Shown here: one piece after another, positions 1 through 64,000 of the stretch
How positions within the stretch are numbered: position 1 is the stretch's first letter
How the letters are laid out: every line of letters begins with the position of its first letter
NCBI GenBank assembly: GCA_963747235.1
Contig: CAVVEU010000024.1
Location: 704,001-768,000, forward strand
DNA from: an uncultured Candidatus Rokubacteria bacterium
Lineage (GTDB): Bacteria > Methylomirabilota > Methylomirabilia > Rokubacteriales > CSP1-6
Reading direction: 5' to 3'
DNA length: 64,000 bases
Translations under genes and position numbers: made by a program
The notes under the pieces: model-generated
Told to the model about the DNA's origin: nothing
The model's database searches: none
The model's input: only the letters and a program-made list of their open reading frames with translations

Positions 1-676
1 CCACGCGCTCGCGCAGCCCCTTGGCCCACGCGGTGCGCACGTAGTCCTGGCGCAGCACCTCGAGGAGCGTGCCGCGGGTCAGGCGCATGATCGCGGCGGC
101 GGAGGCGATGCCCAGGATGAAGGCGGGCAGCAGGAACTGAGCGAAGTGGGCCCACGGATCCGCCGAGAAGGCGGTGAACTGGATGGGCGGGCTCCAGCCC
201 CACCAGATCGCGGGGAGCAGCACGCACAGGGTGGCGATCCAGAAACCCGGCACCGAGAGCCCGAGGATGGCCAGGCTGCGCATGGCGTAGTCGGCCAGGG
301 TGTCCTGGCGGATCGCGGCGAGCACCCCGATCGGGACCGCGATGACGATCGCGAAGAACAGGGCCAGCACGCCCAGCTCGAGGCTGATGGGCAGGCGGCG
401 CGCCAGCTCCTCCAGCACCGGGCGCTTGGTCCAGAGCGACTCGCCCAGGTCGCCGCGCGTCACCTGGCCGAGCCACTCCACGTACTGGATGTACATCGGC
501 CGGTTCAGGCCGAGCTTGGCGCGGAGGTCGTCGAGGTCCTTGCCGTAGGCCTTCTCCTCGAGCATGAGCTGCACGACGTCGCCCGGGATCAGCCGAGGCA
601 GGCTGAAGACGATGAGGGAGGCGATCAGCAGCGACGGGATCGCCACCAGCAGACGGCGCAGGACGTAGCGCTTCAC
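1..676 (-). CDS. Peptide/nickel ABC transporter permease (DppB/OppB family), running off the window start
   Basis: Minus-strand translation from GTG at 676: MKRYVLRRLLVAIPSLLIASLIVFSLPRLIPGDVV...; typical DppB N-terminus; lies downstream of the family-5 SBP genes. Confidence 0.85.
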   Translation of the reverse strand, partial: MKRYVLRRLLVAIPSLLIASLIVFSLPRLIPGDVVQLMLEEKAYGKDLDDLRAKLGLNRPMYIQYVEWLGQVTRGDLGESLWTKRPVLEELARRLPISLELGVLALFFAIVIAVPIGVLAAIRQDTLADYAMRSLAILGLSVPGFWIATLCVLLPAIWWGWSPPIQFTAFSADPWAHFAQFLLPAFILGIASAAAIMRLTRGTLLEVLRQDYVRTAWAKGLRERV

Positions 677-754
677 GTCACGCGGCCTTGTTGGCCTTGC
701 GCGTGGTAGGGCGACCGGTCCTGTGGGCGGCGCGCGTGGTAATGCGACGCCCTA

Positions 755-2408
755 TTATTTATCCAGCCACGCGACCATGAGGCGGCCGCCGTAGTCGTGG
801 CCGATGTTCGGGCCGAAGTTCTTGACGTAGGGCATCCAGGCGCCGACCGCGCTCACCGAGGGGCCGTAGCCGTAGTAGACCTGCTGGGAGGCGTAGCGCT
901 GGATGTCGTAGACGATCTCGCGCCGCTTCTTGTCGTCGAAGGTGCGGCGCTGGAGCTTGATCATCTCGGTGAGCTTCGGATCGTTGACCCCGGAGGAGTT
1001 GAGCGGCTCGCCGGGCAGGAACGGGGTGAAGTAGGTGTCGGGGTCGGTGGTGCCCCCGCGCAGGGTCACCATGCTCTTCTCGAACTTGCCGAAGATCGCG
1101 CTCGAGACGAAGGCGCCGTACTCCTTGAGCTTGAGGTCGCGCCTCGATCCCGCCCTGCTTCCAGTTGCGGAGCGCCACCTGCACCGCGTCCATCCAGTCC
1201 GGCCCGTAGCCGGGCGTGGTCTCGACCGGGACCTTGAGGCCGCTGGGATGGCCGGCCTCGGCGAGCAGCCGCTTGGCCCCGGCGGGGTCGAACTCGTAGA
1301 GCTTGCGCCCCTCCGCGGGGAGCTGGTCGATCGGGATCGACCACTCCTTGAGCGCGGCCGGGATGAGCGGGTTCGGCGCGCCCTTGCCCTGCGACCAGGC
1401 ATTGGTCTCGAGCATCTCCCGCCAGTCCTGGGCCATCGCGAAGGCCCGGCGCACCCGCACGTCCTTGAACGGCTCCTGGTCGAGCTTCATCGCGGTGTAG
1501 CCGCCGAACACCACGATGTAGTCCCGCATGCCGAGCCCCTTGACGCGCCGGAGCGCGATGTCGAGGTCGCTGCGGCGGATCACCATGCCGTACTCCGGGC
1601 CGAAGTCGAACTCGCCGGACGAGGAACTGGGCGAAGGCGGCCGCGGGGTCCGTGGAGATCGTGATGTCCACCCCGTCCGCGTAGGGCAGCCCCGGCACGA
1701 AGTAGTTCGGGTTGCGGACGAACGTCATCCGGACGTTGGGCTCGTAGCTCTGGAACATCCAGGGGCCGGTGCCGACCACGCTCTCCGGCTTCTTGAGATC
1801 GCCGTACTGGTCCACGCACTCCTTGGCGATGATCCAGGTGGACGTCGAGGCCAGCCGGTCGACGAACCAGGCGTTGGGCTCGCGCAGGGTGAACTTCACG
1901 GTGTACTTGTCGAGGGCCTCGACCTTGTCGACCATCTCGAGGATGGCACTTGTTGGCGTTGCCCTTGATGGTGAGGAAGCGGTCGTAGGTGTAGCGCACG
2001 TCCTCGGCGGTCAGCTCCCGGCCGTTGACCGGGGGCTTGTTGTGCCAGCGAACGCCCTTCTTGAGCTTGAACACGTAGACGGTGTCGCCCTGCCGCTCCC
2101 ACGACTCCGCGAGGTCGCCCTCGATCGGCTGGGTGCCGGGCACCACCGCCGAGCCGCCCTTGACCTTGACGAGGCGGCTGTAGGCGAACGACAGCGGGAT
2201 CATGGTCGAGAAGGCGATGGTCTGCTGCGGGTCGAAGTGCACCGGCGGCACGTGGGAGCGCAGGCGGAACCGGCCCCCGCGCTTCGGGGTCTGGGCCTCC
2301 GCCGGCCGGGCGCCGGCCAGGACGAGCGAGGTGGCGCCGACCGCGAGGGCGGCGCCACCCAGCTTGAGCACGTCACGACGGGTCAGCGACGAGGCCGAGC
2401 TGATCCAT
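755..2408 (-). CDS. ABC transporter substrate-binding protein, family 5, Tat-like signal (frameshifted)
   Basis: Pieces in ORFs 1580-2371, 1066-1935, 759-1586 and 755-1402: LTRRDVLK signal, GDLAESW, GVRWHNKPPVNGRELTAEDV, VGTGPW, C-terminal YGGRLMVAWLDK. Confidence 0.85.
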
Positions 2409-2429
2409 GGCGAGTCTCCTTGTCGTCGG

Positions 2430-4104
2430 CTACCGGTCGAGCCAGGCGGCCATCAGGCGGCCGCCGTAGTCGTAGCCGAGGTTCGGGCGCGTAGTTCTTC
2501 ACGCGCGCCGTCCCAGACCGCGACGTACGACGCCGGACGGGCGTCTAGCACGTAGTACTGCTGCTTGGCGAGATGGCGCTGGATGTCGTAGAGGATCTCG
2601 CGGCGCTTGGCCGGGTCCAAGGTGCGGCGCTGGCGGACGAGCAGGTCGGTGACGCATCGGGGTCGTTGACGTGGCCAGGTTCTGGGGCTCGCCCGGGTAG
2701 TACGGGCCGTAGAGGAAGTTGTCGGGGTCGAGGAACGGGCGTCTGCGGGGCCGAAGGCCATCGACGTCGAACGTTGCCGTAGAACGTGGTCGAGATGAAG
2801 GCGCCGTACTCCTTCTGGTTCGAGCTTGGCCTCGATGCCCACGTCCTTCAGGTACTTGAGGACGAGCTGGCATGGTCCATCGAGCACGGTGGAGCCGTAG
2901 GTCGTCGAAGCTCATGGTGACCGGGAAGCCGCTGCGGGAGGCCCGCCTCGGCGAGGAGCTGCTGGGCCTCGCGCGGGATCGTACTTGTAGTACTGCGCGC
3001 CCTCGCCGAGCTGGCTCGACGGGAGCGACCACTCCTTGAGCGCGGCGGCACCGCCGGGTTGCAGACGTGCCGACGCCCTCGTAGGTCGCGTCGATGACGC
3101 CCTTGCGGTCCAGCGCCATGCGACATCGCCCGCCGCACGCGCACGTCGTTGAAGGGCTGGCTTGTCCGCGCGCATGTAGACGTGGCTCATCGACGTTGGC
3201 CGGGAACTCCGTCGGTCTGGAGCCGGGGCCGCTTCTGCTTCAGCACGTCCTTGAGCTGCACCCAGTCGGTGCGGTTGATGGTGCCGGGGATCTCCCAGCC
3301 GATGTCGTACTTGCCGCGAGATGAAGGCGGCGATGCGCGAGGCGTTGTCCTCGTCGACCGTGACCTCGACGCGGTCGATGTAGGGCAGGCCCGGGCGGAA
3401 GTAGGTCGGGTTGCGGACGAAGGTCAGCCGACGTTGGGGCGGTAGCTGTCGAGCATCCACGGGCCGGTGCCGACCACCGCCTCGGGCTTCTTGAGATCGC
3501 CGAACTTGTCGACGCACCTCCTTGGCCACGATGGCAGACGGCCATCGGGTTCAGGCGAGCATGTCGAGGAACCAGGCGAAGGGCTCCTTCAGGGTGAACC
3601 GGACGGTGTAGCTGTCGAGCGCCTCGACCTGGTCGACCGACGTCAGCATGTAGCGCGGTTGGAGTTGCCCTTGACCGTTGATGAAGCGCTCGATGCTGTA
3701 CACGACGTCGTCGGCGGTCAGCTCGCGGCCGTTCACCGGCGGCTTGTTGTGCCAGCGCACGCCGCGGCGGAGCTTGAACACGTAGGTGGTCTCGTTGGGC
3801 TGGGTCCAGGACTCGGCGAGGTCGCCCTCGAGCGGAGCGTCCCCGGCGCGACGCGCGGGCCCGCCTTGTGGCGGACGCAGCCGGCTGTGGGTGAAGGTGA
3901 GCACGATGTGCGTCTTGTACGGAGACTGATGAGCATGCGGATCGAAGTGGGGCGGATCCCAGCAGGCGGAGGCTGAGGGTGCCGCCGCGCTTCGGGCGTC
4001 TGGGCGCGCGCGATGGACGGGGCGCCCAGGACGGCGGCGGCCCCGCCGCTGAGCTTGAGAAGGTCGCGGCGGCTCAGCGGGAGACGGGTATGGTCCGGCG
4101 TCAT
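2430..4104 (-). CDS. ABC transporter substrate-binding protein, family 5, Tat-like signal (heavily frameshifted)
   Basis: Start MTPDHTRLPLSRRDLLK at 4104; same motifs as its neighbours spread over several frames; ends ...AAWLDR* at 2430. Confidence 0.8.
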
Positions 4105-4162
4105 CCGTATTCCTCCAGTCGTCGTTGACATCGAGATAACGGACAGCGGTGGCAGCGTTCGC

Positions 4163-4191
4163 CATCTGGCGGGAAACGCCTCCGATGTCAC
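4163..4191 (-). promoter_or_regulatory. Putative sigma70 promoter of SBP copy 2
   Basis: Minus strand GTGACA-17 nt-CAGATG; homologous to the promoter at 5938-5966. Confidence 0.45.
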
Positions 4192-4203
4192 GAATTCTGC
4201 TCG

Positions 4204-5874
4204 CTAGCGATCGAGCCAGGCGGCCATGAGCCGGCCGCCGTAGTCGTAGCCCAGGTTCGGGCCGTAGTTCTTCAGCGCGCCGTCCCAGACCGCGACGTAG
4301 ATCGCCGGACCGGATCTGCACGTAGTACTGCTGCTTGGCGAGGTAGCGCTGGATCTCGAAGATGATCTCGCGGCGCTTGGCCGGGTCCATGCGTGCGGCG
4401 CTGGCGGACGAGCATGTCGGCCACGCACCGGGTCGTTGATGTGGCCGTGGTTCTTGATCTCGCCCGGGTAGTACTGGCCGTAGAGGAAGTTGTCCGGCTC
4501 CAGGAACGGGTCTGGGGCCCGAAGGCCATCGACGTCGTACTTGCCGTAGAACGTGGTCGCGATGTAGGCCCCGTACTCCTTGGTGTTCGAGCTTGGCGTC
4601 GATGCCCACGTCCTTCAGGTTCTTCAGCACGAGCTGGCAGATGTCGATCGAGGACCTGGGAGCCGTAGGTGGTGAAGTCCATCGTGGCCTGGAAGCCCTT
4701 CGGATGGCCGGCCTCGGCCAGGAGCTTGCGGGCCGCCGCGGGATCGTACTTGAAGTACTGCGCGCCCTCGCCGAGCTGGTCGACCGGGACCGACCACTCC
4801 TTGAGCGCGGCCGGCACCGCCGGGTTGAGCACGCCCGACGCCCTCGCACACCGCGTCGATGATGCCCTTGCCGGTCGATGGCCAGCGACATGGCCCGGCG
4901 CACGCGCACGTCGTTGAACGGCGGCTTGTCGGTGCGGATGTAGATGTGGCTCATGACGTTGGCGGGAAGTCGATGGTCTTCAGGCTCGGCCGCCGCTGCT
5001 TGAGCGTGTCCTTGATCTGCACCCAGTCCGCGCGGTTGATCGCGCCCGGGAACTCCCAGCCGAGGTCGTACTTGCCCGCGATGAAGGCGGCCATGCGCGA
5101 GGCGTTGTCCTCGTCCACGAAGACCTCGACCTTGTCGATGTGGGGGAGGCCCGCGACGAAGTAGCTCGGGTTGCGCACGAAGCGTGAATGCCCACGTTGG
5201 GCCGGTAGCTGTCGAGCATCCACGGGCCGGTGCCCACCGTGGCCTCGGGCTTCTTGAGGTCGCCGAACTTCTCCACGCACTCCTTGGCCACGATGCGGCA
5301 CCGCGTGCGGGTTGGCCAGGATGTCGAGGAACCAGACGTAGGGCTCCTTCAGGGTGAACCGGACGGTGTACTTGTCGAGCGCCTCGACCGGTCGAGCGAC
5401 GGCCAGCATGTAGGCGTTGGCGTTGCCCTTGACGGTGCGGAAGCGCTCCACCGAGTAGAGGACGTCGTCGGCCGTCACCTCGCGGCCGTTGACCGGCGGC
5501 TTGTTGTGCCAGCGCACGCCGCGGCGCAGCTTGAAGACGTAGGTGGTCTCGTTGGGCTGGGTCCAGGACTCGGCGAGGTCGCCCTCGATGCGGGAAGGTG
5601 CCGGGCGCCACCCCGGGCCCGACCTTGTGCTTGAGCAGCCGGCTGTGGGTGAACGAGTACGCGATGTGCGTCTTGTACGAGACGGTGAGGTGCGGGTCCC
5701 AGTGCGGCGGGTCCCAGAGCCGCAGGTTCAGAGTCCCGCCCCGCTTGGGCGTCTGGGCCCGATGCGGCGGGAGGCGCGATCGCGGGGGCCAGAGCGGAGG
5801 CCGGCGAGGGCGCCCCCTCCGAGCTTCAGCAGATCACGGCGGCTCAGCGGGAGACGGGCGAGGTCCGGAGTCAT
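4204..5874 (-). CDS. ABC transporter substrate-binding protein, family 5, Tat-like signal (heavily frameshifted)
   Basis: Start MTPDLARLPLSRRDLLK at 5874; RWHNKPPVNGREVTADDV, VGTGPW; C-terminus YDYGGRLMAAWLDR*. Confidence 0.8.
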
Positions 5875-5937
5875 CCGCAGTCCTCCCGAGTCGTCGTTGA
5901 CGTTGAGAGACGGTACCGAAGGCCATGGATTTGCGAC

Positions 5938-5966
5938 AATCTGGAGGGAAACCCGGCCGATGTCAA
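5938..5966 (-). promoter_or_regulatory. Putative sigma70 promoter of SBP copy 3
   Basis: Minus strand TTGACA-17 nt-CAGATT, upstream of a GGAGG Shine-Dalgarno. Confidence 0.55.
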
Positions 5967-5977
5967 GCTGAGGGCCG

Positions 5978-6838
5978 TCAGCCCTTGAGGTGCCTCTCGA
6001 AGAAGGCCAGGCAGCGCTTCCAGGCGTCCTCGCTGGCTTCCTTCTTGTAGACCTGCGGCCGGTCGTCGGAGAAGAACGCGTGGGGCGCGTCGGGGTAGAG
6101 GATGAACTCGACGTTCGCGTTGCCCACCTTCCGCAGCTCGGCCTCGAAGCTCCGGACGTCGGCGGAGGGGATGCCGGGGTCGGCGTCGCCGTAGAGGCCG
6201 AGCACGGGCGCCTTGATCCGGCTCACCAGGCTGAAGGCGTCCACGCCGGGCGCGTCCGAGTAGACGCGCTTGACCTGCCCGTACCACGGCACCGCCGCGG
6301 TCACGCCGGGATACTCGGCGGCGGTGTGCAGCGTGAGCGCGCCGCCCCCGCAGAAGCCGGTGACCCCGAGGCGGTCGGCCCGCGCCCAGGACTGCTGCTT
6401 GGCGTGGTCGGCGGCGGCCCGGATGTCGCTCAGGTACTGGGCCCGCGTGACCCGGCCCGCGATCTGGCCCATCTCCTGGAAGTTCTTGCCCTGCATGCCG
6501 CCCTCGCGGGAGTACAGCTCGGGAGCGATCGCGTAGTAGCCGGCCTGGGCGAAGCGGCGCACCACGTCCTTGTGCTGCTCGGAGTTGCCGGTGAAGCCGG
6601 AGATGACGACCACGATGGGATAGCGGCCGGCCGCCTCGGGGCGGGCGTCGTAGGCGGGGATCGTGGCGCCGGCCGACGAGAGCTGCCCGCTCGACGAAAT
6701 CTGGATGTCCCGGGCGATGATCCCCTTGCTATCGGTCGTGATGGCCTGGGCCAGCACGACGCCCGGCGTGAGCACGCCTCCGACGGTGGTGAAGGCGCCG
6801 TACTTCAGAACCTCGCGACGGCTGAGCGGATTGGCCAT
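5978..6838 (-). CDS. Dienelactone hydrolase family protein with Tat-like signal
   Basis: GFCGGG nucleophile motif, GLYGDADPGI and YPDAPHAF motifs; N-terminal LSRREVLK. Confidence 0.9.
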   Translation of the reverse strand: MANPLSRREVLKYGAFTTVGGVLTPGVVLAQAITTDSKGIIARDIQISSSGQLSSAGATIPAYDARPEAAGRYPIVVVISGFTGNSEQHKDVVRRFAQAGYYAIAPELYSREGGMQGKNFQEMGQIAGRVTRAQYLSDIRAAADHAKQQSWARADRLGVTGFCGGGALTLHTAAEYPGVTAAVPWYGQVKRVYSDAPGVDAFSLVSRIKAPVLGLYGDADPGIPSADVRSFEAELRKVGNANVEFILYPDAPHAFFSDDRPQVYKKEASEDAWKRCLAFFERHLKG

Positions 6839-6890
6839 GGGTGTCCTCCCTGGCCAGATCTAACTCGCCGGAGCCGGGCCCGGTTCCCGC

Positions 6891-8850
6891 TCAGGCCGCG
6901 ACGAGCCGCTCGAGCCTCACGCGCGTCTCGCCGTACGCCGCCATCTGGCCGAAGTTGGACATGATGTCCTCGGTCAGCACGTTGGCGCCCCCGCCGCGCT
7001 TGATCCAGGTACCGACCGGCATGATGACCATGCCGCGCCCGATCCGCGCGTCCACGAGCACCAGGACCTCCAGGTGACCGACGGGGGAGCGGATGATCGC
7101 GCGCTCGCCGCTCTCGATGCCGTACTGCCGGGCGGTCTCGGCGCTGATGCGGATCGAGGCGATGGACGGGTGCTCCTTCTCGAGGATCTGGGAGAGGAGC
7201 CACTTCTTGCTGTAGTTGGTCACGAGCGTGAGCGGATAGTCCGGCACCACGCGCGGCGCGTGGTCGAGCTTGGTGATGAACTCGAAGCGGCCCGACTTGG
7301 TCGGGTAGACGTGATCCGCGAAGGGCACCATGGGCGCCACCGGGCAGCGCACCGGGCCTTCCATGACCTGGTCGATGCTCACCCCGCGCTTGGTGAGCGG
7401 GGTGAAGATGCGCGAGAGCCAGTCGCGCGGGGCGCCCGCCATCTCGGGGCCGATGCCCAGGCGGTCGGCGAGCTGCTGGAAGATCGTGAGGTCGGAGCGC
7501 GCCTCGCCCACCGGCTCGATCACCCGGTTCACCCCGCCGATGATGTTGTGCCCCCACGACACCAGCATGTCCTCCTCCTCGAGGAAGGTGGTGGTGGGGA
7601 GGAACACGTGGGCGTAGTCGGTGGTGTCGGTGAGCACCTGGTCCACCACCACGATGAACTCCAGGCCGGCCAGGGCCTGCGCGACCCGGTTCGAGTTGGG
7701 CGACTGGTTCACCGGGTTGCCGCTGTTGACGAACATCATGCGGACCGGCGGCTGCTGCGCCTCCAGGAGCCCGCGGCCGAGCAGGGGCTCCGGGATCGCG
7801 CGATGATGCGTGGCGCGGTCGGCGGCCTCCACCGTCTTGTCGAAGTGCCGCTGGGTGTTGTAGCCGTGCGAGACGCCGCCGCCCGGCACCCCGATGTGGC
7901 CGCAGAGGGCGCCGAGGGCGTCCACGCAGCGGAACATCTCCGCGCTGTGCTGGTACTTGTTGAGGCCCCACCCGAGGAGGACGGACGCGGGCTTGGTGCG
8001 TCGCGTATTCCCGCGCGAGCGCCCGGATCGTCTCTTCCGTCAGCTCGCACGCGGCGGCCAGCTCGGCGAGCGGCCGGGCGTCGAGCAGCGCGCGGTACTC
8101 CGCGAAGCCGTGCGCGTGCCGCTCGAGGTACCCGCGGTCCTCGAGGCCCTCCTCGAGGATGACCTTGGCCATGGCCATCGCGAGCTCCGCGTCGGTGGCC
8201 ACGCGCGGCTGCACGTGCTCGTCGCAGAAGTTCGCCGACTCGCTCCGCACCGGGTCGATCAGGATGACGCGGCCGCCGCGCTTGCGGATCTCCTTGAGGA
8301 TCGGCACCGTGTGGAGGTTGGTGGCCATCGGGTTGCGGCCCCAGAGCAGCACGAGGCGGCTGTTGAGCATGTCGGACGGGTCGTGGCCGGCGCGCACGCC
8401 GAAGTCGAGGGCCTGCCCGGCCCGCGCGGCGCCGCTACAGAGCGAGCCGCTCGTGGTGGTCACCCCGCCCAGCAGGTTCCAGAAGCGCCGGCTCAGGAGC
8501 TTGGTGGCGCCCCAGGAGCCGGTGCGCTGGTAGTGCATGATGGACAGCGGGCCCGGGTCGGCCAGGTAGCCGCGGATCTTGTCCGCCACCAGGTCGAGCG
8601 CCTCGTCCCACGTGATCCGATCCCAGCCGCCGTCCGTCCGGCCGTTGCTCCGCTTGAGCGGATGGAGCTGACGCTCCGGGCTGTAGACGCGCTCCGGGAA
8701 GCGATAGGTCTTGCCGCAGAGGTAGCCCTGGGTGAACTCGTGATCGGGATGGCCCTCGAGCTTCACGACGCGCCCGTCCTTCACGTGGGCGATGATCCCG
8801 CAGCCGTCCGGGCAGTCCAGCGTGCACGAGGTGTAGATCTTCTGTTCCAT
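6891..8850 (-). CDS. Molybdopterin-dependent oxidoreductase (DMSO reductase/formate dehydrogenase superfamily); frameshift near 8000
   Basis: N-terminal CTLDCPDGC...LCGK Fe-S motif in ORF 6805-8850; continues in ORF 6891-7937 with TDTTDYAHVFLPTTTFLE and a C-terminal molybdopterin-dinucleotide-binding domain. Confidence 0.85.
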
Positions 8851-8851
8851 C

Positions 8852-9538
8852 CTAGGGAACTCTCCTGGTCCGGGATGACCGCCGACCCCGGCGGGGCCGG
8901 GTCGGCGCGGGGGGCGCCGGCGCCTTCCACCAGCCGTACTCGCGTCCGGGCCCGCGGCCGGGCGCGGCGACCATCAGCACCTTGGCGTCCACGCGCCCGA
9001 CGTTCTTGCCCATGTGCGGGATCTCGGCGTTGAAGTAGAGGCAGTCACCCGTCTTGAGCGGGATCTTCTCGTCGCCGAGCTGGAAGAGGATCTCGCCCTG
9101 CAGGACGAACGACAGCTCCTCGCCCTCGTGCGCGGTCAGCACGTCGGCCCGGTTCTTGACCGGGAACGTCAGCACGAAGGCGTCCATGCGCTGCCCGGGC
9201 CAGCCCACCGCCATCGGCTGATACGTGTAGCCGGTCGCGGGCACGTCCTGGGGCGGCCGCCGCTCGGCCGCGCGCACCAGCGCGTAGTGCTGCGTGGTGG
9301 TCGTGCCGGACACGCCCTGGAAGAGCTGTCCCAGGTCGATGCCGACGGTGCGGGTGATGAGGATGAGATTGGCGATCGAGGTCGAGACGCGGCCGCGCTC
9401 GAGCCGCGACAGGAACGGCTCGGAGAGCCCGGTCTTCTCGCTGAGCGCGCGCAGGGTGAGGCGCTGCGTCCGGCGCGCTTCCCGGAGGCGTGCCGCCACC
9501 GCGTCCACCAGCTGCCTCGTTTCTGGGCTTTCGTCCAA
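8852..9538 (-). CDS. XRE-family HTH transcriptional regulator with cupin domain
   Basis: LTLRALSEKTGLSEPFLSRLERG HTH; HEGEELSFVLQG and GDCLYFNAEIPH cupin motifs; start probably TTG 9538. Confidence 0.88.
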   Translation of the reverse strand: MDESPETRQLVDAVAARLREARRTQRLTLRALSEKTGLSEPFLSRLERGRVSTSIANLILITRTVGIDLGQLFQGVSGTTTTQHYALVRAAERRPPQDVPATGYTYQPMAVGWPGQRMDAFVLTFPVKNRADVLTAHEGEELSFVLQGEILFQLGDEKIPLKTGDCLYFNAEIPHMGKNVGRVDAKVLMVAAPGRGPGREYGWWKAPAPPAPTRPRRGRRSSRTRRVP

Positions 9539-9662
9539 AGCAATCTCCGCTTGCCTGAGAGGAAACCACTCGGCTATGCTCCCTGTCAAGCGCGGAGAAT
9601 CGTCTTGACTCTCTCCGCGCATTTGCTTTACTCGGCGCAACACGACCACGAGGAGGTTCCGC

Positions 9663-10877
9663 ATGCGTGTCCCCCGTCTCCTGTCCCTCATGGCGGCCGC
9701 CCTCTTGCTCACGCTCGGGGCCGGCTCCGCCACGGCCCAGGCGCCGATCAAGCTCGGCGACATCAACACCTATAGCGGCATCGGCGCGCCGTTCACCGGG
9801 CCCTACCGCGTCGGCGTCGAGATGGCCGTCGAGGAGATCAACGCCAAGGGAGGCGTGCTCGGCCGCAAGGTCGAGGTCCTGTTCCGCGACGACAAGGCCC
9901 AGCCCGCGGAGGCGGTCAAGCACGCCCAGGAGCTGGTCGAGTCCGACAAGGTCGCGATGATCACCGGGAGCTTCCTCTCCAACGTGGGGCTCGCGGTCTC
10001 GGACTGGGCCAAGCAGAACAAGACCATGTTCCTGGCCTCCGAGTCGCTGACCGAGGCGCTCACCTGGTCCAAGGGGCACGACCACGCGGTGCGCCTGCGC
10101 CCCAACACCTACGAGCAGGGGCGCATGCTGGCCGACAAGGCCGGCAAGATGAAGTACGTGAAGTGGGCCACCATCGGCCCCAACTACGAGTACGGCAAGC
10201 GGGCGTGGGAGACCTTCCGGGACCGGCTCAAGGAGCTGAAGCCCGACGTGCAGATGGTGGGCGAGCACTGGCCGACGCTCGGCAAGATCGAGCCGGGCCC
10301 GCTCGTCACCGCGATCCTGAACCAGAACCCGGACGCGCTCTACGTCTCGCTCTTCGGCAGCGACTGGCTCGCGTTCGTGCGCGAGGCCGGCAAGCGCGGG
10401 CTCTTCCAGAAGATGTTCGTGGTCGGCATCCTGCTCGGCGAGCCCGAGTACATCGACCCGCTGAAGCTCGAGGCGCCCGAGGGCATGCTGGTCACCGGCT
10501 ATCCCTGGTACGACGTGAAGACCGCCGGGCACCAGGAGTGGGTGGCGCGCTACATCAAGCGCGGCGACAAGACGCCGGTGCTCGGCTCGCTCATCGGCTA
10601 CATCACCTACCTGTCGGTGGCCGAGGCCATCAAGAAGGCGGGCAGCACCGAGACGCCCAAGCTGGTGGCCGCCTTCAAGGGCCTGAAGGTCGAGACCCCG
10701 ATGGGGCCGATCATGTTCCGCGCCGCCGACGGGCAGTCCACGATGGGCGCGTGGGTGGGGACGACCAAGCTCGATCCCCAGCGCGGCGTCGGCATCATGG
10801 TGAACCACGAGTACGTGCCGGGCGAGAAGGTGCTGCCGACCGAAGAAGAAGCCAAGAAGCTCCGCCCCGCCAATTAA
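9663..10877 (+). CDS. Branched-chain amino acid-type ABC transporter substrate-binding protein
   Basis: Signal peptide, AVEEINAKGGVLGRKVEVLFRDD motif; GAGGAGG RBS. Confidence 0.9.
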   Translation: MRVPRLLSLMAAALLLTLGAGSATAQAPIKLGDINTYSGIGAPFTGPYRVGVEMAVEEINAKGGVLGRKVEVLFRDDKAQPAEAVKHAQELVESDKVAMITGSFLSNVGLAVSDWAKQNKTMFLASESLTEALTWSKGHDHAVRLRPNTYEQGRMLADKAGKMKYVKWATIGPNYEYGKRAWETFRDRLKELKPDVQMVGEHWPTLGKIEPGPLVTAILNQNPDALYVSLFGSDWLAFVREAGKRGLFQKMFVVGILLGEPEYIDPLKLEAPEGMLVTGYPWYDVKTAGHQEWVARYIKRGDKTPVLGSLIGYITYLSVAEAIKKAGSTETPKLVAAFKGLKVETPMGPIMFRAADGQSTMGAWVGTTKLDPQRGVGIMVNHEYVPGEKVLPTEEEAKKLRPAN

Positions 10878-10878
10878 G

Positions 10879-10936
10879 ACCACCCCTCACTCGATCGCCC
10901 TCTCCCCCGATCCGGGGGAGCGGGCAGGGTGAGGGG
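10879..10936. repeat. REP-like palindromic repeat, family 1 (CCCCTCACCCTGCCCTCTCCC...GGGAGAGGG)
   Basis: Hairpin related to the copies at 14251-14290 and 17093-17127. Confidence 0.75.
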
Positions 10937-10948
10937 ACCGACGGCGTC

Positions 10949-12772
10949 ATGTCCCTCCTCTTCGTCCAGCTCCTGAGCGGGCTCGCCAACGCGATGTTCC
11001 TCTTCCTCATCGCGTCCGGGCTCTCGCTGATCTTCGGCGTCACCCGCATCGTCAACTTCGCCCACGGCTCCTTCTACATGCTCGCCGCCTACCTGACCTA
11101 CTCGCTGGCCGCGGCGCTGCCCGGCGGGCCGGTGGCCTTCTACGCGGCGGTGCTGCTCGCGGCGGTCGCTGGTGGCGGTGCTGGGCGGCCTGGTCGAGGT
11201 CCTGCTGCTCCGGCGCGTCTACAAGGCGCCCGAGCTCTACCAGCTCCTCCTCACCTTCGCCCTGGTGCTGGTCACCGCCGACGCGGTCCGCTATCTCTGG
11301 GGCGCCGACAACAAGACCGGCCCGAACGCGCCGGGCCTGGCCGGCTCGGTGCCGATCGCGGGCCAGCTCTTTCCCTCCTACGACCTCGCGGTCATCGCCT
11401 TCGGCCCGCTCGTGGCGCTCGGGCTCTGGCTGCTCTTCCATCGCACGCGCTGGGGCATCCTGATCCGCGCCGCCACCCAGGACCGCGAGATGGTCGCCGC
11501 GCTGGGAGTCGACCAGTCGCGGCTCTTCACCTCCGTGTTCGTGCTGGGCTCCTTCCTGGCCGGCCTGGGCGGCGCGCTCCAGGTGCCGCGGCTGGCGCTC
11601 ACCACCGTGATGGACACCTCCATCATCGTGGAGGCGTTCGTGGTGGTGGTGATCGGGGGCATGGGCTCGGTCTGGGGCGCGCTGCTCGCCTCGCTCCTCA
11701 TCGGCGTGCTCAACGCCTACGGCGTGCTGCTCCTGCCGAAGGCCGCCATCGTGCTCATCTTCGTGGTGATGGCGGTGGTGCTGGTGGTGCGGCCGTGGGG
11801 CCTGCTGGGACGGCCCGAGATCCAGCTCCGCCCGCCGGGCAGCGGCGGGGTGGCCGAGGCGCAGCCCCGGCGGTTCGGCCCGATCTGGCTCGGCGTCGGG
11901 TTGCTCGCGCTGGCCGGTCTGCCCCTGGTGCTGCCGACCTTCTGGATCTCGATCGCGGTCGAGATCTTCGCCTTCGCCCTTTTCGCGGCCAGCCTGCATC
12001 TGCTGATGTCGGTGGGCGGGATGGTATCGTTCGGCCACGCGGCCTACTTCGGCCTGGGCGCGTACGGCGCCGCGGTGCTCCTGAAGCTGGCCGGGCTGCC
12101 CATGCCCGCCGCGTTCGTGCTCGCCCCGGTGGTGGCCGGGCTGGCCGCCTGCGTGTTCGGCTACTTCTGCGTGCGGCTCACCAGCATCTACTTCGCGATG
12201 CTGACGCTCGCGTTCGCGCAGATCGTCTACGCGGTCGTGCACCAGTGGGACGACGTCACCGGGGGCGACAACGGCATGCTGAGCGTGTGGCCCGCGCGGT
12301 GGCTGGGCACGCCGAGCCGTTACTACTACTGGGCGCTCGCCGCCACCCTGGTGGGCCTGCTCCTGCTGAAGGTGGTCACCGCCTCGCCCTTCGGGCTCAC
12401 GCTGCGCGCGGTGCGCGACCACGCGCGCCGCGCGGAGGCGGTGGGCGTGAACATCCGCGCGCTGCAGTGGACCGCGTTCGTGGTGGCCGGCTTCGTGGCG
12501 GGCCTCGGCGGCGCCATCTACGCCTTCCTCAAGGGCAGCGTGTTCCCGGTCTACACCGAGTCGCCGATGTCGGTGCAGCCGCTGGTGATGGTGCTGCTGG
12601 GCGGGGTGGGCTCGCCGGCCGGGCCGCTCATCGGCGCCGCGGTCTACAAGCTGCTCGATACCGTGATCACGCGCTACACCGACTACTGGCAGATCGTGCT
12701 GGGCGCGATTCTCCTGGTGCTGGTGCTGGCCTTCCCGCGCGGCATCGCGGGCATGCTCGACGGGCGGCGCTC

Positions 12773-12776
<4 letters not shown>
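10949..12776 (+). CDS. Fused LivH/LivM-type ABC permease (frameshift near 11165)
   Basis: MSLLFVQLLSGLANAMFLFLIASGLSLIFGVTRIVNFAHG (LivH-like); second half has SFGHAAYFGLGAY and YFAMLTLAFAQ (LivM-like) in one frame. Confidence 0.85.
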
Positions 12777-13533
<757 letters not shown>

Positions 13534-13537
<4 letters not shown>

Positions 13538-14232
13538 AGGACTCCCTCGAGCTGGAGGCGGTCCAGGCCGGCTACGGCCTCTCGCGCGTGCTCCACGGCG
13601 TGACGCTCTCGGCGCGCGCGGGCGAGGTGGTCTCCCTGCTGGGGCGGAACGGCGCGGGCAAGTCCACCACGCTCAAGGCCATCGTGAGCCTGGTCGAGGT
13701 GACGGGCGGCGCCATCCGCTTCGACGGGCGCGAGATCACGCGGCGGCCGACCCACGAGATCAGCCGCGTCGGGGTCGGGTACGTGCCGGAGGACCGCCGC
13801 ATCTTCGCCGATCTCACCGTCGAGGAGAACCTGACGGTGGGCGCCAAGGGCGGCGGCGTCTGGAGCGAGGCGCGGGTCTACCAGTTCTTTCCCAAGCTCC
13901 TGGAGCTGGCCGGCCGCCGGGCCGGGAGCCTCTCGGGCGGCGAGCAGCAGATGCTGACGGTGGCGCGCACCCTGATGGGCAACCCCCGCGTGCTGCTGCT
14001 GGACGAGCCGTCGGAAGGCCTGGCCCCCGTGATCGTGCGGGTCCTGGGCGACCAGATCGCCGCGCTCAAGCGGGAGGGCTTGACGATCCTGCTCTCCGAG
14101 CAGAATCTCAAGTTCGCGGCGCGGCTCGCCGACCGCGCCTACATCATCGAGAAGGGGGAGATCCGCTTCGACGGGCCCATGGCCCAGCTCATGGCCGACG
14201 AGGCGCTGCGGCGGAAGTATCTGACGGTATGA
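13534..14232 (+). CDS. ABC ATP-binding protein, LivF-like
   Basis: GRNGAGKST, LSGGEQQM, LLDEPSEGLAP. Confidence 0.9.
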
Positions 14233-14250
14233 GTTGGCGCGGGGAGCGGA

Positions 14251-14290
14251 ACCACCCCTCACCCTGCCCTCTCCCCTGAGGGGAGAGGGT
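14251..14290. repeat. REP-like palindromic repeat, family 1
   Basis: accacccctcaccctgccctctcccctgaggggagagggt; near-exact reverse complement of 17093-17127. Confidence 0.8.
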
Positions 14291-14311
14291 CATAGGTGTC
14301 CAGGAGGAGTC

Positions 14312-15511
14312 ATTGAGACGCTGATCAGGAACATCGGGCAGATCGTGTCGGGGGACATCGCGAAGCCCCTGCTCGACGGCGACTCGATCGCGATCGCGGA
14401 CGGCAAGATCGTGGCGGTCGGCCGGGGCCTCGACGACGACGCCGACACCGTCATCGACGCCCGGGGCAGCACGGTGGTCCCGGGCCTCATCGACTCGCAC
14501 TGCCATCCCGTGTTCGGCGACTTCACCCCGCGCCAGCGGACCATCGACTTCATCGACTCGGGTCTCCACGGCGGCATCACCACCATGATCTCGGCCGGCG
14601 AGGTGCACCTGCCCGGGCGCCCCAAGGACATCGTGGGGCTGAAGGCGCTGGCCATCGTGGCCGCCAAGTCCTACGCCAACGCGCGGCCGGCCGGCGTGAA
14701 GATGCACGCGGGCGCGCCGATCCTGGAGCTGGGCATGGTGGAGGAGGATTTCGTGGAGATGGCGAAGGCCGGCGTCAAGCTGGTGGGCGAGATCGGGCTC
14801 GGCTCGGTCAAGACCGGCAAGGACGCGGCGCCGATGGTCCGGTGGGCGAAGAAGCACGGCATGACCGTGACCATCCACACCGGCGGGCCGTCCATCGCGG
14901 GCTCCAACGCGATCAGCGGGGAGGTCGTGCTGGAGGCCGACCCCGACGTGGTCGGCCACATCAACGGCGGGACCACCGCGATGAGCGAGCGCGAGATCGA
15001 CGCGCTGGTGGCCACCCGGATGGCGCTCGAGATCGTCCACTGCGGCAACGGCAAGGCGGCGCTCCACGCCCTGCGCCGCGCCCAGGAGGCGAAGGCGACC
15101 GAGCGCATCATCATCGGCCTCGACGCGCCCTCCGGCACCGGGGTGGTGCCGCTCGGCATCCTGCGCGTGCTCGCCCACCTGGTTTCCCTCGGCGGCGTCG
15201 CCCCCGAGGAGGCGGTGTGCATGGCCACCGGCAACACCGCACGGGTCTACAAGCTGCCGGTGGGCGTGATCGCGCCGGGACGGGAAGCCGACGTCTGCAT
15301 CGTGGACGCGCCGATCGGCTCGCAGGGGCGGACCGCGCTGGAGGCGCTGCGGGTCGGCGATCTCTTCGGCGTCTCCATGATTCTCATCGACGGGCAGATC
15401 AAGATCGGGCGGAGCCGGAACACCCCGCCCGCCACGCGCGCGGCGGAGGTCGTGAAGGGCCAGGGCCCCGGCCGCGGGAGGGCACTGATGCCGCAGGAGG
15501 CCACGAGATGA
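14312..15511 (+). CDS. Amidohydrolase, enamidase-like
   Basis: PGLIDSHCH metal motif; NIGQIVSGDI, PRQRTIDFI, PGRPKD, ARPAGVK, DAAPMVRWA, HINGG, DAPSGTG and SRNTPPA match my recollection of the nicotinate-pathway enamidase of Eubacterium barkeri. AGGAGG RBS precedes ATT at 14312. Confidence 0.8.
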   Translation: METLIRNIGQIVSGDIAKPLLDGDSIAIADGKIVAVGRGLDDDADTVIDARGSTVVPGLIDSHCHPVFGDFTPRQRTIDFIDSGLHGGITTMISAGEVHLPGRPKDIVGLKALAIVAAKSYANARPAGVKMHAGAPILELGMVEEDFVEMAKAGVKLVGEIGLGSVKTGKDAAPMVRWAKKHGMTVTIHTGGPSIAGSNAISGEVVLEADPDVVGHINGGTTAMSEREIDALVATRMALEIVHCGNGKAALHALRRAQEAKATERIIIGLDAPSGTGVVPLGILRVLAHLVSLGGVAPEEAVCMATGNTARVYKLPVGVIAPGREADVCIVDAPIGSQGRTALEALRVGDLFGVSMILIDGQIKIGRSRNTPPATRAAEVVKGQGPGRGRALMPQEATR

Positions 15512-16077
15512 AAATTCGCAAGCTGCTCACGGTGGTGGAGGAGATCCACGAGGACGGCGGCCGGCGCGTCGAGAAGCCGATCAGGAAGGTGGCCGCGATC
15601 GCGGTGATCGCGAATCCGTTCGCGGGCCGCTACGCGGAGGACCTTCAAGAATTGGTCAAGACCGGCGAGGAGCTGGGCGACCTGCTCGGTCGCCGCGCGG
15701 TGATGGCGCTGGGCGGGCCGGTGCACTCCTATGGCAAGGCGGCCATCGTGGGGACGGACGGCGAGTACGAGCACGCGGCGGCCATCCTGCATCCCACGCT
15801 CGGCACCCCGTTCCGCGCGCTCGTGCACGGCGGGAAGGCGATCATCCCGTCCGCCAAGAAGCTGGGCGGCCCCGGGGCCACCATCGACGTCCCGCTCCAC
15901 TACAAGGACGCGGCGTTCGTGCGCACCCACTTCGACGCGATGGAGGTGCGCGTCAACGACGCCCCTCGCGCCAACGAGATCCTGGTGGCCCTCGTCGTCA
16001 CCGACGGCGGGCGCCCGCACCCCCGCGTCGGCGGTCTCACCGTCGCCGAAGCGAAGAAAGAGGACGGACTGCGATGA
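15508..16077 (+). CDS. Amino acid synthesis family protein (DUF1185-like)
   Basis: MKIRKLLTVVEE...AVIANPFAGRY...YGKAAIVG.DGEYEHAAA...IDVPLHYKDA.FVRTHFD...DAPRANEI...GGRPHPRVG. Confidence 0.85.
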   Translation: MKIRKLLTVVEEIHEDGGRRVEKPIRKVAAIAVIANPFAGRYAEDLQELVKTGEELGDLLGRRAVMALGGPVHSYGKAAIVGTDGEYEHAAAILHPTLGTPFRALVHGGKAIIPSAKKLGGPGATIDVPLHYKDAAFVRTHFDAMEVRVNDAPRANEILVALVVTDGGRPHPRVGGLTVAEAKKEDGLR

Positions 16078-16097
16078 GCCCCCAAGGGGTCAATCAG

Positions 16098-17084
16098 ATG
16101 AAATTCGGCCTGCGCCTCCCGAGCTTCGCGCTCGGACCCAGGACCGCCTCGCTCGCCGAGATGGGCGCCTACCTGCGGCGCGCGGAGGACCTGGGCTTCG
16201 ACTGCGCGGTGTCCATCGACCACCTCCTGCTCACCCCGCCCGCCTACGCCTGCACCTGGCTCGAGCCGGTGGCGCTGCTCTCGGCCCTGGCCGGCGTGAC
16301 CCGCACGATCAAGCTCGGCACCATGGTGCTGGTCCTCCCGCTCCGCAACCCGGCCTACTTCGCCAAGGAGTGGGCCACGCTCGACCTGCTTTCGGGTGGG
16401 CGCAGCATCCTGGGCGCGGGAGTCGGCTGGCACGAGGAAGAGTTCGCGCTCATGGGCGTGCCGCACAAGGAGCGCGGGCGGCGGATGGACGAGATGCTGG
16501 AGGCGGTGACCGCGCTCTGGGCGGGCGACAATGTCACCTACGAGGGCAAGTACTACAAGTTTCGCAACCTCACGATCGATCCCAAGCCCGCGCAGAAGCC
16601 GCACCCGCCCATCTGGATCGGCGGCGGCAGCCAGCCCTTCGAGAAGGTGTACGGCCAGACCGTCACCAATATCGACCCGGTGCTGCGGCGCATCGCCAAG
16701 TACGCGAAGACCTGGGTCCCGCACTCCTCCGCCACCGCCGACATGGTCAAGGGCGACTGGGAGAAGATCCAGCGCTTCATGGGCGAGTTCGGCCGCAAGC
16801 CCGGCGACATGAACAAGGTCTACTCCAACTTCGTGTGGGTGTTGAAGAAGGGCGAGAAGCCGGAGAGCGCGATCCCGCACTTCAAGACCTACTCCGGCAT
16901 GGATCTCCCCTATTGGCGGGAGTTCTATCTTCTGGGGGAGGCGGAGGAGCTGGCCGAGAAGATCCGGGCCAAGGTCGCCAACCTCGGCGGCTGCGAGTAC
17001 ATCGTGCTGAACCCGCTCACCTGGGGGATCGACCAGCTCGAGCTGCTGGCCAACGAGGTGCTACCCCGCGTGGCGAGGCCATGA
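16098..17084 (+). CDS. LLM-class (luciferase-like) flavin-dependent oxidoreductase
   Basis: AEDLGFD..SIDH, TIKLGTMVLVLPLRNP, LDLLSGGR, GVGW, PPIWIGG. Confidence 0.88.
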   Translation: MKFGLRLPSFALGPRTASLAEMGAYLRRAEDLGFDCAVSIDHLLLTPPAYACTWLEPVALLSALAGVTRTIKLGTMVLVLPLRNPAYFAKEWATLDLLSGGRSILGAGVGWHEEEFALMGVPHKERGRRMDEMLEAVTALWAGDNVTYEGKYYKFRNLTIDPKPAQKPHPPIWIGGGSQPFEKVYGQTVTNIDPVLRRIAKYAKTWVPHSSATADMVKGDWEKIQRFMGEFGRKPGDMNKVYSNFVWVLKKGEKPESAIPHFKTYSGMDLPYWREFYLLGEAEELAEKIRAKVANLGGCEYIVLNPLTWGIDQLELLANEVLPRVARP

Positions 17085-19483
17085 ACCGGATTACCCTCTC
17101 CCCTCGGGGAGAGGGCAGGGTGAGGGGCTGAGCTCCTGTCCTCGCCTCCGCCGCGCTATCTGGGCGCGCACGTCAAGCGGGTGGAGGATCCCCGCCTGCT
17201 GGCGGGGCGGGGCCGCTTCCTCGACGACATCTCGCTGCCCGGGCTGCTGCACGCCGCCTTCGTGCGGAGCGCAGCACGCCCACGCCACGCTGCGCGTCGG
17301 TGGACACCGCCGCCGCCCGCTCGGTCGCCGGGGTGGCGCTGGCGCTGACCGGCCGCGACCTCGACGGGGTGGTCGCCCCGCTCGCGCCGCGTCTCGAGGC
17401 GCCCGGCTTCGCCGCGACCGCCTGGCCCGCGCTGCCGACCGCTCGCGTGCGCTTCGTCGGCGAGCCGGTGGCGGTGGTCGCCGCCACCACGCCCTACGCC
17501 GCGGTGGACGGCTGCGGGCTCGTCCAGGTCGAGTACGATCCGCTGCCCGCGGTGCCCGACGTGGCCACCGCGCTCGATCCCCGCGCGCCGCGCCTGCACC
17601 CCGAGCACGGCTCCAACGTGCTCTTCGAGCGCCGCGGCGGGCAGGGCGACGTGGACGGGGCGTTCGCGGCCGCCGCCGTCGTGATCCGCGAGACCTTCAC
17701 CCACGCGCGCTGCTCGGCCTCGCCGCTCGAGGGCCGCGGGGTGATCGCGCGCTGGGAGGGCGACGCGCTCACGCTCTGGACGGGCAGCCAGGTGCCGCAC
17801 GTCTTCCGGACCGGCGTCGCCCGCGCCTTCGGCCTGCCCGAGGCGCGCGTGCGCGTGATCGTGCCCGATACCGGCGGCGGCTTCGGCCAGAAGATGCACG
17901 TGATGCCCGAGGACCTGGCGGTGGCGGCGCTGGCCCGCCGCGCCGGGCGCCCGGTGAAGTGGATCGAGACCCGGCGCGAGAACCTGGCCGCGGCGGCCCA
18001 CGCCCGCGAGGCGCGCGTGGAGATCGAGGCGGCCGCCGACGCGGCCGGGGTGCTGCTGGCGCTGCGCGCGCGCCTCTGGTCGGACGCCGGCGCGTATCAC
18101 ATCTACCCGCTCACCGCCGCGCTCGAGCCGCTGGGCACCGCGTCGATCCTGCCCGGGCCGTATCGCACGCCCGCCTACGCCTTCCATCTCACCGCGCTCG
18201 CCACCACCAAGCCGCCGCTCGGCGCCTATCGCGGGGTGGGGATGACGATGGGCGCCTTCGTGATGGAGCGCACGCTGGACCTGCTCGCCGACCGGCTCGG
18301 CCTCGACCCGGCCGAGATCCGCCGCCGCAACCTGATCCCTCGCGACGCCTACCCCTTCACCTCGGCCACCGGGTTCGTCTACGATAGCGGCGATTATCCG
18401 AAGGCGCTCGAGGCGGCGCTCACGCTGGCCGGGTACGACCGGCTCACGCGCGAGCGCGAGGACGGGCGGGCGCGGGGCCGGCTGCTGGGCGTCGGCCTGG
18501 CCTGCTACACCGAGTACACGGGCATCGGCTCCGAGACGTATCGCCGGCGCGGCATGACCGACGTGCCGGGGCACGAGGCCGCGAGGGTCGAGATGGCGGC
18601 GGATGGCCGCGTCACCTGCTACGTGTCGTTTCCCTCCCAGGGCCAGGGACACGCCACCACCACCGCGCAGCTCGTCGCCGATCAGCTCGGCGTGGCGCTC
18701 GAGGCGGTCACGGTGCGGCAGCCCGACACCGAGACCGCGCCGGGCGGCACCGGCACCTTCGCGAGCCGCGGCGCCATCGCCCAGAGCGGCGCGGCCGACG
18801 CGGCGGCGGGCACGGTGCGGCGCAAGCTGCTGGCGATCGCGGGCGCGCTGCTCGAGGCGAGCCCCGCGGACCTGCTGCTGCGCGACGGGCGCGTGAGCGT
18901 GCGGGGCATGCCCGATCGCGGTGTGTCGGTGGCCGAGGTCGCGCGCCTGGCCTGCGCGCCGCCGCCGGGCGGCCTGCCCGCGGGCATGGAGCCGGGGCTC
19001 GAGGCGACCCAGTCCTTCGATCCGCCGGGGCCGACCTTCTCGGGCGCGGTGCACGTGGCCGGCGTGGAGGTGGATCCCGACACCGGGCGCGTCACGGTGC
19101 GGGAGTACACGGTCGTCGAGGACTGTGGGCCCGTGATCAACCCGATGATCGTCGAGGGGCAGATTCACGGGGCGGTGGCCCAGGGCATCGGCGAGGCGCT
19201 GGGCGAGCGCCTCGTGTACGACGAGAGCGGGCAGCTCGCGACCGGCACCCTGATGGACTATGCGCTGCCGACCGCGGGCGCGCTGCCGTTCTTCGCCATC
19301 GGCCACCTCGAGACGCCGTCGCCGCTGACGCCCGGCGGCTACAAGGGCATGGGCGAGGGCGGCACGATCGGCGCGCCCGCCGCCATCGCCAACGCGGTGG
19401 CCGACGCGATGAAGCCGCTCGGCGTGGCGATCACCGCGCTGCCGATCCTGCCCGCCGTCCTCCGGGGCGAGCGTGGACGCTAG
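17081..19483 (+). CDS. Xanthine dehydrogenase family molybdopterin-binding large subunit (CoxL/CutL-like); 5' end frameshifted, start uncertain
   Basis: YLGAHVKRVEDPRLLAGRGRFLDDI in frame from about 17136; GGGFGQK, AYRGVG, QGQGHAT, GTFASR, INPMIVEGQIHG and KGMGEGG in ORF 17300-19483. Confidence 0.88.
17093..17127. repeat. REP-like palindromic repeat, family 1 (opposite orientation)
   Basis: accctctcccctcggggagagggcagggtgagggg. Confidence 0.8.
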
Positions 19484-19552
19484 AAGGCGGCGGCAGCTCT
19501 ACCATCTGAATCCGGAGGCGGGCCTGGTCCCGGCCTCCGAAGGGGAGAAGAC

Positions 19553-20332
19553 ATGACGATCCTGGGACGGGCGGCGATCGCGCTGGCGTTGTGGGCGGCA
19601 ATCACGAGCGTGGGGGGCGGCCCGGCGGGCGCCGACGAGCTGAAGGTCTTCAGCGCGGGCGCGGTGCGGGCCATCGTCACCGAGCTGGCGCAGGCCTTCC
19701 AGCAGGAGACGGGGCACACCGTGACGCTCTCGTTCGGCACGGTCGGCGTCACGCGCGGCAAGCTGGCCTCCGCCGAGCCGGTGGACGTGGTCATCATGAC
19801 CGACGCGGCCATCGACGACGTGGCCAAGCAGGGCGCGGTGGTGGCGGGCAGTCGCGCCGACCTCGCGCGGACGGGCATGGGGCTCGGCGTGCGAGAGGGC
19901 GCGCCGAAACCCGACATCGCCACGTCGGAGGCGTTCAAGCAGACGCTGCTCTCCGCGAAGTCCATCGTCTACGTGGATCCCAAGCAGGGCGCCACCAGCG
20001 GCATCCACTTCGCGAGCGTGCTGGACCGGCTCGGCATCGCGGACGCGGTGAAGGGCAAGAGCCAGCTCGTGCCGGGCGGCTATCCCGCCGAGAAGGTCGC
20101 GACCGGCGAGGCCGAGGTGGTGGTGCACCAGATCAGCGAGATCGTGCCGGTGAAGGGCGTGGTGCTGGTGGGCCCGCTGCCGCCGGATCTCCAGAAGGTG
20201 ACCGTCTACTCGGCGGGCCTCGCCACGCGCAGCGCCTCGCCGGAGACCGCGCGGGCCTTCATCGCGTTCCTGACCCGGCCTGCCTTCAAGGCCAAGTTTG
20301 CCGCCGCGGGGCTTGACTACAAGCAGCCCTGA
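19553..20332 (+). CDS. ModA-like substrate-binding protein
   Basis: Signal peptide, LKVFSAGAV, GATSGIHF, VHQISEIVPVKGVVLVGPLP motifs. Confidence 0.8.
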   Translation: MTILGRAAIALALWAAITSVGGGPAGADELKVFSAGAVRAIVTELAQAFQQETGHTVTLSFGTVGVTRGKLASAEPVDVVIMTDAAIDDVAKQGAVVAGSRADLARTGMGLGVREGAPKPDIATSEAFKQTLLSAKSIVYVDPKQGATSGIHFASVLDRLGIADAVKGKSQLVPGGYPAEKVATGEAEVVVHQISEIVPVKGVVLVGPLPPDLQKVTVYSAGLATRSASPETARAFIAFLTRPAFKAKFAAAGLDYKQP

Positions 20333-20335
20333 GCT

Positions 20336-20668
20336 TCAAGGCTTCCGGCCGGTTGCATCGAGCACCTCCAGGCTGCGAACGCGCAGGGTGCCGACCTCGA
20401 GCTCGGCGATCTTCAGGGACCTGATCTCCGACCGGCCGACCGTCAGCCTGTGGATGGCAAGGCGTCCGATGGCGAGAGCACCGATCGCCAGCGCACCGAA
20501 TGCCAGGCTTCCGAGTGCCAGTGCGCCCGCAGCCCTCGCGCCGACCGGTCGAGACCTTACCGCCGGAGCGACCATGCCGGCCTCGGCCTGCATACGGCCA
20601 GCGTGTGACTCGTCCAGCTTCAACTCGCGCGATTCCATCACCGAGCCCTCCTCGAGGGTCTTTGACAT
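20336..20668 (-). CDS. Hypothetical protein with five-residue periodic repeats
   Basis: GALAL/GSLAF/GALAI/GALAI/GRLAI/HRLTV/GRSEI/RSLKI/AELEV/GTLRV; AGAGG upstream of ATG 20668. Confidence 0.65.
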   Translation of the reverse strand: MSKTLEEGSVMESRELKLDESHAGRMQAEAGMVAPAVRSRPVGARAAGALALGSLAFGALAIGALAIGRLAIHRLTVGRSEIRSLKIAELEVGTLRVRSLEVLDATGRKP

Positions 20669-20820
20669 GACCTCTCTGTCTACCTGGGCTTCCGCATCCA
20701 ACCCCGGGCATCTTGCAGTGAATACCACCCGTCGGCAATCGGTGCCGTTCAGCCATCCGGGACTTCACGACCGCCGTTAGCCGCCGGGTGTAGGACGTGA
20801 TTCAGTAGTAGGCTGCGGGC

Positions 20821-22008
20821 GTGGACTTCAAGCTATCCGCCACGGAGGTGGTCTTCCGGGACGCGCTGCGCGCCTGGCTCGCGGAGCACTGCCCGACGGA
20901 CTGGGAGAGGAGCCGGCAGGCGCTGAGCCGCGAGACCCGGGCGGAGGCCCTCATCGGCTGGCAGCGACAGCTCTACGCGGCTGGCTACGTGGGACTGCAC
21001 TGGTCGGTGGCCTACGGCGGCCGCGGGGGCAGCGTGATGGAGCAGGCCATCTTCTACGAGGAGATGGCCCGGGCGCGCGCTCCCGAGCTCGCCAACGCGA
21101 TCGGCCTCGACATGGCCGGCCCCGCCATCATGGTCCACGGCACGGAGGACCAGAAGCACCTCCACTTGCCGCGCATCCTGGCCGCCGAGCACATCTTCTG
21201 TCAGGGGTTCTCCGAGCCCGGCGCGGGAAGCGACCTGGCCTCGCTCGGAACGCGAGCCGAGCGCAGACCGGGCACCTACGTGCTCACCGGGCAGAAGGTG
21301 TGGACCTCCTTTGCGCACTACGCGAACTGGTGCACGGTCCTGGCGCGCACCGATCCGGCCGCCCCGCGGCACCGGGGACTGACTTACTTCCTGGTGGACA
21401 TGACGAGCCCCGGCTTCACGGTGCGCCCGCTGCGCCAGATGAGCGGCGACAGCGAGTTCAGCGAGATCTACCTGGACGGCGTCGAGGTGCCGGAGGGCAA
21501 CGTGCTGGGCCGCGAGCACGGCGGCTGGGAGGTGGCGATCACGACCCTCATGTTCGAGCGCGGGCCTCGGACGCTCACGCGTCAGCTCATTCTTCGCCAG
21601 GGCCTGGCAGAGCTGCTCGATCTCGCCCGGAAGCCCACCCGCGCGGGTCCGCCCGCCGCCCGGGATCCGCTTGTACGGCAGCGGCTGGCCCAGCTCTACA
21701 TCGACACGGAGACGCTGCGATACGCGAACCTGCGGGTCCTCACCCAGCTCGTGAAGGGGGAGCCGGCGGGACCGGCGGGCTCGGCCTCGAAGCTGTTCTT
21801 CAGCGAGACCTGGCAGAAGGTCGCCGAGCTGGGGCTCGAGTTGCAGGGTGCCTATGCCACGCTCTGGGCGGGCAGCGAGTGGGCGGTGGACGACGGGCGC
21901 TGGCAGTACCGCGCCCTCCGCTCCCGCGGGAACACGATCCAGGGCGGGACGTCGGAGATCATGCGCAATATCCTCGCCGAACGCGTCCTCGGGCTGCCCA
22001 AGGACTAG
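20821..22008 (+). CDS. Acyl-CoA dehydrogenase family protein
   Basis: CQGFSEPGAGSDLASL, GQKVWTS, TIQGGTSEIMRNILAERVLGLPK. Confidence 0.92.
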   Translation: MDFKLSATEVVFRDALRAWLAEHCPTDWERSRQALSRETRAEALIGWQRQLYAAGYVGLHWSVAYGGRGGSVMEQAIFYEEMARARAPELANAIGLDMAGPAIMVHGTEDQKHLHLPRILAAEHIFCQGFSEPGAGSDLASLGTRAERRPGTYVLTGQKVWTSFAHYANWCTVLARTDPAAPRHRGLTYFLVDMTSPGFTVRPLRQMSGDSEFSEIYLDGVEVPEGNVLGREHGGWEVAITTLMFERGPRTLTRQLILRQGLAELLDLARKPTRAGPPAARDPLVRQRLAQLYIDTETLRYANLRVLTQLVKGEPAGPAGSASKLFFSETWQKVAELGLELQGAYATLWAGSEWAVDDGRWQYRALRSRGNTIQGGTSEIMRNILAERVLGLPKD

Positions 22009-22040
22009 GTCGCGCACTATTTCTGACTGGAGGGACTACC

Positions 22041-22559
22041 ATGGCCTTCAAGCATCTGCTCGTACCGACGGACTTTTCCGAGCCCGCGAACAGCGCGTTG
22101 CGCTACGCGATCGAGGAAGCGACACTCCACCATGCCACGGTGACGTTGCTCCACGTGCTCCCGACGGACACGCGGACGGACGTCCACTATGTCACCGGGG
22201 CGCCGGTTCCGGGGCCACAGGGCGACTTCGATCCGGTAGCCGGGGGTCGGGTCGGTGGCTCGCCTCTTCTGTCGCAACCGGAGGTTGTACGCCGTGACCT
22301 TGGCGAGGAAGCGCTGACACAGCTCCGCGACCTCATTGCGAATGCCTTCCAGGGCCAATGGGAAGTCGAGGTCGCCATGGGGCACCCGGCGGAGACCATC
22401 GTCCGCGTCGCCCAGGAGCGTAGCGCGGATCTCATTGTCATGAGCACGCATGGCCGCACCGGTCTTCAGCATGTGCTCTTGGGCAGTGTGGCCGAGAAAG
22501 TGGTGCGGCTGGCTCCGTGCCCGGTACTGACGGTCAAGCACCAGACAGCGCCAGCCTAG
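22041..22559 (+). CDS. Universal stress protein
   Basis: FKHLLVPTDFS and DLIVMSTHGRTGLQHVLLGSVAEKVVRLAPCPVLTV; GGAGG RBS. Confidence 0.92.
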   Translation: MAFKHLLVPTDFSEPANSALRYAIEEATLHHATVTLLHVLPTDTRTDVHYVTGAPVPGPQGDFDPVAGGRVGGSPLLSQPEVVRRDLGEEALTQLRDLIANAFQGQWEVEVAMGHPAETIVRVAQERSADLIVMSTHGRTGLQHVLLGSVAEKVVRLAPCPVLTVKHQTAPA

Positions 22560-22593
22560 GATACGCTCGTCGACGGGATCCTGGAGGCCGGGC

Positions 22594-23049
22594 CTACGGC
22601 GCGGGAGGCCGGCGCCGGTCAGCGACGTGCAGCGAGTCAGGCCACTGGTAGCGGAAGTACGCGTCCAGGCAGTGGCGACCGCAGGCGATGTCGGTCGGTT
22701 CGTCGAACGCCGTGCAGCGGTTCACGCCGGTGATGCGCCCGGGCAACAGCAGGCGCGGCACGGTCTCGAACTCGACCTCGACCTCATGCTGCTTGATCCG
22801 GCACCAGAAGTGACGCCGGCACGTTCCGCTGCTGGCGCAAGGCCGCCGGCTCGCGCGGGCTCGGCGGCGTGCCAGCGAGGCACCTCGGCCTCGGGGCTCA
22901 TGCCCCGCGCAGCATCGTCGGCACGCCCCGCGTCCGGAGCGCGCAGCCGCATGGCGCGCCTGAAGCTCTGCGCGCCGTCGGCGTGCAGATGATCTCCTCC
23001 TCACGATGACCGTCGCGAGCACGATCAGCGCTCTGACCACCAGTGCCAT
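22594..23049 (-). CDS. Hypothetical protein with Cys-rich C-terminal domain (possibly frameshifted)
   Basis: Hydrophobic N-terminus; C-terminal FWC...EVEVEF...VNRCTAF...IACGRHCL. Confidence 0.5.
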   Translation of the reverse strand: MALVVRALIVLATVIVRRRSSARRRRAELQARHAAARSGRGACRRCCAGHEPRGRGASLARRRARASRRPCASSGTCRRHFWCRIKQHEVEVEFETVPRLLLPGRITGVNRCTAFDEPTDIACGRHCLDAYFRYQWPDSLHVADRRRPPAP

Positions 23050-23207
23050 TGTCCGCCCCCCGTCAACGAATCCGGCCGGTCGCCCTGAGCCACCCCTCGC
23101 CCTGAAGTCCGAGACTGGATCGCCCCGGCTGGGGCCTGGATGCCCCAATAGGGCTCGCTGTGGCCCACCTCTTCGCTGAGTTCCCCGAGGGTTAGATCGC
23201 CGCGGCT

Positions 23208-23224
23208 CTGGCACAGGGCATGCT
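23208..23224 (+). promoter_or_regulatory. Putative sigma-54 (-24/-12) promoter
   Basis: CTGGCACAGGGCATGCT versus consensus YTGGCACG-N4-TTGCW, about 130 nt upstream of the gene at 23356. Confidence 0.55.
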
Positions 23225-23355
23225 CTGTGCTCTCTCCCGAGTCAGGAGCGCAAGGGAAAGCTCGCAGAGTGCCGGGGCTGTGAGGCCAGCCCGGAACGCC
23301 GCGATATCGAGTTGTGCCCGCGCCGTGATGCGCGGGCGGGAGAAAGGGGGATGTG

Positions 23356-24389
23356 ATGAAGCTTCCTTCGAAGTGGGTCCTCTCGGTGTCTGCGGTCGCG
23401 CTGGGGGTGGCCCTGGGACTGACCGTAGGAGCCGGCGATGCCCAGCAGAAGAATCAGCTGACGGCCAAGAAGGTTGCGGCGGCGCCGTCGCTGGATGGGG
23501 CGATGGACGCGAGCTGGCAGGGAGCCGCTCCGATGACCGTCAAGGTGCTCGGCGGGCGCGGGCTTCAGAACGGCTCGACCGAGGTGTCCGTCCGCGCCGT
23601 CTACACGGCCGACACCGTCTACTTCCTCATGCAGTACAAGGACGAGACCAACAGCATCCGGCGCGAGCCCTGGCAGAAGCAGGCCGACGGCTCGTGGAAG
23701 AAGCTCGACGGATCCGAGCGACAAGGGAGGCGACAACAACCTCTACTACGAGGACAAGTGGGCGGTGATCTGGAACATCAGCTCGCCCAGCCTTCGAGCA
23801 GCGCGGGTGCTTCTCCGCCTGCCACACCGGCGAAGGCAAGCCCTTCGGCAACAAGTACACCCCGAACGCCGGCGAGCGCCTCGACATGTGGCACATGAAG
23901 GGCGTCCGCACGGGCACCGTCGACCAGGTCGACGACCAGTACGTGGACAGCACCCGCTACGACAAGGACAAGGCCGCGGAGGCGGGCCGCAAGTCGGATC
24001 CCAACACGGGCGGTGGTTACATGAACAACGTGAGCGACGACAAGAAGGCCCCGAAGTTCGCACTCCCGGGGAACAAGTCCGCGCCGCCATACTGGATCAT
24101 GGGCAGCGAGAAGGAGCCGTTCGACGACTCCAAGTACAAGGCCGGCGACGAGGTCCCCGGGATCATCGTGGCCCCGTTCACCGGGGACCGCGGCGACATC
24201 TCGGCCAAGGTCATGTACAAGGACGGAGTGCGCACCAGCGTGTTCTGGCGGAAGCTCGTGACGGGCAGCGAGTACGACGTGCAGTTCAGCGATCTCAAGA
24301 AGGAGTACGCGTTCGGCGTGGCCGTGTTCGACAACGCCCAGGTGCGTCACGCCTATTCACCGGGTGTCTTGAAGATGAAGTTCGAGTAA
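23356..24389 (+). CDS. Exported heme-binding protein, ethylbenzene dehydrogenase gamma/DOMON-like domain (frameshifts near 23715-23790)
   Basis: Signal peptide; PSLDGAMDASW, VRAVYTADTVYFLMQYKD, YEDKWAVIW, CFSACH, DMWHMK, RKLVTGSEYDVQF, FGVAVFDNAQVRH. Confidence 0.75.
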
Positions 24390-24494
24390 GCGTGCGGTTG
24401 GCGGGCGGTGAAACGCCGGGGAGGCCGATCGACCCACGGAAATGAAGCGGCTGCTTCATTGCGGGTGGGCGGGCGGCAGGCTAGCCTGTGAGTG

Positions 24495-24734
24495 TGAGGG
24501 AGGTGAGCATCTCCTTCAGCGCGGTGAACCTCAACCAGGGAGGCTCGATGGAGGGGATTCCACCCGACCGGACCGGGCACCGCCGGGCTTGAGGACGCTG
24601 GCGGTGCCGGGACAGCAGCGAGGTCTCGGCAGTCCATAGATCCCGGCGCACGCCGGGACGCGGCGACCAAGGCGCCGCATGAGAACCGCCCGGTGCACGG
24701 GGTCAGCACTCCCCGTGACACCGGGCACTTTTTT
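24495..24734 (+). ncRNA. Candidate structured small RNA (may encode a 14-aa peptide)
   Basis: TTGCGG-17-TAGCCT promoter-like pair at 24459-24487, several consecutive hairpins and an intrinsic terminator; no long ORF. Confidence 0.4.
24688..24734 (+). terminator. Intrinsic terminator
   Basis: gcccggtg-cacgggg...ccccgtg-a-caccgggc hairpin followed by acTTTTTT. Confidence 0.75.
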
Positions 24735-24840
24735 GCGATCCTGGCCGCCGGCGAGCGTCCCGGGTAGCCAGGTCGGCACCTTCGAGGCGTTGGGCTGGAG
24801 CGTGTGACGGTTCCCGGGGGCGCATGCTATCTTGCCTTTC

Positions 24841-24882
24841 GTGTTTGCCTCTCCCGGCGCCATCGCGATCGAGCTCGGCCCT
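24841..24882 (+). pseudogene. Truncated duplicate of the lgt 5' end
   Basis: GTG TTT GCC TCT CCC GGC GCC ATC GCG ATC GAG (MFASPGAIAIE) nearly matches the lgt start at 24992 (MFASPGAIAFE). Confidence 0.6.
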
Positions 24883-24991
24883 GACCCGGTTCATTCGCTC
24901 GCCTGGCCGAGCGCCGGGCGAGCCACTAGCCTCGCCGCCGCACGATCGCGCCTGGCGTCGATGGCGCTGACGCCGTGGTATCGTGCAGGGC

Positions 24992-25843
24992 GTGTTTGCC
25001 TCGCCCGGCGCCATCGCGTTCGAGTTCAGCGTGCTCCAGATCCGGTGGTACGGCATCCTCATGGCCACCGCGATCCTGGTGGGCTTCTGGCTCGCCCACC
25101 GGCGCGCGCTCCAGGAGGGCTTGCCGGCCGACCAGCTCGTGCGCGCCGCGCAGTGGGCGGTGGTGGCGGGCCTGGCGGGCGCGCGCCTCTACGAGGTGGC
25201 CTTCAACTGGGACTACTACGGCCGGTATCCGGGGAAGATCATCGCGGTCTGGGAGGGTGGGCTCGCCATGCACGGCGGCCTCATCGTGGGCCCGCTCGTC
25301 GGCGCGTGGCTCGCGAGGCGGTGGGGCGTGCCGGTGCTCCGCGCGCTGGACGTCGTCGCGCCCAGCACGATCCTGGGCCAGGCCATCGGCCGCTGGGGCA
25401 ACTTCTTCAACGAGGAGGCGTTCGGGGCGCCCACGGATCTGCCGTGGAAGCTCTACATCTCGCCGAGCCACCGGCCGGTCGAGTTCCGGCAGGTCGACTT
25501 CTTCCACCCCACGTTCCTCTACGAGTCGCTGTGGAACCTGCTGGTGTTCGCGCTGCTCGTGCGCTGGATCCGGCCCCGGGTCGGCCGGTATCCCGGGGCG
25601 GTCTTCTTCGCCTACGTCGGGCTGTACTCGGTGGGCCGGTTCGCGATCGAATCGGTGCGGCTCGACAGCTTCTGGATCGGGTCGTTCCGGGTGGGACAGC
25701 TCGCGAGCGTGGCGGGCGTGCTGGTGGCGGCGGCGGGGATCCGCTGGGCCCTGCGGCGGCCGCCGATCGAGGCGGCGCCGGCCGCGGCCGCGCCGGCTAC
25801 GGGTAAAGGCCGCGGGAAACGTGGGCGTCGGCCACCCGGCTGA
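24992..25843 (+). CDS. lgt: Prolipoprotein diacylglyceryl transferase
   Basis: IRWYGILM, GARLY, WEGGLAMHGG, GQAIGRWGNFFN.EAFG, HPTFLYES. Confidence 0.95.
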   Translation: MFASPGAIAFEFSVLQIRWYGILMATAILVGFWLAHRRALQEGLPADQLVRAAQWAVVAGLAGARLYEVAFNWDYYGRYPGKIIAVWEGGLAMHGGLIVGPLVGAWLARRWGVPVLRALDVVAPSTILGQAIGRWGNFFNEEAFGAPTDLPWKLYISPSHRPVEFRQVDFFHPTFLYESLWNLLVFALLVRWIRPRVGRYPGAVFFAYVGLYSVGRFAIESVRLDSFWIGSFRVGQLASVAGVLVAAAGIRWALRRPPIEAAPAAAAPATGKGRGKRGRRPPG

Positions 25844-27059
25844 TGCCCTCCATCAGCGCGCCGGTCCGGAGGTCCACGCCGTTCTTCTGGGCGGTGCGCC
25901 ACACGCTGGTGAACGACCGCGCCATGATCTCCTGCAGGCGCGCGATGATCTCGCTCTCCTTCCAGAAGTAGTACTGCAGGCCCTGCACCCACTCGAAGTA
26001 CGACACCACCACCCCGCCCGCGTTGCACAGGATGTCCGGGATCACGGTCACCCCGCGGTCGCGCAGGATGGTGTCGGCCTCGGGCGTGGTCGGCCCGTTG
26101 GCGGCCTCCGCGATGATGCCGGCCTTGATGCGATCGGCGTTGCGCGCGTGGATGACCGAGTCCACCGCGGCGGGGATCAGCACGTCGCACGGCTGCTCCA
26201 GGATGGCCTCGTTGCTCACCGGCTCGGTGCCCGGGAAGCCGACGACGCTGCCGGTCTTGGCCACGTGGTCCTGGAGCTGGCGGACGTCGATGCCGCTCGG
26301 ATTCCACACCCCGCCCTTGACGTCGCTGATGCCCGCGATCGTGCACCCGTCGTTCCACAGGAGGCGGGCGGCCACGCTGCCCACGTTGCCGAAACCCTGG
26401 ATGACGATCTTCTTGCCCCGCAGCTCCTGGCCCAGGCTCTTGACCGCCTGGTAGAGCACGAAGACGATGCCGCGCCCGGTGGCCTCGCGCCGGCCCGCGG
26501 AGCCGCCCACGATGATCGGCTTGCCGGTGACCACGCCGGGCACGCTCTTGCCCTGGGTCATCGAGTAGGTGTCCATCATCCACGCCATGGTCTGCTCGTC
26601 GGTGCCGAGGTCGGGGGCGGGGATGTCGAGATCGGGGCCGATCATGTGGATGATCTCGGTGGTGTAGCGGCGGGTGAGGTGCTCCAGCTCGCGCGGGGAG
26701 AGCTCGCGCGGGTTGCAGCGCACGCCGCCCTTGGCCCCGCCGTAGGGCAGGCCCATCAGGGCGCACTTCCAGCTCATCAGCATCGCGAGGGCGGTCACCT
26801 CGCCCAGGTTGACCCCGAGGTCGTAGCGCAGGCCGCCCTTGGTGGGGCCGAGCGCGGTGTTGTGGTGCACCCGGTAGCCGATGAACACCTCGGTGTCGCC
26901 GCGGTCCATGCGGATCGGCACCGAGACCACGAGGGCCCGGCGCGGGAAGCGCAGCCGCTCGTGGATGTCGGAATCGAGCGCGAGCCGGGTCGCGACGCGA
27001 TCGAGCTGGGCCAGCGCGGTGCGGTGCAGCTCGGAATCGAACTCGGGCGCGTCGGTCAT
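25797..27059 (-). CDS. gdhA: Glu/Leu/Phe/Val dehydrogenase (glutamate dehydrogenase)
   Basis: GPTKGGLRY, LPYGGAKGG, DIPAPDLGT, QGFGNVG, EAANGP, NAGGVVVSYFEW. Confidence 0.92.
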   Translation of the reverse strand: MTDAPEFDSELHRTALAQLDRVATRLALDSDIHERLRFPRRALVVSVPIRMDRGDTEVFIGYRVHHNTALGPTKGGLRYDLGVNLGEVTALAMLMSWKCALMGLPYGGAKGGVRCNPRELSPRELEHLTRRYTTEIIHMIGPDLDIPAPDLGTDEQTMAWMMDTYSMTQGKSVPGVVTGKPIIVGGSAGRREATGRGIVFVLYQAVKSLGQELRGKKIVIQGFGNVGSVAARLLWNDGCTIAGISDVKGGVWNPSGIDVRQLQDHVAKTGSVVGFPGTEPVSNEAILEQPCDVLIPAAVDSVIHARNADRIKAGIIAEAANGPTTPEADTILRDRGVTVIPDILCNAGGVVVSYFEWVQGLQYYFWKESEIIARLQEIMARSFTSVWRTAQKNGVDLRTGALMEGISRVADAHVSRGLYP

Positions 27060-29212
27060 CGGTCGAGCTCCTTGGTCCGGTGCAGGCGCAGGACGGCGAG
27101 GGAGCGGCCCTCCAGCAGGTACGGCTCGCCGGTGCGCAGGGACGGGCGCTCGGCGTCGCCGTCCCAGTCGCGCGTGTCGAGCACCGGATCCCAGGTCACG
27201 CGCGTCTCGTGGGCGGGCAGCACGAAGGGCACCGGCTCGTGGTGGGCGTTGAGGAGGATCAGGAAGGTGTCGCCGACGATGGGCTCGCCCATGTCGTCCA
27301 CCTCCTCGATGGCGTCGCCGGCCAGCCGCAGCCCGAGGCAGCGGCTGAAGCTGTTCTGCCACTCCTCGTCGGTCATCTCCTGGCCGTCGGGGCGGAACCA
27401 GGCGAGGTCCTTGACCGCCGAGCCGTGGATGCGGCGGCCCTGGAAGAACATGCGCCGGTGGAAGACCGGGTTGGCGTGCTTGAGGCGGATCAGGCGCCGG
27501 GTGAACTCGATCAGGCGCTGTCCGGTCTCGGTGGGCGGCCAGTGGAACCACGACAGCTCGGTGTCCTGGCAATAGGCGTTGTTGTTGCCCCGCTGGGTGC
27601 GGCCCATCTCGTCACCCCCCAGCAGCATGGGGATGCCCTGGGACAGGAAGAGGGTGGCGAGGAAGTTCCGGAGCTGCCGCTCGCGGAGCGCGACGATCTT
27701 GGGGTCGTCGGTGGGGCCTTCGATCCCGCAGTTCCACGAGCTGTTGTCGTCGGTGCCGTCCCGGTTGTTCTCGCCGTTGGCGAGGTTGTGCTTGTCGTTG
27801 TAGGAGACGAGGTCGGCCAGCGTGAAGCCGTCGTGGGCGGTGACGAAGTTGACGCTCGCGTAGGGCCGGCGCCCGCCCATCTCGTAGAGATCGCTCGAGC
27901 CGGTGAGACGGTAGCCGAGCTCCGCCACCTGCCCCTCGTCGCCCTTCCAGTAGCGACGGATGGTGTCGCGGTACTTGCCGTTCCACTCCGTCCACCCCAC
28001 CGGGAAATTGCCCACCTGGTAGCCGCCCTGGCCCAGGTCCCACGGCTCGGCGATGAGCTTGACCTGCGAGATCACCGGGTCCTGGTGGATCACGTCGAAG
28101 AAGGCGGAGAGCCGATCCACGTCGTGCAGCTCTCGCGCGAGCGCGGCCGCGAGGTCGAAGCGGAAGCCGTCCACGTGCATCTCGAGCACCCAGTAGCGCA
28201 GGCTGTCCATCATGAGCTGGATCGTGCGCGGGTGCCGCATGTTGAGCGTGTTGCCGGTCCCGGTGTAGTCCACGTAGAAGCGCGGGTCCTCGGGGGACAG
28301 GCGGTAGTAGGCCGCGTTGTCGATGCCGCGGAAGCAGAGCGTCGGCCCGAGGTGATTGCCCTCCGCGGTGTGGTTGTACACCACGTCGAGGATCACCTCG
28401 ATGCCCGCCCGGTGCAGCCGCTTCACCATGGTCTTGAACTCGTCCACCTGCTGGCCCCGCTGCCCCGAGGAGGAGAAGCGCGAGTCGGGGCAGAAGAAGC
28501 CGATCGAGTTGTAGCCCCAGTAGTTGGTGAACCCGCGGTCGGCCTGGTACTTCTCGGTGACCGAGTGGTGGATGGGCAGGAGCTCGACCGCGGTGACGCC
28601 GAGCTCGGTCAAGTGCCGCACCGCCGCGTCGCAGGCGAGGCCCGCGTAGGTCCCGCGCAGCTCGGGCGCCACCTCGGGGTGGAGCTTGGTGAAGCCCTTG
28701 ACGTGAACCTCGTAGATGACCGTGCGCGACCAGCGGGTGAGCGGCGGGCGGTCGTCTTCCCAGTCGAACGTCCCATCCACCACCACGCTCTTGGGCAGGT
28801 ACGGCCCGCTGTCGCGATCGTGGGGCGTGGCGTCCCCCGCGGGGTCGCCGACGCGGTAGCCGAAGAAGGCGTCCTGCCATTCGAGCGTGCCCGCGATCGC
28901 CTTCGCGTACGGGTCGAGCAGCGCCTTGGCCGGGTTGAAGCGGTGCCCCTGGGCGGGCTCGTAGGGACCGTTCACCCGGTACGCGTAGAGCGCGCCGGGG
29001 CGGACGCCCGGGACGTAGGCGTGCCAGACCTGATCGGTGCGCTGCTCGAGCCGGATCTGGCGGAGCTCCTTGCCGGGTTCGCGCTCGTCGAAGAGGCAGA
29101 GCGCCACCGCGGTGGCGTGCTCGCTGAAGAGGGCGAAGTTGACGCCGGCGCCGTCCCAGGTGGCGCCGAGCGGGTACGGCCGGCCCGGGCGGGTGCGGGG
29201 AGCGTCGGCCAT
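27056..29212 (-). CDS. glgX: Glycogen debranching enzyme
   Basis: PGRPYPLGATWDGAGVNFALFS, NYWGYNSIGFF, DVVYNHTAEG, VDGFRFDLA, NFVTAHDGFTL. Confidence 0.95.
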   Translation of the reverse strand: MADAPRTRPGRPYPLGATWDGAGVNFALFSEHATAVALCLFDEREPGKELRQIRLEQRTDQVWHAYVPGVRPGALYAYRVNGPYEPAQGHRFNPAKALLDPYAKAIAGTLEWQDAFFGYRVGDPAGDATPHDRDSGPYLPKSVVVDGTFDWEDDRPPLTRWSRTVIYEVHVKGFTKLHPEVAPELRGTYAGLACDAAVRHLTELGVTAVELLPIHHSVTEKYQADRGFTNYWGYNSIGFFCPDSRFSSSGQRGQQVDEFKTMVKRLHRAGIEVILDVVYNHTAEGNHLGPTLCFRGIDNAAYYRLSPEDPRFYVDYTGTGNTLNMRHPRTIQLMMDSLRYWVLEMHVDGFRFDLAAALARELHDVDRLSAFFDVIHQDPVISQVKLIAEPWDLGQGGYQVGNFPVGWTEWNGKYRDTIRRYWKGDEGQVAELGYRLTGSSDLYEMGGRRPYASVNFVTAHDGFTLADLVSYNDKHNLANGENNRDGTDDNSSWNCGIEGPTDDPKIVALRERQLRNFLATLFLSQGIPMLLGGDEMGRTQRGNNNAYCQDTELSWFHWPPTETGQRLIEFTRRLIRLKHANPVFHRRMFFQGRRIHGSAVKDLAWFRPDGQEMTDEEWQNSFSRCLGLRLAGDAIEEVDDMGEPIVGDTFLILLNAHHEPVPFVLPAHETRVTWDPVLDTRDWDGDAERPSLRTGEPYLLEGRSLAVLRLHRTKELDR

Positions 29213-29226
29213 GAGTGGGCGCGGCC

Positions 29227-31428
29227 TCAGGCCGGGATCAGCCAGAGGGCGCCGAGCGGCGGCAGGGTGAGCACCACCGAGTGCGGCTGTCCGTGCCAGG
29301 GAACCGGCTCGCTCGCCACGCCGCCCGCGTTGCCCACGTCGCTGCCGCCGTAGACGGAGGCGTCGGAGTTGACCGCCTCCCGGTAGAAGCCGGGGCGGGG
29401 GACGCCGACCCGATAGCCCCGCCGCGCCACCGGGGTGAAGTTGCACGCGCAGAGGAGCAGCCGCTCCTGGTTCCGGGAGAAGCGGCAGAACGTCACGATG
29501 CTCTGCTCCCAGTCGCTGCAGTCCATCCACTGGAAGCCCGACGCTTCGAAGTCGACTTCGTAGAGCGACGGCTCGTTCCGGTAGACGTGGTTCAGGTCCT
29601 TCATGAGCCGCTGGACGCCGCGGTGGTACGGGCCCATGTCGAGCAGCGACCAGTCCAGCGCGCGGTCGTGGCTCCACTCGTCCGACTGGCCGAACTCGCC
29701 GCCCATGAAGAGGAGCTTCTTGCCCGGGTACGCCCACATGAACGCGTAGAGCAGGCGCAGGTTCGCGAAGCGCTGCCAGTCGTCGCCGGGCATCTTGCGG
29801 GCCAGCGAGCGCTTGCCGTAGACCACCTCGTCGTGGGAGAGCGGCAGCACGAAGTTCTCGGTCCACGCGTAGAGGAGGCCGAAGGTGAGCTGGTTGTGGT
29901 GGTACTTCCGGTGCACCGGCTCGTGCTGCATGAACTCGAGGATGTCGTGCATCCAGCCCATGTTCCACTTGAAGCCGAAGCCGAGCCCGCCGAGGTGGAC
30001 CGGGCGCGAGACCTGGGGCCACGCGGTCGATTCCTCGGCGATGGTGGAGGCGCCCGGCTGGCCGCCGTAGACCACCTCGTTCAGCTTGCGGAGGAAGGCG
30101 AGCGCCTCCAGGTTCTCGCGGCCGCCGTACTCGTTGGGGATCCACTCGCCCGCCTTCCGCGAGTAGTCGCGGTAGATCATGGAGGCGACCGCGTCCACGC
30201 GCAGGCCGTCGATGTGGTAGCGCTCGAGCCAGAACACCGCGTTGGCGATCAGGAAGTTGGCGACCTCGCGGCGGCCGTAGTTGAACACCCGGGTGCCCCA
30301 GTCGGGGTGGTCGCGCAGGTTCGGGTCGTCGTGCTCGTAGAGGTGGGTGCCGTCGAAGAAGGCGAGGCCGTGGGCGTCCTTGGGGAAGTGCGCGGGCACC
30401 CAGTCCATGATCACCCCGATGCCGCGGCGGTGGAGCGTGTCCACGAACGCCATGAACTCGGCGGGGGTGCCGTAGCGGCGCGTCGGGGCGAAGTAGCCGA
30501 GCGTCTGGTAGCCCCACGAGGCGTAGTAGGGATGCTCGGTGACCGGCATGAGCTCCACGTGGGTGAAGCCCATCTCGCTCACGTAGTCGGCGAGCTGCTC
30601 GGCCAGCTCCCGGTAGCTCGGGAGCGTGCCGGGCTCGGCGCGCCGCCACGAGCCCAGGTGCACCTCGTACACCGACATGGGGCGGTGGAGCGCGTTGCGC
30701 CGCTTGCGCTCGTCCATCCACTCCGCGTCGCCCCAGGTGAACCCGTTGAGGTCGACGACCGCGGAGGCGGTGCGCGGATCGTCCGGCTCGAAGGCGAAGG
30801 CCACCGGGTCCGACTTCAGCGCGAGCAGCCCGCCGTCCCGCCCGATGATCTCGTACTTGTAGCGGGCGCCCAGCGGCACGCCGGGCAGGAAGATCTCCCA
30901 GATGCCGTTGCCCGGGTGCAGGCGCATGGGCTGCGTCCGCCCGTCCCAGCCGTTCCAGTCGCCGACCACGCTGACCCGCCGCGCGTTGGGCGCCCACACC
31001 GCGAAGCGCACGCCGTCCACGCCTTCGTGACGGAGCGGGTGGGCCCCGAGCCGCTCGAAGAGGCGGAAGTGCGTGCCCTCGCCGAGCAGGTGCAGGTCGT
31101 AGCCGCTGAGGGTGGGCGTGAACCGGTAGGGATCCTCGATCTCGGTCACGCGCCCCTGATCGTCCACGAGGCGGAGCCGGTAGGCCAGGGGCAGCGCGCG
31201 CCGCCCCGGCACCTGGCCCTCCCAGAGGCCGCCCGGATGCGCCAGGCGCAGCGGGGTGATCGCGCCGTCGGGGGTGAGCGCGGCGGCCGCGCGGGCCGCG
31301 GGCAGGAAGGCCCGCACGCCGACCGTGCCGTCGCCGCCGGGGTGCGGGCCCAGTACCGCGAACGGGTCGCCGTGCTGGCCGGCGACGATGGTGTCCATGA
31401 CGTCGGAAGAGAGCGGCGTGAGAGGCAT
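29227..31428 (-). CDS. glgB: 1,4-alpha-glucan branching enzyme
   Basis: [45 protein letters not shown]. Confidence 0.95.
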
Positions 31429-31478
31429 CGGTTGGTCGGTCCTGCGCCGCTCGCCGGCAACCGCGCGAGCGGTGTCGT

Positions 31479-32834
31479 CTAGAACGAGCGGATCAGTCGC
31501 TCGACGCGCTCGTCGTGGCTCTGGAATGGGTCCTTGCAGAGAATGGTCTCGCGCTCCGGATCGTTGAGCTTGAGATAGACCCAGTCCACTCGGTAGTCCT
31601 TGCCCTTGAGGTTGGCCTGACGGATGAATTCGCCCCGCAGCCGGGCCCGCGTGGTCTGCGGGGGCACGTGCTTGGCGCGCTCGATGGACTCGTCGTCGGT
31701 GATGCGGTCCACCAGGTCGCGACGTACCAGACTGAAGTAGAGGCCCTTGTCGGGCCGGATGTCGTGGTACTGGAGGTCCATGAGCGAGACCTTCGGGTCC
31801 CGCCAGGACAGACGGTTCTTCTCCATGTAGGCCTGGATGAGCTGCTGCTTGATCACCCAGTCGACTTCCCGGTTGAGCTGCATCGGGTCGTCCGCGAGCT
31901 GCTCGATCACGTAGGTCCACCGCGCGAGCACGTCCCGGGTGACCGGATCCGCGTCGATGGTCTGCACGTAGCGGGTCGCGTGCTCGAGGTACTCCATCTG
32001 GAGCTGCAGCGGGGTGATGGCCCGCCCGTCCTTCAGGCGGATCGTCTCGCGCAGCGTCGGATCGTGGCTGATGTCGCGGATGGCCTGGACCGGGGACTGC
32101 AGGCTGTAGTCCCGGTCGAAGTGGCCGTCCTCGATCATGTCCAGGATCAGCGCGGTCGTGCCCACCTTGAGGTAGGTCGCGACCTCGGACATGTTGGAGT
32201 CGCCCACGATGACGTGCAGGCGGCGGTACTTCTCGGCGTCGGCGTGCGGCTCGTCCCGGGTGTTGATGATGGAGCGGGACGAGGTGGTCGCGCCCGAGAT
32301 CTCCTGGCAGATGTGCTGGGCCCGCTGCGAGAGGCAGTAGTGGAAGCCCCGCGGGGTCTGCAGCACCTTGCCCGCGCCCGCGAAGATCTGCCGGGTCACG
32401 AAGAAGGGGATCAGCCCCTCGGCCAGCCGCTGGAACGACACGTCGCGGCTCACCAGGTAGTTCTCGTGGCAGCCGTACGAGTTGCCCGCGGAGTCGGTGT
32501 TGTTCTTGAAGAGCAGGATGTGGCCGGAGATGCCGTCCTCGCGGAGCCGCTTCTCGGCCTGGTGCAGCAGGTCCTCCACGATGCGCTCGCCCGCCTTGTC
32601 GTGGATCACCAGATCGGTGATGTCGTCGCACTCGGGGGTGGCGTACTCGGGGTGGAAGCCGGTGTCGAGATAGAGCCGGGCCCCGTTCTCGAGGAAGACG
32701 TTGGCGTTGCGGGCTCCCGGAATGACCTTCTCGAAGAGGTACCGCGCCACGTTGTCGGGGGACAGGCGGCGCTGGCCGTTCAGGGTACAGGTGAGGCCGT
32801 ACTCGTTCTCGATGCCGAAAATCCGGCGCTTCAT
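31479..32834 (-). CDS. pafA: Pup--protein ligase
   Basis: [90 protein letters not shown]. Confidence 0.92.
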
Positions 32835-32843
32835 GTGACCCTC

Positions 32844-32872
32844 AGGGTAACAGGGGAGCGGCCGGGGGGCAA
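32844..32872 (-). promoter_or_regulatory. Possible internal promoter for pafA
   Basis: Minus strand TTGCCC-17-TACCCT with extended TG, 9 nt before the pafA ATG. Confidence 0.4.
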
Positions 32873-32888
32873 GGATTGGCCGGGGGGC

Positions 32889-33581
32889 CTACGCGGTCTC
32901 GGTCAGGAGCTGGTGCAGCGCTTCGGCGGGGATGCGCCGGAACTTGCGGCGCTCCTTGGTGCGATCGAGGACGGCCACCTCGAGGTCCCGCTCGGTGAGG
33001 GTCTTGTTCTGGGTGACCATCAGGGCCCGGACCCCCAGCCGCAGGGCCGCGGCCACGTCCAGGTTCTCCTGGAAATTGTCCTTCAGATACCGCCGGATCT
33101 CCTCGGACTGGCCGCCCATCGCCGCGTAGTTCTTCTCGTCCTCGATCGTGCCGTCGTAGAGGATGTGGTAGATCTCGTTCTTGGTGCCGTTGGCGTCGCC
33201 CACCTCCACCACCAGCACCTCGATCTCGAACGGCTTGATGTCCTGGGTGAAGATGTTGCCGAGGGCCTGCGAGTAGGCGTTGGCGAGCGACTTGGCGCTG
33301 ACGTCGCCGCGGCTGTAGGAGTAGCCCTTGACGTCGGCGTGCCGCACCCCGGCCACCCGCATGTTCTCGAACTCGTTGTACTTGCCCACCCCCGCGAAGG
33401 CGATGCGGTCGTAGATCTCCGAGATCTTGTGGAGCAGGGTCGAGGGGTTCTCGGCCACCAGCAGGATGCCGTCCCGGTACTCGATGGTGACGATGGCCCG
33501 GCCGCGGGAGATGCCCTTGCGGGCATACTCCGCCTTGTCCTTCATCATCTGCTCGGGCGATACGTAGTAGGGCAGCGGCAT
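32889..33581 (-). CDS. prcA: 20S proteasome alpha subunit
   Basis: PYYVSPEQMMKDKAEYARKGISRGR, LHKISEIYDRIAFAGVGKYNEFE, LEVAVLDR. Confidence 0.95.
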   Translation of the reverse strand: MPLPYYVSPEQMMKDKAEYARKGISRGRAIVTIEYRDGILLVAENPSTLLHKISEIYDRIAFAGVGKYNEFENMRVAGVRHADVKGYSYSRGDVSAKSLANAYSQALGNIFTQDIKPFEIEVLVVEVGDANGTKNEIYHILYDGTIEDEKNYAAMGGQSEEIRRYLKDNFQENLDVAAALRLGVRALMVTQNKTLTERDLEVAVLDRTKERRKFRRIPAEALHQLLTETA

Positions 33582-33596
33582 CAGGTTCCCCGCGGG

Positions 33597-34406
33597 CTAG
33601 AGACGGGTGCGGTCATTGAGGACGGCCTCGCAGTGGCGCCGGATCTCGTCCTCGGGCGCGTCCGCGAACCCCGAGCGCGTGATGGTCTTCACCGACGGCA
33701 GGATCCCGCGCAGCAGGTCGGGCCCGCCGGTGCCGAGATCCTCGTCGGCCGCGTCGATCAGGGCCTCGATGGCGACCCGGAGCGCTTCGTCGCGGTTCAT
33801 GTCGCGCCGGAAGCGCTTCTTGAGCGAGTCGCGCGCGTCCTTGCCTCCCGAGCCCTGGGCGAAGTAGTCGGTCTCCTCGTAGCGCCCGCCGGTGACGTCG
33901 TACTTGAACAGCCGCCCCACGCCGGCCCGCTCGTCGAAGCCCGCGAAGATCGGGACGACCACGAGGCCCTGCATGGCCATCGGCAGGTTCATGCGGATCA
34001 TCTGGCCGAGCTTGTTGGCCTTGCCGTCGAGCGAGAGGTTCTCGCCCTCCACCTTCTCGTAGTGCTCGAGCTCGGTCTGGAAGAGGCGGGCCATCTCCAT
34101 GGCGGGCCCCGCCGCGCCCGCGATGCCGACCCCGGAGAGGTCGTCGGACTTGAAGATCTTCTCGATGCGCCGGTGGGCGACCTGATAGCCCTCGCTGGCC
34201 TGCCGGTCGCCCGCCATGATCACGCCGTCGCGGTAGCGCAGGGCCAGCACGGTGGTGCCGTGCGGCACCGAGGGCACGCTTCCCTCGTCCGCTCCGCCCT
34301 CGGAGCGGCCGGGCAGCAGGTGGGGCGCGGCGCGATGCAGGATCTCCGCGAAGCTCGAGGTCGAGTAGTCGAAGAAGGCGTGCTTCCAGCGCTCCGGATC
34401 GAGCAT
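33597..34406 (-). CDS. prcB: 20S proteasome beta subunit with propeptide
   Basis: SSF propeptide motif, PHG|TT processing site with catalytic Thr, AGDRQA, ELEHYEKVEG, GSGG. Confidence 0.95.
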   Translation of the reverse strand: MLDPERWKHAFFDYSTSSFAEILHRAAPHLLPGRSEGGADEGSVPSVPHGTTVLALRYRDGVIMAGDRQASEGYQVAHRRIEKIFKSDDLSGVGIAGAAGPAMEMARLFQTELEHYEKVEGENLSLDGKANKLGQMIRMNLPMAMQGLVVVPIFAGFDERAGVGRLFKYDVTGGRYEETDYFAQGSGGKDARDSLKKRFRRDMNRDEALRVAIEALIDAADEDLGTGGPDLLRGILPSVKTITRSGFADAPEDEIRRHCEAVLNDRTRL

Positions 34407-34407
34407 C

Positions 34408-35907
34408 CTAGAAGTCGCCGCTCGGCTTGCCGAGGTTCTTGAGCAGGGCGCCCGCGGTGGCCGACTCGTCGAAGAGCTGGCGCACGTGGGCCTCGGTGCC
34501 CCGGAGCGGCTCCAGCATGAAGATCTTCTTGAGCGGGCCCTCCTTGAGATCGAAGATCACCGAGTCCCAGGAGGCGGAGACCACCTCGTCGGAGTACTTC
34601 TGCAGGCACATCCCGCGGAAGTAGGCGCGGGTGTCCTTGGGCGGATCGTAGATCGCCTTGGTCACCTCGTCCTCGGTGCTGAGGCGCTCCACCGCCTCCG
34701 CTTCTTCGAGCTTGTAGAAGAGCCCCTTGCTGGGCCGGATGTCGTGGTACTGGAGGTCGATCATGGCCACCCGCGAGTCCGACCACTCGCAGCTATGCTT
34801 GGCCCGGTAGTTCTCGATGAGCTGGTGCTTGATCACCCAGTCGAGCTCGCGGTCGAGGCTCATGGGATCCACCGCGAGCCGGTCCAGCACCGAGCCCCAC
34901 CGCGCCATCACGTCCTCGACCCACGGCTCGTGCTCCCGGTCGCGGTAGTAGCGGTGGGCCAGGTCGAGGAACTCGCGCTGGAGGTCGACCGCGGTCAGAT
35001 GGCGGCCGTCCTTGAGGCGCATGGTCTCGCGGCAGCCGAGGTCGCGGGAGACGCGCCGGTACGAGACGACCGGGCTGTCCAGGCTGAGGTCGCGGTCGAT
35101 GAAGTCGTCCTCGATCATGCTGAGCACGATCGCCATCGTGCCGCACTTGAGGTAGGTGGAGACCTCGCTCATGTTGGCGTCGCCCACGATCACGTGCAGG
35201 CGGCGGTACTTCTCGGGATCCGCGTGCGGCTCGTCCCGGGTGTTGATGATGGGCCGGCTGTGCATCGTCTCCAGCCCCACCTCGGTCTCCAGGAAGTCGG
35301 CGCGCTGGGAGATCTGGAACTCGCAGAACTCGGTGTTGTTCTCGGCCCCCACCTTGCCCGCGCCGGTGTAGACCTGCCGGCTCACGAAGAAGGGGAGCAG
35401 GTACTGGACGATCCGCGCGAAGGGCACCTTGCGGTCCATGAGGTAGTTCTCGTGGGTGCCGTAGGAGTTGCCCTTGGAGTCGGTGTTGTTCTTGTAGATC
35501 AGGATGCGCTGCTCGGGCGGGGAGACCGCCTCCGCCCGGGTCCGCGAGAGATCCAGGATGCGCTCGCCCGCCCGGTCCCAGATCACGCAGTCGCGCGGGT
35601 TGGTGGTCTCCGGGGAGGAGTACTCCGGGTGCGCGTGGTCCACGTAGAAGCGCGCGCCGTTGGAGAGGATCAGGTTGATGAGGCGCGACTCCTCCTTCGA
35701 CGGGACCTCCTTGTCCTCCATGTACTCGAAGCCGCGCGCGTCGCGCAGCGGGCTCTCCGCCTCGTAGTCCCAGCGGATCCGGGACGAGCGGTAGGTCTCG
35801 TAGGAGTTGATCAGCAGCAGCGAGGACAGGATCGGGTTGAAGTCCGGCTGGTTCTTGACCGTGATGCCGTACTCGGTCTCGATCCCCATTACCTTCGGAA
35901 TCGCCAT
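34408..35907 (-). CDS. dop: Pup deamidase/depupylase
   Basis: VMGIETEYGI, RWDYEAESPLRDARG (Dop loop), LSNGARFYVDHAHPEYSSPE, YGTHENYL, PPKDTRAYFRG, ASWDS, EPLRGT. Confidence 0.92.
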   Translation of the reverse strand: MAIPKVMGIETEYGITVKNQPDFNPILSSLLLINSYETYRSSRIRWDYEAESPLRDARGFEYMEDKEVPSKEESRLINLILSNGARFYVDHAHPEYSSPETTNPRDCVIWDRAGERILDLSRTRAEAVSPPEQRILIYKNNTDSKGNSYGTHENYLMDRKVPFARIVQYLLPFFVSRQVYTGAGKVGAENNTEFCEFQISQRADFLETEVGLETMHSRPIINTRDEPHADPEKYRRLHVIVGDANMSEVSTYLKCGTMAIVLSMIEDDFIDRDLSLDSPVVSYRRVSRDLGCRETMRLKDGRHLTAVDLQREFLDLAHRYYRDREHEPWVEDVMARWGSVLDRLAVDPMSLDRELDWVIKHQLIENYRAKHSCEWSDSRVAMIDLQYHDIRPSKGLFYKLEEAEAVERLSTEDEVTKAIYDPPKDTRAYFRGMCLQKYSDEVVSASWDSVIFDLKEGPLKKIFMLEPLRGTEAHVRQLFDESATAGALLKNLGKPSGDF

Positions 35908-35952
35908 TGACGTCCTCGGATGCTCGATCGGGCTGGGCGGTTGAAAGACACA

Positions 35953-35985
35953 CGGCGGGGGGGAGCCCAGCGCTCCCCCCCGCCG
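35953..35985 (-). terminator. Hairpin between arc and dop (weak terminator or mRNA-stabilising stem)
   Basis: cggcgggggggagc/gctcccccccgccg stem followed on the minus strand by tgtgtctttc. Confidence 0.5.
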
Positions 35986-35992
35986 CAGGGCC

Positions 35993-37825
35993 TTACAGGT
36001 ACTGGCCGGTATTGATCACGCGCTCGACGGCGCGCTGCTTTTCCTTGGTCTCACCCATCAGTGGCTTCACGTAGACGATGCGCTCGCCCTTCTTGCCCGC
36101 GATCTTGGCCCAGTCGTCCGGATTGGTCGTGTTGGGCAGATCCTCGTTCTCCTTGAACTCCTCGCGCACCGCGTTCAGCAGGTCCTCGACCTTGATGCCC
36201 TTCTCGCTGAGCGAGATGTAGCGCTTGAGCGCCAGCTTCTTGGCCCGCCGCACCACCGACTCGATCATGGCGCCGGAGGAGAAGTCCTTGAAGTACAGGA
36301 CCTCCTTGTCCCCGTTGGCGTAGGTCACTTCCAGGAAGCGATTCTCCTCCTCGAGGCTGTACATCTCCTCGATGGTGGCCTGGATCATCCGGTCCACCGC
36401 CGCCTGCGCGTCGCCCGCGCTCTCGCGGATCTCCGACTCGTGGATCGGCAGCTCGGTGGTCATGTACTTGTTGAAGATGTCGGCCGCCCCCAGCTGGTCC
36501 GGCCGCTCGATCTTGATCTTCACGTCCAGCCGGCCCGGCCGCAGGATGGCCGGGTCGATCAGGTCCTGCCGGTTGGAGGCGCCGATCACGATGACGTTCT
36601 TCAGGTGCTCGACGCCGTCGATCTCGGCCAGGAGCTGCGGCACGATCGTGGTTTCCACGTCCGAGGAGATGCCCGAGCCGCGGGTGCGGAAGAGCGCGTC
36701 CATCTCGTCGAAGAACACCACCACCGGCACGTCCTCGGCCGCCTTCTCGCGGGCCTTGATGAAGATCTCGCGGATCTTCCGCTCGGTCTCGCCCACGTAC
36801 TTGTTGAGCAGCTCGGGGCCCTTGATGTTGAGGAAGAAGCCCTTCACCTTCTCGCCGCGCTTCTCCGAGATGCGCGCGGCCAGGTTGTTGGCCACCGCCT
36901 TCGCGATCATGGTCTTGCCGCAGCCCGGAGGGCCGTAGAGCAGCACGCCCTTCGGCGGGGCGAGGTGATGCTCGCGGTAGTAGTCGGCGTACAGATACGG
37001 CAGCTCGACCGCGTCCTTGATGGTCTCGATCTGGCCGGCGAGCCCGCCGATGTCCTCGTAGCTGATGTCGGGCACCTCTTCCAGCGTGAGGTCCTCGACC
37101 TCGCTCTTGGGCAGCTTCTCGAGCAGGTAGCCGCTCTTGGCGTCGATGAGCAGGTGGTCGCCGATCTTGAGCTTCGCCGAGCGCAGCGGCTCCGCGATGA
37201 TGCCGACGCGGTCCTCGTCCGCCCGCTGGGTGACGATGGCGCGCTCGTCGTCGAGCACTTCCTTGAGGATCACGACCTCGCCCTGGATCTCGTAGCCCGC
37301 GGTCTCGACCACGTTGAGGCCCTCGTTCAGGATCAGCTCCTGACCGGGCTTGATGTCCTCCGCCTTGATCGAGGGGTGCAGGTTGACCTTCACCTTGCGG
37401 CCCTGCGACAGGATGTTGACGGTGCCGTCCTCGTTGACCGAGAGGTAGACCCCGTAGGTCGAGGGGGGCGCGCAGAGCTTGTCCACCTCTTCCTTGAGCG
37501 AGGTGATCTGCTCGCGCGCCTCGTAGAGCGCGTTGACGAGCTTCTCGTTCTGGTTGAACGCCTGGACGAGCTGGCGATTGGCCTCGCGCAGCTTGTTCTC
37601 CAGGATCATGAACTCCTTGGGCGCGTCCTCCAGCTTCTTGCGCAGCCGCCCGGTCTCGGTCTCGAGCGAGCGGACGTAGGCCTGGAGGTCCTGGACCTGG
37701 ACCTCGTACTCCGTGAGGCGGCGCCGGTAGTTAGAGTCGGTCATGGGGAGGAATTTCGAGAGGCCCTTCATCCCTTCGGACGCGGGCTCTCGGCTAGGAT
37801 TGCCCTTCTTGTCGAACTCCTTCAT
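35993..37825 (-). CDS. arc: Proteasome-associated AAA ATPase (ARC/Mpa)
   Basis: N-terminal coiled coil, OB domains, [38 protein letters not shown]-terminal GQYL proteasome-binding motif. Confidence 0.95.
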
Positions 37826-37909
37826 GTTCGCCCATTTCCTTTCCGGGTGAACCAGCGGGCACTGCCAGCGCTCCGTCGCGCGCCGCCCAAGCCTCCGAAA
37901 GGTGACCTC

Positions 37910-37939
37910 AGTATAGGAGTCCGTTTCGCGTTAAGTCAA
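37910..37939 (-). promoter_or_regulatory. Putative sigma70 promoter of the proteasome operon
   Basis: Minus strand TTGACT-18-TATACT in an AT-richer intergenic stretch. Confidence 0.6.
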
Positions 37940-38255
37940 GCGAATTGGCCTCATTTCGCCCTCGGGAGCCATTGATTTCATTTCACTTTCTCCGATTCAC
38001 GGTGTGGCGATCACCTATCGCTCTCACCGTGTAAACCGTGGCTCACCCGACCCGGTTCCGGAGCGCTGCCGAGGGCTCGATTAAGGAGAAAGCACGTTCG
38101 GTGCCACTCGCGCGCCCCACCGACCACGCCGATTCCCGCGACTTTCGGAGCGGCGGGTGGCCGCGCGCGCCTGCGCGAGGGCCCACGGGATAATCAGCGG
38201 CGCGGAAAGTGGCTACGCATCGCGCAGCGGCGGGATTCCGTCGTATAACTCGATC

Positions 38256-39819
38256 ATGTGGAGCGCATGCCGGCGCATCGCGATCACGCTCGCTCTCGTC
38301 CTCACGCTGGCCGGCGAGACGTGGGCGCAGGGCGGTGTCCTCCGCGTGGGGCTGCCGTCGGTGCCGGTCTCGCTCGACCCCGCCACCACGCTGGAAGGGC
38401 CAGTTTCCGTCATCGCACGACAAATCTTCGACACCCTGGTGCAGTACCGCGACGTCACCAGCGATATCGAGCCGGGGCTGGCCGCCCAGTGGTCGGTGTC
38501 GCGCGACGGCCTCGTGTGGACCTTCCGGCTGCGCGACGGCGTGCGGTTTCACGACGGGACCGCCCTGACCGCCCAGCACGTGGTGGAGAGCCTCGACCGG
38601 GTCCTCCAGCCCAACGCGGCGCATGCGCCGAGCCCCAACATGGTCGCGCCGCGGCTGATCCGGGGCACGCCCGGGGTCGTCAAGGAGGTCAAGGCGACGG
38701 ACGTGCGCACCGTCCAGATCAGCCTGCTGCTGCCCTACGCGCCGCTGCCGGCCGTGCTGGCCCATCCCGGCTTCTCGATCGTCCTGGCGAGCAGCGCGGG
38801 CCAGCGCTGGGTCGGCACCGGACCGTTCGTGCTCACCGAGGCGAGCCTGGGGCGGGTCGTGCTCGACGCGAACCCGGGTTACTGGGGCGGGCCGCCCCGC
38901 TCGACGCGGCTGGTCTTCCTGGACACCGGCGAGGATGCGCGCGGCGAGGCGATGCTGGAGGCGCAGGCCGTGGACGTGCTCCTGACCGAGGTCGCCCCGT
39001 CCCGGACCGCCGGCACGCAGTCGATCCCGAGCTGGCACATCGGCTATCTCGCGCTCGAGGCGGAGCGCGAGCCCTTCAGCCGGCTCAAGGCGCGCCAGGC
39101 GGTGGCGGCCGCGCTCGATCCGGGTCTGCTCGCTCCCGTGGTCGCGCCGGCCGGGGTCCCACTGCTCTCCTTCCTGCCCCTGGGGGTCTGGGGCCGTCGC
39201 GATGGCTCGCCCGTCCTCGAGGCGAACCCGGCGAAGGCCAAGCGCCTGCTGACGGAGGCGGGCTTCCCGCGGGGAACGTCGGCCGGCCTGCTGATCAGCG
39301 ACGGCGACAAGCGCCTGGACCTGTCGCGGGTGGCCGAGGCGATCCGCGCCTCACTGGCCACCGCGGGCATCTCGGTGCCCATCCAGGTCGAGGCGCCGGA
39401 GGCGGCGCTCCAGCTCGCCCGGACCGGTCAGCATCAGATGGCGCTGCTCGAGGCCCGGGTGGAGGCGGGCGATCCGCACTTCCTGCTCTACCCGTTGACC
39501 AGCAGCGAGGGGGCGAGCAAGGGACCGACGGCGATGAACATGTCCTTCTATCGCAACCGGACGCTCGACGACCTGCTGATCCGGGCCAGCCAGGTGTCCT
39601 TCCGGCCCGAACGCCAGCGTCTCTACGCGCGCGCCCAGGCCACGCTGGGCGAGGAGATGCCGTGGGTGCCGCTCTACGTGCGGCTGCACTGGGCGGCGAC
39701 CCGCATGGAGGTGCGCAACCTGCGCCTGCACCCGAGCGGCAATCCCCGCTTCGACCGCGTCTGGATCGACGCGCCGCCCGCCGGCGGCGCCCGCACCCCC
39801 GCCGGCCGCCCAGCGGTGA
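38256..39819 (+). CDS. Family 5 ABC substrate-binding protein (DppA-like), first of two
   Basis: Signal peptide, IFDTLV, PGLAAQWSVS.DG..WTFRLRDGVRFHDG, VGTGPF; true stop probably the TGA at 39817-39819 overlapping the next GTG. Confidence 0.8.
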
Positions 39820-41390
39820 AGGGCCTCCGCCTCCTGCCGCTGCTGTGCCTGCTGCTGGCGGCCGGGCCGGCGGATGCGCAGAGCGGCAAGCCGGCGGGCA
39901 CGCTGCGCGGCGTCTTCGTCTCCGATCCGCCGACGCTCGATCCCTCCCAGGCCACCGACACCACCTCCTCCGCGGTCGTGCGGCAGCTCTTCGACACGCT
40001 GGTGGAGCTGGACGAGAAGCTCCAGCCCGGACCGGGCCTGGCCGAGCGCTGGACGGTCTCGGCCGACCATCGCGTCTACACCTTCGTGCTGCGCCCCGGC
40101 GTGAAGTTCCACAACGGCCGGGTTCTGGTGGCGGCCGACGTGAAGTTCTCCTTCGAGCGGGCCGCGCGCGGCAAGCGGCCCTGGGTGTTCGAGAAGATCG
40201 CGGGCGCGCCCGCCTTCATCAAGGGCGGGGCGCCCGAGATCGCGGGCGTGCGCGTCGTGGACGAGCGCAGCGTCGAGCTGACCCTGGAGAAGCCCTTCGC
40301 CCCGTTTCTCCATCTCATGGCGTACGACGCGGCGTCCATCGTGCCGCGCGAGGAGGTCCTCCGCCTGGGGACCGCCTTCGCGAACCGCCCGGTGGGCACC
40401 GGCGCGTTCCGCCTGAAGGAGTGGCGGCGCGACGACCGCGTGGTGCTCGAGGCCTTCCCCGAGCATTTTCGCGGCGCGCCCCACCTGGAGCGCGTCGTGT
40501 TCCGCATCATCCCGGCCGAGATCACCCGCTTCAACGACTACAAGGCCGGCAACCTCGACGTCAGCGACATCCCGACCGGTCATTGCCGGGCCGTGAAGGC
40601 CGATCCCGCGCTTCGCGCGCAGGTGGCGATCTGGCCGACCCTGGGCACCCACGGCGTGCGCTTCAACGTGGAGAAGCCCCCGTTCAACGAGCGCCGGATG
40701 CGACTGGTCGTCGCGCACGCCATCGATCCGTCCGCGATCGTGCAGGGGCTTCTCGAGGGATGCGTGATCGCGGGCAAGGGCATCCTGCCTCCCGCGCTGC
40801 CGGGCTACAACGCGGGCGTCACCGCGCCCGGCTTCGATCGGGCCCGCGCCCGCCAGCTCCTCGCCGAGGCGGGATTCCCGGGCGGCCGGGGGCTGCCGCC
40901 CATCACCTATCACTTCAACACGAGCGATCTGAACCAGCGCATCGGCGAGCTCTTGCAGGCGCAGCTCCGGGAGGTGGGCATCACGCTCGAGCTGCGGCGG
41001 CTCGACTGGGCCGCGCACCTCAAGGTGGTGGACGAGGGCGCGGTGACGATGTTCCGCCAGGGCTGGATCGGCGACTATCCGGATCCGGAGAACTTCCTGA
41101 CCGTCCTGTTCCACTCGCGGAACGTCGGCGCGGCGGGCAATACCTCTCGCTACCGCAGCCCGGAGCTCGACCGTCTGCTCGACCAGGGCGACGTGATGCC
41201 GGCCGGCCCGGCGCGCTTCAAGGTGTACCAGGGCGCCGAGCAGCGCCTGCTCGACGACGGTGCCTGGATCACGCTCTACCACTACGCGAGCCGCGCCCTG
41301 ATCCGCCCCACCGTGAAAGGCCTCGAGCGCTCCCCGCTGTCCACCGCGCCCGAGTTCCTCGCCCCTCTACGAAAAGTCAAGATCGAGTAG
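39816..41390 (+). CDS. Family 5 ABC substrate-binding protein (DppA/OppA-like), second of two
   Basis: Own signal peptide MKGLRLLPLLCLLLAAGPADA; DPPTLDP, GVKFHNG, PVGTGAF, GWIGDYPDPENFL. Confidence 0.85.
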   Translation: MKGLRLLPLLCLLLAAGPADAQSGKPAGTLRGVFVSDPPTLDPSQATDTTSSAVVRQLFDTLVELDEKLQPGPGLAERWTVSADHRVYTFVLRPGVKFHNGRVLVAADVKFSFERAARGKRPWVFEKIAGAPAFIKGGAPEIAGVRVVDERSVELTLEKPFAPFLHLMAYDAASIVPREEVLRLGTAFANRPVGTGAFRLKEWRRDDRVVLEAFPEHFRGAPHLERVVFRIIPAEITRFNDYKAGNLDVSDIPTGHCRAVKADPALRAQVAIWPTLGTHGVRFNVEKPPFNERRMRLVVAHAIDPSAIVQGLLEGCVIAGKGILPPALPGYNAGVTAPGFDRARARQLLAEAGFPGGRGLPPITYHFNTSDLNQRIGELLQAQLREVGITLELRRLDWAAHLKVVDEGAVTMFRQGWIGDYPDPENFLTVLFHSRNVGAAGNTSRYRSPELDRLLDQGDVMPAGPARFKVYQGAEQRLLDDGAWITLYHYASRALIRPTVKGLERSPLSTAPEFLAPLRKVKIE

Positions 41391-41394
41391 CCGG

Positions 41395-42336
41395 TTGCTT
41401 CTCGACCTGCTAGAGCCGGCGGCCAAGCGCGTTCTGGCGCTGCTGCCGGTCCTGCTGGGCGTCAGCCTGCTCGTCTTCGCGCTCACCGCGGTCAGCCTGG
41501 GCGATCCGGCCCGGGCCATGCTGGGGCAGCGCGCCGATCCGGAGCTGGTCCAGCAGATCCGCCGGGACTACGCGCTCGACCAGCCGGTGCACGTGCGCTA
41601 CGCGACGTGGATGTCGCGGCTGGTCCGCGGCGACCTCGGCACCTCGTATCACCAGCAGCGCCCCGTCGCGGAGATCATCGCCGAGCGGCTACCCGCCACC
41701 GCGCGGCTGGCGCTGGCCGCCATGGTGGTTGCCGTCATCGGCGGCCTCGCCGCGGGAGTCGCGGCCGCGCTGCGGCCCGGCCGGCTGCTCGATCAGGTCC
41801 TCATGAGCGCCGCGGTGCTCGGCATCTCCACCCCCGTGTTCTGGCTCGGCATGATGCTCTCGCTGCTCTTCGCGGTCTGGCTCGGATGGCTGCCGGTCTC
41901 CGGGTACGGCGATGGGGACTGGGCCAATCTGGTCCTGCCGGCCCTCACCCTGGGCGCCATCCACACCGGCACGATCGCGCGCATGGCCCGCTCGAACCTG
42001 CTCGAGGTGATCCAGCAGGAGTACATCCAGACCGCGCGCGCCAAGGGACTCGCCGAGTGGGTGGTGATCGCCAAGCACGCCCTCCGCAATGCCCTGATCC
42101 CGGTGGTCACCATCATCGGCATCGGGATCGCGGATCTCCTCGTGGGCGCGCCGCTCACCGAGACGGTGTTCGCGTGGCCCGGCCTCGGGCGGATGCTGGT
42201 GGCCGCGGTGGGGCAGCGCGACCTGCCCGTGGTGATGGGCGCGGTGCTCGTCTTCGCGGTGATCTACGTCCTCGCCAACCTGGTGGTGGACCTGGCCTAT
42301 CTCGTCATCGACCCGAGGATCCGCCGTGGCGGTTGA
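41395..42336 (+). CDS. Peptide ABC transporter permease (DppB family)
   Basis: GDPARAMLG, GDLGTS, YIQTARAKGL, HALRNAL, ETVFAWPGLG, IDPRIR. Confidence 0.92.
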   Translation: MLLDLLEPAAKRVLALLPVLLGVSLLVFALTAVSLGDPARAMLGQRADPELVQQIRRDYALDQPVHVRYATWMSRLVRGDLGTSYHQQRPVAEIIAERLPATARLALAAMVVAVIGGLAAGVAAALRPGRLLDQVLMSAAVLGISTPVFWLGMMLSLLFAVWLGWLPVSGYGDGDWANLVLPALTLGAIHTGTIARMARSNLLEVIQQEYIQTARAKGLAEWVVIAKHALRNALIPVVTIIGIGIADLLVGAPLTETVFAWPGLGRMLVAAVGQRDLPVVMGAVLVFAVIYVLANLVVDLAYLVIDPRIRRGG

Positions 42337-43189
42337 CGCGCTCCCGTTGCCGTCCGGGGAGCGCGGAAGCCGCCGCGTCCGCCGCCTCACCGTCGGCGCC
42401 ACGCTCGTGGGCCTGTTCGCGGCCTCGGCGGTGCTCGCCCCGTGGCTCGCGCCGTACGACCCGACCGCGGTGCCGGCCGCGCTCAGCGAGGTCATGCTCC
42501 GCCCGCCCGAGCCCGCGCACCTCTTCGGCACCGACGCGCTGGCCCGCGATCTCTTCTCCCGCGTGCTCCACGGCGGCCGCGTCTCGCTCGCGCTCGGCCT
42601 CGGGGTGGAGGTGGTGGCCGCGACGCTCGGCGTCGCGGTGGGCCTGCTCGCCGGCTACCACGGCGGCTGGCGCGATTCGCTGCTGATGCGCGCCACCGAC
42701 GTGGTGATGGCCTTCCCCTCGCTGATCCTGGCCATCGGGCTGATCGCGGTCTTCGAGCGGCCGGGCCTCGACAAGGTGGCGCTCGTGCTGGTCGCGCTCG
42801 GCTGGACCACCATCGCGCGCGTGGTGCGGGGCGAGATCCTCTCGCTCAAGGAGCGGGACTACGTGCAGGCGGCCCGCGCGCTCGGGGTGGGCCACGGGAC
42901 GATCCTGGTCCGCCACCTCCTGCCGAACGCGGTCGGGCCCGATCATCGTCGCGGCCACCATCGGCGTCGGCAGCAACATGATCGCCGAGGCCGGGCTCTC
43001 GTTCCTCGGCCTCGGCGCCCAGTCCCCCACGATCTCCTGGGGCAGCATGCTCGCCGAAGGCCAGACCTTCCTCGCCTCCGCCCCCTGGGTCGCCTTCTTC
43101 CCCGGCGCCGCGCTGTTGCTCGCGGTGCTGGGGATCAACTGCTGGGCGACGCGTTGCGAGACCTGCTGGACCCGCGCTGGCGCGATTGA
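42326..43189 (+). CDS. Peptide ABC transporter permease (DppC family), frameshifts near 42935 and 43140
   Basis: HLFGTDALARD, YVQAARALG, RHLLPN; EAGLSFLGLG and WGSML in ORF 42978-43253; LGDALRDLLDPR. Confidence 0.88.
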   Translation: MAVDALPLPSGERGSRRVRRLTVGATLVGLFAASAVLAPWLAPYDPTAVPAALSEVMLRPPEPAHLFGTDALARDLFSRVLHGGRVSLALGLGVEVVAATLGVAVGLLAGYHGGWRDSLLMRATDVVMAFPSLILAIGLIAVFERPGLDKVALVLVALGWTTIARVVRGEILSLKERDYVQAARALGVGHGTILVRHLLPNAVGPDHRRGHHRRRQQHDRRGRALVPRPRRPVPHDLLGQHARRRPDLPRLRPLGRLLPRRRAVARGAGDQLLGDALRDLLDPRWRD

Positions 43190-43253
43190 CCCGCGGCGAC
43201 GCAGTCGGGTCAACCGGCTGCTGCGAGATATACGGATCCGCTTCTCTATCTAA

Positions 43254-43287
43254 TGCGGGGGCCCAGAAATGGCCCCCGCACTCCCCC
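43254..43287. repeat. Palindromic repeat, family 2
   Basis: tgcgggggcccagaaatggcccccgcactccccc; identical 34 bp at 47234-47267. Confidence 0.85.
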
Positions 43288-43292
43288 AGTCG

Positions 43293-43330
43293 GCGGACAA
43301 CCGTTCCGAACAGCGGACAACCGTTCCGAA
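43293..43330. repeat. Tandem direct repeat, 2 x 18 bp with 20-bp period
   Basis: gcggacaaccgttccgaa at 43293-43310 and 43313-43330. Confidence 0.8.
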
Positions 43331-43386
43331 GGCGCCAGGCGTCGGGACAGGTGGCGTTTTGCGGTTCAGCAGTTTCAAAAAACCCG

Positions 43387-43561
43387 AGCGGAGGGGAGCG
43401 GGCGGGGCGGGGGCGCGGGGGTGCGGCCGGTGACTCGTTCCCTCCGGGGAACGCCTAGAGCGGCTTCCCGGATTGGGAACTCCTGCGGCGAGGTTGCGAG
43501 GGAGCGGGTCGTGGTCAGAGGCCGCACCCCCGCGCCCCCGCCCCGCCCGCTCCCCTCCGCT
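43387..43561. repeat. Long-stem dispersed element, copy A (MITE-like or structured RNA)
   Basis: Perfect 42-bp inverted repeats (43387-43428 and 43520-43561) around a 91-nt core homologous, in reverse orientation, to 50775-50872. Confidence 0.85.
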
Positions 43562-43566
43562 TAACG

Positions 43567-44775
<1,209 letters not shown>

Positions 44776-44836
44776 GTGGGCCCTCCCGGCGCCGGTGCCT
44801 CTGGTACGGTGTCCTTCGCCCCCTGACGTGGCCCCA

Positions 44837-44865
44837 ACCCTAGGGCCGAGGCGCGCGATTGTCAA
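44837..44865 (-). promoter_or_regulatory. Putative sigma70 promoter of the acyl-CoA dehydrogenase gene
   Basis: Minus strand TTGACA-17-TAGGGT. Confidence 0.55.
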
Positions 44866-44950
44866 CGCCTCGGCAGGGGGCCCGCGTCTGGACTTGGAGG
44901 GCCCTCCGTGGTAGAAAAATGCGAGACTTACGCGACATTCGGCGCTGACC

Positions 44951-45940
44951 ATGCTCTCGATCTCCGACACGGCTACCGAGATGGTGAACTGGGTGTTCCC
45001 GGAGCACGCGGGGGCGCCCGGGCAGATCCACGGGGGGCGCATGATGCAGTGGATCGCCACCTGCGGCACCATCGCGGCCTCGCGGGTGGCGCGGGGCAAC
45101 GTGGTGCTGGGCGCGATGGACGACATCGACTTCCTGCACCCGGTCAAGGTGGGCGAGGTCGCGGTGCTGCGGGCCCAGGTGGAGTACGTCGGCCGGTGCT
45201 CGCTCGAGGTCGGGGTGCGCGTGTACGCCGAGAAGCCCGCGACCGGCGAGCGGGTGCTCACGCTGTCCTCCCACCTCGTCTTCGTCAAGGTGGACGAGCA
45301 GATCAAGCCGCTCCCGGTGCCGCAGACGGTGGCGCCGCGCGGGCCGGAGGAAGAGGCCCTGCACGCGGCGGCGGGCGAGCGGCGCGCCCGGCGGCTCGCG
45401 CGCTTCGCCCGGCGCGCCGAGCGCATGCGCGAGGTGGAGGACGACGCGCCCGAGCAGCTCCGCTGGCGGTTCGAGTCCTGCCGGTCGGTGCTGCCCGAGG
45501 ATCTGCTGTTCGGCAACACCATGTTCGCGGGCAAGCTGCTGCAGGACATCGACGAGGCGGGCGGTATCCTCTCCATGCGGTACTGCCGGGGCCTGGTCAT
45601 GACCGCGTGCCTGGACGCGCTCGACTTCTACGCGCCGATCCAGTCGAACGAGGTCGTGACGTTCCAGGCGGGCCTCAACCACGTGGGGACGTCGTCGCTG
45701 GAGATCGGGGTGAAGGTGCTGAGCGAGGTGCCGTGGACCGGCGAGACCAAGCACGCCTGCACCGCCTACCTCTCCTTCGTGCACCTGGGCACCGATCCGA
45801 GCGCTCCGCTTCGGCCCCAGCCGTGCCGGCCCTTCACGCCCGAGACCCCCGCCGAGCAGCGGCGCTGGGTCGGCGCGCTGCAGCGCCGAGCGCGGCGACT
45901 CGAACGCGTCAAAGCTGTGAAACTATCCCTCAGCGCGTAG
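44951..45940 (+). CDS. Acyl-CoA thioesterase, double hotdog fold
   Basis: Two repeats: VFPEHA..GQIHGG...[10 protein letters not shown]...SLEVGVRV and VLPED...MFAGKLL..IDEAG...SSLEIGVKV. Confidence 0.88.
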
Positions 45941-45949
45941 GAGATTGGC

Positions 45950-46702
45950 ATGTCTGGACACTCACGGTGGTCGCAGATCAAGCGGAAGAAGGGCAAGACC
46001 GACGTGCAGCGCGGGAAGCTGTTCTCGAAGATCCTGCGCGAGATCACGGTCGCGGCGAAGAACGGCGGGGGCGATCCCAAGGGCAACCTGCGCCTGAAGG
46101 CGGCCACGGAGTCGGCGCGGGCGGCCAACATGCCCGCCGACAACATCAAGCGGGCCATCCAGAAGGGCACCGGGGAGCTTCCCGGCGAGTCGTACGAGGA
46201 GATCTCGTACGAGGGCTACGGGGCGGGCGGGGTGGCGGTCATGGTGCGGACGCTGACCGACAACAAGAACCGCACCGGCCCCGAGATCCGGCACATCTTC
46301 GAGAAGAACGAGGGGCGGATGGGCACCTCGGGCTGCGTGGCCTGGATGTTCGACCGCCGGGGCATGATCGAGGTGGACGCCCAGAAGGTGAAGGAGGACG
46401 ATCTGCTCGAGAAGGCCCTCGACTCGGGGGCGACCGACGTCAAGCAGGTAGAAAAAGTGTTCGAGGTCACCGCGAGTCCTGATGAAATGGAGACGGTCCG
46501 CCAGGCGCTCGAGCGGCAGGGGATGCCGGTGGTCGAGGCGCGGGTGGACATGGTGCCGCAATCCACCGTGAAGGTAGAGGGTAAGGAGGCCGCGGCGGTG
46601 CTGCGGCTGATCGAGGCCCTCGAGGAGCAGGACGACGTCCAGTCCGTCTATTCCAACTACGACATCGCCGACGAGGTCATCGACGCCATCACCGCGGCCT
46701 AG
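45950..46702 (+). CDS. yebC: YebC/PmpR family protein
   Basis: MSGHSRWSQIKRKKG, YEGYGAGG, TDNKNRT, LEEQDDVQSVYSN. Confidence 0.95.
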   Translation: MSGHSRWSQIKRKKGKTDVQRGKLFSKILREITVAAKNGGGDPKGNLRLKAATESARAANMPADNIKRAIQKGTGELPGESYEEISYEGYGAGGVAVMVRTLTDNKNRTGPEIRHIFEKNEGRMGTSGCVAWMFDRRGMIEVDAQKVKEDDLLEKALDSGATDVKQVEKVFEVTASPDEMETVRQALERQGMPVVEARVDMVPQSTVKVEGKEAAAVLRLIEALEEQDDVQSVYSNYDIADEVIDAITAA

Positions 46703-46715
46703 CGCCCTTCGCGTC

Positions 46716-47348
46716 ATGGGGGTGGACCCGGGGCTCGTCGCCACCGGGTTCGGCGTGCTGGAGGTCGGCCCCGGCGGGGTGACGGTGTGCGACGCCGGCG
46801 TCATCAGCACGACCACCGGGCAGCCGCTGGAGGCCCGCCTGAACGCCCTGCATCGAGCGGTGCACCGGATCATCGAGCTGCAGAGCCCCGGCCTGCTCGT
46901 GGTCGAGGATCTCTACACCGAGTACAAGTTCCCGCGCACCGCCATCCTCATGGGCCACGCCCGGGGCGTGATCTACCTGGCCGCGCGCCAGCTCGGGGTG
47001 AGCGTGCTCGCGCTGGCCCCCTCGGAGGTCAAGCGCGCCATGACCGGCAACGGCGCGGCGGGCAAGGGCCAGATGCAGCGCGCGGTCCAGACCGTGCTCG
47101 GGCTCAAGGAGCTGCCGCGCCCCTCGCACGTGGCCGACGCGCTCGGGCTGGCCACCACCGGAATGTGGCGCATCACGGGCCGGGTGCCGGGCCCGGCGGG
47201 CGGACACTCGTTCACTTCTTCAGGCTCTTCATCTGCGGGGGCCCAGAAATGGCCCCCGCACTCCCCCCGCGCCCGCTCATCCCGTCGCGGATCACCGGCC
47301 GACCGTGATCGCTTCATTGCGGGGCAAGCTGCGGCGCAAGCTCGATGA
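46716..47348 (+). CDS. ruvC: Holliday junction resolvase (3' end runs through a repeat)
   Basis: MGVDPG...TGFGV, GHARGV, PSEVKRAMTGNGAAGK.QM, ADALGLA. Confidence 0.9.
   Translation: MGVDPGLVATGFGVLEVGPGGVTVCDAGVISTTTGQPLEARLNALHRAVHRIIELQSPGLLVVEDLYTEYKFPRTAILMGHARGVIYLAARQLGVSVLALAPSEVKRAMTGNGAAGKGQMQRAVQTVLGLKELPRPSHVADALGLATTGMWRITGRVPGPAGGHSFTSSGSSSAGAQKWPPHSPRARSSRRGSPADRDRFIAGQAAAQAR
47234..47267. repeat. Palindromic repeat, family 2
   Basis: Identical to 43254-43287. Confidence 0.85.
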
Positions 47349-47955
47349 CCGCGTGGTCGTCGAGGCGGCGGGGGTGGGCTATGAGGTCTTCGTCCCGCCG
47401 GTGACCCAGCAGGAGCTCCTGCACGCCAAGGCCGGGGACGGGGACGCGGCCGACGAGGTGGCGCTCGAGATCCACTACCACGCCACCCAGAACCAGCCGC
47501 GGCCCGTGCTGATCGGCTTCACCTCGGAGCTCGACCGCGAGTTCTTCGAGAAGCTGATCACCGTGAAGGACGTGGGCCCGATGGTGGCGGCCCGCTCGCT
47601 GGCCGCGCCGGTCGGGGAGATCGCGGCGGCCATCGCGCGGCAGGACGAGGGCTATCTGCGCCGCCTGCCCGGCATCGGCCCCCAGAAGGCCAAGAACATC
47701 GTGGCGCAGCTCCAGGCCAAGGTGGCCAAGTTCGCGCTGGCCCGAGGCGAGGCGACGAGCCCGGAGCCGGCCGCGGTCGTCGCGCCCGACGAGGAAGCGC
47801 TGCGCGGCATGGTCTTCGACATCCTGGTGAAGCAGCTCGGCTACCGGCCGAGCGAGGCGGCCCCGATCATCGGCGCCGCGCTCGCCCGCCGGCCCGGCGT
47901 GACGACGCCCGAGGAGCTGCTCGACGAGATCTACCGTGGCGGCCGAAAGGCCTGA
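47305..47955 (+). CDS. ruvA: Holliday junction branch migration protein
   Basis: MIASLRGKL, VVEAAGVGYEV, HhH motifs VKDVGP and LPGIGPQKA; lies between ruvC and ruvB. Confidence 0.88.
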   Translation: MIASLRGKLRRKLDDRVVVEAAGVGYEVFVPPVTQQELLHAKAGDGDAADEVALEIHYHATQNQPRPVLIGFTSELDREFFEKLITVKDVGPMVAARSLAAPVGEIAAAIARQDEGYLRRLPGIGPQKAKNIVAQLQAKVAKFALARGEATSPEPAAVVAPDEEALRGMVFDILVKQLGYRPSEAAPIIGAALARRPGVTTPEELLDEIYRGGRKA

Positions 47956-47968
47956 CGTGGACGGGGGC

Positions 47969-49003
47969 ATGACCGACGAGGCCCGCGTCATGAGCCGCGT
48001 CGCCCTGCCGGAGGAGACGCAGGTCGAGCGGCAGCTCCGGCCGCAGCGCCTCGACGAGTACGTGGGGCAGCGCGCGGCGGTCGAGAGCCTGCGCGTGTCG
48101 GTCGAGGCGGCGCGGCGGCGCGGGGAGCCGCTCGATCACGTGCTGCTCTCGGGCCCTCCGGGACTCGGCAAGACCACGCTGGCCACCATCATGGCCAACG
48201 AGATGCAGGCGAACATCATCACCACCGCCGGCCCGTCCCTCGAGCGCGGCGCGGACCTCATGGGCATCCTGACCAACCTCGCCGAGAAGGACGTGCTCTT
48301 CATCGACGAGATCCACCGGCTGCCGCGCGTGGTCGAGGAATTGCTCTACCCGGCCATGGAGGACTTCTCGGTCAACTTCGTGATGGACAAGGGCCTCAAC
48401 GCCCGCACCATCCGGATTCCGCTCCGGCCCTTCACCATGGTGGGCGCGACCACGCGGCCGGGCATGCTCTCCTCGCCGCTGCGCGAGCGCTTCGGGATCT
48501 TCCACCACCTGGATTTCTACTCGGGCGAGGATCTCACCGCGATCATCAACCGCTCCGCGTCCATTCTCGGAGCCCCGATCGTCGCGGGCGGCGCGGAGGC
48601 GATCGCTCAGCGCGCGCGCGGGACGCCGCGCATCGCCAACCGCCTGCTGCGGCGGGTGCGCGACTACGCGCAGGTGAAGGCCGACGGCACCGTCACCCCG
48701 GAGGTGGCCGTCCGCGCGCTCGATCAGGAAGGGGTGGACGAAGTCGGGCTCGATCGGCTCGACCGGCGCTTCCTCATCGCGATCATCGAGAACTACAAGG
48801 GCGGGCCGGTGGGCCTGGAGGCGATCGCCGCGACCATCAACGACGAGGCCGAGACCCTCGCGGAAGTGGTCGAGCCCTACCTGCTCAAGATCGGCTACGT
48901 GGTTCGCAGCCCGACCGGCCGCCGCGCGACCGCCGCGGCGTACGCGCACCTGGGCCACGCGCTGCCGGCCACTCCGGGAGGGCAGGGGCAGCTACCGCTG
49001 TGA
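47969..49003 (+). CDS. ruvB: Holliday junction helicase
   Basis: LRPQRLDEYVGQ, GPPGLGKTT, FIDEIHRL, GTPRIANRLLRRVRD. Confidence 0.96.
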   Translation: MTDEARVMSRVALPEETQVERQLRPQRLDEYVGQRAAVESLRVSVEAARRRGEPLDHVLLSGPPGLGKTTLATIMANEMQANIITTAGPSLERGADLMGILTNLAEKDVLFIDEIHRLPRVVEELLYPAMEDFSVNFVMDKGLNARTIRIPLRPFTMVGATTRPGMLSSPLRERFGIFHHLDFYSGEDLTAIINRSASILGAPIVAGGAEAIAQRARGTPRIANRLLRRVRDYAQVKADGTVTPEVAVRALDQEGVDEVGLDRLDRRFLIAIIENYKGGPVGLEAIAATINDEAETLAEVVEPYLLKIGYVVRSPTGRRATAAAYAHLGHALPATPGGQGQLPL

Positions 49004-49227
49004 TTCCGCTGGGCAAAATGCTTCTGCTATTCGGGCTCGTGATGGTACTCCTGGGAGTGGTCCTGCTCGTCGCGGGGCACTTCTCGGGGAAGGTGCCATG
49101 GCTCGGACGCTTGCCGGGAGACATCTACATCCAGCGCGGGAGCTGGACCTTCTACTTCCCGCTCGCCACCTGTCTCATCGTCTCCGTCGTCCTGACGCTG
49201 CTCTTCTCGCTCTTCAGCCGACGCTGA
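49000..49227 (+). CDS. DUF2905 small membrane protein
   Basis: LGRLPGDI...FYFPLATC; usual position after ruvB. Confidence 0.88.
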   Translation: MIPLGKMLLLFGLVMVLLGVVLLVAGHFSGKVPWLGRLPGDIYIQRGSWTFYFPLATCLIVSVVLTLLFSLFSRR

Positions 49228-50375
49228 TGCGGTCGTCGCTCGCCCTGCGGGCGGGCGCGCTCGTCGCGCTGGCCCTGCTCCTCTGCGCGGGCCCGGCGGC
49301 GGCCTCGGGGGACATCCGCGTGTCCATCGCCGAGGGGCTCCGCGTCGTCGAGGTGGGCGGCGGGCCCATGATGGTGAGCGATCTCGCCGGCCGGGCGGTG
49401 GTGGAGGATTCGCCGACCTGGCTCCGCGCCACGTGGAAGGGCGGCGCGCTCGAGGTCAGCGGCGGCGGGCGGCGCGTGGACGGCCTGCGGCTCGCCCCCG
49501 GCGACACCGGGTTCCTCCGCTTCAACGGCCGCGAGTACCCCGGCGCGCTCGAGATCGTGAAGACCGGCGACACGCTCACCGTGATCAACGAGCTGCCGCT
49601 CGAGGAGTACCTGGCGGGCGCGGTGAAGGCCGAGGCGGGCGACAAGATGCCGATCGAGATGCTGAAGGCGCAGGCGGTGGTGGCGCGCACCTACGCGGCC
49701 TATCACCGGCGCCTGAACGCCGAGAAGGCGTTCCACCTCGTCGCCTCGACGCTGAACCAGCAGTACATCGGCCGCGTGCCGACGGATTCGCCGGTCTGGG
49801 CCGCGGTGAACGAGACGGCCGGCCAGGTGCTGCTGTGGAACGGCGAGCTGTTCCCCGCCTTCTACCACACCGACAGCGGCGGGCACACCGAGGATCCGCG
49901 CGTGGTGTTCGCGACGGGGAACATGCCCGCGCTGAAGCCGGTGCGCGTCGAGTTCCCCTCCGCCTCGCCGCATCAGCGCTGGCGCCTCGATCTGCCCCTT
50001 GCCGATCTCTCCGCCGCGCTCCTCCGGGGCGGGGTGTCGGTCGGGCGCGTGCTGGCGCTCGACGTCCTCGAGCGGAGCACGTCCCTGCGGGTGGCGCGGA
50101 TCGCGGTCCGCGGCACCGCGGGCACCGTGACGCTCCGGGGCAACGACCTGCGCCGCCTGGTCGGCTACGACACGCTCAAGAGCACGCTCTTCGCGGTGGC
50201 GGTGGCGGGTCCGGTGGCCCGCTTCGTCGGTCGCGGCTACGGTCACGGGGTCGGGCTCGATCAGTGGAGCGCCAAGACCATGGCCGACCAGGGCTACAAC
50301 GCGCAGCAGATCGTCGCCTACTACTACCCGGGCGCCGTGCTCGCCACGCTTCCGTCCGCGCCCGCGGCCCGCTGA
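49227..50375 (+). CDS. SpoIID/LytB domain protein
   Basis: INELPLEEYL, LKAQAVVARTY, GRGYGHGVGLDQW, YYYPG. Confidence 0.9.
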   Translation: MRSSLALRAGALVALALLLCAGPAAASGDIRVSIAEGLRVVEVGGGPMMVSDLAGRAVVEDSPTWLRATWKGGALEVSGGGRRVDGLRLAPGDTGFLRFNGREYPGALEIVKTGDTLTVINELPLEEYLAGAVKAEAGDKMPIEMLKAQAVVARTYAAYHRRLNAEKAFHLVASTLNQQYIGRVPTDSPVWAAVNETAGQVLLWNGELFPAFYHTDSGGHTEDPRVVFATGNMPALKPVRVEFPSASPHQRWRLDLPLADLSAALLRGGVSVGRVLALDVLERSTSLRVARIAVRGTAGTVTLRGNDLRRLVGYDTLKSTLFAVAVAGPVARFVGRGYGHGVGLDQWSAKTMADQGYNAQQIVAYYYPGAVLATLPSAPAAR

Positions 50376-50389
50376 GCGCTCCGACCGGC

Positions 50390-50722
50390 GTGAGCCTGTC
50401 CTGGGACGAGTTCGCGCGCGTGGACATGCGCGTGGGCGTCGTGCTCGCCGCCCAGGAGTTTCCCGAGGCGCGGCGACCCGCGCTCAAGCTCGAGATCGAC
50501 TTCGGGCCGCTCGGCGTCAAGCGGTCGAGCGCGCAGATCACCGACGCACTACACGCCGGCGCGCTGGTCGGCCGGCGCGTGGTCGCGGTCGTCAACTTTC
50601 CGCCGAAGCGGATCGGGCCGTTCGTCTCCGAGGTGCTCGTCCTCGGCGCGTACAGCTCGGCCGGCGAGGTGATCCTCCTTGCGCCTGATCTCGACGTGGA
50701 GCCGGGGGCGCGGATCGGGTAG
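50390..50722 (+). CDS. csaA: tRNA-binding protein / CsaA chaperone
   Basis: FARVDMRVG, KLEIDFG, KRSSAQIT, AVVNFPPKRIGPFVSEVLVLG. Confidence 0.88.
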   Translation: MSLSWDEFARVDMRVGVVLAAQEFPEARRPALKLEIDFGPLGVKRSSAQITDALHAGALVGRRVVAVVNFPPKRIGPFVSEVLVLGAYSSAGEVILLAPDLDVEPGARIG

Positions 50723-50737
50723 CTCGCTCGCGGGAGG

Positions 50738-50909
50738 CGGGGCGTCGGGAGGGGCGGGGGGCGGCAGGTGGGCCTCTGACCACGACACGCTTTCTCGTCT
50801 TGTCGCCCTGGGGAGTTCCCAATCTGGGGTCGTGTGATTCCGGGCTTCCGTGGGGCGGGGAACGGGTCAGCCGGCCCACCTGCCGCCCCCCGCCCCTCCC
50901 GACGCCCCG
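50738..50909. repeat. Long-stem dispersed element, copy B
   Basis: Perfect 37-bp inverted repeats (50738-50774 and 50873-50909) around a 98-nt core homologous to copy A. Confidence 0.85.
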
Positions 50910-51014
50910 GTCTCTCTTCCTGGTTTCCCTCCACTGGGTTCCCGCTGCTGGTCTACGCTTCTGGCTTCTCTCTGTGTGTCCGCGGTTGTCTGGCTGGGCT
51001 ACACTTCGTGGGCT

Positions 51015-52054
51015 ATGGACGTTTCGCTCTTTGACTATTCGTTGCCGGCGGAGCTGATTGCGCAGGAGCCGGCGGAGCCTCGCGATGCTTCGCGGCTGCT
51101 CGTGGTCGATCGGGCGCGCGGGGCGTGGGAGGACCGGACGTTCGGCGATCTTCCTGAGCTCTTGCGGGCGGGGGATTGCTCTGGTGGCGAATCGGAGTCG
51201 GGTGATTCCGGCGCGGTTGCTGGGGACCGCGGTCGAGGGTGGGCGGCCGGTGGAGCTGTTGATGTTGCGGCCGGTCGGGGAGGGGCGGTGGGAGGCGCTG
51301 GTGCAGCCGGGGCGCCGGTGTCGGGTCGGGGCGCGGGTGGAGCTGGCGGGTGGGGCGGCGCGGGCGCGGATCGTGGGAGAGGCGGCCAGCGGGAGCGCGG
51401 GTCGTCGAGATCGAGGCGCCGTGGCCGGTGCGGGAGCTGCTGGAGCGGCATGGGTTGCCGCCGCTGCCGCCGTACATCGCGCGGCACGATGCGCCGAAGC
51501 CGGAGGATCGCGAGCGCTACCAGACCGTGTACGCGCGCGACGACGGGTCGGTGGCGGCGCCGACCGCGGGGTTGCACTTCACGCCGGAGCTGCTGGCGCG
51601 GCTCGCCGACCGGGGCGTCGCGGTGCACTACCTGACGCTGCACGTGGGGCCGGGCACCTTCCGGCCGCTGCGGGCCACGCGGCTCGACGAGCACCGCATG
51701 GAGGCGGAGCCGATCGAGATGCCCGAGGCGACCGCGCGCGCCGTGCACGAGGCGAAGCGCGACGGCCGCCGCGTCGTCGCGGTGGGGACGACCACGACGC
51801 GGGCGCTCGAGTGGGCGATGGGCGAGGACGGGCGGCTGCGCGAGGGAGCGGGCCTCGCCGATCTCTTCATCCGGCCCGGCCACCGCTTCCGCGTGGTGGA
51901 CGCGCTCATCACCAACTTCCACCTGCCGCGCTCGACCCTGCTGGTCCTGGTGGCGGCGCTCGCGGGCCGCGACCTGATCCTGGACGCCTACCGGCACGCG
52001 GTCGCCGCGCGCTACCGCTTCTACTCGTACGGCGACGCGATGCTGATCCAGTGA
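51015..52054 (+). CDS. queA: S-adenosylmethionine:tRNA ribosyltransferase-isomerase (frameshifts near 51180 and 51390)
   Basis: [75 protein letters not shown]. Confidence 0.92.
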
Positions 52055-53214
52055 GGGCGCAGCCCTTCGGCTTCGAGCTGATCCGCACCGACGGCGCCGC
52101 GCGCCTCGGCCGCATGCGCACCGCGCACGGCTCGGTGGACACGCCGGCCTTCATGCCGGTGGCGACGCAGGGCACGGTCAAGAGCCTGACCCCGGCCGAT
52201 CTCATCGCGGCCGGCGCGCAGATCGTGCTGGCCAACACCTACCACCTGCTCCTGCGCCCGGGCCACGAGCTGGTGCGCGAGCTGGGCGGCCTGCACCGCT
52301 TCATGGCCTGGGACGGGCCCATCCTGACCGACTCGGGCGGCTTCCAGGTGTGGAGCCTCTCCAACCTGCGGCGGATCGGGGAAGAGGGCGTCGAGTTCCG
52401 CTCCCACGTGGACGGGACGCTCCGCACCCTCACGCCGGAATCGGTCGTGGCCGTCCAGCACGCGCTCGGCGTCGACGTGCTCCATCCGCTCGACGAGTGT
52501 CTCGAGCACCCGGCCACCCTCGAGGAGACCGAGCGCTCGCTCGCGCTGACGCTGCGATGGCTCCGCCGGGCCGTCGCCGCGCACCGGGCCGCGGGCGCGC
52601 CGGGCGCGCTCTTCGGCATCGTGCAGGGCGGCACCTCGCCCGCGATGCGCCGCCGCGCGGTGGAGGAGACCTGCGCGCTCGACCTGCCGGGCTACGCCAT
52701 CGGCGGGCTCGCGGTGGGCGAGCCCAAGCCCGAGCTGTACGACATCGCGGAGCTGGTGGCCTCTCACTTGCCCGCCGACCGCCCGCGCTATCTCATGGGC
52801 GTGGGCAAGCCGACCGACCTGGTGGAGGCGGTGGCCCGCGGCGTCGATCTCTTCGACTGCGTGATGCCGACGCGCAACGCGCGCAACGGCCAGGCCTTCA
52901 CCCCGGACGGGCCGCTCAACATCGAGAATGCCCGCTTCCGCCACGACGGCGCGCCGCTCGACGCCGCGTGCCCCTGCGAGGCCTGCCGCCGCTTCTCGCG
53001 GGCCTATCTGCGCCACCTCTTCGCCGCGCGCGAGCTCCTCGGCTACCGGCTCCTGTCGCTGCACAACCTCACCTTCTACCTGGGACTCATGCGGCAGATG
53101 CGCGAGGCGGTGGCCCGTGGCGAGTTCGTCTCGTTCCGGTCTCGGTTTCTGGAGCGTTATGGGGTAGAATCCCTGCGCGGCTCGGCCGACATTCCCGCGG
53201 ACTCGGAGGCCTGA
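52051..53214 (+). CDS. tgt: tRNA-guanine transglycosylase
   Basis: [48 protein letters not shown] zinc site. Confidence 0.95.
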
Positions 53215-53219
53215 TTTTC

Positions 53220-53555
53220 ATGATCGATTTCGCATACGCGATGTCGCCATCGCCCGGCGGCGGCAACGGCGGCGGCATCATGTCCGTCCTCCCGCTGATG
53301 ATCGGCATGTTCGCCATCATGTACTTCCTGATCATCCGCCCCCAGCAGAAGCAGCGCCGAGAGCGGGAGAACCTCCTGCGGGCGATCAAGAAGGGCGATC
53401 GGGTCGTCACCAGCGGCGGGCTCTACGGCACCGTGGTGGGGTTGTCCGAGCACACCGTGACGCTCAAGGTGGCCGATCAGGTGAAGCTCGACTTCGAGCG
53501 CGGCTCCATCGGGCGCATCGTGCCCGCCGCGGGCGACAAGGAGTCGAGCGCCTAG
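53220..53555 (+). CDS. yajC: Preprotein translocase subunit YajC
   Basis: MYFLIIRPQQK, KKGDRVVTSGGLYG. Confidence 0.93.
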   Translation: MIDFAYAMSPSPGGGNGGGIMSVLPLMIGMFAIMYFLIIRPQQKQRRERENLLRAIKKGDRVVTSGGLYGTVVGLSEHTVTLKVADQVKLDFERGSIGRIVPAAGDKESSA

Positions 53556-53556
53556 G

Positions 53557-55113
53557 ATGCGCCGTCAGCTCGGAGCCCGCATCGCCCTCGTCGTGGTCGT
53601 CATCGCGGTGTCGGTCTGGTACCTGTACCCGCCCGCCAAGACCATCAATCTAGGCCTCGACCTCCAGGGGGGCATCCATCTCGTCCTCGGCGTGGACGTG
53701 GACAAGGCCATCGAGGCGCAGGTCGAGCGGGCGGGGGACACCGCGAAGGCCGAGCTGGAGAAGCGCGGGATCGGGGTCACCCGGATCGAGCGGCGAGGCA
53801 CCAGCGAGCTCGTCCTCCAGCTCGGCTCCCCGCAGAGCTGGGACGCGGCGGTGAAGACGACCGACGAGGTCCTGGCCACCTTCGACCGGAAGGAAGCCGA
53901 TCAGGCCGCGGGCCGCATGGGGCTGGCGCTCAAGGCGAGCGAGGCCAAGCACATCCGCGAGCTGGCGGTGCGCCAGGGGCTCGAGACCATCCGCAACCGC
54001 ATCGATCAGTTCGGCGTCGCCGAGCCGTCTATCCAGCAGCAGGGTGAGAACCGCATCCTCGTGCAGCTCCCGGGCGTGCAGGATCCAGGGCGGGCCAAGG
54101 CCCTCATCGGCAAGACCGCGCTGCTCGAGTTCAAGATGGTGGACGAGCGCACCGACGCGGAGACCGCGCTGCGGACCGGGCCGCCGCCGGGCACCGAGGT
54201 CCTCTACCAGCGCCGGGTGGACAAGCAGACCCGCGAGGAGAAGAAGGTGCCGTTCCTCGTCCAGAAGAAGGCGGCGATCACCGGGCGCGATGTGACCACC
54301 GCGCGCGTCTCCATCGACCAGAACACGAGCGAGCCCTACGTCTCGGTGGACTTCAACGCCTCCGGCGCCCGCGCCTTCTCGGAGCTGACCGACGCCAACG
54401 TGGGCAAGCGCCTCGCGATCGTGCTCGACGGCAACGTCCACTCGGCCCCGCAGATCCGCGAGCGCATTCCCTCCGGACGGGCCCAGATCACGGGCGGCTT
54501 CTCCACGGACGAGGCCACCGACCTCGCCATCGTGCTGCGGGCGGGCGCGCTGCCCGCGCCGGTCCAGGTGCTCGAGGAGCGGACGGTCGGGCCCTCGCTG
54601 GGCGCCGACTCCATCCGCCAGGGCATGATCGCCATCTTCGCCTCCACCGCGCTGGTGTTCCTGTTCATGCTGATCTACTACCGCCTGTCCGGGGTCATCG
54701 CGGACGTGGCGCTGGGCCTCAACCTGCTGCTGCTGATGGCGACGATGGCGGGCTTCCACGCCACCCTGACCCTGCCCGGCATCGCGGGCATCGCGCTCAC
54801 CATCGGCATGGCGGTGGACACGAACATCCTGATCTTCGAGCGCATCCGGGAGGAGCTGCGGGCCGGCAAGACGGTGCGCGGGGCCATCGACGCGGGCTTC
54901 TCGCGCGCGTTCAAGACGGTCATCGACACCCACGTGACCGTGCTCGTGTCGGGCCTCATCCTCTTCCAGTTCGGGACCGGGCCGGTCAAGGGCTTCGCGG
55001 TGACCCTGATGATCGGCATCGCGGTCAGCCTGTTCACCGCCGTCTTCTTCACCCGGCTGCTCTTCGACCTGATCTACATGGGCCAGCGCAAGCGGGAGAC
55101 GCTGTCCATATGA
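53557..55113 (+). CDS. secD: Protein translocase subunit SecD
   Basis: LGLDLQGG, RNRIDQFGVAEP, LRAGALPAP, GMAVDTNILIFERI. Confidence 0.96.
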   Translation: MRRQLGARIALVVVVIAVSVWYLYPPAKTINLGLDLQGGIHLVLGVDVDKAIEAQVERAGDTAKAELEKRGIGVTRIERRGTSELVLQLGSPQSWDAAVKTTDEVLATFDRKEADQAAGRMGLALKASEAKHIRELAVRQGLETIRNRIDQFGVAEPSIQQQGENRILVQLPGVQDPGRAKALIGKTALLEFKMVDERTDAETALRTGPPPGTEVLYQRRVDKQTREEKKVPFLVQKKAAITGRDVTTARVSIDQNTSEPYVSVDFNASGARAFSELTDANVGKRLAIVLDGNVHSAPQIRERIPSGRAQITGGFSTDEATDLAIVLRAGALPAPVQVLEERTVGPSLGADSIRQGMIAIFASTALVFLFMLIYYRLSGVIADVALGLNLLLLMATMAGFHATLTLPGIAGIALTIGMAVDTNILIFERIREELRAGKTVRGAIDAGFSRAFKTVIDTHVTVLVSGLILFQFGTGPVKGFAVTLMIGIAVSLFTAVFFTRLLFDLIYMGQRKRETLSI

Positions 55114-56045
55114 TCGCGCTGTTCCGGGACTCCAACTTCGACTTCGTCGGCCGGCGGCGCTGGGCCTACGTCATCTCGATCCTCTTCATCCTGGCCGGGC
55201 TCGGCTCCATGGTGGCCAAGGGCGGCCTGCGCTACGGGATCGACTTCTCCGGCGGCACCCTGATCCAGGTGCGGTTCGAGAAGGCGGTCGCGGTGGACCG
55301 CATCCGGCACGCGCTCGAGACCGTGCAGATGGGCGAGAGCGTCATCCAGGAGTTCGGGGACACCCGCGAGTACCTGCTCCGCCTCCCCCTGGCCGCGCTC
55401 TCCTCCGAGGAGGTGACGCGGCGCACCCAGGAGGCCCTCTCCAAGGACCCCGAGCTGGGCAAGCACGAGGTCCGGCGGGTGGAGTTCGTGGGGCCCCAGG
55501 TGGGCAAGGACCTCCAGGTCCAGGCCATCTATGCGGTGCTCTGGAGCATGGCGGGCATCCTGGCCTATATCGCGATCCGGTTCGATCTGATGGGCGGGCT
55601 GGCCTCCGTGGCCGCCATCATCCACGACGTGCTGATCTGCCTGTCGGCCATGTCGCTGACCAACCGGGAGATGTCCCTCGCCATCCTGGCCGCCCTGCTC
55701 ACGATCATCGGCTACTCGGTCAACGACACCATCGTGGCCTATGACCGGGTGCGTGAGAACCGGGCCAAGAAGCGCCGGGGTGAGACCTTCGCGACCCAGA
55801 TCAACAACGCCATCAACCAGACCCTCTCCCGGACCGTCCTGACCGCCGTGACCGTCTTCTTCAGCACCGCCGTCCTGTACGTCTTCGGGGGCAAGGTCCT
55901 GGAGGACATGGCCTTCGTGCTCACCGTCGGGGTCGTCACGGGCACCTTCTCGACGATCTACATCGCGGCATCGCTGATCGTGGACTGGTCGAACTGGCGG
56001 GAGCGCGGGGTCGCCAAGAGGAAAAAAGCCGTAGCAAAAGCCTGA
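55110..56045 (+). CDS. secF: Protein translocase subunit SecF
   Basis: GIDFSGG, VGPQVG, HDV, GYSVNDTIVAYDRVRE. Confidence 0.96.
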   Translation: MIALFRDSNFDFVGRRRWAYVISILFILAGLGSMVAKGGLRYGIDFSGGTLIQVRFEKAVAVDRIRHALETVQMGESVIQEFGDTREYLLRLPLAALSSEEVTRRTQEALSKDPELGKHEVRRVEFVGPQVGKDLQVQAIYAVLWSMAGILAYIAIRFDLMGGLASVAAIIHDVLICLSAMSLTNREMSLAILAALLTIIGYSVNDTIVAYDRVRENRAKKRRGETFATQINNAINQTLSRTVLTAVTVFFSTAVLYVFGGKVLEDMAFVLTVGVVTGTFSTIYIAASLIVDWSNWRERGVAKRKKAVAKA

Positions 56046-56087
56046 TTTTAGTGGCAAAATTGGTGGTCAACCTGGGGAGGGTAACGG

Positions 56088-58238
56088 TTGACCCAACTGC
56101 AGACGTTGATCGAGGAGATCCCCAAGTACCAGCCTGCCGCCAATCTGGATCTCCTGGAGCGCGCCTACCGATTCTCTGAACGCTCCCACCTGGGCCAGCA
56201 GCGCGCCTCCGGCGAGCCCTATCTCTCCCACCCCCTCGAGGTCGCCGGCCTCCTCGTCAACTTCAAGATGGACGTGACCACGGTCACGGCCGGCCTCCTT
56301 CACGACGTCCTGGAAGACACCAAGGCCACCAAGGGGGACCTCCAGCGCGAGTTCGGTACCGAGATCGCCGACCTGGTGGATGGGGTGACCAAGATCGGCA
56401 AGCTGGCCTTCTCCTCCCGGGAAGAGCGCCAGGCCGAGAACTTCCGCAAGATGCTGGTGGCCATGGCGCGCGACCTCCGCGTGCTCATGATCAAGCTGGC
56501 CGACCGGTTGCACAACATGCGGACGCTGCAGTACCTGCCCACGGACAAGGCCCGGAAGATCGCCCAGGAGACCCTCGACATCTACGCCCCCCTGGCCCAC
56601 CGGCTCGGGATGGCCAAGGTCAAGGCGGAGCTGGAGGACCTGGCCCTCCGGGTCCTGCAGCCGGACGACTACCAGGAGCTGATGCGGCGCGTCGCCAAGC
56701 GGCGGCTCGAGCGCGAGGCGGAGATCAACCACCTGATCACGCTGCTCCACGAGAAGCTGGGCGAGGTGGGGATCGGGTCCAAGATCGCGGGCCGTCCGAA
56801 GCACTTCTACTCGATCTGGAAAAAGATGCACGAGGGCGGGCGCGAGTTCGACGAGATCTACGACCTCACCGCGGTCCGCGTCCTGACCAACACCGTCCGC
56901 GACTGCTACGGCGCCCTGGGGGTCGTGCACTCGCTGTGGAAGCCGGTGCCCGGCCGCTTCAAGGACTTCATCGCGATGCCCAAGGTCAACATGTACCAGT
57001 CGCTGCACACGACGGTCATCGGCCCCAAGGGCGACCCGGTGGAGATCCAGATCCGCACCGGGGAGATGCACCGGATCGCCGAGGAAGGCATCGCGGCCCA
57101 CTGGCTCTACAAGGAGAAGCGGAGCGACCGCGACAAGTTCGACGACGCCTTCACCTGGCTGCGCCAGCTCCTGGAGTCGCAGAACGAGACGAGCGACCCC
57201 AAGGAGTTCCTCGACAGCGTCCGCCTCGACCTGTTCCCGGACGAGGTGTATGTCTTCACCCCGCGCGGGGACGTGAAGGCGCTGCCGGAGGGGGCGACGC
57301 CGGTGGACTTCGCCTACACCGTGCACACCGACGTCGGCCACCACTGCGTCGGCGCCAAGGTGAACGGCAAGCTGGTCCCGCTCCGCTACACGCTCCACCA
57401 GGGCGACATCGTCGAGATCGTGACGTCGCCCACCCAGCATCCGAGCCGCGACTGGCTCAAGATCGTCAAGTCGAACCGCGCCCGCGCCAAGATCAACCAG
57501 TGGCTGAAGATCGAGGAGCGCGCTCGTTCGCTCACCCTCGGCCGGGAGTTCTTCGACCGTGAGGCGCGGAAGTACCGGCTGGCGCCCGCCACCCTGCTCG
57601 CTTCCGACGAGATGAAGAAGCTCATCGTCGAGCTGGGGTTCCCGACGGTGGACGACCTGCTGGCCTCGATCGGCTACGGGAAGACCTCGATCCAGCAGGT
57701 GCTGGGCCGGGTGGCTCCGTCTCCGCCCGCCGACAGCGAGGCCCCCGCCGAGACCAAGCCGGCCCGCCCGGCCCGACGGGCCGACGGCCCCGCGGTCCGG
57801 ATCCGGGGCGTGGACGACCTGCTCGTCCGCTTCGGGAAGTGCTGCTCCCCGGTGCCCGGCGACGGCATCGTGGGCTTCATCACGCGGGGGCGCGGCCTGA
57901 CCGTCCACGCCCGCGACTGCCTCACGGTGGTCAAGAATGTGCTGGAGAAGGAGCGGCTGGTGGCGGTGGAGTGGGAGGCGGGGGAGCCGACCAAGCGGCC
58001 GGTGCGGATCGCGGTCTACATCGGGCGGGACCGCCCGGGCTTGCTGGCCGAGATCACCAGCGCCATCTCCTCGCGCCAGGGCAACATCATCAAGGCCGAG
58101 ATCACCGTGACCGAGGATCGCAAGGGCCTCAACCACTTCGTGGTGGAGGTGGACGACCTGCGCCAGCTCCAGGACATCATGCAGGCCATCCGCGAGGTGA
58201 AGGACATCGCCAACGTCGAGCGGGTCCGAGGGGTCTAG
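56088..58238 (+). CDS. relA: Bifunctional (p)ppGpp synthetase/hydrolase (long RSH)
   Basis: HD domain (LLHDVLED), synthetase (YQSLHT, EIQIRT), TGS and ACT domains. Confidence 0.94.
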   Translation: MTQLQTLIEEIPKYQPAANLDLLERAYRFSERSHLGQQRASGEPYLSHPLEVAGLLVNFKMDVTTVTAGLLHDVLEDTKATKGDLQREFGTEIADLVDGVTKIGKLAFSSREERQAENFRKMLVAMARDLRVLMIKLADRLHNMRTLQYLPTDKARKIAQETLDIYAPLAHRLGMAKVKAELEDLALRVLQPDDYQELMRRVAKRRLEREAEINHLITLLHEKLGEVGIGSKIAGRPKHFYSIWKKMHEGGREFDEIYDLTAVRVLTNTVRDCYGALGVVHSLWKPVPGRFKDFIAMPKVNMYQSLHTTVIGPKGDPVEIQIRTGEMHRIAEEGIAAHWLYKEKRSDRDKFDDAFTWLRQLLESQNETSDPKEFLDSVRLDLFPDEVYVFTPRGDVKALPEGATPVDFAYTVHTDVGHHCVGAKVNGKLVPLRYTLHQGDIVEIVTSPTQHPSRDWLKIVKSNRARAKINQWLKIEERARSLTLGREFFDREARKYRLAPATLLASDEMKKLIVELGFPTVDDLLASIGYGKTSIQQVLGRVAPSPPADSEAPAETKPARPARRADGPAVRIRGVDDLLVRFGKCCSPVPGDGIVGFITRGRGLTVHARDCLTVVKNVLEKERLVAVEWEAGEPTKRPVRIAVYIGRDRPGLLAEITSAISSRQGNIIKAEITVTEDRKGLNHFVVEVDDLRQLQDIMQAIREVKDIANVERVRGV

Positions 58239-58258
58239 CACCCCGAGCAGTCGCCCAG

Positions 58259-58627
58259 ATGACCCGCCGGCAGTTCGAAGCGCTCGTCGATTCCGCCCTC
58301 CGCAAGCTGCCCCGCGCCTTCCGCGACAAGCTGGCCAATATCGCCGTCGTGGTCGAGGACTGGGCCGACGACGAGACGCTCGCCGAGATGGGCATCGAGC
58401 CCCCGGACACCCTCTACGGGCTCTACCGGGGCATCGACATCACGCGCCGGGACTCCTCCTACGGCAATGTCCTGCCCGACACCATCCACATCTACCAGGG
58501 GCCCATCGAAGAGGACTGCGAGGATCCGGAGGAAATGGCTGATCTCGTCCGTGACGTCGTGGTCCACGAGGTCGGCCACTACTTCGGGCTCGACGACGAG
58601 ACCATGGATGGAATCGAAGGGCATTGA
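58259..58627 (+). CDS. Zincin-like metallopeptidase family protein
   Basis: LYGLYRG, LPDTIHIYQGPI, HEVGHYFG (HEXXH). Confidence 0.88.
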   Translation: MTRRQFEALVDSALRKLPRAFRDKLANIAVVVEDWADDETLAEMGIEPPDTLYGLYRGIDITRRDSSYGNVLPDTIHIYQGPIEEDCEDPEEMADLVRDVVVHEVGHYFGLDDETMDGIEGH

Positions 58628-58634
58628 ATTTTGC

Positions 58635-58680
58635 TTGACAGGATTTTCATTTGTTCATATGGTTTCAGCATACGCTGAAA
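58635..58680 (+). promoter_or_regulatory. Sigma70 promoter with downstream inverted repeat (candidate operator)
   Basis: TTGACA-17-TATGGT, then TTTCAGC-ATAC-GCTGAAA over the predicted start site. Confidence 0.65.
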
Positions 58681-58712
58681 ATGACGGAACAAGTGAAAGT
58701 GGACGTGAAGGA

Positions 58713-59759
58713 ATGGCGAAAGCAGACGATATCAAGACCCTGGCAGCGCAGCGGGTGCGCGAACTGATGTCAAAAGCCAGCGGGTGGGAGCAATCTGTCG
58801 ACGTGAAGATAGGCGGTCAAACCGCTGATCTGGTTATGAAATTCAAGATGGGCGGTACGCCCCACACCCTCGCAATTGGTGTCACTTCGCTCGGCCAGCC
58901 CCGGCAGATCCGCGAGGCCGTGACCAGGCTGTTGGAGATCCGCAAGGACATGCCGGAAGCGTATCCGGTGGCGGTGTCCCCGTACATCAGCCCCCAGAGC
59001 GCCTCCCTCATCAAGCGGAGCGGGCTGGGGTATCTGGACCTGTCCGGCAATTGCTACCTGAGCTTCGAGAACGTGCTGATCGAGAAAGAGGGCAAGCCGA
59101 ACCTCCGGCCCTCCAACCGGCCCCTGAAGTCCCTGTTCGCCCCCCGGGCCACCCGGGTCGTCAGGGTGATGCTGGTAGACCCCCAGCATGCCTGGCGGCT
59201 CGAAGAGCTGGCCAAGGCCGCGGACGTGAGCCTGGGCCATGCCCACAACGTGGTGAAGCGGCTGGAGGAGCTGTCCTGGGTGGAGCGGAATGGCCAGCAG
59301 CGCATCCAGGTCACCCGGGCGGGGGAGCTGCTGGACGCCTGGGTGGAGGCCTATTCGTATCGGCAGAACGACGTCCAGGCCTACTTCTCCCCGGAGCGGA
59401 TCACCCGCGGGCTGGTGGCGGAGCTGGGTCGGGCGGCCCACGAGGCACACCGGCGGTACGCGTTCACGCTCCATTCGGGCGCCGCGCTGGTGGCCCCGAA
59501 CGTCCGCTTCCCGGCCATTCACTGCTATCTCGAGGGCGACCCCGAGCCGGTGGCCCGGACGCTGGGGCTACGGCCGGGCGAGGGGGAGGGGAACGTCTAC
59601 CTGCTCTCCCCGTACGACCAGGGCGTCTTCTACGCCCCGCTGGCGAAGGGGGGGCTCCCGGTCGTCTGCCTGCCCCAGCTCTACGCCGACCTCTATCACT
59701 ACGAGCGCCGGGGGCGGGATCAGGCCGCCCATCTGCGGCGCGAAGCGATGGGTTACTGA
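58713..59759 (+). CDS. AbiEi-type (type IV TA antitoxin family) winged-HTH protein, no toxin partner adjacent
   Basis: PYISP...GYLDLSGNCYL, SLFAPRATRVVR.L, ELAKAADVSLG wHTH, LLDAW, YAFT..SGA, GNV, QLYADL...RG.DQA motifs typical of AbiEi_2-like proteins (family assigned from memory). Confidence 0.7.
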   Translation: MAKADDIKTLAAQRVRELMSKASGWEQSVDVKIGGQTADLVMKFKMGGTPHTLAIGVTSLGQPRQIREAVTRLLEIRKDMPEAYPVAVSPYISPQSASLIKRSGLGYLDLSGNCYLSFENVLIEKEGKPNLRPSNRPLKSLFAPRATRVVRVMLVDPQHAWRLEELAKAADVSLGHAHNVVKRLEELSWVERNGQQRIQVTRAGELLDAWVEAYSYRQNDVQAYFSPERITRGLVAELGRAAHEAHRRYAFTLHSGAALVAPNVRFPAIHCYLEGDPEPVARTLGLRPGEGEGNVYLLSPYDQGVFYAPLAKGGLPVVCLPQLYADLYHYERRGRDQAAHLRREAMGY

Positions 59760-59789
59760 GTCTCCGACCGGAGGGAGGTGAGACCTCAC

Positions 59790-59861
59790 ATGCCGAAGCG
59801 CAAGAAGGCGGTCAAGAAGGGTGGCAAGAAGAAGGCCACCAAGAAGGGTAAGAGGAAGTAG
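59790..59861 (+). CDS. Lysine-rich microprotein 1 (23 aa, MPKRKKAVKKGGKKKATKKGKRK)
   Basis: Strong GGAGGTGA Shine-Dalgarno 8 nt before ATG; all 12 Lys encoded by AAG; TAG stop. Confidence 0.7.
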   Translation: MPKRKKAVKKGGKKKATKKGKRK

Positions 59862-59905
59862 CGAAGCGTGACGTCATTCCTCAACGAAAGGAGGTGACGA
59901 CCCTC

Positions 59906-59947
59906 ATGGCGAAGAAGAAGAAGGCGGCCAAGAAGAAGAAGAAGTAG
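59906..59947 (+). CDS. Lysine-rich microprotein 2 (13 aa, MAKKKKAAKKKKK)
   Basis: AAGGAGGTGA Shine-Dalgarno 8 nt before ATG; 9 AAG codons; TAG stop. Confidence 0.7.
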   Translation: MAKKKKAAKKKKK

Positions 59948-60020
59948 GTGTGCTGTAGTCGTGCGGTGGGGGGTGGCGGCCTCCCACCGGGACTCATTCT
60001 GAAGCTAAGCGTCAGAGTAC

Positions 60021-60056
60021 GGCGGGGGGTGGCGACACCCCCCGCCCTCTTTTTCT
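60021..60056 (+). terminator. Intrinsic terminator
   Basis: ggcggggggtg/caccccccgcc stem followed by ctctttttct; lies between the microproteins and convergent rpmB. Confidence 0.8.
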
Positions 60057-60062
60057 ACCGAG

Positions 60063-60254
60063 CTAGACGACCTTGACGACCTTGCCGGCCTTCAGGCAGC
60101 GCGTGCAGACGCGCATGCGCTGCACCCGGCCCTTGACCATGGCGCGCATCGAGACCAGATTCGGAAGCCACCGCCTCTTGGTCACGTTGTGGGCGTGGCT
60201 GATCTTGTGACCGACGGCCGGACCCTTCCCGCAGACATCACAGCTTCGAGCCAT
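60063..60254 (-). CDS. rpmB: 50S ribosomal protein L28 (zinc-binding type)
   Basis: [30 protein letters not shown]...VCTRCLKAG. Confidence 0.96.
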
Positions 60255-60343
60255 GCTTGATCCCCTGCCGATCCCTAGATCTGAGTGTGGTTTGCTGGAT
60301 GCGGCGACCTTTTATAGCATGAGGGCTGGCATGAGGCAAACCG

Positions 60344-62491
60344 TTGGCCCCGAGTAAGCCGGCCGGCGCCCCGAGCAGCGCGGGGGCGCCCGCGACGCAT
60401 CCGCTTGCCACGCCGCTCCAGTTCCTCAAGGGCGTCGGGCCCGGGCGGGCCAAGCTCCTCGCCAACCTGGGCCTGCAGACCGTGGAGGACGCGCTCTATT
60501 ACCTCCCGGTCCGCCACGAGGACCGGAGCCAGCTCACCCCGCTCCGGAGCCTCAAGCCCGACGACGTGACCACGGTGACGGGGACCATCCGGGCGATCAG
60601 CCCGCCGCCCCGGAACCGTCCGCGGGTGCCGCTGTCGGTGCTGCTGAGCGACGGCACCGGCTTCCTCACCTGCGTCTGGTTCGGCCAGGCGTATCTCGAG
60701 CGGCTCTTCCAGCGCGGACAGCGTCTCATCGTCCACGGCAAGGCGCAGCGCTACCGCTCGGGGCCGCTGCAGATGAACGTGAAGGACTACGAGGTCGTCG
60801 AGGACGATCCGGCCGAGGGCGCGGGGGATCCGTCCGACGAGACGCTCCACACCGGCCGCCTGGTGCCGGTCTACGGGCTGACCCGCGGCCTCACCGCGCG
60901 GCCGATGCGCTCGCTGATGAAGCGCCTGGTGGACGGCTACGTGGACGGCCTGGATGATCCGCTGCCCGACGCGCTGCGGGCGAAGCACCGGCTCGTGCCG
61001 CTGCCCGAGGCCCTGCGCGCCGGCCACTTCCCGAAGGCGGACAGCGACTACGCGAGCGCGCGGCGGCGGCTGGTCTACGACGAGTTCCTGCTGCTCCAGC
61101 TCGGGCTCGCGATCCGCCGGCAGCGCCAGGGCCGCCAGCCCGGGCTCGCGATGAATCCGCCCGGCGCGCTCGCCCGGCGCCTCCTCGGCTCGCTCCCGTT
61201 CGCGCTGACGGAGGCGCAGGAGCGCGTGTGGCGCGAGATCCGGCAGGACATGGCCGAGCCCTACCCGATGAACCGGCTCATCCAGGGCGACGTGGGCTCG
61301 GGCAAGACGGTGGTGGCCGCCCTCGCGATCCTCACCGCGGTGGAGGCCGGCTACCAGGCCGCCCTCATGGCGCCGACCGAGATCCTGGCCGAGCAGCACC
61401 TCATGACGCTGACCCAGCTCCTCGGGCCGCTCGACGTGGAGGTGGCGCTCCTGACCAACGCGGTGAAGGGCAAGGCGCGCGAGCGGGTGCTCGCGGCCGC
61501 CGCGGCGGGCGAGATCCGCTGCATGATCGGCACGCACGCGCTGGTCCAGGACACCGTGAAGTTTCACCGGCTCGGCCTGGCCGTGGTCGACGAGCAGCAC
61601 CGGTTCGGCGTGCACCAGCGCGCGACGCTCAGGCGCAAGGGCGAGAGCCCGGACGTGCTGGTGATGACCGCCACCCCGATCCCGCGCACGCTCGCGCTGA
61701 CGCTGTACGGCGATCTCGAGGTCTCGGTGATCGACCAGCTCCCGCCCGGGCGCAAGCCGGTGCTCACGCGGGCGCGTCCCGGCTCGGCCCGCGGGAAGAT
61801 CTACCGGTTCCTGCGCGAGCAGGTGAACGACGGCCGCCAGGTCTACGTGGTCTGCCCGCTGGTGGAGGAGTCGGAGGCCCTCGATCTGCAGGCCGCGACC
61901 GAGATGGCGGAGCGCCTGCAGCGCGAGGTCTTCGCCGATCTCGCGATCGGCCTGCTGCACGGGCGCATGCCCTTCGCCGAGAAGGATCGCGTGATGCGCG
62001 AGTTCAAGGCGGGCGCGATCCACATCCTGGTGTCCACCACCGTGATCGAGGTCGGCATCGACGTGCCCAACGCCTCGGTGATGGTGGTGGAGCACGCCGA
62101 GCGCTTCGGCCTCTCCCAGCTCCACCAGCTCCGCGGGCGCGTCGGGCGCGGCCCGTGGAAGAGCTACTGCATCCTGCTCTCGGGCGCCTCGTCGGAGGAC
62201 GCCAAGCGGCGGCTCGAGGCGATGACCGCCACCAATGACGGCTTCAAGATCGCGGAGGCGGACCTGTCGCTCCGGGGGCCGGGCGATTTCTTCGGCACGC
62301 GCCAGTCGGGCCTGCCCGAGTTCCGCGTCGCCGATCTGCTCCGCGACGCGGCGGCGCTCGAAGCGGCGCGGCGCGACGCGGTGGCGCTGATCCGCGAGGA
62401 TCCCAATCTGCTCGCGCCGCCGCACCGGGCCCTGCGGGCCGCGCTGCTCCAGCGCTGGCGGGGCAAGCTCGACCTGGCCGGGGTCGGCTGA
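60344..62491 (+). CDS. recG: ATP-dependent DNA helicase RecG
   Basis: LKGVGP, QGDVGSGKT, MAPTEILAEQH, DEQHRFG, MTATPIPRTL, QLHQLRGRVGRG. Confidence 0.96.
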   Translation: MAPSKPAGAPSSAGAPATHPLATPLQFLKGVGPGRAKLLANLGLQTVEDALYYLPVRHEDRSQLTPLRSLKPDDVTTVTGTIRAISPPPRNRPRVPLSVLLSDGTGFLTCVWFGQAYLERLFQRGQRLIVHGKAQRYRSGPLQMNVKDYEVVEDDPAEGAGDPSDETLHTGRLVPVYGLTRGLTARPMRSLMKRLVDGYVDGLDDPLPDALRAKHRLVPLPEALRAGHFPKADSDYASARRRLVYDEFLLLQLGLAIRRQRQGRQPGLAMNPPGALARRLLGSLPFALTEAQERVWREIRQDMAEPYPMNRLIQGDVGSGKTVVAALAILTAVEAGYQAALMAPTEILAEQHLMTLTQLLGPLDVEVALLTNAVKGKARERVLAAAAAGEIRCMIGTHALVQDTVKFHRLGLAVVDEQHRFGVHQRATLRRKGESPDVLVMTATPIPRTLALTLYGDLEVSVIDQLPPGRKPVLTRARPGSARGKIYRFLREQVNDGRQVYVVCPLVEESEALDLQAATEMAERLQREVFADLAIGLLHGRMPFAEKDRVMREFKAGAIHILVSTTVIEVGIDVPNASVMVVEHAERFGLSQLHQLRGRVGRGPWKSYCILLSGASSEDAKRRLEAMTATNDGFKIAEADLSLRGPGDFFGTRQSGLPEFRVADLLRDAAALEAARRDAVALIREDPNLLAPPHRALRAALLQRWRGKLDLAGVG

Positions 62492-62934
62492 TGCGCGGCC
62501 ACGCGCGGTGGGCCCTGGTCGGCGCGCTCGTGCTGGGCGCGATGGGCGCGCCGCCCCCGGCGGCGAGCCAGAACAGCGTCGAGCTGGCCCGGGCCCGCCA
62601 GGCGCTCGAAGACTACTTCACGTGCGAGCGCACGCAGCGCTTCGCGCCGTGCTGGCCGCGCCTGTCGAAGCGGGTGCAGGCCGAGTGGGCCCGGCAGGGG
62701 CGGGGATCCGTCGCCGAGTACGCGGAGTCGCGGGCGGCCGCCGAGCCGCGGTACGCCGACTTCCGGGTGCAGCAGATCCGGCGCAGTCCGTCGCGCGTGG
62801 TGTTCCTGGTCGAGGCCACCCGAGCCGCGGAGCGAGACGGAGTGCCCGATCGCGTCGAGTACGCGGTGTTGCGCGAGGGCGAGCAGTGGAAGATCGACGG
62901 GCGGCGCGTGGGCCAGTCGGAGACGACGCCGTGA
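62491..62934 (+). CDS. Hypothetical exported protein
   Basis: Signal peptide, GC-typical codon use, start and stop overlap recG and rsmD; C-terminal LREGEQWKID resembles NTF2-like folds. Confidence 0.7.
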   Translation: MRGHARWALVGALVLGAMGAPPPAASQNSVELARARQALEDYFTCERTQRFAPCWPRLSKRVQAEWARQGRGSVAEYAESRAAAEPRYADFRVQQIRRSPSRVVFLVEATRAAERDGVPDRVEYAVLREGEQWKIDGRRVGQSETTP

Positions 62935-63488
62935 GGGTGCTCGCGGGCGCGCTCAAGGGCCAGCGGCTGACCACGCCGGGCGGCCGCACCACGCGGCCGA
63001 CCGCGGATCAGGTGCGCATCGCGTGCCTCGACACCCTGATGCCGTTCCTCGACGCGGGCCCCTTTCTCGATCTCTTCGCGGGCGCGGGCGGCGTCGGCAT
63101 CGAGGCGCTGTCCCGCGGGGCGCCGTCGGCGGTGTTCGTCGAGCAGGACGGCGCCGCGCTGCGCGCGCTGCGCGACAACATCGCGCGCCTGGGCCTGGCG
63201 GACCAGGCGCGCGTGATGCGGGCCGACGCCGCGCGCGCGGTCGGCGACCTGGAGGCGGAAGGTGAGCGCTTCGGCATCGTCTTCCTCGATCCGCCGTACG
63301 ATTCACCGCGCGCGGCCGCCGCGCTCGACGCGGTGGCGGCCGGGGGCGTGCTCGTCGCGGGCGCGGTGGTGGTGGTCCAGCACGGCACCAAGACGCCGCC
63401 GGCCGCCGCGACGGGCGCCCTCACGCTCTGGAAGGCGCGCCGGTTCGGGGAGACGACCTTGACTTTCTTTCGCCGACGCGTAGACTGA
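62931..63488 (+). CDS. rsmD: 16S rRNA m2G966 methyltransferase
   Basis: MRVLAG.LKGQRL, TRPT, LDLFAGAGGVGIEALSRGA, FLDPPY. Confidence 0.93.
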   Translation: MRVLAGALKGQRLTTPGGRTTRPTADQVRIACLDTLMPFLDAGPFLDLFAGAGGVGIEALSRGAPSAVFVEQDGAALRALRDNIARLGLADQARVMRADAARAVGDLEAEGERFGIVFLDPPYDSPRAAAALDAVAAGGVLVAGAVVVVQHGTKTPPAAATGALTLWKARRFGETTLTFFRRRVD

Positions 63489-63522
63489 GCAGCGTTTTCA
63501 GGCATTTCCAACGGGGGCGAGC

Positions 63523-64000
63523 GTGGGCAAGCGGGCGGTGTATCCGGGGATGTTCGATCCGATGCACAACGGGCATCTGGATCTCATCGAGCGCAGCCTG
63601 CGCATCTTCGACGAGCTGATCGTGGCGGTGGTGGCGAACCCCTCGAAGGAGCCGCTCTTCACGGTCAAGGAGCGCCTCGAGCTGATCGACGAGTGCACCG
63701 CCGGCATCGGGATGGGCCGGATGCGCATCACGTCGTTCGACGGCCTGCTGATCGACCTGGTGGAGCGGGAGGGCGCGGACTGCATCGTGCGCGGCCTCCG
63801 GGCCGTCTCCGACTTCGAGTACGAGTTCCAGATGGCGCTGATGAACCGCAAGCTCCGCCACACGGTGGAGACCGTGTTCATGATGCCGCACGAGCGCTAC
63901 ACCTACATCGCCTCGCGCCTCATCAAGGAGGTCGCCTCGCTCGGCGCGCCCGTCACCGGCCTGGTGCCGCCGCCGGTGGAGGAGCGCCTGACCCAGAAGT
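63523..64000 (+). CDS. coaD: Pantetheine-phosphate adenylyltransferase (runs off the window end)
   Basis: AVYPGMFDPMHNGHLDLIER, VRGLRAVSDFEYEFQMALMNR. Confidence 0.95.
   Translation, partial: MGKRAVYPGMFDPMHNGHLDLIERSLRIFDELIVAVVANPSKEPLFTVKERLELIDECTAGIGMGRMRITSFDGLLIDLVEREGADCIVRGLRAVSDFEYEFQMALMNRKLRHTVETVFMMPHERYTYIASRLIKEVASLGAPVTGLVPPPVEERLTQK

Follow-up and report, generated by a model that had tools for sequence, protein, structure and literature searches.

What does an AbiEi-type regulator control when no toxin gene follows it, and what are the very small lysine-rich reading frames (sORFs) that occupy the toxin's place? The question arises from an operon-like unit in a 64,000-nucleotide stretch of DNA (the window) from the genome of an uncultivated Rokubacteria-group soil bacterium (5.57 Mb, 70.9% G+C, 88% complete). 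The unit comprises the following features, each of which is beyond chance, and ends next to rpmB.

58635..58663, + strand: sigma-70-type promoter (TTGACA at 58635-58640, 17-nt spacer, TATGGT at 58658-58663, with a T-run upstream).
58645..58698, no strand assigned: operator-like set of four half-sites (TTTCA 58645-49; TTTCAGC 58663-69; GCTGAAA 58674-80; TGAAA 58694-98), conserved order-wide in the upstream-region alignment.
58713..59759, + strand: AbiEi-family regulator gene, 348 codons (ORF call, PF09952 match, structure model).
59774..59781, + strand: Shine–Dalgarno sequence (SD) of sORF1, GGAGGTGA, 8 nt before the ATG and conserved in the alignment.
59790..59861, + strand: sORF1, encoding a 23-aa polybasic microprotein, MPKRKKAVKKGGKKKATKKGKRK, conserved with synonymous changes.
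59890..59897, + strand: SD of sORF2, GGAGGTGA, 8 nt before the ATG.
59906..59947, + strand: sORF2, encoding a 13-aa polylysine microprotein, MAKKKKAAKKKKK, conserved in 41/41 orthologous loci.
59964..59989, + strand: RNA hairpin (predicted fold: 11-bp stem with two G.U pairs and a GGCG loop).
60021..60056, + strand: intrinsic terminator (11-bp G+C stem at 60021-60046, followed by the CTCTTTTTCT T-run).
60063-60254, convergent to the regulator operon: rpmB (ORF list and family matches).

The original prediction had described a TTGACA-17-TATGGT promoter with an overlapping inverted repeat, an AbiEi-like winged-helix gene of 348 aa, two lysine-rich sORFs each with an SD at exactly 8 nt, a hairpin and a terminator, and all of these elements are present at the coordinates listed above.

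The first gene product belongs to the AbiEi family. Residues 199–342 match Pfam AbiEi_2 (PF09952) at 28.1 bits against a cut-off of 21, sub-threshold IclR/MarR HTH matches fall at residues 159–193, and close relatives of the protein carry the NCBI label AbiEi family antitoxin. The predicted structure (pLDDT 82.5) is composed of a PD-(D/E)xK-like domain (residues 1–128), a winged HTH domain (residues 132–214) and an NTase-like/AbiEi C-terminal domain (residues 228–348). Structural comparison of the model with known structures returned 1y88 (Z 10.1), MarR/CRP-type folds (Z 9–10) and 4xje (Z 10.6), and AbiEi (6y8q) aligns with residues 233–348 over 103 residues (Z 8.6, rmsd 3.2). Searching the PDB sequences with a profile built from the regulator alignment gave a single meaningless match (E 0.31). 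The regulator thus shares the AbiEi_2 match, the winged HTH and the AbiEi-like C-terminal domain with the AbiEi/AbiEii type IV toxin–antitoxin systems, and differs from them in its additional, modelled N-terminal PD-(D/E)xK-like domain. The mechanism proposed below explains no role for this nuclease-like domain of the model.

The obvious difference from the AbiEi/AbiEii systems is the absence of the toxin gene. Homologues outside the order (32–41% identity) are directly followed by an ORF of 250–295 aa, which matches AbiEii or NTP_transf_8 in 6/8 cases; by comparison, none of the 41 orthologous loci has an AbiEii-type ORF after the regulator. From 59759 to the convergent rpmB, the window contains only the sORFs and no AbiEii (DUF1814) nucleotidyltransferase gene, and the sole AbiEii match of the host genome lies on another contig. 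Two polylysine sORFs and a hairpin take the place of the toxin, in agreement with the expectation that polycationic peptides hold this position within a housekeeping block. The opposite possibility, that orthologues routinely carry an AbiEii toxin and that the present locus represents simple toxin loss, is not borne out, since only the distant homologues outside the order do so. By these comparisons, the regulator is an AbiEi-family protein that lost its nucleotidyltransferase toxin partner.

The regulator is single-copy in its own genome and is present in 59 of 61 relatives, as well as in 175/182 genomes of the five families of the order compared with 13/68 in the other families of the class. 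Its orthologues keep the relA-zincin-X-rpmB-recG block, in which relA lies two genes upstream of the regulator and rpmB is convergent in every syntenic locus. This is distinct from the AbiEi/AbiEii systems, which form a patchy mobile module, whereas here an order-wide core gene resides in a housekeeping block. The operon thus seems to be vertically inherited within this Rokubacteria-type order. A single-copy syntenic gene of this breadth, with a conserved operator-like promoter, fits the original proposal of a domesticated regulator, and the locus would provide a clean order-wide case of a toxin–antitoxin regulator recruited to a housekeeping task after loss of its toxin.

The promoter region is conserved and has an operator-like layout. 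TTGACA-17-TATGGT is the sole promoter-like site within 58200-60500 (mean in shuffles, 0.3), and in the alignment of orthologous upstream regions the TTGACA, the T-run 5' of it and a TAxxGT -10 hexamer are kept order-wide. The inverted repeat TTTCAGC-ATAC-GCTGAAA at 58663-58680 abuts the -10 hexamer; its arms are invariant across the order in the same alignment, while the 4-nt spacer between them varies. In addition, the TTTCA inside the promoter spacer and CAAGTGAAA ahead of the regulator start codon are both conserved. The genome holds only this one copy of the inverted repeat, and TTTCA/TGAAA half-sites have a genome-wide density of only 0.18 per kb. This conserved half-site set at the promoter is new beyond the original prediction. 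An excerpt of a study of AbiEi proteins describes autoregulation via inverted repeats in their promoters (PMC7319586), to which the promoter-overlapping repeat found here corresponds. The regulator probably binds the TTTCA/TGAAA half-sites. The strong sigma-70-type promoter would then be overlapped by four half-sites, bound most likely by the operon's first product, such that the toxin-less winged-helix protein would act as a dedicated autoregulator. Six metatranscriptome runs contained only 12–18% of the sampled words.

Sequence features predictive of translation initiation are present at both sORFs. The sequence GGAGGTGA is perfectly complementary to the 3' end of this organism's 16S rRNA (...GGATCACCTCCTTTCT), and only 46 copies followed by ATG or GTG 5–9 nt later are found in the 5.57-Mb genome. 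SD-led polylysine ORFs of 8–50 aa number three in this genome of 70.9% G+C, two of which are sORF1 and sORF2; the regulator gene has no SD comparable to theirs. Lys and Arg account for 16 of the 23 residues of sORF1 and 9 of the 13 residues of sORF2 (both >60%). A GTG start for sORF1 at 59778 was rejected, as it falls within the SD and the resulting 27-aa form is absent from the protein collection in which the 23-aa form is present; on 11 JGI/IMG contigs the exact sORF1 peptide has been called as a gene without a name. Searches of sORF1 against Pfam and NCBIfam yielded nothing at E <= 1, the length of sORF2 lying below what can be scanned, and at the level of titles and abstracts we found no paper on genomic polylysine sORFs in prokaryotes.

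Conservation of the sORFs and their SDs in relatives had been set as a test beforehand, and it holds throughout: in 41/41 orthologous loci there are polylysine sORFs, one or two per locus, behind ribosome sites of the GGAGGTGA type, and each locus includes a sORF of the MAKKK(K)A(A/T)KKKK(K) type. Two ATG-led sORFs are present in 34 loci and one in the other 7, 3 of which add a GTG/TTG-led sORF. The SD-to-ATG distance stays at 5–9 nt, while spacers between the elements vary freely; the sORF1-to-SD2 spacer in particular is highly variable in length and sequence, whereas SD, ATG and ORF are fixed. Among relatives, sORF1 undergoes synonymous changes (CGC/CGT, GCG/GCC, GGT/GGC, AGG/CGG, AAG/AAA), through which its non-Lys residues are retained within the genus. 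Two microprotein genes with perfect ribosome-binding sites at 8 nt would therewith reside on the regulator's own transcript, and their peptides would be made in large excess over the regulator.

We also considered that the sORFs are untranslated and that the conserved entity is a purine-rich (AAG)n RNA or DNA element with G-rich motifs, such as a 3' UTR bound by a protein or a microsatellite prone to slippage. The AAG repeats do vary in length through triplet slippage, so that frame-preserving indels alone are no evidence of coding. However, a perfect SD, a fixed spacing, an ATG and a stop right after the Lys run accompany the repeat in every locus, and a pattern search across phyla returned 92 matches, 91 of which are ORFs of 10–47 aa likewise equipped with SD, start and stop; with the pattern reversed as a control, none of the genomes listed (251 searched) had a match. 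Furthermore, CGN Arg codons break the purine run and GAG is absent. Taken with these observations, the untranslated element is hardly credible.

The codon usage of the sORFs points to the property under selection. Across 794 codons from 50 distinct sORF sequences, the residues are K 479, A 120, R 66, G 61 and T 34, and the 66 Arg codons comprise 47 CGN and 19 AGR. GAG does not occur, though it is one transition from AAG and is the commonest codon of the neighbouring genes (153 occurrences); likewise, the SD-led peptides contain no Glu, Gln, Asn or Met. Arg encoded by CGN together with zero GAG indicates selection for positive charge rather than for an AAG-repeat RNA. By comparison, the choice between Lys codons carries no signal. 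The original prediction had stressed that only AAG is used for Lys, which is true of the sORFs in the window but not distinctive, as it follows the codon bias of the genome: the counts of AAG and AAA are 106 and 8 in five neighbouring genes, and 442 and 37 in the sORFs of relatives. The codon evidence, as read from the alignments, favours a charge-dependent peptide over pure sensing of Lys codons. Given the SD, start and stop, the replacement of Lys by Arg and the lack of acidic residues, these comparisons strongly suggest that polylysine peptides of only 12–13 residues are real gene products selected for charge.

The third polylysine gene of the host genome stands alone elsewhere, ~60 nt upstream of a gene for an EamA transporter. 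It has a TTGACA-17-TAGAGT promoter of its own and no TTTCA operator, and it is conserved in other genomes. In very small genomes of the candidate phyla radiation (CPR), a polylysine sORF is located between serS and secA. Such genes sit below annotation thresholds, yet look-alike sORFs are observed in many phyla, minimal CPR genomes included, so their function could be of general importance.

These loci bear on the proposal of a new peptide-effector toxin–antitoxin or defence module, in which the AbiEi-type protein would silence the strong promoter until it is inactivated, and a burst of polycationic peptide would then condense nucleic acids or block ribosomes, leading to dormancy or abortive infection. 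The sORFs do occupy the exact position of the AbiEii/NTase toxin in homologues, the regulator retains the AbiEi-like C-terminal domain, and a strong promoter controlled by an apparent autorepressor, combined with perfect SDs, is the usual wiring of toxin–antitoxin units. Against this, the regulator belongs, as a single copy, to the core genes of an entire order, its housekeeping surroundings are constant and show no mobile-element context, the third polylysine gene has an unregulated-looking promoter of its own, and the CPR sORFs between essential genes are better explained by a housekeeping product than by a poison. Vertical inheritance and the stand-alone third copy, to the extent that sequence comparison can establish them, argue against a mobile defence module, and we consider such a module improbable.

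The reading we tentatively prefer is an autoregulated operon for oligolysines, which as polycations would bind RNA or ribosomes in trans. The peptides (12–24 residues, ~70–80% Lys/Arg, no acidic or bulky residues) would act in trans as genetically encoded polycations, and their target would be RNA, with the ribosome or rRNA as the most plausible case, on the model of bS22, eL41 and bL37, or else nucleic acid generally. For polylysine genes at large, candidate functions include ribosome or RNA binding, a polyamine-like role and translational sensing. The original prediction had named histone-H1/protamine-like or ribosome-binding peptides as candidates, besides a toxin–antitoxin/defence module and Lys-tRNA sensing. 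Precedent is offered by bS22, which, according to extracts of its description, is a protein of ~30 aa with 61% Lys/Arg that fills a conserved 16S rRNA pocket and was unannotated in Borrelia; the same extracts anticipate further such proteins in other bacteria (PMC10618245). Like the sORF peptides, bS22 (with its analogues eL41 and mS38), bL37 and bL38 are tiny, very basic and often unannotated, and their genes are strongly expressed short ORFs, to which the sORFs may be likened from their sequence. The differences are nevertheless considerable. There is no sequence-family match between the sORFs and ribosomal microproteins (Pfam, NCBIfam), the 12–13-residue forms are far below the size of any known ribosomal protein, and their composition, almost solely Lys, Ala, Thr and Gly, is unlike that of polybasic ribosomal microproteins. 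The sORF peptides also lack hydrophobic positions, which we take to be typical of the known polybasic ribosomal microproteins, and we know of no precedent for a ribosomal protein of 13 residues. In the host genome, which is only 88% complete, no match to a PF08213-type bS22 was detected.

At the 3' end of the unit, the hairpin starts 16 nt past the sORF2 stop and is, by alignment, the most conserved part of the unit, being nearly invariant order-wide. It is found in 41/41 unbiased loci, 29 of which carry the 26-mer without change, and its variants, one of them a double change from U-A to C-G, still pair. The host genome contains the hairpin only once, and the 24-nt core of the hairpin matches 91 stretches across 185,579 species genomes. 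When loci were located via the hairpin alone, all 80 examined had a polylysine stop codon 11–23 nt upstream, indicating an obligate pairing of sORF and hairpin. The terminator stem is conserved within the genus and has GGGGGGTGGCG in common with the upstream hairpin; these are the two stable hairpins predicted between sORF2 and rpmB.

Several explanations of the hairpin were set aside. Rfam covariance models gave 0 matches at E <= 1 over 58400-60500. No match with up to 6 substitutions (<=6) was found in 12 kb around the 16S gene, as would be expected of an rRNA mimic, and uniqueness in the genome rules out a REP-like repeat. A second operator for the regulator is unlikely, because the hairpin contains no TTTCA half-site and the promoter repeat is unchanged in the clade with a divergent hairpin (L071, L085, L093, L104, L108 and L119). 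The distance of 17–20 nt from the last Lys codons is wrong for a stimulator of -1 frameshifting, and a mere mRNA stabiliser would leave near-invariance across the order unexplained. Within the operon that we prefer, the hairpin, just outside the stretch that a ribosome would cover while terminating at the last sORF, may be an mRNA 3' element for a specific factor.

The hairpin and terminator also raise the possibility that the sORFs are cis-acting translational sensors, in which translation of the Lys codons or the polybasic nascent chain is what counts, not the peptide once released. How fast the ribosome moves, or whether it stalls, would be read through the hairpin and terminator and would determine how stable the operon mRNA is or where it ends or, alternatively, how much antisense read-through enters rpmB. 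The order of sORF, hairpin, second hairpin and U-run resembles a leader-peptide attenuator, the stop-codon-to-hairpin distance is constrained to 11–23 nt, the hairpin 3' arm can pair with the terminator 5' arm at 9/10 positions (by eye, in the window), and relA lies two genes upstream. Leader-peptide attenuators and uORFs likewise combine a short one-codon-rich ORF, a strong ribosome site, a hairpin and a terminator, as in B. subtilis abrB, which, in the part of the report consulted, is under an AAG-containing 7-codon leader peptide with MnmE-dependent decoding (PMC13733827). Polylysine sORFs elsewhere are found a short way ahead of genes in the same orientation; at 24/37 non-orthologous polylysine loci a co-oriented gene follows (EamA and serS/secA among them), an arrangement that would suit cis-acting leader roles.

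In the present operon, however, the sORFs stand at the 3' end, and the terminator faces the convergent rpmB with no same-strand gene downstream and no target in cis; this orientation of rpmB recurs in all syntenic loci. The sORF is clear of the hairpin, ending 16 nt before its first arm, so a ribosome stalled on the Lys codons or at the stop would leave both hairpins free and termination would ensue either way. Judged from the predicted folds, this geometry appears unsuited to classical attenuation, with termination expected with or without stalling. In addition, Arg substitutes for Lys 66 times, mostly as CGN, and Glu, Gln, Asn and Met are never used, which speaks against pure Lys-tRNA sensing but is still compatible with an effect of nascent-chain charge. 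These substitutions and the conserved non-Lys residues of sORF1, kept by synonymous changes, point to selection on the peptide, and the tandem, often near-identical sORFs look like gene dosage rather than a sensor. Consequently, we regard the sensor as unlikely, albeit less so than the defence module.

The operon of trans-acting polycations may have a further layer, as the hairpin may double as a feedback site for free peptide. Phage lambda N/boxB and HIV Tat/TAR are arginine-rich peptide and RNA hairpin pairs. By analogy, the unit also places a short basic peptide beside a small, sequence-constrained hairpin upstream of a terminator; in contrast to those pairs, its peptides would be Lys-rich instead of Arg-rich and no antitermination target lies downstream. 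A broader and more doubtful proposal is that oligolysines of 10–47 residues are widespread, essentially undescribed prokaryotic microproteins serving as tunable polycations inside the cell. Their supply in the Rokubacteria would be governed by a homeostat in which a domesticated AbiEi antitoxin sets transcription via its own operator and the peptide feeds back on the hairpin. The free peptide would then bind a hairpin one ribosome footprint past its own stop codon and, if true, the homeostat would represent a new regulatory logic, composed of a toxin–antitoxin-derived repressor, microproteins and a cognate RNA element. The hairpin, present once in the genome and coupled to the last stop codon, offers an experimental handle, as the 26-nt RNA and the 13-residue peptide are both synthesisable.

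Each element listed in the original prediction, from the promoter and inverted repeat through the regulator ORF, the two polylysine small ORFs (sORF1 and sORF2) and their Shine–Dalgarno (SD) sequences to the hairpin and terminator, was found at 58400–60400, with the following arrangement.

Features of the unit and its neighbours
Upstream: Zincin_1 gene and relA
58635–58640 and 58658–58663: promoter hexamers TTGACA and TATGGT, 17 nt apart (sequence reading and promoter scan)
58663–58680: inverted repeat TTTCAGC-ATAC-GCTGAAA, abutting the –10 hexamer
58713–59759: regulator ORF, 348 codons
59790–59861: sORF1, 23 aa, GGAGGTGA SD 8 nt ahead
59906–59947: sORF2, 13 aa, GGAGGTGA SD 8 nt ahead
59964–59989: hairpin (predicted fold)
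60021–60046: predicted intrinsic terminator, followed by a T-run
60063–60254: rpmB, convergent with the unit
Downstream: recG

The TTGACA-17-TATGGT promoter is the only promoter-like site that the scan detected in 58200–60500. Because the organism's own 16S rRNA ends in ...GGATCACCTCCTTTCT, both sORF SDs are perfect 8-nt complements of it, and only 46 SD-plus-start arrangements of this type occur across the 5.57-Mb genome (70.9% G+C). The regulator gene carries no comparable SD.

Conservation was assessed at 41 orthologous loci (L001–L041) selected by regulator homology only, from 175 genomes of the Rokubacteria-type order with a match; L029, one of the set, belongs to an unpublished genome on which no claim rests. 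Loci L054–L133 were picked by sORF pattern and L170–L249 by hairpin, leaving only the 41 unbiased for both, and all counts over relatives represent non-independent events. The predicted sORFs and SDs are conserved in these relatives: SD-led polylysine sORFs lie within about 230 nt past the regulator stop at 41/41 loci, with two ATG-led sORFs at 34 and one at 7, three of the latter carrying an additional GTG- or TTG-led sORF. A genus-level alignment shows each SD, start codon and ORF to be fixed; spacers from SD to ATG differ in sequence, and the stretch from sORF1 to the second SD differs in length as well as sequence. Synonymous changes in sORF1 are CGC/CGT, GCG/GCC, GGT/GGC, AAG/AAA and, most telling, AGG/CGG, and its replacements are Lys to Arg only. 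Fifty distinct sORF sequences comprise 794 codons (K 479, A 120, R 66, G 61, T 34, V 13, P 10), in which arginine is encoded by CGN 47 times and AGR 19 times, and the four acidic residues are confined to the ATG-extended part of three variants, 5' of the SD-led start. GAG is absent, though it differs from AAG by a single transition and outnumbers every other codon in the vicinity. This codon pattern fits selection for a positively charged peptide, and is a misfit with AAG-repeat RNA, or lysine codons as such, as the selected feature. The exclusive use of AAG for lysine noted in the window is correct, but merely mirrors the codon bias of the genome. The exact 23-aa sORF1 peptide is an unnamed JGI/IMG gene call on 11 contigs. 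Judged by their sequence, these small ORFs are genuine genes; the codon data contradict an untranslated RNA or DNA element, a reading that seems very improbable.

The regulator belongs to the AbiEi family as proposed: it matches Pfam AbiEi_2 with a score above the curated cut-off, its close relatives bear the NCBI name 'type IV toxin-antitoxin system AbiEi family antitoxin', and its AlphaFold model, built from the alignment of the 41 orthologues (pLDDT 82.5), has an AbiEi-like C-terminal fold. Structure comparison divides the model into three domains.

Domains of the regulator model
aa 1–128: PD-(D/E)xK nuclease-like fold (AF1548, 1y88, Z 10.1)
aa 132–214: winged HTH (MarR/CRP types, Z 9–10)
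aa 228–348: nucleotidyltransferase-like fold (model comparison)

For the third domain, the C-terminal part of S. agalactiae AbiEi (6y8q) gives an alignment of 103 residues (Z 8.6, rmsd 3.2). The first also resembles the PaqCI, Can2/Cdn1 and NucS nuclease domains, and may have nuclease activity or serve to sense a ligand or nucleic acid. The regulator is single-copy in its own genome, present in 59/61 relatives and found in 175/182 genomes of the five families of the order versus 13/68 in other families of the class (tallies that take in unpublished genomes G029, G135 and G243, on which no claim rests), within a conserved relA-zincin-X-(rpmB)-recG neighbourhood. The N-terminal nuclease-like domain (58713–59100 in the window) is an extra one, in which all 41 orthologues share Asp109 and nearly all share Lys125/Glu126.

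The claim that the regulator is an orphan is borne out by its distant homologues, which have an AbiEii/NTase partner never seen beside the orthologues. Matches outside the order share only 32–41% identity, and a 250–295-aa ORF lies immediately 3' of each, matching AbiEii (PF08843) or NTP_transf_8 (PF12281) in 6/8; one of the other two loci is truncated by a contig end. No Lys-rich sORF was found at these homologue loci, whereas the orthologues show the opposite pattern, with polylysine sORFs and no toxin ORF. Elsewhere in the genome there is only one AbiEii match, on a different contig. This AbiEi-family gene lost its toxin partner at the root of the order and was itself retained. A peptide-toxin TA or defence module would fit the wiring of the unit but not its core-gene, housekeeping distribution, and is unlikely.

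Alignment of the upstream regions of the orthologous loci reveals a conserved T-run, TTGACA, a TTTCA inside the promoter spacer, a TAxxGT –10 hexamer and CAAGTGAAA immediately 5' of the regulator start codon. The TTTCAGC/GCTGAAA arms are invariant around a variable 4-nt spacer, and the repeat has exactly one copy in the genome. Four TTTCA/TGAAA half-sites lie within about 55 bp, versus 0.18 per kb genome-wide. Since the left arm abuts the –10 hexamer, transcription is expected to start inside the repeat, a position that would suit a DNA operator better than a hairpin at the RNA 5' end. Autoregulation is reported for AbiEi proteins in the available text of PMC7319586, and the matching repeat and half-sites over the promoter of our unit are in line with it. 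The simplest reading would be a dedicated autoregulator, with putative binding to its own promoter, and the peptides as the only other products of the operon.

The most conserved part of the unit is the 26-nt hairpin, found in 41/41 unbiased loci (exact in 29, with an exact 24-nt core in 31), between unconserved flanks and among neighbouring proteins diverged to about 60% identity. Of 16 variants, 15 retain 9–11 of 11 pairs, with most breaks at the terminal pair; the sixteenth retains 6, apparently because an indel shifted its alignment. Among the substitutions are G-C to G.U, G.U to A-U and, once, a double change from U-A to C-G; conservation of the two G.U pairs indicates that the plus-strand RNA is what is constrained. 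The genome has no second copy of the motif, and an Rfam search returned no family match. Among 185,579 species genomes, the core occurs in 91 stretches, one per record, from Rokubacteria/Methylomirabilota plus a few with odd bin labels. In all 80 of these stretches examined, an SD-led polylysine sORF ends 11–23 nt 5' of the hairpin on the same strand (two sORFs in 72, one in 8), a spacing that would put the hairpin just past a ribosome at the stop codon of the last sORF. A 3' element for stabilisation or termination explains the position but not the sequence invariance, which suggests that a specific factor, perhaps the peptide, recognises the hairpin. In a clade of about 54% identity, a different hairpin lies at the same distance and is conserved inside the clade. 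Its members L071, L085, L093, L104, L108 and L119 lack the invariant hairpin, keep the promoter inverted repeat unchanged and carry a 9-bp stem with an 11-nt loop after the second sORF. L062 has a perfect-stem version of the hairpin. Loci L094/L188, L101/L191, L091/L186, L109/L195, L219, L225, L240 and L246 hold a complete Rokubacteria-type locus of about 66–68% G+C under unrelated bin names (Acidoferrum, Nitrosotalea, Deferrimicrobiaceae, Verrucomicrobiia, Limnocylindria, Nitrosocosmicus), and are probably mis-binned.

We tentatively favour an autoregulated operon in which the regulator would repress its own promoter via the TTTCA/TGAAA half-sites and the oligolysine peptides would act in trans as polycations, because peptide charge appears to be under selection, non-Lys residues are conserved, the tandem duplication looks like dosage, the ribosome sites are top-tier and no gene lies downstream to be controlled. 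Polybasic ribosomal microproteins are the closest precedents: the available text of PMC10618245 describes bS22, unannotated in Borrelia and 61% Lys/Arg, in a conserved 16S pocket. No PF08213-type bS22 was detected in the genome, which is weak evidence. The main rival, a cis-acting translational sensor, draws on the leader-like positions of other polylysine sORFs and on an AAG-leader precedent (available text of PMC13733827), but the window locus offers neither a target gene nor a workable attenuator geometry, and this reading is less likely.

A third polylysine gene (MAKKKAAKKKKKK) lies on the minus strand of contig C8 of the same genome at about 393032 (about 3640–3490 in L052), with its own SD and TTGACA-17-TAGAGT promoter, no TTTCA operator, and a co-oriented EamA-family transporter gene about 60 nt downstream, of which it is a possible leader peptide. 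The sORF–EamA arrangement recurs in L059, L074 and L092. The gene follows a phosphoribosyltransferase-like gene, a neighbour also seen in L110, and a small hairpin lies directly past its stop.

The strict SD-plus-polylysine pattern occurs in 115/251 genomes of the phylum, unpublished G029, G135 and G243 included (97/158 in family f1, 15/21 in f4, 1/1 in f2; 1/68 outside the order), and no genome listed had a match to a reversed-pattern control. Over all species genomes there are at least 115 stretches; among the 80 examined, 41 are the orthologous locus and 39 lie elsewhere (Planctomycetota, Patescibacteria, Omnitrophota, Bdellovibrionales, Eisenbacteria, DPANN-labelled bins and others). Among the matches listed, 91/92 are ORFs of 10–47 aa built from Lys, Ala and Thr. 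Their contexts are lineage-specific. In Patescibacteria the sORF separates serS from secA, and in Planctomycetota it is flanked by a nadD-like gene and an Orn/DAP/Arg decarboxylase gene; in Bdellovibrionales and a Moraniibacteriota bin it converges with prmC, and in others its neighbour is rsfS, mnmE or smc. The next ORF is co-oriented at 24 of the non-orthologous loci and convergent at 13, ORF calls being rough in G+C-rich loci.

At Patescibacteria loci L058, L080, L089, L095, L096, L100 and L105, and at L061, a co-oriented 10–14-codon sORF of the MAKKKKKKKK type holds a conserved position directly 5' of secA in several candidate-phyla-radiation genomes. The Planctomycetota sORFs (L067, L072, L076, L078, L103, L112, L121, L125 and L130) are longer, at 19–39 aa; the nadD-like neighbour has a cytidylyltransferase fold and the decarboxylase belongs to lysine or polyamine synthesis, its co-oriented gene starting 290–580 nt downstream of the sORF at six of the nine loci, those with both neighbours identified. 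Leader peptides often control ABC-F genes. On the plus strand of contig C4 at about 55090 (L053, 3091–3150), MAKGRSMKKEKKKPKKEKK, a 19-codon Lys/Glu-rich sORF with a GGGAGGTGA SD, overlaps the 3' end of the preceding gene and lies just before a gene whose product resembles an ABC-F-type ATPase at its start, with a Walker A motif.
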